Virus record (IMG/VR): IMGVR_UViG_2706794668_000002
Direction: 5' to 3' (one strand)
From: a virus
Taxonomy: Duplodnaviria > Heunggongvirae > Uroviricota > Caudoviricetes
DNA: 25,358 nucleotides
In this document: positions 1-25,358 of the stretch, one piece after another
Position numbering within the stretch: the stretch's first letter is position 1
Layout of the letters: every line of letters begins with the position of its first letter
Notes under the pieces: generated by a model
Database searches by the model: none
What the model saw: the letters and a program-made list of their open reading frames with translations, nothing else
What the model was told of the DNA's origin: nothing
Program-made: the position numbers and the translations under genes

Positions 1-200
1 CCACGGGAATATCTGCGGCAGCGGGCTTGTAATGGGTTAAGTGATAACAGATGTCTGGAAATATAGGGGCAAATCCAATCGTCGCCGTATTCCCGTATTA
101 ACAGAGACCGTAGCCCGACGGGGAACTCCTTCTGCGCGAGTGTGCGGGAATAATCAAAAACGATGCACACCGGGGTTACCGGGTACACATATTTCATCAT
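1..200 (-). CDS. possible leftward ORF, hypothetical protein; start ATG at 200, C-terminus lies beyond the window start
   Basis: Minus-strand frame is open for 66 codons from ATG at 200 to position 1 (MMKYVYPVTPVCIVFDYSRTLAQKEFPVGLRSLLIREYGDDW...). Same frame and direction as the leftward gene ending at 246. Not in the ORF track (no stop inside window). No recognisable family and weak RBS, so tentative. Confidence 0.25.
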   Translation of the reverse strand, partial: MMKYVYPVTPVCIVFDYSRTLAQKEFPVGLRSLLIREYGDDWICPYISRHLLSLNPLQARCRRYSR

Positions 201-245
201 GCCAGCGAGTCCGGTTCTGGCACGGAAGAAACCGGACGTTATGAT

Positions 246-656
246 TTAGTGCGGAAATATTTGTGTAGTGTTCTGTATGTTCTCAGTAAAGAGTAATGAA
301 TTATCAAAGGTATAGTAATACCTTTTGTTTTCGTGGATATTTGTAATCCATCTGAAAACCCCTGCTGTAGCAAGATTTTTCCTGTATTCGTAAAATGATA
401 ACTCTCCTGATTTGAATCCTTTTAAGGTGGCTTCTATAAGGCATTTATTTTTTGAAAATCTTACATTTACAACCTTACCCTGTCCTTTTATTAAAACCGT
501 ATTATCGTTTTCAAGAACAAGATGAATATTCTCTGTGGCTAAATAGTAAATGTAATGTGAGACATTGTGACGTTTTAGTTCAGAATAAAACCAGTGATAG
601 TTTAAATTATTTCGCACTTTATCGAATATTTGTTTAAAAATGGCAACCTGAGCCAT
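246..656 (-). CDS. hypothetical protein, AT-rich moron between lysis region and cos (136 aa if started at MAQVAIFKQ...)
   Basis: ORF track 246..671 (-). The second in-frame ATG at 656 is preceded by GGAAGG with a 7-nt spacer, so 656 is the preferred start. Composition is visibly AT-rich relative to the phage structural genes. Size and position resemble the small 'putative envelope protein' ORFs found between bor and cos in lambdoid prophages, but I cannot confirm family from memory. Confidence 0.65.
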
Positions 657-713
657 TGTAGTACCTTCCATGTGATATGAGGGGGCGTAGTCTGCACGAT
701 TATCTAAATTGCT

Positions 714-947
714 TCAATCTGGTCTAACCTGTTTTCTGAGCAATTCAGTAATGTCACTCTTTTCTTTGTTTGCTTCAGGCGAAACTCTTTTTTCTGAGCA
801 CAGTCTCCGGCGGCAGGCTTCAATGACCCAGGCTGAGAAATTCCCGGACCCTTTTTGAACAAGAGCGATGTTAATTTGTTCAATCATTTGGTTAGGAAAG
901 CGGATGTTGCGGGTTGTTGTTCTGCGGGTTCTGTTCTTCGTTGACAT
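714..947 (-). CDS. small ribbon-helix-helix-like DNA-binding protein (lambda right-end orf / DUF3950-like)
   Basis: 77-aa ORF MSTKNRTRRTTTRNIRFPNQMIEQINIALVQKGSGNFSAWVIEACRRRL... The N-terminal two thirds match my recollection of the small leftward ORF at the right end of lambda just before cos. The pattern of a basic strand (RNIRFP) followed by two helices is typical of Arc/CopG-type RHH folds. The C-terminal tail differs from the lambda version as I recall it. Confidence 0.75.
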   Translation of the reverse strand: MSTKNRTRRTTTRNIRFPNQMIEQINIALVQKGSGNFSAWVIEACRRRLCSEKRVSPEANKEKSDITELLRKQVRPD

Positions 948-1116
948 GAGGTTGCCCTGTATTCAGTGTCGCTGATTTGTATTGTCTGAAGTTGTTTTTA
1001 CGTTAAGTTGATGCAGATCAATTAATACGATACCTGCGTCATAATTGATTATTTGACGTGGTTTGATGGCGTAGATGCACGTTGTGACATGTAGATGATA
1101 ATTATTATCATTTTGC

Positions 1117-1320
1117 GGGTCCTTTCCGGCGATCCGACAGGTTACGGGGCGGAAGGCGCGCGGGTTTTCGCTATTTATGACAATTTTCCGGTTTAAGGCG
1201 TTTCCGTTCTTCTTCGCCGTAACCTAATGTTTTTATTTAAAACACCCCCTGAAAAGAAAGGAAACGACAGGTGCTGAAAACGGGCTTTTTGGCCTCTGTC
1301 GTTTCCTTTCTCTGTTTTTG
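1117..1320 (+). other. cos: cos site in joined form: cosQ-like GGGTCCT (1117-1123), cosN core (about 1141-1164, cohesive-end equivalent 1147-1158), cosB with Nu1-binding R elements (R3 about 1198-1216; R2 1257-1270 and R1 1297-1310 as an inverted pair) and an AT-rich IHF-type segment (1221-1245)
   Basis: Sequence 961-1146 matches the lambda right end (...GATCCGACAGGTTACG) and 1159-1335 matches the lambda left end (CGCGGGTTTTCGCTATTTATGA...GGAAACGACAG...CTGTCGTTTCC...) directly upstream of Nu1. GGAAACGACAG and CTGTCGTTTCC form an inverted repeat visible in the sequence. Confidence 0.85.
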
Positions 1321-1335
1321 TCCGTGGAATGAACA

Positions 1336-1855
1336 ATGGAAGTCAACAAAAAGCAGCTGGCTGACATTTTCGGTGCGAGTATCCGTACCATTCAGAACTG
1401 GCAGGAACAGGGAATGCCCGTTCTGCGAGGCGGTGGCAAGGGTAATGAGGTGCTTTATGACTCTGCCGCCGTTATAAGATGGTATGCCGAAAGGGATGCT
1501 GAAATTGAGAACGAAAAGCTGCGCCGGGAAGTTGAAGAACTGCGGCAGGCCAGCGAGACAGATCTCCAGCCAGGGACTATTGAGTACGAACGCCATCGAC
1601 TTACGCGTGCGCAGGCCGACGCACAGGAGCTGAAAAATGCCAGAGACTCCGCTGAAGTGGTGGAAACCGCATTCTGTACTTTCGTGCTGTCGCGGATCGC
1701 AGGTGAAATTGCCAGTATTCTCGACGGGATCCCCCTGTCGGTGCAGCGGCGTTTTCCGGAACTGGAAAACCGACATGTTGATTTCCTGAAACGGGATATC
1801 ATCAAAGCCATGAACAAAGCAGCCGCGCTGGATGAACTGATACCGGGGTTGCTGA

Positions 1856-1881
<26 letters not shown>
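1336..1881 (+). CDS. nu1: terminase small subunit Nu1
   Basis: 181-aa ORF MEVNKKQLADIFGASIRTIQNWQEQGMPVLRGGGKGNEVLYDSAAV... is essentially the lambda gpNu1 sequence, same length, with an N-terminal winged-HTH. Its end overlaps the start of A. Confidence 0.95.
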
Positions 1882-5615
<3,734 letters not shown>

Positions 5616-5635
<20 letters not shown>

Positions 5636-6935
5636 TCTCCCGCATATTGCCAGCATGGCTTTTAATGAGCCGCTGATGCTTGAACCCGCCTATGCGCGGG
5701 TTTTCTTTTGTGCGCTTGCAGGCCAGCTTGGGATCAGCTGCCTGACGGATGCAGTATCCGGCGACAGCCTGACTGCCGGAGAGGCACCCGCGGCGCTGGC
5801 GTTATCCGGTGATGATGACGGACCACGACAGGCCCGCAGTTATCAGGTAATGAACGGCATCGCCGTGCTGCCGGTGTCCGGCACGCTGGTCAGCCGGACG
5901 CGGGCGCTGCAGCCGTACTCGGGGATGACCGGTTACAACGGCATTATCGCCCGTCTGCAACAGGCTGCCAGCGACCCGATGGTGGACGGCATTCTGCTCG
6001 ATATGGACACACCGGGCGGAATGGTGGCGGGAGCATTTGACTGCGCTGACATCATCGCCCGTGTGCGTGACATAAAGCCGGTATGGGCGCTGGCCAATGA
6101 CATGAACTGCAGCGCAGGTCAGCTGCTTGCCAGTGCCGCCTCCCGGCGTCTGGTCACGCAGACCGCCCGGACAGGCTCCATCGGCGTCATGATGGCTCAC
6201 AGTAATTACGGCGCTGCACTGGAGAAACAGGGCGTGGAAATCACGCTGATTTACAGCGGCAGCCATAAGGTGGATGGCAACCCCTACAGCCATCTACCGG
6301 ATGATGTCCGGGAAACATTGCAGTCCCGGATGGATGCAACCCGCCGGATGTTTGCACAGAAGGTGTCGGCATATACCGGCCTGTCCGTGCAGGCTGTGCT
6401 GGATACCGAGGCTGCAGTGTACAGCGGTCAGGAGGCCATTGATGCCGGACTGGCTGATGAACTTGTTAACAGTACCGATGCGATCACCGTCATGCGTGAT
6501 GCACTGGATGCACGTAAATCCCGTCTCTCAGGAGGGCGAATGACCAAAGAGACTCAATCAACAACTGTTTCAGCCACTGCTTCGCAGGCTGACGTTACTG
6601 GCGTGGTGCAAGCGACGGAGGGCGAGAACGCCAGCGCGGCGCAGCCGGACGTGAACGCGCAGATCACCGCAGCGGTTGCGGCAGAAAACAGTCGCATTAT
6701 GGGGATCCTCAACTGTGAGGAGGCTCACGGACGCGAAGAACAGGCACGCGTGCTGGCCGAAACCCCCGGTATGACCGTGGAAACGGCCCGCCGTATTCTG
6801 GCCGCAGCACCACAGAGTGCACAGACGCGCAGTGACACTGCGCTGGATCGTCTGATGCAGGGGGCACCGGCACCGCTGGCTGCAGGTAACCCGGCATCTG
6901 ATGCCGTTAACGATTTGCTGAACACACCAGTGTAA
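5616..6935 (+). CDS. C: head maturation protease / scaffold C (GTG start)
   Basis: The ORF track frame begins at 5481, but the lambda gpC N-terminus (M)TAELRNLPHIASMAFNEPLMLEPAYARVFF starts at GTG 5616, which is preceded by GAGGAGGAGAAGA. This gives 439 aa, the lambda gpC length. ClpP-like S49 peptidase region follows. Confidence 0.92.
6330..6935 (+). CDS. nu3: scaffolding protein Nu3, in-frame internal start within C
   Basis: In-frame ATG at 6330 (MDATRRMFAQKVSAYTGLSV...) sharing the C stop. Called by analogy with lambda, where Nu3 is the nested C-terminal product of the C frame. Confidence 0.6.
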   Translation: MDATRRMFAQKVSAYTGLSVQAVLDTEAAVYSGQEAIDAGLADELVNSTDAITVMRDALDARKSRLSGGRMTKETQSTTVSATASQADVTGVVQATEGENASAAQPDVNAQITAAVAAENSRIMGILNCEEAHGREEQARVLAETPGMTVETARRILAAAPQSAQTRSDTALDRLMQGAPAPLAAGNPASDAVNDLLNTPV

Positions 6936-6944
6936 GGGATGTTT

Positions 6945-7277
6945 ATGACGAGCAAAGAAACCTTTACCCATTACCAGCCGCTGGGCAATAGTGACCCGGC
7001 TCATACCGCAACCGCGCCCGGCGGATTGAGTGCGAAAGCGCCTGCAATGACCCCGCTGATGCTGGACACCTCCACCCGTAAGCTGGTTGCGTGGGATGGC
7101 ACCACCGACGGTGCTGCCGTTGGCATTCTTGCGGTTGCTGCTGACCAGACCAGCACCACACTGACGTTCTACAAGTCCGGCACGTTCCGTTATGAGGATG
7201 TGCTCTGGCCGGAGGCTGCCAGCGACGAGACGAAAAAACGGACCGTGTTTGCCGGAACGGCAATCAGCATCGTTTAA
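6945..7277 (+). CDS. D: head decoration protein D
   Basis: [42 protein letters not shown]... 110 aa from ATG 6945, matching lambda gpD. The ORF track starts 6 nt earlier at an upstream ATG. Confidence 0.95.
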
Positions 7278-7332
7278 CTTTACCCTTCATCACTAAAGGC
7301 CGCCTGTGTGGCTTTTTTTACGGGATTTTTTT

Positions 7333-8358
7333 ATGTCGATGTACACAACCGCCCAGCTGCTGGCGGCAAATGAGCAGAAATTTAAGTTTGATCCGCTGTT
7401 TCTGCGTCTCTTTTTCCGTGAGAGCTATCCCTTCACTACGGAGAAAGTCTATCTCTCACAAATTCCGGGACTGGTAAACATGGCGCTGTACGTTTCGCCG
7501 ATTGTTTCCGGTGAGGTTATCCGTTCCCGTGGCGGCTCCACCTCTGAATTTACGCCGGGATATGTCAAACCCAAGCATGAGGTGAATCCGCAGATGACCC
7601 TGCGTCGCCTGCCGGATGAAGATCCGCAGAATCTGGCGGACCCGGCTTACCGCCGCCGTCGCATCATCATGCAGAACATGCGTGACGAAGAGCTGGCCAT
7701 TGCTCAGGTCGAAGAGATGCAGGCAGTTTCTGCCGTGCTCAAGGGCAAATACACCATGACCGGTGAAGCCTTCGATCCGGTTGAGGTGGATATGGGCCGC
7801 AGTGCGGCGAACAACATCACACAGTCCGGCGTCACGGAGTGGAGCAAGCGTGACAAGTCCACGTATGACCCGACCGACGATATCGAAGCCTACGCGCTGA
7901 ACGCCAGCGGTGTGGTGAATATCATCGTGTTTGACCCGAAAGGCTGGGCGCTGTTCCGTTCCTTCAAAGCCGTCAAGGAGAAGCTGGATACCCGTCGCGG
8001 CTCTCATTCCGAGCTGGAGACAGCGGTAAAAGACCTGGGCAAAGCGGTGTCCTATAAGGGAATGTATGGCGATGTGGCCATCGTCGTGTATTCCGGACAG
8101 TACGTGGAAAACGGCGTCAAAAAGAACTTCCTGCCGGACAACACGATGGTGCTGGGGAACACTCAGGCTCGCGGTCTGCGCACCTATGGCTGCATTCAGG
8201 ATGCGGACGCACAGCGCGAAGGCATTAACGCTTCTGCCCGTTACCCGAAAAACTGGGTGACCACCGGCGATCCGGCGCGTGAGTTCACCATGATTCAGTC
8301 AGCACCGCTGATGCTGCTGGCTGATCCTGATGAGTTCGTGTCCGTTCAACTGGCGTAA
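7333..8358 (+). CDS. E: major capsid protein E
   Basis: MSMYTTAQLLAANEQKFKFDPLFLRLFFRESYPFTTEKVYLSQIPGLVNMALYVSPIVSGEV... 341 aa from ATG 7333, matching lambda gpE. The track ORF begins at an upstream in-frame ATG at 7306. Confidence 0.95.
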   Translation: MSMYTTAQLLAANEQKFKFDPLFLRLFFRESYPFTTEKVYLSQIPGLVNMALYVSPIVSGEVIRSRGGSTSEFTPGYVKPKHEVNPQMTLRRLPDEDPQNLADPAYRRRRIIMQNMRDEELAIAQVEEMQAVSAVLKGKYTMTGEAFDPVEVDMGRSAANNITQSGVTEWSKRDKSTYDPTDDIEAYALNASGVVNIIVFDPKGWALFRSFKAVKEKLDTRRGSHSELETAVKDLGKAVSYKGMYGDVAIVVYSGQYVENGVKKNFLPDNTMVLGNTQARGLRTYGCIQDADAQREGINASARYPKNWVTTGDPAREFTMIQSAPLMLLADPDEFVSVQLA

Positions 8359-8399
8359 TCATGGCCCTTCGGGGCCATTTTCTCTCTGTGGAGGAGTTC

Positions 8400-8798
8400 A
8401 TGACGAAAGATGAACTGATTGCCCGTCTTCAGGAGCTGGGTGAGCAATTGAACCGCGATGTCAGTTTGACGGGAACGAAAGAAGAACTGGCGCTTCGTGT
8501 GGCAGAGCTGGAAGAAGAGCTTGATGACACGGATGAAACTGCCGGTCAGGACACCCCTCTCAGCCGGGAAAATGTGCTGACCGGGCATGAAAATGAGGTG
8601 GTATCAGCGCAGCCGGATACCGTGATTCAGGATACGGCTGAACTGGTCACGGTCGTGGCACTGGTGACGCTGCATACTGATGCACTTCACGCCACGCGGG
8701 ATAAACCTGTGGCATTTGTGCTGCCGGGAACGGCGTTTCGTGTCTCTGCCGGTGTGGCAGCCGAAATGACAGAGCGCGGCCTGGCCAGAATGCAATAA
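8400..8798 (+). CDS. FI: DNA packaging / head assembly protein FI
   Basis: MTKDELIARLQELGEQLNRDVSLTGTKEELALRVAELEEELDDTDETAGQD... 132 aa from ATG 8400 with GGAGGAG upstream, matching lambda gpFI. Confidence 0.95.
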   Translation: MTKDELIARLQELGEQLNRDVSLTGTKEELALRVAELEEELDDTDETAGQDTPLSRENVLTGHENEVVSAQPDTVIQDTAELVTVVALVTLHTDALHATRDKPVAFVLPGTAFRVSAGVAAEMTERGLARMQ

Positions 8799-8809
8799 CG
8801 GGAGGCGCT

Positions 8810-9163
8810 GTGGCTGATTTCGATAACCTGTTCGATGCTGCCATTGCCCGCGCCGATGAAACGATACGCGGGTACATGGGAACGTCAGCCACCATGACAT
8901 CCGGTGAGCAGTCAGGTGCGGTGATACGTGGTGTTTTTGATGACCCTGAAAATATCAGCTATGCCGGACAGGGCGTGCGCGTTGAAGGCTCCAGCCCGTC
9001 CCTGTTTGTCCGGACTGATGAGGTGCGGCAGCTGCGGCGTGGAGACACGCTGACCATCGGTGAGGAAAATTTCTGGGTAGATCGGGTTTCGCCGGATGAT
9101 GGCGGAAGTTGTCATCTCTGGCTTGGACGGGGCGTACCGCCTGCCGTTAACCGTCGCCGCTGA
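8810..9163 (+). CDS. FII: head-tail connector protein FII (GTG start)
   Basis: (M)ADFDNLFDAAIARADETIRGYMGTSATMTSGEQSGAVIRGVFDDPENISY... 117 aa, matching lambda gpFII. GGGAGG lies upstream of the GTG. Confidence 0.93.
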   Translation: MADFDNLFDAAIARADETIRGYMGTSATMTSGEQSGAVIRGVFDDPENISYAGQGVRVEGSSPSLFVRTDEVRQLRRGDTLTIGEENFWVDRVSPDDGGSCHLWLGRGVPPAVNRRR

Positions 9164-9174
9164 AAGGGGGATGT

Positions 9175-9753
9175 ATGGCCATAAAAGGTCTTGAGCAGGC
9201 CGTTGAAAACCTCAGCCGTATCAGCAAAACGGCGGTGCCCGGTGCCGCCGCAATGGCCATTAACCGCGTTGCTTCATCCGCGATATCGCAGTCTGCGTCA
9301 CAGGTTGCCCGTGAGACAAAGGTACGCCGGAAACTGGTAAAGGAAAGGGCCAGGCTGAAAAGGGCCACGGTCAAAAATCCGCAGGCCAGAATCAAAGTTA
9401 ACCGGGGGGATTTGCCCGTAATCAAGCTGGGTAATGCGCGGGTTGTCCTGTCCCGCCGCAGGCGTCATAAAAAGGGGCAGCGTTCATCCCTGAAAGGTGG
9501 CGGCAGCGTGCTTGTGGTGGGTAACCGTCGTATTCCCGGCGCGTTTATTCAGCAACTGAAAAACGGCCGGTGGCATGTTATGCAGCGTGTGGCCGGGAAA
9601 AACCGTTACCCCATTGATGTGGTGAAAATCCCGATGGCGGTGCCGCTGACCACGGCGTTTAAACAGAATATTGAACGGATACGGCGTGAACGTCTTCCGA
9701 AAGAGCTGGGCTATGCGCTGCAGCATCAACTGAGAATGGTAATAAAGCGATGA
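9175..9753 (+). CDS. Z: tail completion protein Z
   Basis: 192-aa ORF MAIKGLEQAVENLSRISKTAVPGAAAMAINRVASSAISQSASQVARETKVRRKLVKERARLKRA... matches lambda gpZ. Confidence 0.95.
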   Translation: MAIKGLEQAVENLSRISKTAVPGAAAMAINRVASSAISQSASQVARETKVRRKLVKERARLKRATVKNPQARIKVNRGDLPVIKLGNARVVLSRRRRHKKGQRSSLKGGGSVLVVGNRRIPGAFIQQLKNGRWHVMQRVAGKNRYPIDVVKIPMAVPLTTAFKQNIERIRRERLPKELGYALQHQLRMVIKR

Positions 9754-10145
9754 AACATACTGAACTCCGTGCAGCCGTACTGGATGCACTGGAGAAGCAT
9801 GACACCGGGGCGACGCTTTTTGATGGTCGCCCCGCTGTTTTTGATGAGGAAGATTTTCCGGCAATTGCCGTTTATCTCACCGGCGCTGAATACACGGGCG
9901 AAGAGCTGGACAGCGATACCTGGCAGGCGGAGCTGCATATTGAAGTTTTCCTGCCTGCTCAGGTGCCGGATTCAGAGCTGGATTCGTGGATGGAGTCCCG
10001 GATTTATCCTGTGATGAGCGATATCCCGGCACTGTCAGATTTGATCACCAGTATGGTGGCCAGCGGCTATGACTACCGGCGCGACGATGATGCGGGCCTG
10101 TGGAGTTCAGCCGATCTGACTTATGTCATTATCTATGAAATGTGA
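9750..10145 (+). CDS. U: tail terminator protein U
   Basis: 131-aa [70 protein letters not shown]... matches lambda gpU. ATGA overlap with the Z stop. Confidence 0.95.
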
Positions 10146-10152
10146 GGACGCT

Positions 10153-10893
10153 ATGCCTGTACCAAATCCTACAATGCCGGTGAAAGGTGCCGGGACCACC
10201 CTGTGGGTTTATAAGGGGAGCGGTGACCCTTATGCGAACCCGCTTTCAGACGTTGACTGGTCGCGTCTGGCAAAAGTTAAAGACCTGACGCCCGGCGAAC
10301 TGACCGCTGAGTCCTATGACGACAGCTATCTCGATGATGAAGATGCAGACTGGACTGCGACCGGGCAGGGGCAGAAATCTGCCGGAGATACCAGCTTCAC
10401 GCTGGCGTGGATGCCCGGAGAGCAGGGGCAGCAGGCGCTGCTGGCGTGGTTTAATGAAGGTGATACCCGTGCCTATAAAATCCGCTTCCCGAACGGCACG
10501 GTCGATGTGTTCCGTGGCTGGGTCAGCAGTATCGGTAAGGCGGTGACGGCGAAGGAGGTGATTACCCGCACGGTGAAGGTCACCAATGTGGGACGTCCGT
10601 CGATGGCAGAAGATCGCAGCACGGTGACGGCGACGACCGGCATGACGGTGACACCCGCCAGTGCTTCCGTAGTGAAAGGGCAGAGCACCACGCTGACCGT
10701 GGCATTCCAGCCGGATGGCGCAACCGACAAGAGCTTCCGTGCGGTGTCTGCGGATAAAACAAAAGCCACCGTGTCGGTCAGTGGTATGACCATCACCGTG
10801 AAAGGTGTTGCTGCAGGCAAGGTCAACATTCCGGTCGTATCTGGTAATGGTGAGTTTGCTGCGGTTGCAGAAATCAACGTCACCGCCAGTTAA
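10153..10893 (+). CDS. V: major tail tube protein V (with C-terminal Ig-like domain)
   Basis: [57 protein letters not shown]... 246 aa from ATG 10153, matching lambda gpV. The track ORF begins at an upstream ATG at 10123. Confidence 0.95.
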
Positions 10894-10908
10894 TCCGGAG
10901 AGTCAGCG

Positions 10909-11331
10909 ATGTTCCTGAAAACCGAATCATTTGAACATAACGGTGTGACCGTCACGCTTTCTGAACTGTCAGCCCTGCAGCGTATTGAGCATCTCGACCT
11001 GATGAAACGGCAGGCAGAACAGGCGGAGTCAGACAGCAACCGGAAGTTTACTGTGGAAGACGCCATCAGAACCGGCGCTTTTGTGGTTGCGATGTCCCTG
11101 TGGCATAACCATCCGAAGAAGACGCAGATGCCGTCCATGAATGAAGCCGTTAAACAGATTGAGCAGGAAGTGCTTACCACCTGGCCCACAGAGGCAATTT
11201 CTCATGCTGAAAACGTGGTGTACCGGCTGTCCGGTATGTATGAGTTTGTGGTGAATGATGCTCCTGAACAGGCAGAGGACGCCGGGCCTGCAGAGCCTGT
11301 TTCTGCGGGAAAGTGTTCGACGGTGAGCTGA
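10909..11331 (+). CDS. G: tail assembly chaperone G
   Basis: 140-aa ORF MFLKTESFEHNGVTVTLSELSALQRIEHLDLMKRQAEQAESDSNRKFTVEDAIRTGAFVVAMSLWHNHP... matches lambda gpG. Confidence 0.95.
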   Translation: MFLKTESFEHNGVTVTLSELSALQRIEHLDLMKRQAEQAESDSNRKFTVEDAIRTGAFVVAMSLWHNHPKKTQMPSMNEAVKQIEQEVLTTWPTEAISHAENVVYRLSGMYEFVVNDAPEQAEDAGPAEPVSAGKCSTVS

Positions 11332-11747
11332 GTTTTGCCCTGAAACTGGCGCGTGAGATGGGGCGACCCGACTGGCGCGCCATGCTTGCCGGGATGTCAT
11401 CCACGGAGTATGCCGACTGGCACCGCTTTTACAGTACCCATTATTTTCATGATGTTCTGCTGGATATGCACTTTTCCGGGCTGACGTACACCGTGCTCAG
11501 CCTGTTTTTCAGCGATCCGGAGATGCATCCGCTGGATTTCAGTCTGCTGAACCGGCGCGAGGCTGACGAAGAGCCTGAAGATGATGTGCTGATGCAGAAA
11601 GCGGCAGGGCTTGCCGGAGGTGTCCGCTTTGGCCCGGACGGGAATGAAGTTATCCCCGCTTCCCCGGATGTGGCGGACATGACGGAGGATGACGTAATGC
11701 TGATGACAGTATCAGAAGGGATCGCAGGAGGAGTCCGGTATGGCTGA
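10909..11747 (+). CDS. G-T: tail assembly chaperone G-T fusion made by programmed -1 ribosomal frameshift at 11307-11313; the T frame is 11313..11747
   Basis: The T-frame ORF (…FDGELSFALKLAREMGRPDWRAMLAGMSSTEYADWHRFYSTHYFHDVLLDMHFSGL...) overlaps the 3' end of G in the -1 frame. The slippery heptamer G GGA AAG sits in the overlap, as in lambda G/T. Confidence 0.8.
11307..11313 (+). promoter_or_regulatory. -1 programmed frameshift slippery heptamer GGGAAAG (G to G-T)
   Basis: Heptamer GGGAAAG read as G GGA AAG in the G frame, placed 18 nt before the G stop. The -1 frame continues open as the T frame. Confidence 0.8.
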
Positions 11748-14301
11748 ACCGGTAGGCGATCTGGTCGTTGATTTGAGTCTGGATGCGGCCAGATTTGACG
11801 AGCAGATGGCCAGAGTCAGGCGTCATTTTTCCGGTACGGAAAGTGATGCGAAAAAAACAGCGGCAGTCGTTGAACAGTCGCTGAGCCGACAGGCGCTGGC
11901 TGCACAGAAAGCGGGGATTTCCGTCGGGCAGTATAAAGCCGCCATGCGTATGCTGCCTGCACAGTTCACCGACGTGGCCACGCAGCTTGCAGGGGGGCAG
12001 AATCCCTGGCTGATCCTGCTGCAACAGGGTGGTCAGGTTAAGGACTCCTTCGGCGGGATGATCCCCATGTTCAGGGGGCTTGCCGGCGCGATCACCCTGC
12101 CGATGGTGGGGGCCACCTCGCTGGCGGTGGCGACCGGTGCGCTGGCGTATGCCTGGTATCAGGGCAACTCAACCCTGTCCGATTTCAACAAAACGCTGGT
12201 CCTTTCCGGTAATCAGGCGGGACTGACGGCAGATCGTATGCTGGTCCTGTCCAGAGCCGGGCAGGCGGCAGGGCTGACGTTTAACCAGACCAGCGAGTCA
12301 CTCAGCGCACTGGTTAAGGCGGGGGTAAGCGGTGAGGCTCAGATTGCGTCCATCAGCCAGAGTGTGGCGCGTTTCTCCTATGCATCCGGCGTGGAGGTGG
12401 ACAAGGTCGCTGAAGCCTTCGGGAAGCTGACCACAGACCCGACGTCGGGGCTGACGGCGATGGCACGCCAGTTCCATAACGTGACGGCGGAGCAGATTGC
12501 GTATGTTGCTCAGTTGCAGCGTTCCGGCGATGAAGCCGGGGCATTGCAGGCGGCGAACGAGGCCGCAACGAAAGGGTTTGATGACCAGACCCGCCGCCTG
12601 AAAGAGAACATGGGCACGCTGGAGACCTGGGCAGACAGGACTGCACGTGCATTCAAATCCATGTGGGATGCGGTGCTGGATATTGGTCGTCCTGATACCG
12701 CGCAGGAGATGCTGATTAAGGCAGAGGCTGCGTTTAAGAAAGCAGACGACATCTGGAATCTGCGCAAGGATGATTATTTCGTTAACGATGAAGCACGGGC
12801 GCGTTACTGGGATGATCGTGAAAAAAAACGCCTGGAGCGGGATGCAGCCCAAAAGAGGGTAGATCAACAGCGTCAACAGGACAAAAATGCGCAGCAGCAG
12901 AGCGATACCGAAGCGTCACGGCTGAAATATACCGAAGAGGCGCAGAAGGCTTACGAACGGCTGCAGACGCCGCTGGAGAAATATACCGCCCGTCAGGAAG
13001 AACTGAACAAGGCACTGAAAGACGGAAAAATCCTGCAGGCAGATTACAACACGCTGATGGCGGCGGCGAAAAAGGATTATGAAGCGACGCTGAAAAAGCC
13101 GAAACAGTCCGGCGTGAAGGTGTATGCGGGCGATCGTCAGGAAGACAGTGCTCATGCGGCCCTGCTGACGCTTCAGGCAGAACTCCGGACGCTGGAGAAG
13201 CATGCCGGAGCGAATGAGAAAATCAGCCAGCAGCGCCGGGATTTGTGGAAGGCAGAAAGTCAGTTCGCGGTACTGGAGGAGGCGGCACAACGTCGCCAGC
13301 TGTCCGCACAGGAGAAATCCCTGCTGGCGCATAAAGACGAGACGCTGGAGTACAAACGCCAGCTGGCTGCACTTGGTGACAAGGTTACGTATCAGGAGCA
13401 CCTGAATGCGCTGGCGCAGCAGGCGGATAAATTCGCACAGCAGCAACGGGCAAAACGGGCAGCCATTGATGCGAAAAACCGGGGGCTGACTGACCGGCAG
13501 GCAGCGCGGGAAGCCACGGAACAGCGCCTGAAGGAACAGTATGGCGATAATCCTCTGGCGCTGAATAACGTCATGTCAGAGCAGAAAAAGACCTGGGCGG
13601 CTGAAGACCAGCTTCGCGGGAGCTGGATGGCAGGCCTGAAGTCCGGCTGGAGTGAGTGGGAAGAGAGCGCCACGGACAGTATGTCACAGGTTAAAAGTGC
13701 AGCCACGCAGACCTTTGATGGTATTGCACAGAATATGGCGGCGATGCTGACCGGCAGTGAACAGAACTGGCGCAGCTTCACCCGCTCCGTGCTGTCCATG
13801 ATGACAGAAATTCTGCTTAAGCAGGCAATGGTGGGGATTGTCGGGAGTATCGGCAGCGCCATTGGCGGGGCTGTTGGTGGCGGCGCATCCGCGTCAGGTG
13901 GTACAGCCATTCAGGCCGCTGCGGTGAAATTCCATTTTGCAACCGGGGGATTTACGGGAACCGGCGGCAAATATGAGCCAGCGGGGATTGTTCACCGTGG
14001 TGAATTTGTCTTCACGAAGGAGGCAACCAGCCGGATTGGCGTGGGGAATCTCTACCGGCTGATGCGCGGCTATGCGGAAGGTGGTTATGTGGGCGGTGCC
14101 GGAAGTCCGGCGCAGATGCGGCGGGCTGAAGGCATTAATTTTAATCAGAACAATCACGTGGTGATTCAGAACGACGGTACGAATGGTCTGCCAGGTCCAC
14201 AGATGATGAAGGCCGTGTATGACATGGCCCGCAAGGGTGCCCGTGATGAAATTCAGACACAGATGCGTGATGGTGGCCTGTTCTCCGGAGGTGGACGATG
14301 A
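11740..14301 (+). CDS. H: tail tape measure protein H
   Basis: 853-aa ORF, identical in length to lambda gpH. MAEPVGDLVVDLSLDAARFDEQMARVRRHFSGTESDAKKTAAVVEQSL... followed by a long coiled-coil-type middle and a Gly-rich C-terminus. ATG overlaps the T stop. Confidence 0.95.
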   Translation: MAEPVGDLVVDLSLDAARFDEQMARVRRHFSGTESDAKKTAAVVEQSLSRQALAAQKAGISVGQYKAAMRMLPAQFTDVATQLAGGQNPWLILLQQGGQVKDSFGGMIPMFRGLAGAITLPMVGATSLAVATGALAYAWYQGNSTLSDFNKTLVLSGNQAGLTADRMLVLSRAGQAAGLTFNQTSESLSALVKAGVSGEAQIASISQSVARFSYASGVEVDKVAEAFGKLTTDPTSGLTAMARQFHNVTAEQIAYVAQLQRSGDEAGALQAANEAATKGFDDQTRRLKENMGTLETWADRTARAFKSMWDAVLDIGRPDTAQEMLIKAEAAFKKADDIWNLRKDDYFVNDEARARYWDDREKKRLERDAAQKRVDQQRQQDKNAQQQSDTEASRLKYTEEAQKAYERLQTPLEKYTARQEELNKALKDGKILQADYNTLMAAAKKDYEATLKKPKQSGVKVYAGDRQEDSAHAALLTLQAELRTLEKHAGANEKISQQRRDLWKAESQFAVLEEAAQRRQLSAQEKSLLAHKDETLEYKRQLAALGDKVTYQEHLNALAQQADKFAQQQRAKRAAIDAKNRGLTDRQAAREATEQRLKEQYGDNPLALNNVMSEQKKTWAAEDQLRGSWMAGLKSGWSEWEESATDSMSQVKSAATQTFDGIAQNMAAMLTGSEQNWRSFTRSVLSMMTEILLKQAMVGIVGSIGSAIGGAVGGGASASGGTAIQAAAVKFHFATGGFTGTGGKYEPAGIVHRGEFVFTKEATSRIGVGNLYRLMRGYAEGGYVGGAGSPAQMRRAEGINFNQNNHVVIQNDGTNGLPGPQMMKAVYDMARKGARDEIQTQMRDGGLFSGGGR

Positions 14302-14627
14302 AAACCTTCCGCTGGAAAGTGAAACCCGGTATGGATGTGGCTTCGGCCCCTTCTGTAAGAAAGGTGCGCTTTGGTGATGGCTATTCCCAGCGAGCGCCTG
14401 CCGGGCTGAATGCCAACCTGAAAACGTACAGCGTGACGCTTTCTGTCCCCCGTGAGGAGGCCATGGTACTGGAGTCGTTTCTGGAAGAGCACGGGGGCTG
14501 GAAAGCCTTTCTGTGGACGCCGCCTTATGAGTGGCGGCAGATAAAGGTGACCTGCGCAAAATGGTCGTCGCGGGTCAGTATGCTGCGTGTTGAGTTCAGC
14601 GCAGAGTTTGAACAGGTGGTGAACTGA
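14298..14627 (+). CDS. M: tail tip assembly protein M
   Basis: 109-aa ORF MKTFRWKVKPGMDVASAPSVRKVRFGDGYSQRAPAGLNANLKTYSVTLSVPREE... matches lambda gpM. Confidence 0.95.
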   Translation: MKTFRWKVKPGMDVASAPSVRKVRFGDGYSQRAPAGLNANLKTYSVTLSVPREEAMVLESFLEEHGGWKAFLWTPPYEWRQIKVTCAKWSSRVSMLRVEFSAEFEQVVN

Positions 14628-15325
14628 TGCAGGATATCCGGCAGGAAACACTGAATGAATGCACCCGTGCGGAGCAGTCGGCCAGCGTGGTGCTCTGGGA
14701 AATCGATCTGACAGAGGTCGGTGGAGAACGTTATTTTTTCTGTAATGAGCAGAACGAAAAAGGTGAGCCGGTCACCTGGCAGGGGCGACAGTATCAGCCG
14801 TATCCCATTCAGGGGAGTGGTTTTGAACTGAATGGCAAAGGCACCAGTACGCGCCCCACGCTGATGGTTTCTAACCTGTACGGTATGGTCACCGGGATGG
14901 CGGAAGATCTACAGAGTCTGGTCGGCGGAACGGTGGTCCGGCGTAAGGTTTACGCCCGTTTTCTGGATGCGGTGAACTTCGTCAACGGAAACAGTGACGC
15001 CGATCCGGAGCAGGAGGTGATCAGCCGCTGGCGCATTGAGCAGTGCAGCGAACTGAGCGCGGTGAGTGCCTCTTTTGTACTGTCCACGCCGACGGAAACA
15101 GATGGCGCTGTTTTTCCGGGACGTATCATGCTGGCCAACACCTGCACCTGGACCTATCGCGGCGATGAGTGCGGTTATCACGGTCCGGCGGTCGCGGATG
15201 AATATGACCAGCCAACGTCCGACATCACGAAGGATAAATGCAGCAAATGCCTGAGTGGCTGTAAGTTTCGCAATAACGTCGGCAACTTTGGCGGCTTCCT
15301 TTCCATTAACAAACTTTCGCAGTAA
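14627..15325 (+). CDS. L: tail tip protein L
   Basis: 232-aa ORF MQDIRQETLNECTRAEQSASVVLWEIDLTEVGGERYFFCNEQNEKGEPVTWQGRQYQPYPIQGSGF... matches lambda gpL. TGATG overlap with the M stop. Confidence 0.95.
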   Translation: MQDIRQETLNECTRAEQSASVVLWEIDLTEVGGERYFFCNEQNEKGEPVTWQGRQYQPYPIQGSGFELNGKGTSTRPTLMVSNLYGMVTGMAEDLQSLVGGTVVRRKVYARFLDAVNFVNGNSDADPEQEVISRWRIEQCSELSAVSASFVLSTPTETDGAVFPGRIMLANTCTWTYRGDECGYHGPAVADEYDQPTSDITKDKCSKCLSGCKFRNNVGNFGGFLSINKLSQ

Positions 15326-15330
15326 ATCCC

Positions 15331-15784
15331 ATGACAGAGACAGAATCAGCGATTCTGGCGCACGCCCGGCGATGTGCTCCAGCGGAGTCGTGCGGCTTCG
15401 TGGTAAGAACGCCGGAGGGGGAAAGATATTTCCCCTGCGTGAATATCTCCGGTGAGCCGGAGGCGTATTTCCGTATGTCGCCGGAAGACTGGCTGCAGGC
15501 AGAGATGCAGGGTGAGATTGTGGCACTGGTCCACAGCCACCCCGGTGGTCTGCCCTGGCTGAGTGAGGCCGACCGGCGGCTGCAGGTGCAGAGTGATTTG
15601 CCGTGGTGGCTGGTCTGCCGGGGGGCGATTCACAAGTTCCGCTGTGTGCCACATCTTACCGGGCGGCGCTTTGAGCACGGGGTGACGGACTGTTACACGC
15701 TGTTCCGGGATGCTTACCATCTGGCGGGGATTGAGATGCCGGATTTTCATCGTGAGGATGACTGGTGGCGTCACGGTCAGAATC
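15331..15784 (+). CDS. K: tail tip assembly protein K (NlpC/P60-JAB-like), 3' end lost in N-run
   Basis: MTETESAILAHARRCAPAESCGFVVRTPEGERYFPCVNISGEPEAYFRMSPEDWLQAEMQGEIVALVHSHPGG... matches lambda gpK over the N-terminal 151 aa and then runs into Ns at 15785. Confidence 0.85.
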
Positions 15785-16034
15785 NNNNNNNNNNNNNNNN
15801 NNNNNNNNNNNNNNNNNNNNNNNNNNNNNNNNNNNNNNNNNNNNNNNNNNNNNNNNNNNNNNNNNNNNNNNNNNNNNNNNNNNNNNNNNNNNNNNNNNNN
15901 NNNNNNNNNNNNNNNNNNNNNNNNNNNNNNNNNNNNNNNNNNNNNNNNNNNNNNNNNNNNNNNNNNNNNNNNNNNNNNNNNNNNNNNNNNNNNNNNNNNN
16001 NNNNNNNNNNNNNNNNNNNNNNNNNNNNNNNNNN
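15785..16034. other. run of 250 N (assembly gap or masked bases) spanning the K 3' end and I 5' end
   Basis: Literal n characters. The K frame enters the run and the I frame leaves it. Confidence 0.99.
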
Positions 16035-16652
16035 CTTTACGGGGATTTGCAACGATTTGGCCGCCGCATCGACCTTCGTGTGAAAACGGGTGCCGAAGCC
16101 ATCCGGGCGATGGCCACACAGCTCCCTGCGTTTCGTCAGAAGCTGAGCGACGGCTGGTATCAGGTGCGTATTGCCGGGCAGGATGTTAGCACGTCCGGAT
16201 TAACGGCACAGTTACATGAGGCTCTGCCTGACGGCGCTGTGATTCATATTGTTCCCAGAGTCGCCGGGGCCAAGTCAGGTGGTGTATTCCAGATTGTCCT
16301 GGGAGCAGCCGCCATTGCCGGATCATTCTTTACCGCCGGAGCCACCCTTGCAGCATGGGGGGCTGCCATTGGTGCCGGTGGTATGACCGGCATTCTGTTT
16401 TCTCTCGGTGCCAGTATGGTGCTCGGCGGTGTGGCTCAGATGCTGGCACCGAAAGCCAGAACTCCCCGCACACAGACAACGGATAACGGTAAGCAGAACA
16501 CCTATTTCTCCTCACTGGATAACATGGTTGCCCAGGGCAATGTTATGCCTGTTCTGTATGGTGAAATGCGCGTGGGGTCACGTGTGGTATCTCAGGAGAT
16601 CAGCACGGCAGACGAAGGGGACGGTGGTCAGGTTGTGGTGATTGGTCGCTGA
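16035..16652 (+). CDS. I: tail tip assembly protein I, 5' end lost in N-run
   Basis: Post-gap frame LYGDLQRFGRRIDLRVKTGAEAIRAMATQLPAFRQKLSDGWYQVRIAGQDVSTSGL...GQVVVIGR matches the lambda gpI C-terminal portion. Stop at 16650-16652. Confidence 0.85.
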   Translation, partial: LYGDLQRFGRRIDLRVKTGAEAIRAMATQLPAFRQKLSDGWYQVRIAGQDVSTSGLTAQLHEALPDGAVIHIVPRVAGAKSGGVFQIVLGAAAIAGSFFTAGATLAAWGAAIGAGGMTGILFSLGASMVLGGVAQMLAPKARTPRTQTTDNGKQNTYFSSLDNMVAQGNVMPVLYGEMRVGSRVVSQEISTADEGDGGQVVVIGR

Positions 16653-16712
16653 TGCAAAATGTTTTATGTGAAATCGCCTCCGGGCGGTTTTATCGTTTAT
16701 GGAGCATGACGA

Positions 16713-19700
16713 ATGGGTAAAGGCAGCAGTAAGGGGCATACCCCGCGCGAAGCGAAGGACAACCTGAAGTCCACGCAGCTGCTGAGTGTGATCGATGCCA
16801 TCAGCGAAGGGCCGGTTGAAGGTCCGGTGGATGGATTAAAAAGCGTGCTGCTGAACAGTACGCCGGTGCTGGACAGTGAGGGGAATACCAACATCTCCGG
16901 CGTCACGGTGGTGTTCCGGGCAGGTGAGCAGGAGCAGTCACCGCCGGAGGGATTTGAATCCTCCGGCTCCGAGACGGTGCTGGGTACGGAAGTGAAATAT
17001 GACACGCCGATCACCCGGACCATCACGTCGGCAAACATTGACCGACTGCGTTTTACCTTCGGTGTACAGGCACTGGTGGAAACCACCTCAAAGGGAGACA
17101 GGAATCCGTCTGAAGTTCGCCTGCTGGTTCAGATACAGCGTAACGGTGGCTGGGTGACGGAAAAAGACATCACCATTAAGGGCAAAACCACCTCGCAGTA
17201 TCTGGCCTCGGTGGTGGTGGATAACCTGCCGCCGCGCCCGTTTAATATCCGGATGCGCAGAATGACGCCGGACAGCACCACAGACCAGCTGCAGAACAAA
17301 ACGCTCTGGTCGTCATACACCGAAATCATCGATGTGAAACAGTGCTACCCGAACACGGCACTGGTCGGCGTACAGGTGGATTCGGAGCAGTTCGGCAGCC
17401 AGCAGGTGAGCCGTAATTATCATCTTCGCGGGCGCATTCTGCAGGTGCCGTCGAACTATAATCCGCAGACGCGGCAATACAGCGGTATCTGGGACGGAAC
17501 GTTAAAACCGGCATACAGCAACAACATGGCCTGGTGTCTGTGGGATATGCTGACCCATCCGCGCTATGGCATGGGGAAACGTCTTGGTGCGGCAGATGTG
17601 GATAAATGGGCGCTGTATGTCATCGGCCAGTACTGTGACCAGTCGGTGCCGGACGGCTTTGGCAGCACGGAGCCGCGCATCACCTGTAATGCCTGGCTGA
17701 CCACACAGCGCAAGGCGTGGGATGTGCTCAGTGATTTCTGCTCGGCGATGCGCTGTATGCCGGTATGGAACGGGCAGACGCTGACGTTCGTGCAGGACCG
17801 ACAGTCGGATAAGGTGTGGGCCTATAACCGCAGTAATGTGGTGATGCCGGATGATGGCGCGCCGTTCCGCTACAGTTTCAGCGCCCTGAAAGACCGCCAT
17901 AATGCCGTTGAGGTGAACTGGATTGACCCGGATAACGGCTGGGAGACGGCGACAGAGCTTGTGGAGGATACGCAGGCCATTGTCCGTTACGGTCGTAACG
18001 TCACGAAGATGGATGCCTTTGGCTGTACCAGCCGGGGGCAGGCACACCGCGCCGGGCTGTGGCTGATTAAAACGGAACTGCTGGAGACGCAGACCGTGGA
18101 TTTCAGCGTGGGTGCTGAAGGGCTTCGTCATGTACCGGGCGATGTCATTGAAATCTGCGATGATGACTATGCCGGTATCCGCACCGGCGGGCGCGTGCTG
18201 GCGGTGAACAGCCAGACCCGGACGCTGACGCTCGACCGTGAAATCACGCTGCCATCCTCCGGCACCACGCTGATAAGCCTGGTTGACGGGCAGGGGAATC
18301 CGGTCAGCGTGGAGGTCCAGTCCGTCACCGACGGCGTGAAGGTAAAAGTGAGCCGTGTTCCTGACGGTGTTGCTGAATACAGCGTGTGGGGGCTGAAGCT
18401 GCCGACGCTGCACCAGCGATTGTTCCGCTGCGTGAGTATCCGTGAGAACGACGACGGCACGTATGCCATCACCGCCGTGCAGCATGTGCCGGAAAAAGAA
18501 GCCATCGTGGATAACGGGGCGCACTTTGACGGCGACCAGAGCGGCACGGTGAATGGTGTCACGCCGCCAGCGGTGCAGCACCTGACTGCCGAAGTCACCG
18601 CAGACAGCGGGGAATATCAGGTGCTGGCGCGCTGGGACACGCCGAAGGTGGTGAAGGGCGTGAGCTTCCTGCTCCGTCTGACCGTAACAGCGGATGACGG
18701 CAGTGAGCGGCTGGTCAGCACGGCCCGGACGACGGAAACCACTTACCGCTTCACACAACTGGCGCTGGGGAACTACAGGCTGACAGTCCGGGCAGTAAAT
18801 GCGTGGGGGCAGCAGGGCGATCCGGCGTCGGTATCGTTCCGGATTGCCGCACCGGCAGCGCTGTCGCGGATTGAGCTGACGCCGGGCTATTTTCAGATAA
18901 CCGCCACGCCGCATCTTGCGGTTTATGATCCGACGGTACAGTTTGAGTTCTGGTTCTCGGAAAAGCGGATTGCGGATATCAGGCAGGTTGAAACCACAGC
19001 ACGCTATCTTGGCACGGCGCTGTACTGGATAGCCGCCAGTATCAATATCAAACCGGGCCATGATTATTACTTTTATATCCGCAGTGTGAACACCGTTGGC
19101 AAATCGGCATTCGTGGAGGCTGTTGGTCAGCCGAGTGATGATGCATCCGGTTATCTGGATTTTTTCAAAGGCGAGATAGGGAAAACCCATCTGGCTCAGG
19201 AGCTGTGGACGCAGATTGATAACGGTCAGCTTGCGCCTGACCTGGCTGAAATCAGGACGTCCATTACGGATGTCAGCAATGAAATCACGCAGACCGTCAA
19301 TAAGAAACTGGAAGACCAGAGTGCGGCAATTCAGCAGATACAGAAGGTTCAGGTTGATACAAATAATAACCTGAACAGCATGTGGGCTGTGAAGCTGCAG
19401 CAGATGCAGGACGGACGCCTTTATATCGCGGGTATTGGTGCCGGTATTGAGAACACCCCTGACGGCATGCAGAGTCAGGTGCTGCTGGCGGCGGACAGGA
19501 TTGCGATGGTTAATCCTGCGAATGGCAACACAAAACCGATGTTTGTTGGTCAGGGCGATCAGATATTCATGAACGACGTGTTCCTGAAACGCCTGACGGC
19601 CCCCACCATTACCAGCGGTGGAAATCCATCGGCATTTTCCCTGACTCCGGACGGAAAGCTGACCGCTAAAAATGCGGATATCAGTGGCAGTGTGAATGCG

Positions 19701-20210
19701 AACGCCGGGACGCTCAACAATGTCACGGTAAATGAAAACTGTACGATTAAGGGCATGCTGGAGGCGACTCAGGTCAGAGGTGACTTCGTTAAAGCTGTAT
19801 CCAAATCATTTCCGAAACAGGCTGGTACGTGGGGTAACACGGAAACACCAAACGGGACGGTTACAGTCACCATAAGCGATGATCATAACTTTGACCGCCA
19901 GATTATTATTCCGCCCATTATTTTTAACGGTATAGCGTATGACGATCCGGGGAGCGGAAATAACCCAGGAGGCACGCGATACACGGGTTATGGTTTTGAA
20001 GTTCGCAAAAACGGCGTATTAATCGCATCCAGAGAAACTAAAGGTGCCATTCCCGGTAGTTACAGTGCAGTTATTGATATGCCTAGTGGTGGTGGTAGCG
20101 TCACTCTGGAGTTTAAGATTTTCCAGAAAGGCAATCAGGGGGCAGGCAATATCACCGACTGTACGGTGATTGTGACCAAAAAAGCGGCTTCCGGCATCAG
20201 TATTCGTTGA
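16713..20210 (+). CDS. J: central tail fiber / tail tip host-specificity protein J, with divergent C-terminal receptor-binding region
   Basis: 1165-aa ORF. Roughly the first 820 aa ([54 protein letters not shown]...) match lambda gpJ closely as I recall it. The sequence downstream of about 19170 is mosaic or divergent. GGAG RBS upstream. Confidence 0.93.
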
Positions 20211-20232
20211 AATATTTATAACCCCAATAAAT

Positions 20233-20256
20233 GGCGTCAGGAATGACGCCTTTTTT
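20233..20256 (+). terminator. intrinsic terminator-like hairpin downstream of J
   Basis: GGCGTCA (20233-20239), loop GGAA, TGACGCC (20244-20250), followed by TTTTTT (20251-20256). Confidence 0.7.
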
Positions 20257-20280
20257 ATTGCAGAAAAGCGAGAGGTAATT

Positions 20281-20797
20281 ATGCGTAAAGTTTGTGCAGC
20301 CATTTTGTCCGCAGCCATTTGCCTGGCCGTATCCGGTGCGCCTGCATGGGCGTCTGAACATCAGTCCACGCTGAGCGCGGGGTATCTTCATGCCCGGACC
20401 AACGTTCCCGGCAGTGATGATCTGAACGGGATTAACGTGAAATACCGTTATGAGTTTACGGATACGCTGGGGCTGGTGACGTCATTCAGCTATGCAGGAG
20501 ACAAGAATCGCCAGCTGACCCGTTACAGCGATACCCGCTGGCATGAAGATTCCGTGCGTAACCGCTGGTTCAGCGTGATGGCGGGGCCGTCTGTGCGCGT
20601 GAATGAATGGTTCAGCGCGTATGCGATGGCGGGTGTGGCTTACAGCCGTGTGTCGACTTTTTCCGGGGATTATATCCGCGTAACTGACAATAAGGGGAAA
20701 ACGCACGATGTGCTGACCGGAAGTGATGACGGTCGCCACAGCAACACGTCTCTGGCGCACTGACGGTTTCATCGTGGGTGTCGGTTATAAATTCTGA
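20281..20797 (+). pseudogene. lom: lom (Ail/Lom/OmpX-family outer-membrane protein) with frame disruption: in-frame ORF 20281..20763 stops early; the conserved C-terminal strand is encoded in the +1 frame, 20753..20797
   Basis: MRKVCAAILSAAICLAVSGAPAWASEHQSTLSAGYLHARTNVPGSDDLNGINVKYRYEFTD... has a signal peptide plus Lom-like barrel strands. The ORF ends ...NTSLAH* at 20763, while the +1 frame across the same bases reads WRTDGFIVGVGYKF* (stop 20795-20797), which is the Lom/OmpX-type C-terminal signal ending in Phe. Confidence 0.8.
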
Positions 20798-20823
20798 TTA
20801 GCCAGGTAACACAGTGTTATGAC

Positions 20824-20850
20824 AGCCCGCCGGTTCAGGCGGGCTTTTTT
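20824..20850 (+). terminator. intrinsic terminator downstream of lom
   Basis: AGCCCGCC (20824-20831), loop GGTTCA, GGCGGGCT (20838-20845), then a T-run to 20850. stf begins 12 nt later. Confidence 0.75.
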
Positions 20851-20861
20851 GTGGGGTGAAT

Positions 20862-23800
20862 ATGGCAGTAAAGATTTCAGGTGTACTGAAAGACGGCACA
20901 GGAAAACCGGTACAGAACTGCACAATCCAGCTGAAAGCAAAACGTAACAGCACCACGGTGGTGGTGAACACGCTGGCCTCAGAAAATCCGGATGAAGCCG
21001 GGCGTTACAGCATGGACGTTGAGTACGGTCAGTACAGCGTTATTCTGTTGGTGGAAGGATTCCCGCCGTCACATGCCGGGACCATCACCGTGTATGAAGA
21101 TTCCCGACCCGGTACGCTGAATGATTTTCTCGGTGCCATGACGGAGGATGATGCCCGTCCGGAGGCACTGCGCCGTTTTGAGCTGATGGTGGAAGAGGTG
21201 GCGCGTAACGCGTCCGCGGTGGCACAGAACACGGCAGCCGCGAAGAAATCAGCCAGCGATGCCAGCACATCAGCCCGTGAGGCGGCAACCCATGCGACTG
21301 ATGCTGCAGATTCAGCACGTGCAGCCAGCACGTCAGCCGGACAGGCCGCTTCGTCGGCTCAGTCAGCGTCTTCCAGCGCAGGAACGGCATCAACAAAGGC
21401 CACTGAAGCCTCAAAAAGTGCTGCCGCTGCAGAGTCCTCAAAAAGCGCGGCGGCTACCAGTGCCGGTGCGGCGAAAACGTTAGAAACGAATGCGGCAGCG
21501 TCACAACAATCAGCAGCCACTTCTGCATCCACCGCGACCACGAAAGCGTCAGAAGCTGCCACCTCAGCCCGGGATGCGTCGGCTTCAAAAGAGGCGGCAA
21601 AATCATCAGAAACGAACGCATCATCAAGCGCCAGTAGCGCAGCTTCCTCGGCGACGGCGGCTGCAAATTCTGCGAAGGCGGCCAAAACGTCCGAGACGAA
21701 CGCCAGGTCTTCTGAAACGGCAGCGGGACAGAGTGCCTCAGCTGCGGCAGGCTCAAAAACAGCGGCTGCGTCGTCTGCCAGCGCCGCGTCAACAAGTGCC
21801 GGGCAGGCCTCAGCCAGTGCCACCGCCGCCGGAAAATCGGCAGAAAGCGCCGCATCATCCGCTTCAACAGCCACAACGAAGGCTGGCGAAGCCACTGAGC
21901 AGGCCACGGCAGCAGCGAGGTCAGCTTCCGCAGCGAAGACATCCGAAACGAACGCGAAAGCGTCGGAAACCCGTGCAGAATCCTCAAAAACGGCTGCCGC
22001 ATCGTCCGCCAGTTCGGCGGCGTCATCGGCATCATCGGCGTCTGCTTCAAAAGATGAGGCGACCAGACAGGCGTCAGCAGCGAAGGGCAGCGCCACGACG
22101 GCATCCACGAAGGCGACAGAGGCTGCTGGTAGTGCGACGGCAGCAGCTCAGAGCAAAAGTACGGCGGAATCTGCAGCAACGCGCGCTGAGACAGCGGCAA
22201 AACGGGCAGAGGATATTGCATCCGCCGTGGCGCTTGAGGATGCGAGCACGACGAAAAAGGGGATAGTACAGCTCAGTAGTGCGACTAACAGCACTTCCGA
22301 GTCACTGGCGGCAACACCAAAAGCCGTTAAGGCCGCGTATGACCTGGCTAACGGGAAATACACCGCACAGGATGCAACGACAGCACAGAAAGGGATAATC
22401 CAGCTAAGCAGCGCGACCAACAGCACGTCTGAAACGCTGGCGGCAACGCCAAAGGCAGTAAAAGCAGCCAATGACAATGCTGAGAAACGTCTGCAGAAAG
22501 ATCAGAACGGTGCGGATATCCCTGGCAAAGACACCTTTACGAAAAATATTGGTGCCTGCCGTGCCTTCGGTGGGTCAGTAAGCACAACAACAGGAAACTG
22601 GACGACTGCACAGTTTATCGAGTGGCTGGATTCTCAGGGAGCATTTAACCATCCATACTGGATGTGCAAGGGTTCCTGGTCTTATGGCAATAATAAAATC
22701 ATTACTGATACTGGCTGCGGTAATATTCATCTCGCCGGAGCTGTCATTGAAGTAATGGGGATAAAGTCAGCGATGACGATCCGCATTACCACTCCGACCA
22801 CATCCAGCGGTGGCGGAACAACCAACGCCCAGTTTACCTATATTAATCACGGAACAGATTATTCACCTGGCTGGCGAAGGGACTATAACTCCAGAAATAA
22901 GCCAACGGCATCAGAGATCGGGGCGCTACCGTCAGGTGGAACAGCAGTATCATCAGTTAATCTGGCTTCAAAAGGTCGGGTAGCCGCGCTGACAGACAAT
23001 ACGCAGGGGGCAGCAGGTCTTGAGTTATACGAGGTGTATAACAACGGATATCCAACAGCGTATGGAAATATCATTCACCTGAAAGGGATGACAGCCGTTG
23101 GCGAAGGTGAGTTACTCATCGGCTGGAGTGGTACAAGCGGTGCTCATGCTCCGGCATTTATTCGTTCACGACGGGATACGACCGACGCAAACTGGTCGCC
23201 GTGGGCGCAGCTTTACACCTCGGCTCATCCTCCTGCAGAGTTTTATCCAGTCGGTGCACCAATCCCGTGGCCATCAGATACCGTTCCGTCTGGTTATGCC
23301 CTGATGCAGGGGCAGACTTTTGACAAATCTGCTTACCCGAAACTTGCAGCCGCTTATCCGTCAGGCGTGATCCCTGATATGCGTGGCTGGACGATTAAGG
23401 GCAAGCCCGCCAGTGGTCGTGCCGTATTGTCTCAGGAACAGGATGGCATTAAATCGCACACCCACAGCGCCAGCGCATCCAGTACGGATTTGGGGACGAA
23501 AACCACATCGTCGTTTGATTACGGCACTAAATCCACGAATAACACCGGGGCGCATACGCACAGTCTGAGCGGCTCTACAAGTTCAGCTGGGGCCCACCAA
23601 CATAGTCAGACTGGGCCCAGAACGAATAGCGGGAGTCAACCTACTGGAATGTTTCCGGCAGGGAGTACTCAAGTTAGCGGGACTAATCAGGTTGGTATCA
23701 GTGGCTCATTAACCAGTGGCACCTCCCAATGGGTAGGTAAATCATCTTCAGAAGGAAACCATACACACTCACTGTCCGGCACAGCAGCATCTGCGGGTGC

Positions 23801-23945
23801 ACACGCGCATACTGTCGGTATTGGTGCTCATACGCACTCTGTTGCGATTGGTTCACATGGACACACCATCACCGTTAACGCTGCTGGTAACGCGGAAAAC
23901 ACCGTCAAAAACATCGCATTTAACTATATTGTGAGGCTCGCATAA
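20862..23945 (+). CDS. stf: side tail fiber protein Stf, full length, with an expanded Ala/Ser/Thr-rich repeat shaft and a His-rich C-terminal tip
   Basis: [60 protein letters not shown]... matches the lambda Stf N-terminus. The track ORF starts at GTG 20856; I prefer ATG 20862. The C-terminus ...[31 protein letters not shown] matches the lambda Stf end. Stop overlaps the tfa start (TAATG). Confidence 0.9.
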
Positions 23946-24526
23946 TGGCATTCAGAATGAGTGAACAAGCACGGACCATAAAAATTTATAACCTGCTGGC
24001 CGGAACTAATGAATTTATTGGTGAAGGTGACGCATATATTCCGCCTCATACAGGTCTGCCTGCAAACAGTACCGATATTGCACCGCCAGATATTCCGGCT
24101 GGTTTCGTGGCTGTTTTCAACAGTGATGAGTCATCGTGGCATCTCGTTGAAGATCATCGGGGTAAAACGGTTTATGACGTGGCTTCCGGCGACGCGTTAT
24201 TTATTTCTGAACTCGGCTCATTACCGGAAAATGTCACCTGGTTATCCCCGGAAGGGGAGTTTCAGAAGTGGAACGGCACAGCCTGGGTGAAGGATACGGA
24301 AGCAGAAAAACTGTTCCGGATCCGGGAGGCGGAAGAAACAAAAAACAGCCTGATGCAGGTAGCCAGTGAGCATATAGCGCCGCTTCAGGATGCTGTGGAT
24401 CTGGAGATCGCAACGGAGAAAGAAACCTTGTTGCTGGAAGCTTGGAAAAAGTATCGGGTGTTGCTGAACCGTGTTGATACATCAACTGCACCGGATATTG
24501 AATGGCCAGTAGCACCTATAGGGTAA
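23945..24526 (+). CDS. tfa: tail fiber assembly protein Tfa
   Basis: 193-aa [82 protein letters not shown]... matches lambda Tfa as I recall it. Confidence 0.93.
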
Positions 24527-24610
24527 ATTCGTAATGATTACCTAAATACGTTATTCTTTTGTTAAAAAAGTGATTTTGCTATAGGTAGGGAGTATGTTCT
24601 TGGATTAAGA

Positions 24611-24642
24611 ATAAAAAATCGCCATGAAAGAGCTTCATGGCG
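24611..24642 (-). terminator. intrinsic terminator for leftward transcription, convergent on tfa
   Basis: Perfect 9-bp stem CGCCATGAA / TTCATGGCG (24620-24628 and 24634-24642) with a 5-nt loop. On the minus strand it is followed by ATTTTTTAT (A-run 24613-24618 on the plus strand). Confidence 0.65.
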
Positions 24643-24791
24643 AGTACATAAACGTACAAAATGTGATGAAAGTAGAGTGGCGTAAGCCACTATATTAAGA
24701 TATGACAATAGCGAAGAAAAGTAAATAACATTTTATGGACGTTTAATTGTTAATTATAAAAACTAGAGTGCCCGATATTGTTTATCTTGCT

Positions 24792-24893
24792 TTAAAATAA
24801 TGTACTCAAACCAAATTTTTGAGCTAAAAGCTCAAATAATATAAATGCAATAATAATGTTTAATAAGACAATTAGCTTGCTTTGTATTTTCAT
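24792..24893 (-). CDS. candidate small hydrophobic protein (33 aa), speculative
   Basis: Minus-strand ATG at 24893 to TAA ending at 24792 gives MKIQSKLIVLLNIIIAFILFELLAQKFGLSTLF: basic N-terminus then an 18-20 residue hydrophobic stretch. A sigma70-like TTGACT (24956-24951), 17-nt spacer, TATTGT (24933-24928) lies upstream on the same strand, and the terminator at 24642-24611 lies downstream. No clear Shine-Dalgarno. AT-rich DNA inflates Ile/Leu/Phe codons, so this may be chance. Confidence 0.2.
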   Translation of the reverse strand: MKIQSKLIVLLNIIIAFILFELLAQKFGLSTLF

Positions 24894-25275
24894 TTCGGAA
24901 TACTGTTAAGTAACTTTGATGACCCTAACAATAGATCGGAATTTTCTTAGAGTCAATGGTCACTGTTTTTGCTTGCAAAGCAAATGTTTTGGTGGTTATA
25001 AGTCGTCTTAATATAGTCACGCATGCAACTTGTTCCATGCGGAGATTAAAGATTGGAATATAACGCGAAGATGGAATTAAATTACATTTGCAATAATTAA
25101 TTTATTATTACTCAATAATTACCGATATTATTATTGTAAATTAATCATTAGAATGCAAAAAGAAATGTAACGGCAAAATAAGAGGACGATAGCTGAGAAA
25201 AAAGCGTGCTTTCCCAATCTGGGGCAAATCACGTCTGAATGACACCTGAAAACAGGTGGTAGCCTCAAGAAGGCT

Positions 25276-25358
25276 GGTGATGCTGCCAACTTACTGATTT
25301 AGTGTATGATGGTGTTTTTGAGGTGCTCCAGTGGCTTCTGTTTCTATCAGCTGTCCCT
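25276..25358 (+). mobile_element. insA: IS1 left end (IRL and 5' leader; insA GTG start at 25331), element continues beyond window
   Basis: GGTGATGCTGCCAACTTACTGATTTAGTGTATGATGGTGTTTTTGAGGTGCTCCAGTGGCTTCTGTTTCTATCAGCTGTCCCT is the canonical IS1 left terminus as I recall it. GTG GCT TCT GTT TCT ATC AGC TGT CCC encodes the InsA start MASVSISCP. Confidence 0.88.

What the first reader, a model, noticed from the sequence alone, without database searches (positions are those of the whole stretch)
246..947. AT-rich leftward moron unit (RHH protein plus 136-aa protein) abutting cos, antisense to the late operon
Every structural gene runs rightward, but these genes run leftward, so they are positioned for expression from the prophage independently of late transcription. 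The 136-aa gene is conspicuously AT-rich compared with the flanking phage DNA, which is a hallmark of acquired morons. The upstream 77-aa protein looks like a ribbon-helix-helix DNA binder; its N-terminal part resembles the lambda right-end small ORF but its C-terminal tail differs. A small RHH protein followed by a partner is the layout of many toxin-antitoxin and small defence cassettes as well as of simple autoregulated morons, so the function is open.
Basis: partly seen in the sequence, partly recalled or inferred. Interest (0 to 1): 0.55.

Follow-up and report, generated by a model that had tools for sequence, protein, structure and literature searches.

The report
Lambda's ynfO–ydfO right-end accessory genes
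The two leftward genes are the ordinary, already annotated ynfO-type (DUF3950) and ydfO/ybcV-type (DUF1398) genes found beside cos in lambda and in about 70% of E. coli genomes; they are two separable accessory units with host-regulator sites, not a toxin–antitoxin pair, and what the proteins do is still unknown.

Summary
Two minus-strand ORFs lie at 246–656 (136 aa) and 714–947 (77 aa). The first is 31% GC against a window mean of 55%.

Both genes are known. The 136-aa protein is Pfam DUF1398 and about 80% identical to E. coli YdfO (PDB 2HH8). The 77-aa protein is DUF3950, the YlcI/YnfO family. Lambda, DLP12 and Qin carry both. This window has the Qin arrangement, which lacks ybcW/lambdap79. 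RefSeq annotates the pair identically, and 3,802 of 5,426 complete E. coli genomes match the region.

The "RHH plus partner" cassette reading is weak:
- DUF3950 occurs in 155 phage records and DUF1398 in only 43.
- Stx phages carry DUF3950 alone, next to an unrelated packaging module.
- Distant DUF1398 genes stand alone on chromosomes.
- Homology to Stx phages starts exactly at the DUF3950 ATG and stops near codon 47, so the tail plus the DUF1398 gene form an insertion/deletion cargo.

Both proteins are under purifying selection. The ribbon-helix-helix fold is plausible but unproven. The window keeps the K-12 regulator sites: a perfect FNR box upstream of the DUF3950 gene and a PdhR box upstream of the DUF1398 gene. 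Verdict: already known genes, modest interest.

The parts
246..656 (-). DUF1398 gene, a ydfO/ybcV/lambdap78 allele of 136 aa. An alternative upstream ATG at 671 would give 141 aa.
   Evidence: Pfam PF07166 at 147 bits against a cut-off of 22. PDB 2HH8 YdfO matches at E 1.4e-69, about 80% identical by eye from the printed alignment. It is 100% identical to the gene of phages PhiR49_1, Kati and ev099. RefSeq calls it 'DUF1398 domain-containing protein'. GC is 31.4%. pN/pS is 0.24-0.41.
714..947 (-). DUF3950 gene of the YlcI/YnfO family, Qin ynfO-type allele, 77 aa.
   Evidence: Pfam PF13132 at 72.8 bits against 25, and NCBIfam NF041551 at 35.2 against 30. It differs from K-12 YnfO at two residues. 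RefSeq calls it 'YlcI/YnfO family protein'.
807..947 (-). Conserved N-terminal domain of the DUF3950 protein (codons 1-47): a basic arm followed by two predicted helices. This is the putative DNA-binding core.
   Evidence: Homology to Stx phages begins exactly at the ATG (947) and ends at 807-813. pN/pS is 0.05-0.13. It is nearly invariant across 20 family members. The AF2 core has pLDDT 82-84, with helices at 19-32 and 34-53.
731..784 (-). Qin-type junction segment. It encodes most of the variable C-terminal tail and stands where lambda and DLP12 carry 613 bp containing lambdap79/ybcW.
   Evidence: blastn block boundaries. The junction is present in 2,182 of 5,426 E. coli genomes, and ybcW in 1,938.
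717..733 (-). PdhR-box-like palindrome AACAGGTTAGACCAGAT upstream of the DUF1398 gene. It overlaps the last codons of the DUF3950 ORF.
   Evidence: The sequence is read. The Qin box AACAGGTCAGACCAGAT and the DLP12 box were PdhR gSELEX targets, and ybcV mRNA fell 10-fold in a pdhR mutant (PMC7660256).
699..726 (-). Promoter-like site TAGACC-16-GATAAT, 43 nt upstream of the DUF1398 start codon.
   Evidence: Consensus scan, 9 of 12 matches, not above chance on its own. It lies in the roughly 75-bp upstream block conserved with lambda, DLP12 and Qin.
209..237 (.). Conserved hairpin GTCCGGTT-N13-AACCGGAC just beyond the DUF1398 stop codon. It may be a 3' end or terminator element.
   Evidence: Inverted repeat I11. 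Qin carries a compensatory change, GTCCGGCT/AGCCGGAC. There is no U-run on the minus strand, so its function is inferred only.
1008..1021 (.). Perfect FNR box TTGATGCAGATCAA, centred 67.5 bp upstream of the DUF3950 ATG.
   Evidence: It is the only match in the window. The identical site is bound by FNR in ChIP-chip, EMSA and ChIP-seq at nohA/ynfO and ylcI/nohB in K-12 (PMC1802558; PMC3688515 Tables S5, S6, S9). It lies in a stretch invariant among six lambda-type phages.
981..986 (-). Candidate -10 hexamer GACAAT of a leftward class II FNR-type promoter. The inferred +1 is near A973, which puts the FNR centre at about -41.5.
   Evidence: Geometry worked out from the sequence. This is inference only: no transcription start data exist, and the consensus scan did not call a promoter here.

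Best explanation
The interval holds two separate, non-essential accessory genes of the lambdoid lysis-to-packaging junction. It is not one two-gene cassette.

(1) The 77-aa gene is a ynfO/ylcI allele. Its first 47-50 residues form a strongly constrained, very basic small domain. This domain is most likely a dimeric ribbon-helix-helix-type DNA binder (inferred). Its C-terminal tail is simply whatever sequence follows a recombination junction. The gene is read leftward, against the late operon, from the invariant about 120 bp (948-1070) of the 200-bp spacer next to cos. That region carries a perfect FNR box, which K-12 data show is occupied by FNR in vivo. The likely mode is expression in the lysogen under host control rather than phage control.

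(2) The 136-aa gene is a ydfO/ybcV/lambdap78 allele. It is a soluble DUF1398 protein with no conserved catalytic-looking residues, so it is probably a binding protein rather than an enzyme (inferred). It is carried as an AT-rich moron with its own roughly 75-bp upstream block (a PdhR box plus a promoter-like site) and a 3' hairpin. In K-12 the orthologous DNA is H-NS-bound and PdhR-dependent.

This window has the Qin-type arrangement, in which the two genes abut. In this arrangement read-through from the ynfO promoter into the DUF1398 gene is possible. The rightward gene ybcW/lambdap79, recently shown to activate the Vulcan NADase defence, is absent.

Shown here: identities, distribution, mosaic boundaries, selection, and presence of the regulator sites. 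Inferred: the fold, DNA binding, promoter use, and any benefit to the lysogen.
For: Identity: Pfam and NCBIfam hits, PDB 2HH8, and the annotations of lambda, DLP12 and Qin. Qin is collinear with window 208-1400 at 90% identity.

Separability: tblastn finds DUF3950 in 155 phage records and DUF1398 in 43. Stx phages WGPS8 and JLK-2012 carry DUF3950 alone, divergent from an HNH-TerS-TerL module. In WGPS8 the gene has its own Shine-Dalgarno sequence and an intrinsic terminator. Homology blocks are window 947..807 and 188..78 only, so 189-806 is cargo. Distant DUF1398 genes (31-44% identity) in Kluyvera, Klebsiella, Salmonella diarizonae and Raoultella have no DUF3950 or terminase gene within 4 kb, and the three loci examined in detail lie beside housekeeping or effector genes.

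Selection.

Fold hints: AF2 gives a coil for residues 1-18, then two helices joined at G33 with pLDDT 82-84. Five of the eight Foldseek PDB hits are ParD ribbon-helix-helix antitoxins. hhalign places NIRFP on Arc's NLRWP strand.

Host wiring: FNR box with published ChIP and EMSA. PdhR box. H-NS masks the ybcV/ybcW FNR site. A ybcW-ylcI convergent transcript overlap is seen in at least 50% of K-12 RNA-seq samples. ybcV and ybcW are up under microaerobiosis.

Non-essentiality: lambdap78 CRISPRi.

lambdap79 as Vulcan activator, with escape by recombination with Qin.

Against: FNR binding is real, but no FNR-dependent expression change was found at ylcI/nohB or nohA/ynfO (Myers Table S9). The noh-direction lacZ fusion was FNR-independent. 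The leftward promoter has never been tested. The consensus scan finds no good sigma-70 promoter upstream of the 77-aa gene.

In Stx phages the DNA upstream of the ATG is unrelated, so the FNR-linked promoter cannot be a universal feature of the gene.

No biochemical activity is known for either protein. The AF2 model of DUF1398 was unusable at pLDDT 49.
Confidence: 0.6

Rival explanations
1. Bicistronic autoregulated operon. In the Qin-type arrangement the 77-aa protein is a repressor of its own promoter. It therefore also controls the DUF1398 gene 57 bp downstream.
For: The genes share a strand, have only a 57-bp gap and show no terminator-like site between them. The arrangement is identical in Qin and in 2,182 E. 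coli genomes. An inverted repeat ATCAATTAATACG/CGTCATAATTGAT at 1017-1049 overlaps the FNR box in the invariant upstream stretch and could be an operator.
Against: In lambda and DLP12 the same two genes are 650 bp apart with an opposite-strand gene between them. The DUF1398 gene there keeps its own conserved upstream block and shows PdhR dependence. In Stx phages the DUF3950 gene has an unrelated upstream region and no DUF1398 gene, so neither a conserved operator nor a conserved target exists.
Confidence: 0.2
2. Toxin-antitoxin or small anti-phage defence cassette. The DUF3950 protein would be a ParD/RelB-like ribbon-helix-helix antitoxin whose C-terminal tail neutralises a DUF1398 toxin or effector.
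For: The gene order (small basic protein first, larger partner second) fits. The best, though non-significant, Foldseek hits are ParD antitoxins with an N-terminal RHH and a C-terminal helix. There is a weak PHROG HicB-like hit at E 0.055.
Against: The genes are not co-inherited. The C-terminal tail that would have to bind the toxin is a mosaic of unrelated sequences, while the DUF1398 partner stays 76-100% identical. PADLOC gives no significant hit, with the best at E 0.025. YdfO was over-produced in E. coli as a soluble protein for NMR (2HH8), and published over-expression raised oxidative-stress resistance rather than killing cells (PMC4077768). lambdap78 knock-down has no phenotype.
Confidence: 0.07
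3. Packaging-linked regulator. The DUF3950 protein acts on the adjacent packaging module. It might control the Fur-regulated rightward noh/nu1 promoter, bind near cos, or exclude related phages or satellites. This would explain why the gene always sits immediately upstream of, and divergent from, the terminase genes.
For: The position is the same next to two unrelated packaging modules, Nu1/A with cos and HNH-TerS-TerL. Capsid-forming PICIs of Enterobacter are reported to carry a YlcI/YnfO protein together with TerS/TerL (PMC13612085). The invariant upstream stretch lies in the 200 bp between the gene and cosN.
Against: The homology break falls exactly at the ATG, so no shared DNA target exists on the packaging side. 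The gene co-varies with the lysis-side block rather than the terminase type. The 933W-like Stx2a phages sampled carry that block, and none appears among the sampled DUF3950 hits. No packaging phenotype has ever been mapped here, to my knowledge.
Confidence: 0.1

Closest known systems
E. coli K-12 Qin prophage ynfO-ydfO (b4533-b1549), next to nohA
   Same: Same two genes in the same order and orientation, with the same 57-bp spacing. The DNA is collinear over window 208-1400 at 90% identity. The same FNR box and the same PdhR-type box are present.
   Different: The DUF1398 allele is diverged: about 80% identical (by eye from the printed alignment) to the PDB YdfO sequence, pN about 0.13. Here the genes sit in an apparently intact lambda-like prophage with full head and tail genes rather than in a cryptic remnant. 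The cosN overhang also differs.
Phage lambda right end (lambdap78, lambdap79 and the unannotated 64-aa leftward ORF) and DLP12 ybcV-ybcW-ylcI
   Same: Same DUF1398 gene at 76% amino-acid identity. Same DUF3950 N-terminal domain at 94.5%. Same position between the lysis genes and cos-nu1, and the same AT-richness.
   Different: Lambda and DLP12 carry 613 bp with the rightward gene lambdap79/ybcW between the two genes, where the window has 54 bp. The DUF3950 tail differs as a result. Lambda's p78 is annotated with a spurious 177-aa extension.
DUF3950 genes of Stx-converting phages (for example Stx2a_WGPS8 gp69 and JLK-2012 gp69)
   Same: Same N-terminal domain: synonymous sites have diverged (pS 0.47-0.64) while the protein is conserved. 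Same place and orientation, just upstream of the packaging genes.
   Different: The gene is monocistronic; in Stx2a_WGPS8 an intrinsic terminator follows it. There is no DUF1398 neighbour. The upstream DNA is unrelated (an HNH endonuclease gene) and has no FNR box.
Ribbon-helix-helix repressors and antitoxins (Arc, Mnt, CopG, ParD, RelB)
   Same: Size, a basic N-terminal arm, a motif that aligns with the Arc and Mnt strand (N-I-R-F-P), and two helices joined at a glycine. ParD proteins are the top structural hits.
   Different: No significant sequence, profile or structure match was obtained. Dimerisation and DNA binding are untested. No cognate operator or toxin partner is conserved.

Membership tests
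DUF1398 (PF07166; YdfO/YbcV/YcgX family) | Full-length match to the family HMM above the gathering score | tested here: met
   147 bits against a cut-off of 22, covering residues 13-131 of 141 and profile positions 1-119 of 119. All 16 diverse relatives also match.
DUF1398 (PF07166; YdfO/YbcV/YcgX family) | Close sequence relationship to the structurally solved member YdfO (PDB 2HH8) | tested here: met
   E 1.4e-69 over residues 1-140, about 80% identical. A fold comparison was not possible because the AF2 model was poor at pLDDT 49.
DUF3950 / YlcI-YnfO family (PF13132, NF041551) | Match to both curated models above their cut-offs | tested here: met
   Pfam 72.8 bits against 25. NCBIfam 35.2 against 30.
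Ribbon-helix-helix (Arc/MetJ/CopG) superfamily | Significant sequence or profile similarity to an RHH family | tested here: not met
   No RHH Pfam family matches any of 20 members at E up to 10. A profile search of the PDB finds nothing.
Ribbon-helix-helix (Arc/MetJ/CopG) superfamily | Strand-helix-helix topology with structural similarity to solved RHH proteins | tested here: inconclusive
Ribbon-helix-helix (Arc/MetJ/CopG) superfamily | Homodimer that inserts a two-stranded sheet into the DNA major groove | not testable with these tools
   This needs a multimer prediction or an experiment.
Type II toxin-antitoxin module | The two genes are co-inherited as a pair | tested here: not met
   155 against 43 phage records. 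Stx phages have DUF3950 only. Distant DUF1398 genes stand alone. Lambda and DLP12 have an opposite-strand gene between the two.
Type II toxin-antitoxin module | The second gene product is toxic and the first neutralises it | not testable with these tools
   Only indirect evidence exists: YdfO was over-produced for NMR, and over-expression was reported as protective.
Known anti-phage defence systems (PADLOC-DB) | Match to a defence-system protein model | tested here: not met
   The best hit is Csx23 at E 0.025 for DUF1398. There is none for DUF3950.
Moron (an accessory gene inserted between conserved phage genes, with its own expression signals) | Present or absent between sharp homology boundaries in otherwise related phages | tested here: met
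   Window 189-806 (the DUF1398 gene plus the DUF3950 tail) is missing between conserved blocks 78-188 and 807-947 in Stx phages.
Moron (an accessory gene inserted between conserved phage genes, with its own expression signals) | Atypical base composition | tested here: met
   31.4% GC against 54.7% (SD 6.4%) for the window.
Moron (an accessory gene inserted between conserved phage genes, with its own expression signals) | Own promoter and terminator, and expression in the lysogen | tested here: inconclusive
   A promoter-like site and a PdhR box lie in a conserved upstream block, and a hairpin lies 3' of the gene. Expression evidence comes only from the K-12 orthologues in the literature.

The most novel reading that the evidence does not exclude
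The strongest-scoring FNR site in the motif table excerpts of Myers et al. (Table S6), an 'orphan' target because no FNR-dependent gene was found beside it, may be the class II promoter of the later-annotated ynfO/ylcI gene. Under this reading lambdoid prophages would make a tiny, highly conserved DNA-binding protein specifically in the anaerobic gut. That protein would act in trans on host or phage DNA, possibly with the DUF1398 protein in Qin-type phages, as a lysogenic-conversion or phage-exclusion function.
Probability: 0.15. Interest if true: 0.5.

Novelty: already known. Interest (0 to 1): 0.25.

Why it matters
These are two of the last uncharacterised genes of phage lambda, and they are present in most E. 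coli genomes, often in several copies. Three points make them somewhat more tractable.

- They are separable units, so they can be studied independently.
- The DUF3950 domain is under very strong constraint across phages with unrelated neighbours, which argues for a real trans-acting function.
- The region is wired to host regulators (FNR, PdhR, H-NS, probably Fur), which suggests conditions in which to look for a phenotype.

The Qin-type allele seen here also lacks ybcW/lambdap79, the reported trigger of the Vulcan NADase defence. The prediction is that this phage evades that system. About 40% of E. coli genomes carry the trigger-less junction and about 36% carry the trigger gene, a polymorphism that may reflect defence pressure.

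None of this changes the basic verdict that the finding is an ordinary, already annotated locus.

Tried and rejected
- **AF2 on DUF1398.** A 21-sequence alignment gave pLDDT 49, so no fold search was run on it.
- **afdb50 fold library.** It was unavailable. The BFVD search of the DUF3950 model gave nothing.
- **Locus search with a broad alignment.** The broad DUF1398 alignment was too diverse, so a narrower one was used.
- **Rfam.** At E up to 1 on window 1-1400 it returned only chance miRNA hits on the cosB-side palindrome.
- **HEPN_AbiA_CTD (E 0.014) and anthranilate synthase (E 0.0014) hits for DUF1398.** Both are far below their cut-offs and were treated as noise.
- **Legacy labels 'putative envelope protein' and 'head protein' (phrog_413).** These were rejected. 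There is no hydrophobic segment (maximum 19-residue Kyte-Doolittle score 0.39). The protein was solved as a soluble NMR structure. The gene lies outside and antisense to the structural operon, and it is non-essential.
- **The + strand ORF 41..244 with a PHROG 'Rz-like spanin' hit.** It was rejected as a gene because the conserved block it covers has single-base indels between phages.
- **Autoregulation through a conserved operator.** This was disfavoured because nothing upstream of the ATG is shared with Stx phages.
- **A functional link between DUF3950 and the conserved block 78-188.** This was rejected because the block occurs in 432 phage records against 155 for DUF3950, including 933W-like phages that do not appear among the sampled DUF3950 hits.
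- **Sigma-70 consensus scan.** It found no convincing leftward promoter upstream of the 77-aa gene.
Full report
**What is there**

The window opens in the right end of a lambda-like prophage. cosN lies near 1146/1147. nu1 is at 1336-1881 on the + strand, and the terminase large subunit gene and the + strand ORFs read as head and tail genes follow it.

- 246..656 encodes 136 aa. An in-frame ATG at 671 would give 141 aa. The GGAAGG 7 nt before the ATG at 656, together with RefSeq practice, favours 136 aa.
- 714..947 encodes 77 aa.

The 136-aa gene is 31.4% GC. The window mean is 54.7% with SD 6.4% for windows of the same length. The 77-aa gene is 44.4% GC.

**What the genes are**

The 136-aa protein is a full-length member of Pfam DUF1398 (147 bits against a cut-off of 22). 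It matches E. coli YdfO, whose NMR structure is PDB 2HH8, at E 1.4e-69 (about 80% identical by eye from the printed alignment).

The 77-aa protein is DUF3950, the NCBIfam YlcI/YnfO family.

Both genes are present in lambda itself. lambdap78 is the DUF1398 gene and is annotated too long, at 177 aa. An unannotated 64-aa leftward ORF is the DUF3950 gene. They are ybcV and ylcI in DLP12, and ydfO and ynfO in Qin.

blastn shows window 77-730 aligned to lambda at 82.6% identity and 785-1400 at 95%. Between those blocks the window has 54 bp where lambda has 613 bp containing the rightward gene lambdap79/ybcW.

Qin is collinear with window 208-1400 at 90% identity, with the same 57-bp gap between the two genes. 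The window therefore carries the Qin-type allele.

RefSeq annotates a 99.9%-identical locus as "DUF1398 domain-containing protein" plus "YlcI/YnfO family protein" next to nohD. The region matches 3,802 of 5,426 complete E. coli genomes, with up to 12 copies per genome. This is an already known locus.

**Both are real genes**

Between lambda-type and Stx-type alleles, codons 1-47 of the DUF3950 gene show pS 0.44-0.67 but pN only 0.03-0.07, so pN/pS is 0.05-0.13. The DUF1398 alleles show pN/pS 0.24-0.41 at pS 0.30-0.44.

**Are they a pair?**

The evidence says no.

In the phage collection, tblastn finds DUF3950 in 155 records and DUF1398 in 43.

In Stx-converting phages (Stx2a_WGPS8 and JLK-2012) the DUF3950 gene stands alone. 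It is divergent from an unrelated HNH-TerS-TerL packaging module. In Stx2a_WGPS8 it has a strong Shine-Dalgarno sequence and its own intrinsic terminator.

Homology between the window and these phages consists of only two blocks.
- 947..807 starts exactly at the ATG and ends near codon 47.
- 188..78 lies beyond the DUF1398 gene.

Everything between the blocks, namely the DUF3950 tail and the whole DUF1398 gene, is an insertion/deletion cargo.

Across the family the first 50 residues are nearly invariant, while the tails are unrelated mosaics.

DUF1398 is a small family. It has 189 cluster representatives at E up to 1e-3 among 1.84 billion. The 20 loci retrieved for its distant members all lie in Enterobacteriaceae. 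These members (31-44% identity) in Kluyvera, Klebsiella, Pseudocitrobacter, Raoultella and Salmonella diarizonae have no DUF3950, Nu1 or terminase gene within 4 kb. In the three loci examined in detail they stand alone beside housekeeping or effector genes. K-12 also has a chromosomal paralogue, ycgX.

If the DUF3950 tail were a toxin-binding segment it should co-vary with the partner. Instead it changes freely while the partner stays 76-100% identical. PADLOC gives no significant match. The toxin-antitoxin or defence-cassette reading is therefore unlikely.

**The ribbon-helix-helix question**

The pattern is suggestive. The protein has a basic arm (MSTKNRTRRTTTRN) followed by NIRFP, which hhalign places on the Arc (NLRWP) and Mnt (NFRMP) strands. 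Two helices then join at a glycine. AF2 gives pLDDT 82-84 for residues 21-50, with helices 19-32 and 34-53. Five of the eight Foldseek PDB hits are ParD antitoxins.

Nothing is significant, however.
- No RHH Pfam family matches at E up to 10.
- hhalign probability is 3% or lower.
- Foldseek E-values are 2.5 or worse.
- BFVD gives nothing.

I treat the ribbon-helix-helix fold as the most likely one, but unproven.

**How the genes are probably expressed**

The about 120 bp immediately upstream of the 77-aa gene (948-1070) are almost invariant among six lambda-type phages whose flanks vary.

This stretch holds a perfect FNR box, TTGATGCAGATCAA, at 1008-1021. It is the only match in the window.

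The identical site was bound by FNR in K-12 at nohA/ydfO and nohB, by ChIP-chip and EMSA (PMC1802558). It was bound again at nohA/ynfO and ylcI/nohB by ChIP-seq. It has the highest motif score in the table excerpts retrieved, and ylcI was named the estimated target (PMC3688515).

From the sequence, a -10 hexamer GACAAT at 986-981 and a +1 near A973 would put FNR at about -41.5. That is class II geometry. This step is inference.

Against it, Myers et al. list both peaks among those with no FNR-dependent expression change. Grainger et al. saw no FNR effect, but they tested only the noh orientation. The consensus scan calls no promoter here.

The DUF1398 gene has its own roughly 75-bp upstream block conserved with lambda, DLP12 and Qin. 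The block contains AACAGGTTAGACCAGAT at 733..717. This corresponds to the Qin and DLP12 PdhR gSELEX boxes, and ybcV mRNA falls 10-fold in a pdhR mutant (PMC7660256). The block also holds a promoter-like site, TAGACC-16-GATAAT.

Other K-12 data fit expression from silent prophages under host control.
- H-NS covers the ybcV/ybcW region and masks an FNR site there.
- T4 MotB, which perturbs H-NS, raises ybcV and ybcW more than 1000-fold.
- Microaerobiosis raises both genes.
- A convergent ybcW-ylcI transcript overlap appears in at least half of RNA-seq samples.

lambdap78 is non-essential for lytic growth.

**Context that adds some interest**

A 2026 preprint reports that lambdap79 activates the Vulcan NADase defence. 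Lambda-vir escapers delete the gene by recombining with Qin. The window's arrangement is that natural trigger-less allele.

The Qin-type junction occurs in 2,182 of 5,426 genomes, and ybcW in 1,938.

**Verdict**

The locus is nonetheless the ordinary, annotated ynfO-ydfO pair, and the cassette analogy does not hold. Function remains unknown.

My best model is two independent accessory units. One is a small, probably DNA-binding protein. The other is a soluble, non-enzymatic-looking protein. Both are wired to host regulators. Novelty is rated "already known" and interest is modest.

Noticed in passing
window 1147-1158: The 12-nt cohesive-end sequence at cosN is GGGCGGAAGGCG, not lambda's GGGCGGCGACCT: 5 of the 12 bases differ, while the flanks are conserved. 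Lambda, Qin, DLP12, 2H10 and the otherwise 98.6%-identical phage PhiR49_1 all have the lambda sequence. The variant recurs in 12 of 118 cos-bearing loci fetched. Only about 89 of 3,468 matching E. coli records are at least 95% identical across it.
   Followed up: partly
window 1095-1111, with the + strand promoter-like site at 1084-1111: The palindrome ATGATAATTATTATCAT resembles a Fur box (resemblance recalled from memory). It overlaps the best promoter-like site of the region, GTGACA-16-TATCAT on the + strand, which points into cos and nu1. Myers et al. list nohA as Fur-regulated. A host-controlled rightward promoter may therefore drive nu1/noh from the prophage.
   Followed up: no
window 78-190 (stem at about 88-102 with 140-152): This block of about 110 nt is conserved in 432 phage records, including 933W-like Stx2a phages that do not appear among the sampled DUF3950 hits. 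Single-base indels argue against coding. On the + (late transcript) strand RNAalifold predicts a long hairpin. One of its pairs appears as U-G, G-C and C-G in different phages, and several other changes are G-U compatible. Rfam has no match.
   Followed up: partly
window 24500-25358: A second strongly AT-rich stretch (GC down to 28%) follows the ORF at 23945-24526, read as tail-fibre assembly (tfa) from its position. It has no ORF of 110 aa or more. It may be another accessory region running off the window end.
   Followed up: no
window 3140-3434 and 15785-16034: Two runs of N mask the sequence. The first interrupts the terminase large subunit ORF.
   Followed up: no
protein search results: Dozens of ENA contigs of about 3.5 kb encode error-ridden YbcV and YlcI variants. 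They look like the lambda control DNA used in nanopore sequencing (my recollection, not tested). They inflate the apparent diversity of both families in metagenome-derived protein sets.
   Followed up: no
L001 1668-2201 (lambda lambdap78): Lambda's annotated 177-aa lambdap78 begins at an upstream GTG. Alignment with all relatives, and the conserved Shine-Dalgarno plus ATG, indicate that the real protein is the 136-aa form. The labels 'putative envelope protein' and 'head protein' appear to be propagated misannotations.
   Followed up: partly

Follow-up and report, generated by a model that had tools for sequence, protein, structure and literature searches.

A divergent right-half cosN allele at a lambda-type cos site

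Introduction

Can a lambda-type cos site serve for DNA packaging when five of the six bases in one half of its cohesive-end sequence depart from those of lambda? The question is raised by a viral sequence of 25,358 nucleotides (Caudoviricetes; IMG/VR record IMGVR_UViG_2706794668_000002), hereafter called the window, in which positions 1147-1158 read GGGCGGAAGGCG in place of the lambda 12-mer GGGCGGCGACCT. The original prediction offered two readings of this difference: either the terminase tolerates, or uses, a different nick-site half, or cosN has degenerated and the prophage is unable to package itself.

A framework for choosing between these readings is provided by studies of the lambda site. 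Base pairs 7 to 12 of cosN vary naturally and without effect on cleavage, TerL being positioned by cosB-bound TerS (Feiss et al. 2015, PMC4669245). The left half is sequence-critical, and it is conserved together with the flanking CG pairs and cosQ, a 7-bp site; R3 and the distance between cosN and R3 are critical as well (PMC4669245). Natural differences within bp 7-12 are common: N15 and phiD326 depart from lambda at positions 9 and 12, and Gifsy-1 at positions 8, 9 and 11 (PMC4669245). The C11G change has no phenotype, while the symmetric change, G2C, lowers the yield about tenfold (PMC4669245). The lambda bottom strand is nicked between bp 12 and 13 (PMC9026076). The cosN sequence of mEp213/LLS is GGGCGGCGCGCT (PMC12315714).

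Sequence and register of the cos region

Direct reading of the window gave GACAGGTTACG up to position 1146, GGGCGGAAGGCG at 1147-1158 and CGCGGGTTTTCGC at 1159-1171. The register of these segments was examined by aligning the window with lambda (as prophage DE3), phage 2H10 and two E. coli prophages. The alignment was gap-free, and bases 13-64 of the lambda sequence J02459 fell on bases 13-64 of the query, making window position 1147 the equivalent of lambda bp 1. Thus, the lambda 12-mer and its register had been given correctly when the difference was first pointed out, and the difference itself is real: cohesive-end positions 7, 8, 9, 10 and 12 are changed, all of them in the right half, where AAGGCG replaces the lambda sequence CGACCT, and C11 is kept (7/12 positions identical).

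The whole of cosN (1145-1160; 16 bp, unstranded) consists of GGGCGGAAGGCG between two CG dinucleotides, which direct reading placed outside both nick positions, at 1145-1146 and 1159-1160. Its left half, GGGCGG (1147-1152, plus strand), is identical to that of lambda in the alignments; its right half is the variant AAGGCG (1153-1158, plus strand). Upstream, the heptamer GGGTCCT (1117-1123, plus strand) corresponds to cosQ, the packaging-termination signal. It lies at -30 to -24 from the cohesive end, 20 nt before ACG-GGGCGG, and is invariant in the alignments; its location is equivalent to that of lambda cosQ, which we take to be lambda bp 48473-48479. Downstream, the cosB region contains the R3 core CGTTTCCGTTCTT (1199-1211, plus strand), a binding site for TerS (Nu1) that belongs both to a repeat family and to an inverted pair; the R2 core (1254-1266, minus strand), inverted relative to R3 and R1 and found in inverted pairs; and the R1 core CGTTTCCTTTCT (1300-1311, plus strand), of the same repeat family as R3. 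All three are identical to their lambda counterparts. The cosN-to-R3 distance also equals that of lambda, the alignment being free of indels over this interval. With cosQ, the CG pairs and R3, R2 and R1 all intact, the surroundings of cosN are as lambda-like as had been claimed.

The genes for the terminase small subunit, Nu1 or TerS (1336-1881, plus strand; 181 aa), and large subunit, A or TerL (1856-3834, plus strand; the interval contains a run of N at 3140-3434), follow cosB. The cos site is joined, with DUF1398 and YlcI/YnfO genes on its upstream side and the late operon on the other, in agreement with the prophage or circular arrangement first proposed. In summary, lambda (J02459/DE3) and the window share cosQ, the flanking CG pairs, GGGCGG, C11, the cosN-to-R3 spacing and R3, R2 and R1, and they differ at five right-half positions. 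A GGGCGG left half, flanking CGs, the proper cosQ distance, a complex cosB and adjacent Nu1 and A genes were each looked for and found; the CGACCT right half is absent, and is no defining feature of cos (PMC4669245). By each defining feature examined, the window site is a lambda-type cos. It is not an N15-type cos: N15 reads GGGCGGCGTCCG followed by CGCAGATTCTCGC, versus AAGGCG, the flank CGCGGGTTTTCGC and lambda R sites in the window.

Other natural variants provide a useful comparison. Like the window, N15 (GGGCGGCGTCCG) and phiD326 vary in the right half only and have a G at position 12; the N15 cosN is cut and packaged by lambda terminase as well as cosN-lambda (132 and 120 pfu per cell, respectively; PMC4669245). 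N15 has two changes relative to lambda, at positions 9 and 12, and a simple, non-lambda cosB, whereas the window has five changes and a lambda-type cosB. Gifsy-1 and mEp213/LLS represent the same class of polymorphism with other hexamers; Gifsy-1 alters position 11, which is kept in the window.

The right half differs as a block

Outside the hexamer, 13 of 260 aligned columns (5%) differ between the window and lambda. Against this background, five changes within one hexamer have a binomial probability of ~1.8e-6 (~5e-4 when corrected for all hexamer windows), pointing to a block difference rather than to ordinary drift. The changes reduce the rotational symmetry of the 16-bp cosN to 8/16 bp, versus 10/16 in lambda. 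Two of the five symmetric pairs present in lambda disappear (3/10 and 6/7), pair 2/11 and the two flanking pairs persist, and 4/9 arises as a new pair. A private mutation or an assembly error is ruled out by the recurrence of the sequence in complete genomes, IMG/VR and GenBank phages (see below).

Two possible sources of the hexamer were considered. Inversion of the lambda right half accounts for 4/6 positions by eye and is unconvincing. The hexamer AAGGCG is also present 42 bp downstream of 1153-1158, at 1195-1200 (lambda bp 49-54), where R3 has its left edge. Copying from this location would have proceeded without flanking microhomology, and the chance of a hexamer match within 240 bp is about 1 in 10; the resemblance was left as a coincidence.

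Inspection of the region revealed a 17-nt inverted repeat, 1139-1155/1209-1225, between the cosN region and the sequence just past R3, with 14/17 matches, three of them supplied by the AAG of the variant. This score was reached by 2 of 100 shuffles. The equivalent repeat scores 8/17 in lambda, 11/17 in a canonical relative and 12 to 14 at most AAGGCG sites; the first two values exclude it as a conserved cos feature. Separately, the cosN-R3 spacer of the window carries an A-to-C change at 1181, cohesive-end position 35 (ATGACAAT). Missing in four aligned relatives, it is common to six IMG/VR contigs, all of which are AAGGCG carriers.

Recurrence of the AAGGCG allele

Complete E. coli genomes were searched with a 36-mer placed across the hexamer and designed so that any 28-base seed must contain it. 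The variant 36-mer occurred at 85 places in 80 of 5,426 genomes, 70 of these places being chromosomal and 15 on plasmids, many of which are ~46 kb in size. The corresponding lambda-allele 36-mer occurred at 8,101 places in 4,279 of the 5,426 genomes. Among the lambda-type cos sites of E. coli, AAGGCG thus has a share of ~1%.

In IMG/VR, the first 120 contigs listed for the pattern TACG-GGGCGG-N6-CGCGGGTTTTCGC comprised 116 with CGACCT, three with AAGGCG and one with CGACCG; the samples in this database are redundant, and canonical counts from it apply among the matches listed. Exhaustive scans for non-lambda hexamers in strict lambda flanks returned AAGGCG on 51 contigs, with at least 12 different left flanks. 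The same scans yielded TGACCT twice and AGACCT, CAACCT, CGACCG, AAGGCT, CAGGCG, AAGCGT, CAGACG and CTGACG on single contigs. When the flanks were relaxed (cosQ followed by N20 and ACG-GGGCGG), the right halves recovered included CGTCCG (the N15 type), GAGCGG, CGACCG, CAGACG, CAGCGG and others; within this wider lambda-like family, each right half is tied to its own cosB type. AAGGCG, CAGGCG and CAGACG form a chain of single steps, and the passage between CAGACG and CGACCG takes three substitutions or, alternatively, a compensated one-base shift. Observed alleles can therefore be arranged in a stepwise path that leads from the lambda allele to AAGGCG, and this path may be the one actually followed.

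The allele is found in many sequence contexts: the sequence to its right occurs in 31 haplotypes, which differ at as many as 61 of 723 nt, and that to its left in 34. Four of the left flanks also occur, unchanged, beside canonical sites. At the same time, the IMG/VR loci (L011-L280) showed AAGGCG to be linked to a downstream haplotype with C at ~+70, reading CCGTAAC, versus TCGTAAC or TCATAAC at canonical sites. Because of this linkage, an old lineage spread by recombination fits better than repeated mutation.

The hexamer spectrum in lambda flanks has two discrete peaks, CGACCT and AAGGCG, with one-step neighbours rare. Leaving AAGGCG aside, polymorphism of the hexamer in a sample of 56 haplotypes was 0.003, as low as that of cosQ or R2, versus 0.03-0.05 in neighbouring spacers. 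The two-peak spectrum hints that the right half is not drifting freely and that some constraint exists beyond the simple model in which its sequence is of no account. Selection for end compatibility could produce such a spectrum, or equally two old lineages combined with redundant sampling.

AAGGCG in phages and phage-plasmids

Among deposited phages, GGGCGGAAGGCG is carried by Escherichia phage PhiR46_1 (PV340565). This phage is of the N15-like telomere type; telL/telR are annotated in its record, and its Nu1/A module is of the lambda type. In a published study, a panel of the authors' lambda-related temperate phages was screened for plaquing. PhiR46_1 was taken to be the same phage as a member of this panel listed under another name, since its GenBank batch holds other PhiR names from the panel's table. 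A phage with an AAGGCG cosN thus appears to exist as an isolated, propagated stock. Our search for a deposited phage record beginning at GGGCGGAAGGCG, which would be evidence of determined termini, found none.

The sequence GGGCGGAAGGCG, a lambda-type cosB, Nu1 and A are shared by PhiR46_1, the phage-plasmid YDC107_1 (CP025712) and prophages of E. coli 582 and APEC E14033. The first two of these are telomere phage-plasmids of the N15-like kind, and their left flank (GGCAGGCTACG) is not quite the same; the window, by contrast, covers the late region of a chromosomal-type lambdoid prophage. AAGGCG, already present in GenBank phages, is one more, unusually divergent, allele of the known right-half cosN polymorphism. 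A literature search with the 12-mer returned only an unrelated plant paper and none naming the allele, with a survey devoted to cosN variation (Vahanian et al. 2017, Virology 509:140) and the work of Brenes & Laub (2025) lying beyond its reach.

The N15-like telomere phage-plasmids of this group (telL/telR, ParAB, ~46 kb; PV340565, locus L274, and loci L007 and L006) carry a lambda-type cosB and Nu1 and not the simple cosB of N15. Moreover, Nu1 of the plasmid pEC21Z151-46K (WP_000453567.1) is identical to Nu1 of a lambdoid prophage in the E. coli 582 chromosome. N15-like and lambdoid phages are thus two types between which the packaging module has passed.

Terminase genes linked to the two alleles

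The window's Nu1 protein differs from that of lambda at 3/181 residues, all conservatively. In gpA, three differences fall in residues 1-428 and none in 510-641; residues 429-509 are masked by N. The original description of both proteins as almost identical to those of lambda was therefore accurate over the 181 residues of Nu1 and the 560 visible residues of gpA. The masked segment corresponds to 3140-3434, where 295 N stand in place of 242 nt of homologous sequence. The apparent disruption of gene A, which ends at 3502 in the list of open reading frames, is an artefact of this run and says nothing on function. Since residues 429-509 are masked, the sequence of the window is no basis for judging the intactness of its gpA or the activity of its prophage, but it contains no sign of a broken gene A. 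A second run of N (15785-16034, 250 bases) lies in the tail-tip gene region (K/I).

Better material is offered by other sites carrying the allele. Where 2.7 kb or more of sequence follows the site, an intact gpA reading frame (~641 aa) was present at 31/34 AAGGCG sites (91%), versus 49/65 canonical sites among the matches listed. In an alignment of 65 unique gpA sequences, taken from loci of both alleles, no column separated the variant-linked from the canonical-linked proteins. The canonical site L079 and the variant site L143 share exactly the same 641-aa gpA, four identical Nu1 proteins were found beside both alleles, and the nearest canonical-linked gpA lies 0 to 5 residues from each variant-linked one.

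Proposed cleavage of the variant site

We conclude that the window site is very probably a working lambda-type cos with a natural right-half cosN allele, AAGGCG, and that the window prophage could use it for packaging. The changes are confined to bp 7-12, and every element published as conserved or required is intact; hence our reading that the altered half is tolerated. Of the options put forward at the outset, tolerance by the terminase is the one that held up, the changes lying only in base pairs that are experimentally insensitive to substitution (PMC4669245). Tolerance of five simultaneous changes, including the loss of pairs 3/10 and 6/7, would be an extension of what was found with single changes and with the two changes of N15.

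Cleavage could proceed as follows. Nu1 dimers would bind R3, R2 and R1 of cosB, while IHF bends the R3-R2 interval. Once bound, Nu1 would anchor a first gpA endonuclease over that half of cosN which lies nearer to cosB; placed by geometry and without reading bp 7-12, this gpA would nick the bottom strand between bp 12 and 13. A second gpA would read the left half GGGCGG and the flanking CG and nick the top strand. From the lambda register, the top-strand nick (N2) is expected between 1146 and 1147 and the bottom-strand nick (N1) between 1158 and 1159, for a predicted 12-nt staggered 5' overhang of variant sequence. The virion would carry the 5' overhangs GGGCGGAAGGCG and CGCCTTCCGCCC, annealing as stably as those of lambda; the predicted annealing energies are -18.6 kcal/mol for the variant ends and -19.0 kcal/mol for lambda.

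Alternative explanations

Could the block change in the right half have abolished nicking, leaving the prophage as a packaging-dead remnant? Five of six bases differ, rotational symmetry falls from 10 to 8 of 16 bp, and many lambda-type cos sites of E. coli, whose canonical 36-mer is present in 4,279/5,426 genomes, lie in cryptic prophages. Random decay, however, is not expected to keep an identical hexamer in dozens of diverged backgrounds, or to leave all other cos elements perfectly conserved. The right half is also known from experiments to tolerate change, gene A is intact at 91% of AAGGCG sites, and a temperate phage that has been isolated carries the allele. We regard a dead site as very improbable, and the suggestion that cosN is degenerate and does not support packaging finds no backing in an allele that accounts for ~1% of E. 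coli lambda-type cos sites, mostly beside an intact terminase, and occurs in a temperate isolate. A gpA whose altered specificity requires AAGGCG is, in our view, just as improbable. It would agree with the discreteness of the allele, which has few intermediates in the lambda-flank context, and with its linkage to the downstream haplotype with C at ~+70. Yet identical 641-aa gpA and Nu1 proteins stand beside both alleles, no gpA column discriminates between them, the nearest proteins are 0 to 5 residues apart, and lambda TerL itself does not discriminate between the cosN right halves of lambda and N15 (PMC4669245). Co-evolution of TerL or TerS with the allele was rejected on the grounds of the shared proteins and of the missing gpA column; nor is there support for the idea that a different nick-site half is used through altered specificity.

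A third explanation concerns the fate of the ends rather than their cutting: AAGGCG and CGACCT would be two end types held discrete by selection, chromosomes with mixed ends being unable to cyclize. Cross-annealing of lambda and AAGGCG ends has a predicted energy of -9.5 kcal/mol with 6 bp paired, versus -19 for matched ends and -15.3 for lambda with N15, and the lambda-N15 end mismatch already costs about fourfold in yield (PMC4669245). The allele spectrum has two peaks, and the alleles can co-reside: E. coli 582 has four matching cos regions, one of which is variant. On the other hand, the linkage to the downstream haplotype allows a simpler origin of the peaks, in two old lineages that recombination has shuffled; sampling in IMG/VR is redundant, and canonical sites were counted among the matches listed. 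As an account of the window site, we consider this explanation quite unlikely. The broader proposal, that AAGGCG and CGACCT are mutually incompatible ends of one lambda-specificity terminase kept discrete by selection against mismatched-end chromosomes, is speculative and in our judgement unlikely. A tolerated natural allele remains the preferred reading of the site. The original prediction had added that its suspicion of a changed or degenerate site would fall if the same variant proved common among functional lambdoid phages. This is largely the case, the allele being recurrent, associated with an intact gene A and present in PhiR46_1, though the statement does not hold in full.

Implications

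To judge from sequence comparison, the variant is an ordinary natural allele, with no sign of a dead or retargeted packaging system. One practical consequence concerns annotation: a lambda-type cos with a sticky end other than GGGCGGCGACCT should not be scored as defective. With its five substitutions, AAGGCG also represents a natural test case for the model in which TerL, anchored by cosB, nicks the bottom strand irrespective of the sequence of bp 7-12.

If a chromosome had a lambda end on one side and an AAGGCG end on the other, pairing would be limited to bp 1-6; the bottom-strand nick would stay unpaired and for this reason would probably not be ligatable. Modelled in this way, the two alleles probably define incompatible end types despite one shared terminase specificity. 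This suggests that there are at least two cohesive-end compatibility classes among lambda-specificity phages, which bears on phage crosses, on helper packaging and on the prediction of termini from the lambda 12-mer. If selection did keep the types apart, the right half of cosN would be a reproductive-isolation or compatibility label among co-resident lambdoid phages, not a neutral sequence.

Distribution across species

In a scan of one genome per species, cos sites with lambda flanks were confined to Escherichia and Shigella, apart from vector-like fragments elsewhere. Escherichia sp. E1V33 carries AAGGCG. The fragments elsewhere comprise a ~400-bp lambda cos piece, 99.3-99.8% identical, in Raphidiopsis brookii D9, Aeromicrobium sp. 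PE09-221 and a 39.7-kb 'plasmid' of Alicyclobacillus fastidiosus, and a 261-bp piece in Archangium violaceum (in all, L190 2226-2626, L191 2213-2614, L193 1834-2233 and L192 5246-5505). These look like cos cassettes of cosmid or fosmid vectors, or contamination.

Follow-up and report, generated by a model that had tools for sequence, protein, structure and literature searches.

In this lambda-like E. coli prophage, the tail tip protein J follows lambda gpJ along most of its length and then departs from it. In the window, i.e. the whole stretch of 25,358 nucleotides that was analysed, gene J, which codes for a tail tip / central tail fibre protein, occupies positions 16713..20210 of the + strand as an intact ORF of 1165 aa, according to the ORF list and its translation. 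Our reading, to which we assign a probability of about 0.85, is that J is a patchwork of modules recombining among lambdoid phages, which ends in a receptor-binding domain (RBD) of the phage 434 type, a predicted OmpC binder.

Segments of J and their boundaries

The J ORF ran without a stop or frameshift across its 1165 codons, and all peptides quoted in the preliminary description of this DNA were present in the translation. The Pfam domains FNIII-A_GpJ, Phage-tail_3, Ig_J, Ig_J_second, Phage_Tail_Tip and Ig_GpJ_C (PF24801, PF13550, PF24421, PF24489, PF09327, PF12421) each scored above the curated cut-off and stood in the order of lambda gpJ. The gene is located 3' of the tail genes L-K-I and 5' of lom and of the genes for the side tail fibre, as in lambda, 434, phi458 and MB56. 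Sequence matches in the PDB were to lambda gpJ (8xcj, 8iyk; E = 1e-95 to 1e-96), and the top match for the C-terminal 365 aa was A8 gpJ (9wca, E = 9e-105). Given this homology, and since residues 1-820 share 97% with lambda gpJ, J would be expected to assemble as the trimer that builds both the fibre and the closed tail tip. Other-strand ORFs overlapping the J region (19559-19756, 20019-20318, and a long one at 17502-19190) were judged to be antisense artefacts.

Aligned with lambda gpJ (NC_001416), J shared 96.8% of amino acids over residues 1-820, 34% over 821-940, 89% over 941-1010 and 36% over 1011-1165. The profile matches the preliminary description, in which J tracked lambda gpJ for ~820 residues, later returned to a lambda-like stretch and ended in a diverged C-terminal domain; the last ~150 aa were indeed not near-identical to those of lambda. 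Two of its details needed adjustment. The change of allele, placed at ~19170 after YLDFFKG, is real but starts ~50 nt further upstream, at 19121 (GQPSDDAS vs GRASDDAE in lambda). The shift towards AT-rich DNA from the same point was also observed, with a GC content of 0.585 over 16713-19169, 0.519 over 19170-19535 and 0.476 over 19743-20210, but only part of it is peculiar to this allele, the homologous middle segment of lambda having a GC content of 0.518 as well. AT-richness was thus rejected as a sign of foreign origin for the middle segment, and only the RBD clearly differed from lambda in GC (0.476 vs 0.552).

The segment breakpoints were sharp and located at about 19121, 19560 and 19740. 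Upstream of the first lies module A (16713..19120, + strand), which is lambda/434-like and, as residues 1 to ~803, would comprise the hub and FNIII/Ig domains plus the beginning of the helical shaft. The identity to 434 over residues 1-820 (nt 16713-19172) was 97.4%; this range reaches past module A, as the identity to lambda already declines from 19121. At the nucleotide level, 16713-19169 was 95.4% identical to lambda vs 81.8% to Stx2_EH2201, and the best lambda/Stx split inside module A fell between 18485 and 18500. Module B2 (19121..19559, + strand), which encodes another version of the alpha-helical shaft (AHS) and of the upper beta-prism (CSF), was delimited by the first difference from lambda at 19121 and the last dense ones at ~19559. 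It is followed by module C (19560..19739, + strand), a lower beta-prism stretch conserved across J proteins, and by module D (19740..20207, + strand), the Ig-like RBD, assigned by its identity to 434 and by the Pfam Ig_GpJ_C match (E = 3e-25).

Receptor-binding regions evolve fast under selection (PMC6646904), and the same mosaic could in principle stem from gradual divergence of a single lineage under diversifying selection, with no recombination and with boundaries that are not junctions. We regard this as extremely improbable. The DNA identity to lambda dropped from 0.94-0.98 to 0.28-0.31 (~95% to ~30%) within ~100 nt, returned to 0.89-0.94 at 19542-19721, and then fell to 0.36-0.6. The B2 and D segments recurred at 96-100% identity in otherwise different J genes, as shown by Stx2_EH2201, with just 82% identity in module A, and by phage 21, with another RBD. 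Gradual divergence is further contradicted by informative-site p values down to 1e-134: with lambda and Stx2_EH2201 as parents, Fisher p was 2e-134 for the best split, and with lambda and 434 it was 2e-22, the best split being at 19736-19748 (both uncorrected for the choice of split).

Recombination among lambdoid phages accounts for these junctions, as the preliminary description had proposed: the changes are sharp, and the combinations of middle segment and RBD were all found in other phages. The module combinations seen were A1-B1-D(lambda), A1-B1-D(434), A1-B2-D(434), A2-B2-D(434), A1-B2-D(21) and A1-B2-D(A8-like), and the comparison of RBD type with the rest of J in nine phages showed that the segments reassort independently. 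Between ~19100 and 19800, blocks with 100% nucleotide identity to phi458 and MB56 were flanked by sequence with 90-98% identity, which argues for recent exchange. As reported by Maddamsetti et al. in 2018 (PMC6646904), the specificity region of J (lambda residues 960-1132) is an independently recombining module, and the J C-terminus has already been treated as exchangeable both there and by Brodel et al. in 2024 (PMC11338833). J is a clean textbook case of a phage receptor-binding protein that exchanges cassettes, and it opens no new question.

Module C likely serves as the homologous crossover zone that links the fibre and RBD cassettes. Residues 941-1010 were 84-99% identical across the nine J proteins compared, and the module kept 0.89-0.94 nucleotide identity to lambda; its residues ~949-1009 would form the conserved lower-prism linker. 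The equivalent of lambda residue 964, J residue 992 (nt 19686), lies inside this stretch, which is thus the site also used in engineering lambda particles: natural gpJ C-termini are functional when joined at lambda residue 964, and they redirect the particles to OmpC (PMC11338833).

The long shaft and the receptor-binding domain

The middle block is a module of its own, apart from the receptor-binding swap, and replaces most of the alpha-helical shaft together with the top of the central-fibre beta-prism. Over J residues 821-940 the identity was 34% to lambda and 35% to 434, and 97-100% to phi458, MB56, Stx2_EH2201, phage 21, 1H12 and Chlobot. Phages 21, cdtI, phi458 and Stx phages share the segment at 97-100% identity; it was present in 67 phage records (65 of them with at least 90% nucleotide identity) and in 3609 of 5426 E. 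coli genomes. It is 28 residues longer than its lambda counterpart, with the extra codons within ~19218-19310; in the alignment, the added residues fell at 836-856 and 860-866. The lambda AHS spans residues 809-861 (PMC11101478). A low-confidence single-sequence AF2 monomer of the shaft and prism (mean pLDDT 46, 66-84 over ~841-880) predicted two short helices, at J 811-821 and 826-836, and a continuous one over 841-899. Residues ~804-948 represent the long shaft/upper-prism allele shared by 21, cdtI, phi458 and many Stx phages. The 28 additional residues would lengthen the shaft and leave the choice of receptor unaffected, because phage 21 pairs the B2 shaft with a LamB-using RBD.

Beyond module C, J residues 1011-1165 were 95.5% identical to 434, with no gaps, and 97-98% identical to phi458, MB56 and Stx2_EH2201; a tblastn search gave 94.8% identity between the RBD and its lambda h434 imm21 counterpart. 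The tblastn identities were bimodal, with 74 phage records at 90% or above and the other 169 all below 60% (~36-49% in the rows sampled). Relative to lambda, the RBD carried indels at lambda residues 1011, 1043, 1078 and 1099-1114, in the same pattern as 434. These lie at or near all four indel hot spots of J (1012, 1048-1049, 1077-1078 and 1107) defined by Maddamsetti et al. in 2018 (PMC6646904).

The preliminary description had predicted that the swap alters the receptor, and the identity of the terminal domain to that of the OmpC-using 434 supports this. Lambda that was given the J gene of 434 binds OmpC, the receptor of 434 (PMC11101478, PMC3509688). By this homology, virions of the prophage would adsorb via OmpC, not LamB, as 434 does. 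From the lambda structures (PMC11101478), which supply both the arrangement of domains and the AHS/CSF/RBD relay, we propose that the phage-434-type, Ig-like RBD (residues ~1010-1165), trimeric at the fibre tip, would dock on OmpC, itself a trimeric porin, in place of LamB, just as for 434 and lambda h434. The binding signal would then travel upwards through the prism into the helical shaft; unfolding of the shaft would free the FNIII domains and open the tail tip, as solved for lambda.

Structure prediction added little to sequence homology. The single-sequence AF2 model of the RBD was of low confidence (pLDDT 63), and the top-ranked Foldseek hits, A8 gpJ (E = 7e-4) and the lambda central fibre (E = 1.6e-3), superposed poorly. 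An identity with the engineered RBDs was ruled out, as the A8 RBD resembles that of Chlobot and the 1A2 sequence in the supplement (machine-read, with errors) is of another type. Phage phi330 uses OmpC (PMC12502783), but its RBD shares only 35-40% identity with the RBDs of 434 and lambda. Our literature search found no receptor experiments for phages that combine B2 with a 434-type RBD (Ayreon, mEp332, PhiR phages, cdtI, long-tailed Stx phages).

The RBD differed from 434 at seven of 155 residues (1032, 1036, 1037, 1047, 1136, 1138 and 1143), which clustered beside two of the four hypervariable loops. These substitutions might have retuned a 434-type domain so that certain OmpC alleles, or a different porin (e.g. 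OmpF), are preferred over K-12 OmpC. The two groups, 1032/1036/1037/1047 and 1136/1138/1143, adjoin the indel hot spots equivalent to lambda residues 1012 and 1107, two positions on which the acquisition of OmpF use by lambda critically depends (PMC6646904). In phage 21, a native LamB user, one J mutation adds OmpC use (PMC11336670), so that a small number of changes can be enough to alter receptor use in the J family. Moreover, the gpJ variants A8 and 1A2 accept different sets among 23 natural OmpC variants (PMC11338833), and the variable positions of the RBD segregate among the five 434-type sequences compared. Nevertheless, the domain as a whole keeps 95.5% identity to 434, and its variant residues are widespread and common to Stx2_EH2201 and MB56, which points to normal polymorphism within one RBD type. 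We saw no sign of a porin other than OmpC and consider such retuning quite unlikely.

We must also mention the pairing of the long shaft with the 434-type RBD, which could alter the relay of the receptor signal or the range of OmpC alleles accepted. If so, the pairing would be a functionally distinct host-range variant rather than neutral reshuffling; we think this very unlikely. The loop substitutions at J residues 1032-1047 and 1136-1143 also bear on that reading.

Flanking genes and the state of the prophage

Directly 3' of J, a consensus scan located a terminator-like hairpin and T-run (20233..20258, + strand; GGCGTCAGGAATGACGCC then TTTTTTATTG), and the records of phages 434 and 21 carry an annotated terminator at the matching place after J. 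It is followed by a truncated lom of the Ail/Lom family (20281..20763, + strand), which matched Pfam Ail_Lom over profile positions 1-159 of 199. The side tail fibre (1029 aa; Pfam phage_tail_N, Phage_fiber_2, Collar) and the tail fibre assembly protein (193 aa; Caudo_TAP) are encoded at 20856..24526 on the + strand. These two proteins are the other host-range determinants of the virion.

J could belong to a decaying, non-inducible prophage, as an allele without a present adsorption function. The truncation of lom results from an 83-nt deletion at ~20752-20757, as compared with phi458, MB56 and L006, an IS1-like element begins directly 3' of tfa, and two N-runs render parts of genes A and K unreadable. 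On the other hand, the J ORF is complete over all of its codons and has near-identical functional relatives, the remaining head and tail ORFs of the window keep lambda-like lengths and order, and lom is dispensable in lambda. We thus consider loss of function unlikely and retain the reading of J as a recombinant tail tip protein with a 434-type RBD.

Frequency of the allele and comparison with known J proteins

Of 5426 complete E. coli genomes, 2113 (~39%) contained the RBD of the 434 type, and only 98 (<2%), mostly laboratory lysogens, contained that of lambda itself. Lambda is thus a rare J type in nature and misleads as a yardstick for J; annotation of this gene should predict adsorption through OmpC, like 434, and not LamB. 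The J allele described here is common and has already been sequenced and described, which makes the observation correct but ordinary. Full-length J was ~96% identical at the nucleotide level to J of ev099, phi458, Kati, cdtI and Ayreon.

The closest relatives, gpJ of phi458 (OP434518), cdtI (NC_009514), ev099, Ayreon, Kati, mEp332 and the E. coli MB56 prophage, share the length of 1165 aa and the module set, at 95.5-96.4% nucleotide identity. Throughout the B2 segment, phi458 and MB56 show 100% identity to our J. The differences are scattered point changes, e.g. 3-5 RBD residues, so that these genes effectively represent one allele.

J of 434 (UMO75286, OL657226), to be considered together with the h434 host-range allele of lambda h434 imm21, agrees with our J in residues 1-820 (97.4%), in the RBD (95.5%) and its indel pattern relative to lambda, and in the C-terminal end. 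It differs by the seven RBD substitutions and by a short, lambda-type shaft and upper prism (35% over J 821-940), which lacks the 28 extra residues. Lambda gpJ (P03749; PDB 8IYK, 8XCJ, 8XCK) has the same domain order, 96.8% identity over 1-820, an 89% identical lower prism and an RBD of the homologous family (Ig_GpJ_C). Its shaft and upper prism, in contrast, are only 34% identical and 28 residues shorter, and its LamB-binding RBD is 36% identical, with indels in the four loops.

J of phage 21 (UMO75436) and of Lambda_1H12 resemble our protein in module A (97-98%) and in the long B2 shaft (97-98%), but their RBD is only 39% identical, and phage 21 natively acts on LamB. The engineered chimeras A8 and 1A2 (Brodel 2024; PDB 9wca), both of which target OmpC (PMC11338833), likewise fuse lambda J, within the conserved stretch (964 = J 992), to the C-terminus of a natural gpJ. 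They differ in having other RBD types, the A8-like Chlobot RBD being 42% identical to that of J, and the short lambda shaft.

Gene context of J

The window comes from a lambda-like E. coli prophage, of which it represents the late region (head and tail). The tail tip protein J is encoded by an ORF of 1165 aa at 16713-20210 (+), downstream of the L-K-I tail genes, and contains the complete Pfam series of lambda gpJ (FNIII-A_GpJ, Phage-tail_3, Ig_J, Ig_J_second, Phage_Tail_Tip, and Ig_GpJ_C). An antisense open frame of 562 codons inside J (17502-19190, -) was regarded as artefactual, a product of the GC-rich coding strand. Downstream of J lie a terminator-like hairpin (20233-20250, then a T-run) and three genes, the first lom-like and the others for a side tail fibre and for tail fibre assembly. 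The lom-like gene (20281-20763; 160 aa, covering positions 1-159 of the 199 in Pfam Ail_Lom) is truncated by an 83-nt frame-shifting deletion at ~20752-20757, relative to phi458, the E. coli MB56 prophage, and a locus of E. coli SCPM-O-B-8794; the BLAST alignments on its two sides share 6 nt of the window (20752-20757). Two N-runs, 3140-3434 (295 bases) and 15785-16034 (250 bases), fall in a terminase large-subunit-like ORF and in gpK, where the sequence is masked or unknown. Within the tail fibre assembly gene, 24288-24486 (+) matched Rfam IS009 (RF02111) with 218 bits against a gathering score of 117. At its AT-rich right end (24500-25358, GC about 0.29-0.36), the window matches many E. coli loci whose annotation gives an IS1A-family transposase after the tail fibre assembly protein; it therefore appears to run into an IS1 copy adjoining the prophage tail genes.

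Mosaic structure of J

We aligned J of the window to J of lambda (NC_001416), 434 (OL657226), and phi458 (OP434518). Amino acid identity to lambda was 96.8% over residues 1-820, 34% over 821-940 (28 residues more than in lambda), 89% over 941-1010, and 36% over 1011-1165. Nucleotide identity in a 90-nt sliding window passed from 0.94-0.98 to 0.28-0.31, then to 0.89-0.94, and finally to 0.36-0.6. The alignment and the scan thus bear out the mosaic J with a diverged C-terminal part proposed in the preliminary description, whose quoted peptides are all found in the translation; the lambda-like stretch is regained as it claimed, and the last ~150 aa are far from near-identical to lambda. Its placement of the onset at ~19170 was less exact: the divergence is real, but the first cluster of differences (GQPSDDAS vs GRASDDAE in lambda) starts at 19121, ~50 nt earlier. 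The shift towards AT described at the same position is also real, with G+C at 0.585 upstream, falling to 0.519 across the middle segment and to 0.476 across the terminal domain, but it is clearly allele-specific only in the latter, as the lambda values for the two are 0.518 and 0.552, respectively.

Nine J proteins were compared segment by segment. The hub/FNIII module is lambda/434-like in all of them except Stx2_EH2201, where it is divergent (82%). Lambda combines a short shaft with a lambda-type receptor-binding domain (RBD), and 434 a short shaft with its own RBD type. The long shaft is joined to a 434-type RBD in the window, phi458, MB56, and Stx2_EH2201, to a 21-type RBD in 21 and Lambda_1H12, and to an A8-like RBD in Chlobot. 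It follows that shaft and RBD assort independently, both of one another and of the remaining parts of J. Informative sites placed breakpoints at 18485-18500 (lambda vs Stx parent, Fisher p = 2e-134) and 19736-19748 (lambda vs 434 parent, p = 2e-22); although these p values are those of the best split and carry no correction for its selection, the effect is overwhelming. Together with the reassortment, the breakpoints support the earlier view of the exchange boundaries as recombination junctions. The conserved stretch 941-1010, which separates the two variable segments, holds residue 992 (lambda residue 964). Blocks within ~19100-19800 are 100% identical in nucleotide sequence to phi458 and MB56 and sit within flanks of 90-98%, which points to recent exchange.

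The long shaft

In lambda, the alpha-helical shaft (residues 809-861) is followed by the beta-prism CSF (PMC11101478). As mapped onto the lambda structures, the middle block takes the place of the shaft from about residue 804 onward, as well as of the upper prism. The insertion of 28 residues falls between lambda residues 835 and 839, and single-sequence AF2 predicted a continuous helix across the inserted part (monomer model, low confidence); such models of J segments reached low confidence only. We suspect that this indel corresponds to the additional indel peaks upstream in J, the consequence of which Maddamsetti et al. (2018) left unexplained (PMC6646904). The long shaft is 97-100% identical in phi458, the MB56 prophage, Stx2_EH2201, 21, Lambda_1H12, and Chlobot; among 5426 complete E. 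coli genomes, it was found in 3609 and the short shaft in 2649. The long shaft is unlikely to set receptor choice, since phage 21, with the same shaft, natively uses LamB (PMC11336670), and 434 binds OmpC with a short one.

Receptor-binding domain and comparison with known alleles

The terminal 155 residues align gap-free with the 434 counterpart at 95.5% identity (94.8% with lambda h434 imm21, tblastn). RBD identities were bimodal among 243 phage records, 74 at ≥90% and the other 169 all <60% (sampled rows at about 36-49%), so RBD types behave as discrete cassettes, the window carrying the 434 type. Assignment to the types of the engineered lambda gpJ variants A8 or 1A2 was rejected, as both are other RBD types.

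Seven substitutions separate the domain from that of 434 (residues 1032, 1036, 1037, 1047, 1136, 1138, and 1143), adjoining two of the four variable loops. In the J family, receptor use can be added or shifted by one to a few substitutions (Maddamsetti et al. 2018; phage 21), and the seven variants are possibly tuned to OmpC alleles. Stx2_EH2201 and MB56 carry the same variants, which makes these ordinary polymorphism of the 434 type.

Placing 434 J in lambda redirects it to OmpC, the receptor of 434 (PMC11101478, PMC3509688). In lambda, the trimeric Ig-like RBD puts four loops into the porin, and a signal passes up the prism; the shaft then flips and in part refolds, after which the FNIII domains are released and the tip opens (PMC11101478). 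Given the 95.5% identity to 434, J of the window would presumably dock on OmpC and be triggered in the same way as its relatives. The change of receptor foreseen in the preliminary description is therefore supported at the level of sequence; the description is accurate in its finding and supported in its interpretation. In the literature searched, receptor experiments on phages carrying exactly this allele were not found.

The nearest solved structures are those of A8 gpJ (9wca), an engineered OmpC-targeting variant (Brodel et al.), and lambda gpJ (8xcj, 8xck); PDB sequence matches included none with a 434-type RBD. The Chlobot RBD (J at 538-4020) is, by eye, nearly the same as the chain 'A8 gpJ 713' of 9wca, and is naturally joined to the long shaft.

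The 434-type RBD (19740-20210 in the window) occurs in 2113 of the 5426 E. coli genomes, and the lambda RBD in 98, always at ≥99% identity, with laboratory and DE3 strains as its carriers among the matches listed; the model phage thus has a rare RBD type. Maddamsetti et al. (2018) showed lambda residues 960-1132 to be a specificity module that recombines independently and has its indel hot spots at four places, 1012, 1048-1049, 1077-1078, and 1107 (PMC6646904); the window has indels at lambda residues 1011, 1043, 1078, and 1099-1114. Over its full length, the gene shares 95.5-96.4% identity with J in at least 15 sequenced phage records, among them ev099, phi458, Kati, cdtI, Ayreon, and mEp332. 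Judged by these matches, J of the window is a common allele, already sequenced and explained, a textbook J mosaic with a 434-type domain.

Follow-up and report, generated by a model that had tools for sequence, protein, structure and literature searches.

A module of Escherichia coli prophages with a gene for a putative YncL-like membrane peptide

Among the stress-induced small membrane proteins of Escherichia coli, YncL is the one that the peptide described here resembles. It is known as b4598 in E. coli K-12, as STM14_1932 / STnc1110 in Salmonella, and as "stress response membrane protein YncL" in the NCBIfam model NF000537. Its induction by stress (heat, minimal medium, sigma-S) and the membrane depolarization on its production have been documented (PMC12542507, PMC5437024). 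Both YohP and YncL, when produced, depolarize the membrane and condense the nucleoid (PMC12542507), and YncL has recently been reported to trigger the phage-shock response in addition to depolarizing the membrane. In Salmonella, the sigma-S-dependent yncL transcript was first catalogued as an sRNA, STnc1110 (PMC5437024). There is also a known contact between yncL and a prophage: KilS, a 3′UTR sRNA derived from kilR of the Rac prophage, pairs with yncL (PMC8175672). The gene itself is chromosomal in Escherichia, Shigella, Citrobacter and Intestinirhabdus, and in K-12 it resides in the conserved patD-yncL-ortT locus.

The second group of systems to be compared is the phage morons in the sense of Hendrix and colleagues, which are found near tail genes. 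Well-known examples are lom and bor of lambda, gp15 of HK97, and cor of phi80, N15 and HK022. The gene described below joins these two active fields, phage morons and lysogenic conversion on one side and bacterial small membrane proteins on the other. It is under evident purifying selection, is unannotated, and is present in about one of seven complete E. coli genomes.

Organization and distribution of the module after tfa

The window is the whole stretch of DNA that was analysed, 25,358 nucleotides of the tailed-phage record IMGVR_UViG_2706794668_000002. The preliminary description had pointed to positions 24527 to 25275, after the tail fibre assembly gene tfa, as a strongly AT-rich tract with no long ORF. 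Indeed, the G+C content of this tract is 28–34% (0.28–0.34 across 24500–25249) against 0.46–0.64 in the tail-fibre genes to its left, and no ORF of 60 aa or more is present on either strand; the longest (52 aa, 25131–25289, minus strand) extends into IS1. The tract ends at 25275 because the left end of IS1 starts at 25276. All three elements proposed for its minus strand, a leftward promoter-like site, a 33-codon ORF and an intrinsic terminator, were found, and the leftward unit is convergent with tfa. The features are listed below in order of position; alleles A and B are two versions of the module with about 80% DNA identity.

23945–24526, plus strand: tfa, tail fibre assembly, the last late gene (193-aa ORF; so annotated in homologous records)
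24527–25104, minus strand: 578-bp AT-rich mobile module with the whole leftward unit (follows tfa in prophages, 80–99% identity)
24609–24643, minus strand: predicted Rho-independent terminator of the leftward transcript (scan; stem conservation)
24644–24675, minus strand: highly conserved single-stranded spacer CUACUUUCAUCACAUUUUGUACGUUUAUGUAC (conservation; consensus fold)
24676–24691, minus strand: conserved 3′ UTR hairpin AGUGGC-UUAC-GCCACU (RNA fold predictions; wobble-compatible stem changes)
24692–24791, minus strand: variable proximal 3′ UTR (A and B disagree at 25 of 91 positions; several indels, among them one of 5 bp immediately 3′ of the stop codon)
24792–24893, minus strand: 33-codon gene for a putative YncL-like single-pass membrane peptide, MKIQSKLIVLLNIIIAFILFELLAQKFGLSTLF (dN/dS, intactness, NCBIfam match, AlphaFold2)
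24818–24836, no strand assigned: perfect 8-bp palindrome with a 3-nt loop in codons 20–26 of the ORF (sequence scan)
24928–24956, minus strand: sigma-70-type promoter-like site, TTGACT-17 nt-TATTGT, with C at -13 (scan; cross-allele conservation)
25105–25190, no strand assigned: AT-rich linker, only in the serU/att-lambda type of context (in L001–L004 and L087)
25191–25275, no strand assigned: initial 85 bp of an arm of ~200 bp at the prophage end (these 85 bp are matched at the termini of many other prophages)
25276–25358, plus strand: IS1 left end (sequence; IS1A transposase annotated at the same junction in NZ_CP029164)

The 578-bp module was found in 828 of 5,426 complete E. coli genomes (~15%), with up to four copies per genome. 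It follows tfa in prophages integrated at att-lambda, ydfJ and serU/yodB and beside sitABCD, with 80–99% identity. Its boundaries are the same in at least four prophage contexts, with different DNA beyond them, and in the ydfJ and sit contexts the homology ends at 25104. Every inspected copy adjoins tail-fibre-assembly sequence; copies lie directly after an intact tfa, but the B allele lies between tfa fragments. Promoter, ORF and terminator stay together as they move among lambdoid prophages with several different integration sites. The tract is conserved in relatives, and the ORF is intact in them; with the shuffle control given below, these are three in silico refutation tests, all of which favour the unit. 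Relatives were searched for with a degenerate back-translated DNA pattern. No match to the module was found in plasmids, the att-lambda prophage of REL606 is without the 578-bp block, and in an O26 prophage that shares the end-arm, nleG-type genes take the place of the module. The number of genomic copies of the module is about 940. Strains with the module include APEC O2-211, NCTC9008 and ETEC isolates, and in the phages mEp332, PhiR70_1 and ev099 it is uninterrupted.

The module 24527–25104 is a classical moron. Like the examples given above, it is an extra gene with its own predicted promoter and terminator, sits where the tail-fibre region ends, and is exchangeable among related phages. 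Its G+C content is 0.28–0.32 against 0.46–0.64 in the neighbours, and its predicted product is a small membrane protein. Unlike lom, bor, gp15 and cor, on the other hand, it has no sequence relationship to any of them (no match in PHROGs).

Other small ORFs of the tract were considered as genes and rejected. The 37-aa ORF 25038–24925, which is annotated in PhiR70_1, lacks the ATG or has acquired stops in other alleles, and the 48-aa ORF 24708–24562 and the plus-strand ORFs of 31–35 aa contain stops. In ev099, an ORF of 52–56 aa has been annotated across the arm element; IS1 interrupts it in the window. Among the module's small ORFs other than the 33-codon one, the sole exception to breakage in some allele is the 24-codon plus-strand ORF at 24624–24698, which is open throughout, yet every change in it is nonsynonymous. 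A paper on the APEC prophage phiv142-3 (PMC7724020) proved to be unrelated.

The 33-codon gene and its similarity to YncL

The 33-codon ORF at 24893–24792 and its product agree exactly with what had been described before. It is intact in 84 of 84 copies examined, although intactness alone says little because most copies are 96–99% identical. Among 39 unique copies, no indel falls within the ORF, against about 12 indel events in the flanks, one of them directly 3′ of the stop codon. One frameshifted copy, P0002, was found. Diversity is low (three protein alleles, 1 to 5 residues apart, and seven nucleotide versions), so that the number of independent substitutions behind the selection tests is small. 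In the comparison of divergent alleles, dN is 0.094 and dS 1.03 between alleles A and B (dN/dS ~0.09), and 0.013 and 0.31 between A and C (dN/dS 0.04). The substitutions in the ORF are distributed over codon positions 3, 1 and 2 as 11, 7 and 1. When the 18 A–B substitutions were placed at random, none of 20,000 placements gave five or fewer amino-acid changes. The 80% allele has kept the reading frame and 28 of 33 residues with synonymous sites near saturation. Judged from these substitution patterns, this ORF is a genuine gene, with strong purifying selection acting on its protein. Two points count against the main reading of the unit, given below. The ATG is not preceded by a Shine-Dalgarno sequence (uuccgaaAUG), and acquired AT-rich DNA is often silenced by H-NS.

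A perfect palindrome, TTTGAGCT/AGCTCAAA, had also been noted inside the ORF. It is perfect and does lie there, but its location is 24818–24836 with an AAA loop, and not 24808–24826 with an AA loop. In allele B it is not kept in the minus-strand RNA, where two arm positions change along with E21K, and the palindrome is probably incidental. A further palindrome upstream (24968–24984) was discounted, as it is not conserved in allele B.

The encoded peptide is strongly hydrophobic, its best 18-residue Kyte-Doolittle window reaching 2.87. It had been asked whether peptides of this kind arise trivially from AT-rich composition. In 2,000 dinucleotide-preserving shuffles of the tract, an equally hydrophobic ATG-initiated ORF of at least 30 aa appeared in only 0.1%, and 11% reached 2.0; thus, the hydrophobicity is not a trivial product of AT-richness. 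AlphaFold2 predicts a single helix over residues 2–26 with a pLDDT of 86. The earlier reading, a leftward unit of promoter, small ORF and terminator for a small membrane peptide, is supported by the purifying selection, the conserved -35 and -10 hexamers and terminator, and the homology to YncL.

This homology is distant. The three alleles match NF000537 with E-values from 1.3e-5 to 7.5e-5, the former over residues 1–28 of 30, and with 25.0, 23.5 and 22.5 bits, whereas K-12 YncL itself scores 68.6. The curated equivalog cut-off of this model is 35 bits, and because 22.5–25 bits is under it, the peptide is not a YncL orthologue; at most, it would be a distant, divergent paralogue. By BLASTP, 11 of 28 residues are identical to YncL (39% identity, 64% positives). 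With a home-built YncL HMM the peptide scores 21.6 bits, a score that none of 20,000 shuffles reached (the best, 12.8). YncL and the peptide are also reciprocal best hits among 4,096 and 1,942 small ORFs, with a gap to the next ORF of at least 9 bits. The pattern common to both is M-x-[IV]-x-S-[KR]-x-[IV]-[VI]-L-[LI]-N-...-A-..-L-F-x-L-[IL]-..-[KR]-F-G. As a separate remark, convergence is conceivable for a hydrophobic peptide whose similarity covers only 28 residues.

Both proteins are single-helix peptides of 31–33 residues. The prophage peptide differs from YncL, apart from the low identity and score, in a C-terminus longer by two residues and in an acidic or basic residue at position 21. 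The genes differ more. The prophage gene was found only in E. coli prophages, beside tail-fibre-assembly sequence, in contrast to the chromosomal yncL in its conserved locus, and lacks the Shine-Dalgarno sequence (AAGGUGG) of the latter. Its long conserved 3′ UTR has no counterpart at yncL. With YohP and the other stress-induced small membrane proteins of E. coli the peptide shares the size class and the single transmembrane helix; there is no detectable sequence similarity to YohP, and the functional analogy runs only through YncL.

Searches of Pfam, PHROGs and PADLOC gave no meaningful match for the peptide. A search of 1.84 billion representative proteins returned only the peptide itself and one frameshifted variant, and among 15 billion predicted proteins the exact peptide occurs on only two contigs, unnamed. 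Four phage records contain it. The 33-codon gene has never been annotated, and among the matches listed a PGAP annotation is absent. The case illustrates that, where proteins are very short, their divergent paralogues are hidden by curated equivalog cut-offs.

Transcription signals and the conserved 3′ region

The promoter-like site TTGACT-17-TATTGT is present at 24956–24928, as described. Its match to the consensus is weak (9/12), and the scan alone is not evidence, because such matches are no commoner in the tract (5 found) than in shuffles (3.8 ± 1.7 expected). The site is conserved, however. The -35 hexamer is the same in alleles A and B, the spacing is kept, and the -10 is either TATTGT or TATCGT; of its 29 positions, only one is variable within the A group and three differ between A and B. 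Transcription is predicted to start near 24921. The terminator, placed before at 24642–24611, was essentially right and extends over 24643–24609. Its stem (24643–24619) consists of 10 perfect pairs plus a G·U, with a loop of 3–5 nt, followed by TTTTTTATT. Across alleles the stem is invariant except for a G·U to A-U change and the closing pair, and the T-run has 5–7 T in allele A and reads TTTCTT in B and C. The promoter hexamers, the ORF and the terminator are the least variable segments of the module across alleles. Like the yncL transcript, the predicted one would be short and monocistronic; both leaders are short, and at either gene the -10 element has a C at -13. This C is the sole hint of a YncL-like stress induction.

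Between the variable proximal 3′ UTR and the end of the predicted transcript, conservation rises again. The last ~95 nt differ between A and B at 8 of 90 positions, fewer than in the ORF (19 of 102) or in the proximal 3′ UTR (25 of 91). This block comprises the hairpin, the spacer and the terminator. In the spacer, 2 of 32 positions are variable among 39 unique copies, the 80% allele included, and the consensus fold leaves it unpaired save for a weak 4-bp stem, so that it is a candidate seed or processing element. The hairpin stem carries two independent substitutions (24686 C>U and 24678 A>G). Both give G·U pairs in the leftward RNA and A·C mismatches on the other strand, and they fit the leftward RNA as the strand that folds. 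Compared with shuffles, the 3′ UTR has a far more stable predicted fold (z = -5.2), and the 3′ block and the ORF always occur together (827 vs 828 genomes). The conservation of these last ~95 nt hints at a role at the RNA level.

The reading that we consider probable is that the module is a self-contained moron whose leftward RNA of ~310 nt encodes a YncL-like one-helix protein, with an added function of the RNA in its 3′ part and an effect on the lysogen. The 578-bp AT-rich cassette is lodged between tfa, the last late gene, and the end of the prophage, and its leftward transcription would converge with that of the late operon. Its RNA would start at its own sigma-70/sigma-S-like promoter (24956–28), end at its own intrinsic terminator (24643–09), and encode a one-helix transmembrane protein of 33 residues that is paralogous to, but divergent from, the stress-induced YncL of the chromosome. 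Expression would come from the repressed prophage, and convergent late transcription may silence it in lytic growth. The peptide may insert into the inner membrane N-in/C-out, with K2 and K6 inside. By analogy with YncL, its function would be membrane depolarization and a stress response; it could act by lowering the membrane potential or through a membrane partner contacted by Asn12, a conserved residue within the membrane, and by the [KR]-F-G motif at the C-terminus. Stress physiology of the lysogen or its susceptibility to other phages would thereby be altered. Since YncL depolarizes the membrane and triggers the phage-shock response, and a phage carries a copy, it is suggested that prophages exploit YncL physiology. 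This suggestion can be tested directly with the natural alleles and the readily available lysogenising phages mEp332, PhiR70_1 and ev099. The conserved hairpin, 32-nt single strand and terminator would probably add an RNA function, either in stability and processing or as a 3′UTR-derived sRNA.

It is possible, though unlikely, that the RNA is the main or an equal part, i.e., that the module is a dual-function or mainly RNA element whose core is the 3′ ~95 nt, an Hfq-type 3′UTR-derived sRNA acting on host or phage mRNAs, with the peptide perhaps minor. All features of the 3′ block given above speak for this: it is the most conserved part of the module, its spacer hardly varies, it folds well, its stem changes are wobble-compatible on the leftward RNA only, and it co-occurs with the ORF. 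There are precedents in the cataloguing of the yncL transcript as STnc1110 (PMC5437024) and in the pairing of KilS with yncL (PMC8175672). The unit resembles RNAs of the KilS, SgrS and AzuCR type, in which a small-protein mRNA ends in a conserved hairpin, a single strand and a terminator. Unlike these RNAs, however, it belongs to no Rfam family; the only Rfam matches were IS009 at 24288–24486, inside tfa, and a tRNA-Ser-like fragment in relatives. No compensatory double changes were seen in the 3′ stems, which offer 0–2 informative sites each, and the U-tail is broken (UUUCUU) in alleles B and C, compared with U5–7 in A. In a limited duplex scan with the K-12 yncL region and the module's own mRNA, the spacer showed no pairing that rose above background. 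The preliminary description had proposed an sRNA as one option. An sRNA alone does not account for the locus, since selection acts on the ORF at the protein level and the ORF hence is not incidental; the very conserved 3′ ~95 nt could still have an RNA function in addition.

A more specific form of the dual-function idea is less likely still: the YncL-like peptide would tune the membrane potential, giving stress tolerance or a block to DNA entry or replication of superinfecting phages, and the 3′ ~95 nt would act in trans as an sRNA on host transcripts. If it is true, ~15% of E. coli would carry a previously unseen lysogenic-conversion function.

Weaker readings and the right end of the tract

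Prophages often carry type I toxin-antitoxin loci, and a toxin had been suggested for the peptide. In this reading, the hydrophobic membrane toxin would be held in check at translation by an antisense or divergent sRNA. The small hydrophobic peptide with its basic N-terminus would suit it and is comparable in smallness and hydrophobicity with Hok, TisB, Ldr, Ibs, ShoB, ZorO and DinQ, for which carriage on mobile elements is common. The homologue YncL depolarizes the membrane if produced out of context (PMC12542507), but this effect is reported as sublethal. Unlike type I toxin loci, the module has no antisense partner: there is no plus-strand terminator anywhere in 24300–25358, and the sole plus-strand promoter-like site facing the ORF (24702–31) is without its -35 in allele B. 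At ~28 nt, the predicted leader is short, and it has no fold-back structure typical of hok, tisB and zor mRNAs. No family match was found in Pfam, the NCBIfam toxin models, PADLOC, PHROGs or the Rfam antitoxin RNAs. Thus, lacking an antisense unit and a match to any known toxin family, the type I reading is unsupported and highly improbable.

Finally, a non-functional leftover, namely decaying cargo or spacer DNA at the prophage end in which the ORF survives only through young copies, would agree with the 96–99% identity of most copies, with the right part of the tract, which truly is a junction remnant cut by IS1, and with the lack of a call by any annotation pipeline here, but it is already disfavoured and extremely improbable, in view of the frame and residues kept by the 80% allele at nearly saturated synonymous sites, the breakage in that allele of the other small ORFs save the 24-codon one, the specific similarity to YncL, and the constant module boundaries in at least four contexts.

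The right part of the tract has a different history from the moron. The preliminary description had also considered a remnant of deleted b-region genes. This does not apply to the ORF-bearing module 24527–25104, but in part it does to 25105–25275, where an old prophage-end arm is truncated by IS1. In relatives without the interruption, the arm borders directly on a tRNA-Ser 3′ fragment; in the window it is cut by IS1. As mapped against PhiR70_1, the IS1 element in this lineage replaces 550 bp of ancestral sequence.

The AT-rich tract and its 33-codon gene

The first 578 bp of the AT-rich tract that follows tfa form a conserved, autonomously bounded and compositionally foreign cassette, which encodes a selected, YncL-like single-helix peptide. 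Past tfa, the G+C content falls from about 0.5 to 0.28-0.34. The tract had been described from the sequence as an ORF-poor replacement of the lambda b region that carries a leftward (minus-strand) promoter, small ORF and terminator. Indeed, no ORF of at least 60 aa is found on either strand, and all three elements were recovered. A perfect palindrome placed within the ORF also exists, but it is found at 24818-24836, ten bases further right than assigned, and has a 3-nt loop. The features concerned are as follows.

20856-23945: stf, side tail-fibre gene of the lambdoid prophage (ORF listing)
23945-24526: tfa of the lambdoid prophage, directly left of the tract (ORF listing)
24956-24928, minus strand: TTGACT, 17 nt, TATTGT
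24893-24792, minus strand: 33-codon ORF
24691-24676, minus strand: hairpin AGUGGC-UUAC-GCCACU
24675-24644, minus strand: 32-nt stretch between hairpin and terminator
24643-24619, minus strand: terminator, then a T-run

The tract stops at 25275 because the left end of IS1 begins at 25276. E. coli strain 104 has a near-identical copy in the order stf, tfa, tract, IS1A, AraC-family regulator gene, IS2 remnants, ybhB and bioA. This prophage is therefore at att-lambda, and the tract stands where lambda has its b region.

In total, 84 copies of the ORF were gathered from genomes, IMG/VR contigs and metagenomes, and the frame is unbroken in all of them. Their diversity is limited to seven nucleotide versions and four peptide variants, of which three are the main alleles: A (the window), B (80% identical to A in DNA) and C. 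Alleles A and B differ by 18 substitutions in the 102 nt of the ORF, with only five amino-acid changes (V9I, I15F, F17L, E21K and S30Y); dN is 0.094 and dS 1.03, and the corresponding values for A and C are 0.013 and 0.31. When 18 substitutions were placed randomly, five or fewer amino-acid changes were obtained in none of 20,000 trials, and only 28% of the trials preserved an open frame. Between the consensus sequences of the two allele groups, the 19 differing columns fall at codon positions 3, 1 and 2 in the ratio 11/7/1. Among 39 unique copies, about 12 indel events occur in the 476 non-ORF bases and none within the ORF, and one 5-bp indel lies directly past its stop codon. From these comparisons we conclude that the ORF is under purifying selection and very probably translated. 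That the tract is junk is the less likely reading. An equally hydrophobic ATG-initiated ORF of at least 30 aa, the control proposed in the preliminary description, arose in only 0.1% of 2,000 dinucleotide-preserving shuffles of the tract.

Other small ORFs of the cassette were rejected as coding, since in some allele each has an interruption or no start; this also applies to a 37-aa ORF annotated in one phage record. A 24-codon plus-strand ORF stays open, but all five of its changes are nonsynonymous; it survives only because it lies inside an ultra-conserved block. A frameshifted 43-aa peptide variant (P0002), caused by the loss of one nucleotide in an A5 run at codons 25-27, was seen in two Logan contigs and could reflect rare inactivation of the gene or a sequencing error in the homopolymer. 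To the left of the tract, ORFs of 249-258 aa in the other frames and on the opposite strand of the Ala/Ser-rich, low-complexity middle of stf (21359-22266) are composition artefacts, not genes. A full-length match to Rfam IS009 (RF02111; 218 bits, 24288-24486, plus strand) falls wholly within the tfa CDS, where this 'RNA family' amounts to no more than the conserved 3' portion of genes for tail-fibre assembly.

Relationship of the peptide to YncL

AlphaFold2 predicts one helix at residues 2-26 (mean pLDDT 86), and the best 18-residue hydropathy window of the peptide is 2.87. Its sole match among 18,950 NCBIfam models is NF000537, 'stress response membrane protein YncL' (allele A, positions 1-28 of 30, E = 1.3e-5, 25 bits; the other two alleles, 23.5 and 22.5 bits). 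All three alleles score under the 35-bit equivalog cut-off, and authentic YncL scores 68.6. The peptide aligns without gaps to K-12 YncL (MNVSSRTVVLINFFAAVGLFTLISMRFGWFI), with 11/28 residues identical and 18/28 similar; the common residues are M1, S5, [KR]6, L10, N12, A16, L19, F20, L22, [KR]26, F27 and G28. Against an HMM built from 15 YncL orthologues recovered in this analysis, the peptide scores 21.6 bits and the best of 20,000 peptide shuffles 12.8, and the ORF ranks top among 1,942 phage-locus ORFs of at least 20 aa (runner-up, 5.5 bits). Conversely, an HMM of the phage alleles ranks 26 of 26 yncL ORFs top among 4,096 chromosomal-locus ORFs, at 15-25 bits (runner-up, 6.0 bits).

Several sequence collections were searched with a degenerate back-translated DNA pattern that spans the phage and chromosomal types. 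Among species-representative genomes (596 Gb) it found chromosomal yncL only (Escherichia, Shigella, Citrobacter and Intestinirhabdus), and in viral contigs the phage type only, plus one yncL; a Lys2-restricted form found only the phage type in metagenome contigs. With a similarity that is specific though below the cut-off, and with separate distributions of the two types, the gene is best described as a divergent prophage-borne paralogue of yncL, not an orthologue.

YncL, a small protein of the inner membrane, is induced by heat and minimal medium, and its production leads to sublethal depolarisation, phage-shock induction, less protein synthesis and nucleoid condensation (PMC12542507). The protein is also a candidate substrate of RseP (PMC10470546). 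In Salmonella, the yncL transcript is sigma-S dependent and was initially catalogued as the sRNA STnc1110 (PMC5437024), and KilS, a 3'UTR sRNA of the Rac prophage, contacts yncL mRNA in RIL-seq (PMC8175672). The prophage peptide is predicted to insert N-in/C-out and may act in the membrane like YncL, possibly via Asn12, which is invariant and intramembrane, and the [KR]-F-G motif, and so alter the energetics of the lysogen, its behaviour under stress or its susceptibility to other phages. Effects of this kind are common among morons near tail genes. A type I toxin, of which the basic N-terminus and hydrophobic helix had been reminiscent, is a less likely reading; the only NCBIfam match is the YncL model.

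Elements of this kind are already known, both as morons and as members of a family of small membrane proteins. For this YncL-like member, no description was found in searchable sources, no PGAP annotation among the matches listed, and no PHROGs or Pfam family for the peptide. The exact peptide occurs, unnamed, in two contigs among 15 billion predicted proteins, and a phage paralogue of YncL is absent from the titles and abstracts of the papers found to mention YncL. The gene is solid, testable, widespread and unannotated, but not a surprise.

Transcription unit and conserved 3' end

Promoter-like matches in the tract show no excess (five, against 3.8 +/- 1.7 in shuffled sequence), so the promoter has to be judged by conservation. 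Across alleles, the lowest variability is found in the -35/-10 region, the ORF and the terminator (A and B differ at 3/29, 19/102 and 3/33 positions, respectively); the corresponding values are 9/34 for the leader, 25/91 for the proximal 3' UTR and 27/84 for the DNA from the terminator to tfa. The -35 TTGACT and the 17-nt spacing are retained, and the -10 is TATTGT or TATCGT with a preceding C. Transcription would start near 24921, so that the leader would measure about 28 nt and the whole transcript about 310 nt. No Shine-Dalgarno sequence precedes the ORF, which is the main weakness for translation. No plus-strand terminator was found after tfa, and antiterminated late transcription would therefore cross the cassette antisense; this suggests that the cassette may be expressed in the lysogen and interfered with during lytic growth. 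A perfect 7-bp palindrome (TTTGCTT-GCA-AAGCAAA, 24968-24984) immediately upstream of the -35, kept in A and C and not in B, could be an allele-specific operator or chance.

The last ~95 nt consist of the hairpin, the 32-nt stretch and the terminator. A and B differ at only 8/90 positions of this block, and the 32-nt stretch has two variable positions among the 39 unique copies. The 3' UTR folds far better than shuffles (z = -5.2). No compensatory double substitutions were found in its stems; two independent hairpin changes, 24686 C>U and 24678 A>G, both give G.U in the leftward RNA and an A.C mismatch in the opposite strand. This conservation exceeds the needs of a terminator and points to a possible RNA-level role, in stability or processing or as a 3'UTR-derived sRNA. 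A pure sRNA, one of the options first suggested for the tract, is less likely, as the ORF is under protein-level selection. No Rfam family matches the 3' end, the U-tail of alleles B and C is broken, and a limited search for duplexes formed by the 3' spacer was uninformative.

Mobility of the cassette and the captured junction

Three sequenced temperate phages (mEp332, PhiR70_1 and ev099) contain the whole tract at 98.5-99.5% identity, and their sequence runs ~750 bp beyond it to an AraC-family gene and then int and xis. The segment 24600-24960 (ORF and 3' region) occurs in 828 of 5,426 complete E. coli genomes, with up to four copies per genome, chromosomal in every case; it has no match in plasmids, and no annotated feature covers it among the matches listed.

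24527-25104: 578-bp block, after tfa in prophages at att-lambda, at ydfJ, at serU/yodB and beside sitABCD
25105-25190: AT-rich linker
25191-25275: first part of a ~200-bp arm found again at many prophage ends; part of a captured junction (also PhiR70_1 locus L001 3665-4199, and related locus L087)
25276-25358: IS1 (strain 104 locus L004 4750-5517)

Only the 578-bp block is common to all contexts, and it behaves as a discrete mobile cassette. A B-type copy of the block, with only 80% identity, is flanked by tfa fragments in the vicinity of an MFS transporter gene and the sit operon. A second, orphan 3' tfa fragment in the same orientation follows the cassette at the ydfJ site (locus L005 4563-4700) and at a B-allele locus (L006 4546-4645), which suggests that the cassette may move via recombination within tfa 3' ends.

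The tract had also been read as a possible remnant of deleted genes. This is apt for 25105-25275, a captured junction cut by IS1, but that part lies outside the ORF cassette. In uninterrupted relatives, the arm adjoins a tRNA-Ser 3' fragment that has 100% identity to the gene annotated in 5,422 of 5,426 genomes, and ~280 bp of serU-yodB flank come next, the exact arrangement of a serU-integrated prophage in strain S51. The att-lambda phages PhiR70_1, ev099 and mEp332 thus carry a right junction captured from a serU-type prophage, as a fossil left by aberrant excision or recombination. In O26 RM8426 (locus L008 803-2803), the same arm follows three DUF1076 (NleG-type effector) genes beside uspF. 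The arm thus marks an exchangeable cargo locus, occupied by effectors in EHEC-type phages and by the YncL-like gene in other phages.

In the lineage of the window, IS1 replaces 550 bp relative to PhiR70_1 (L001 3750-4299). This is not a simple insertion and resembles an adjacent deletion associated with IS1. The junction is common to the window and strain 104, and further animal and human isolates match up to and including the first two IS1 bases. Outside the window, the next cargo gene of the phage family, between the captured junction and int, is the AraC-family regulator gene (WP_000246058-like, 247 aa), which has IS2 remnants on its flanks (L001 4506-5249, L004 5724-6467).
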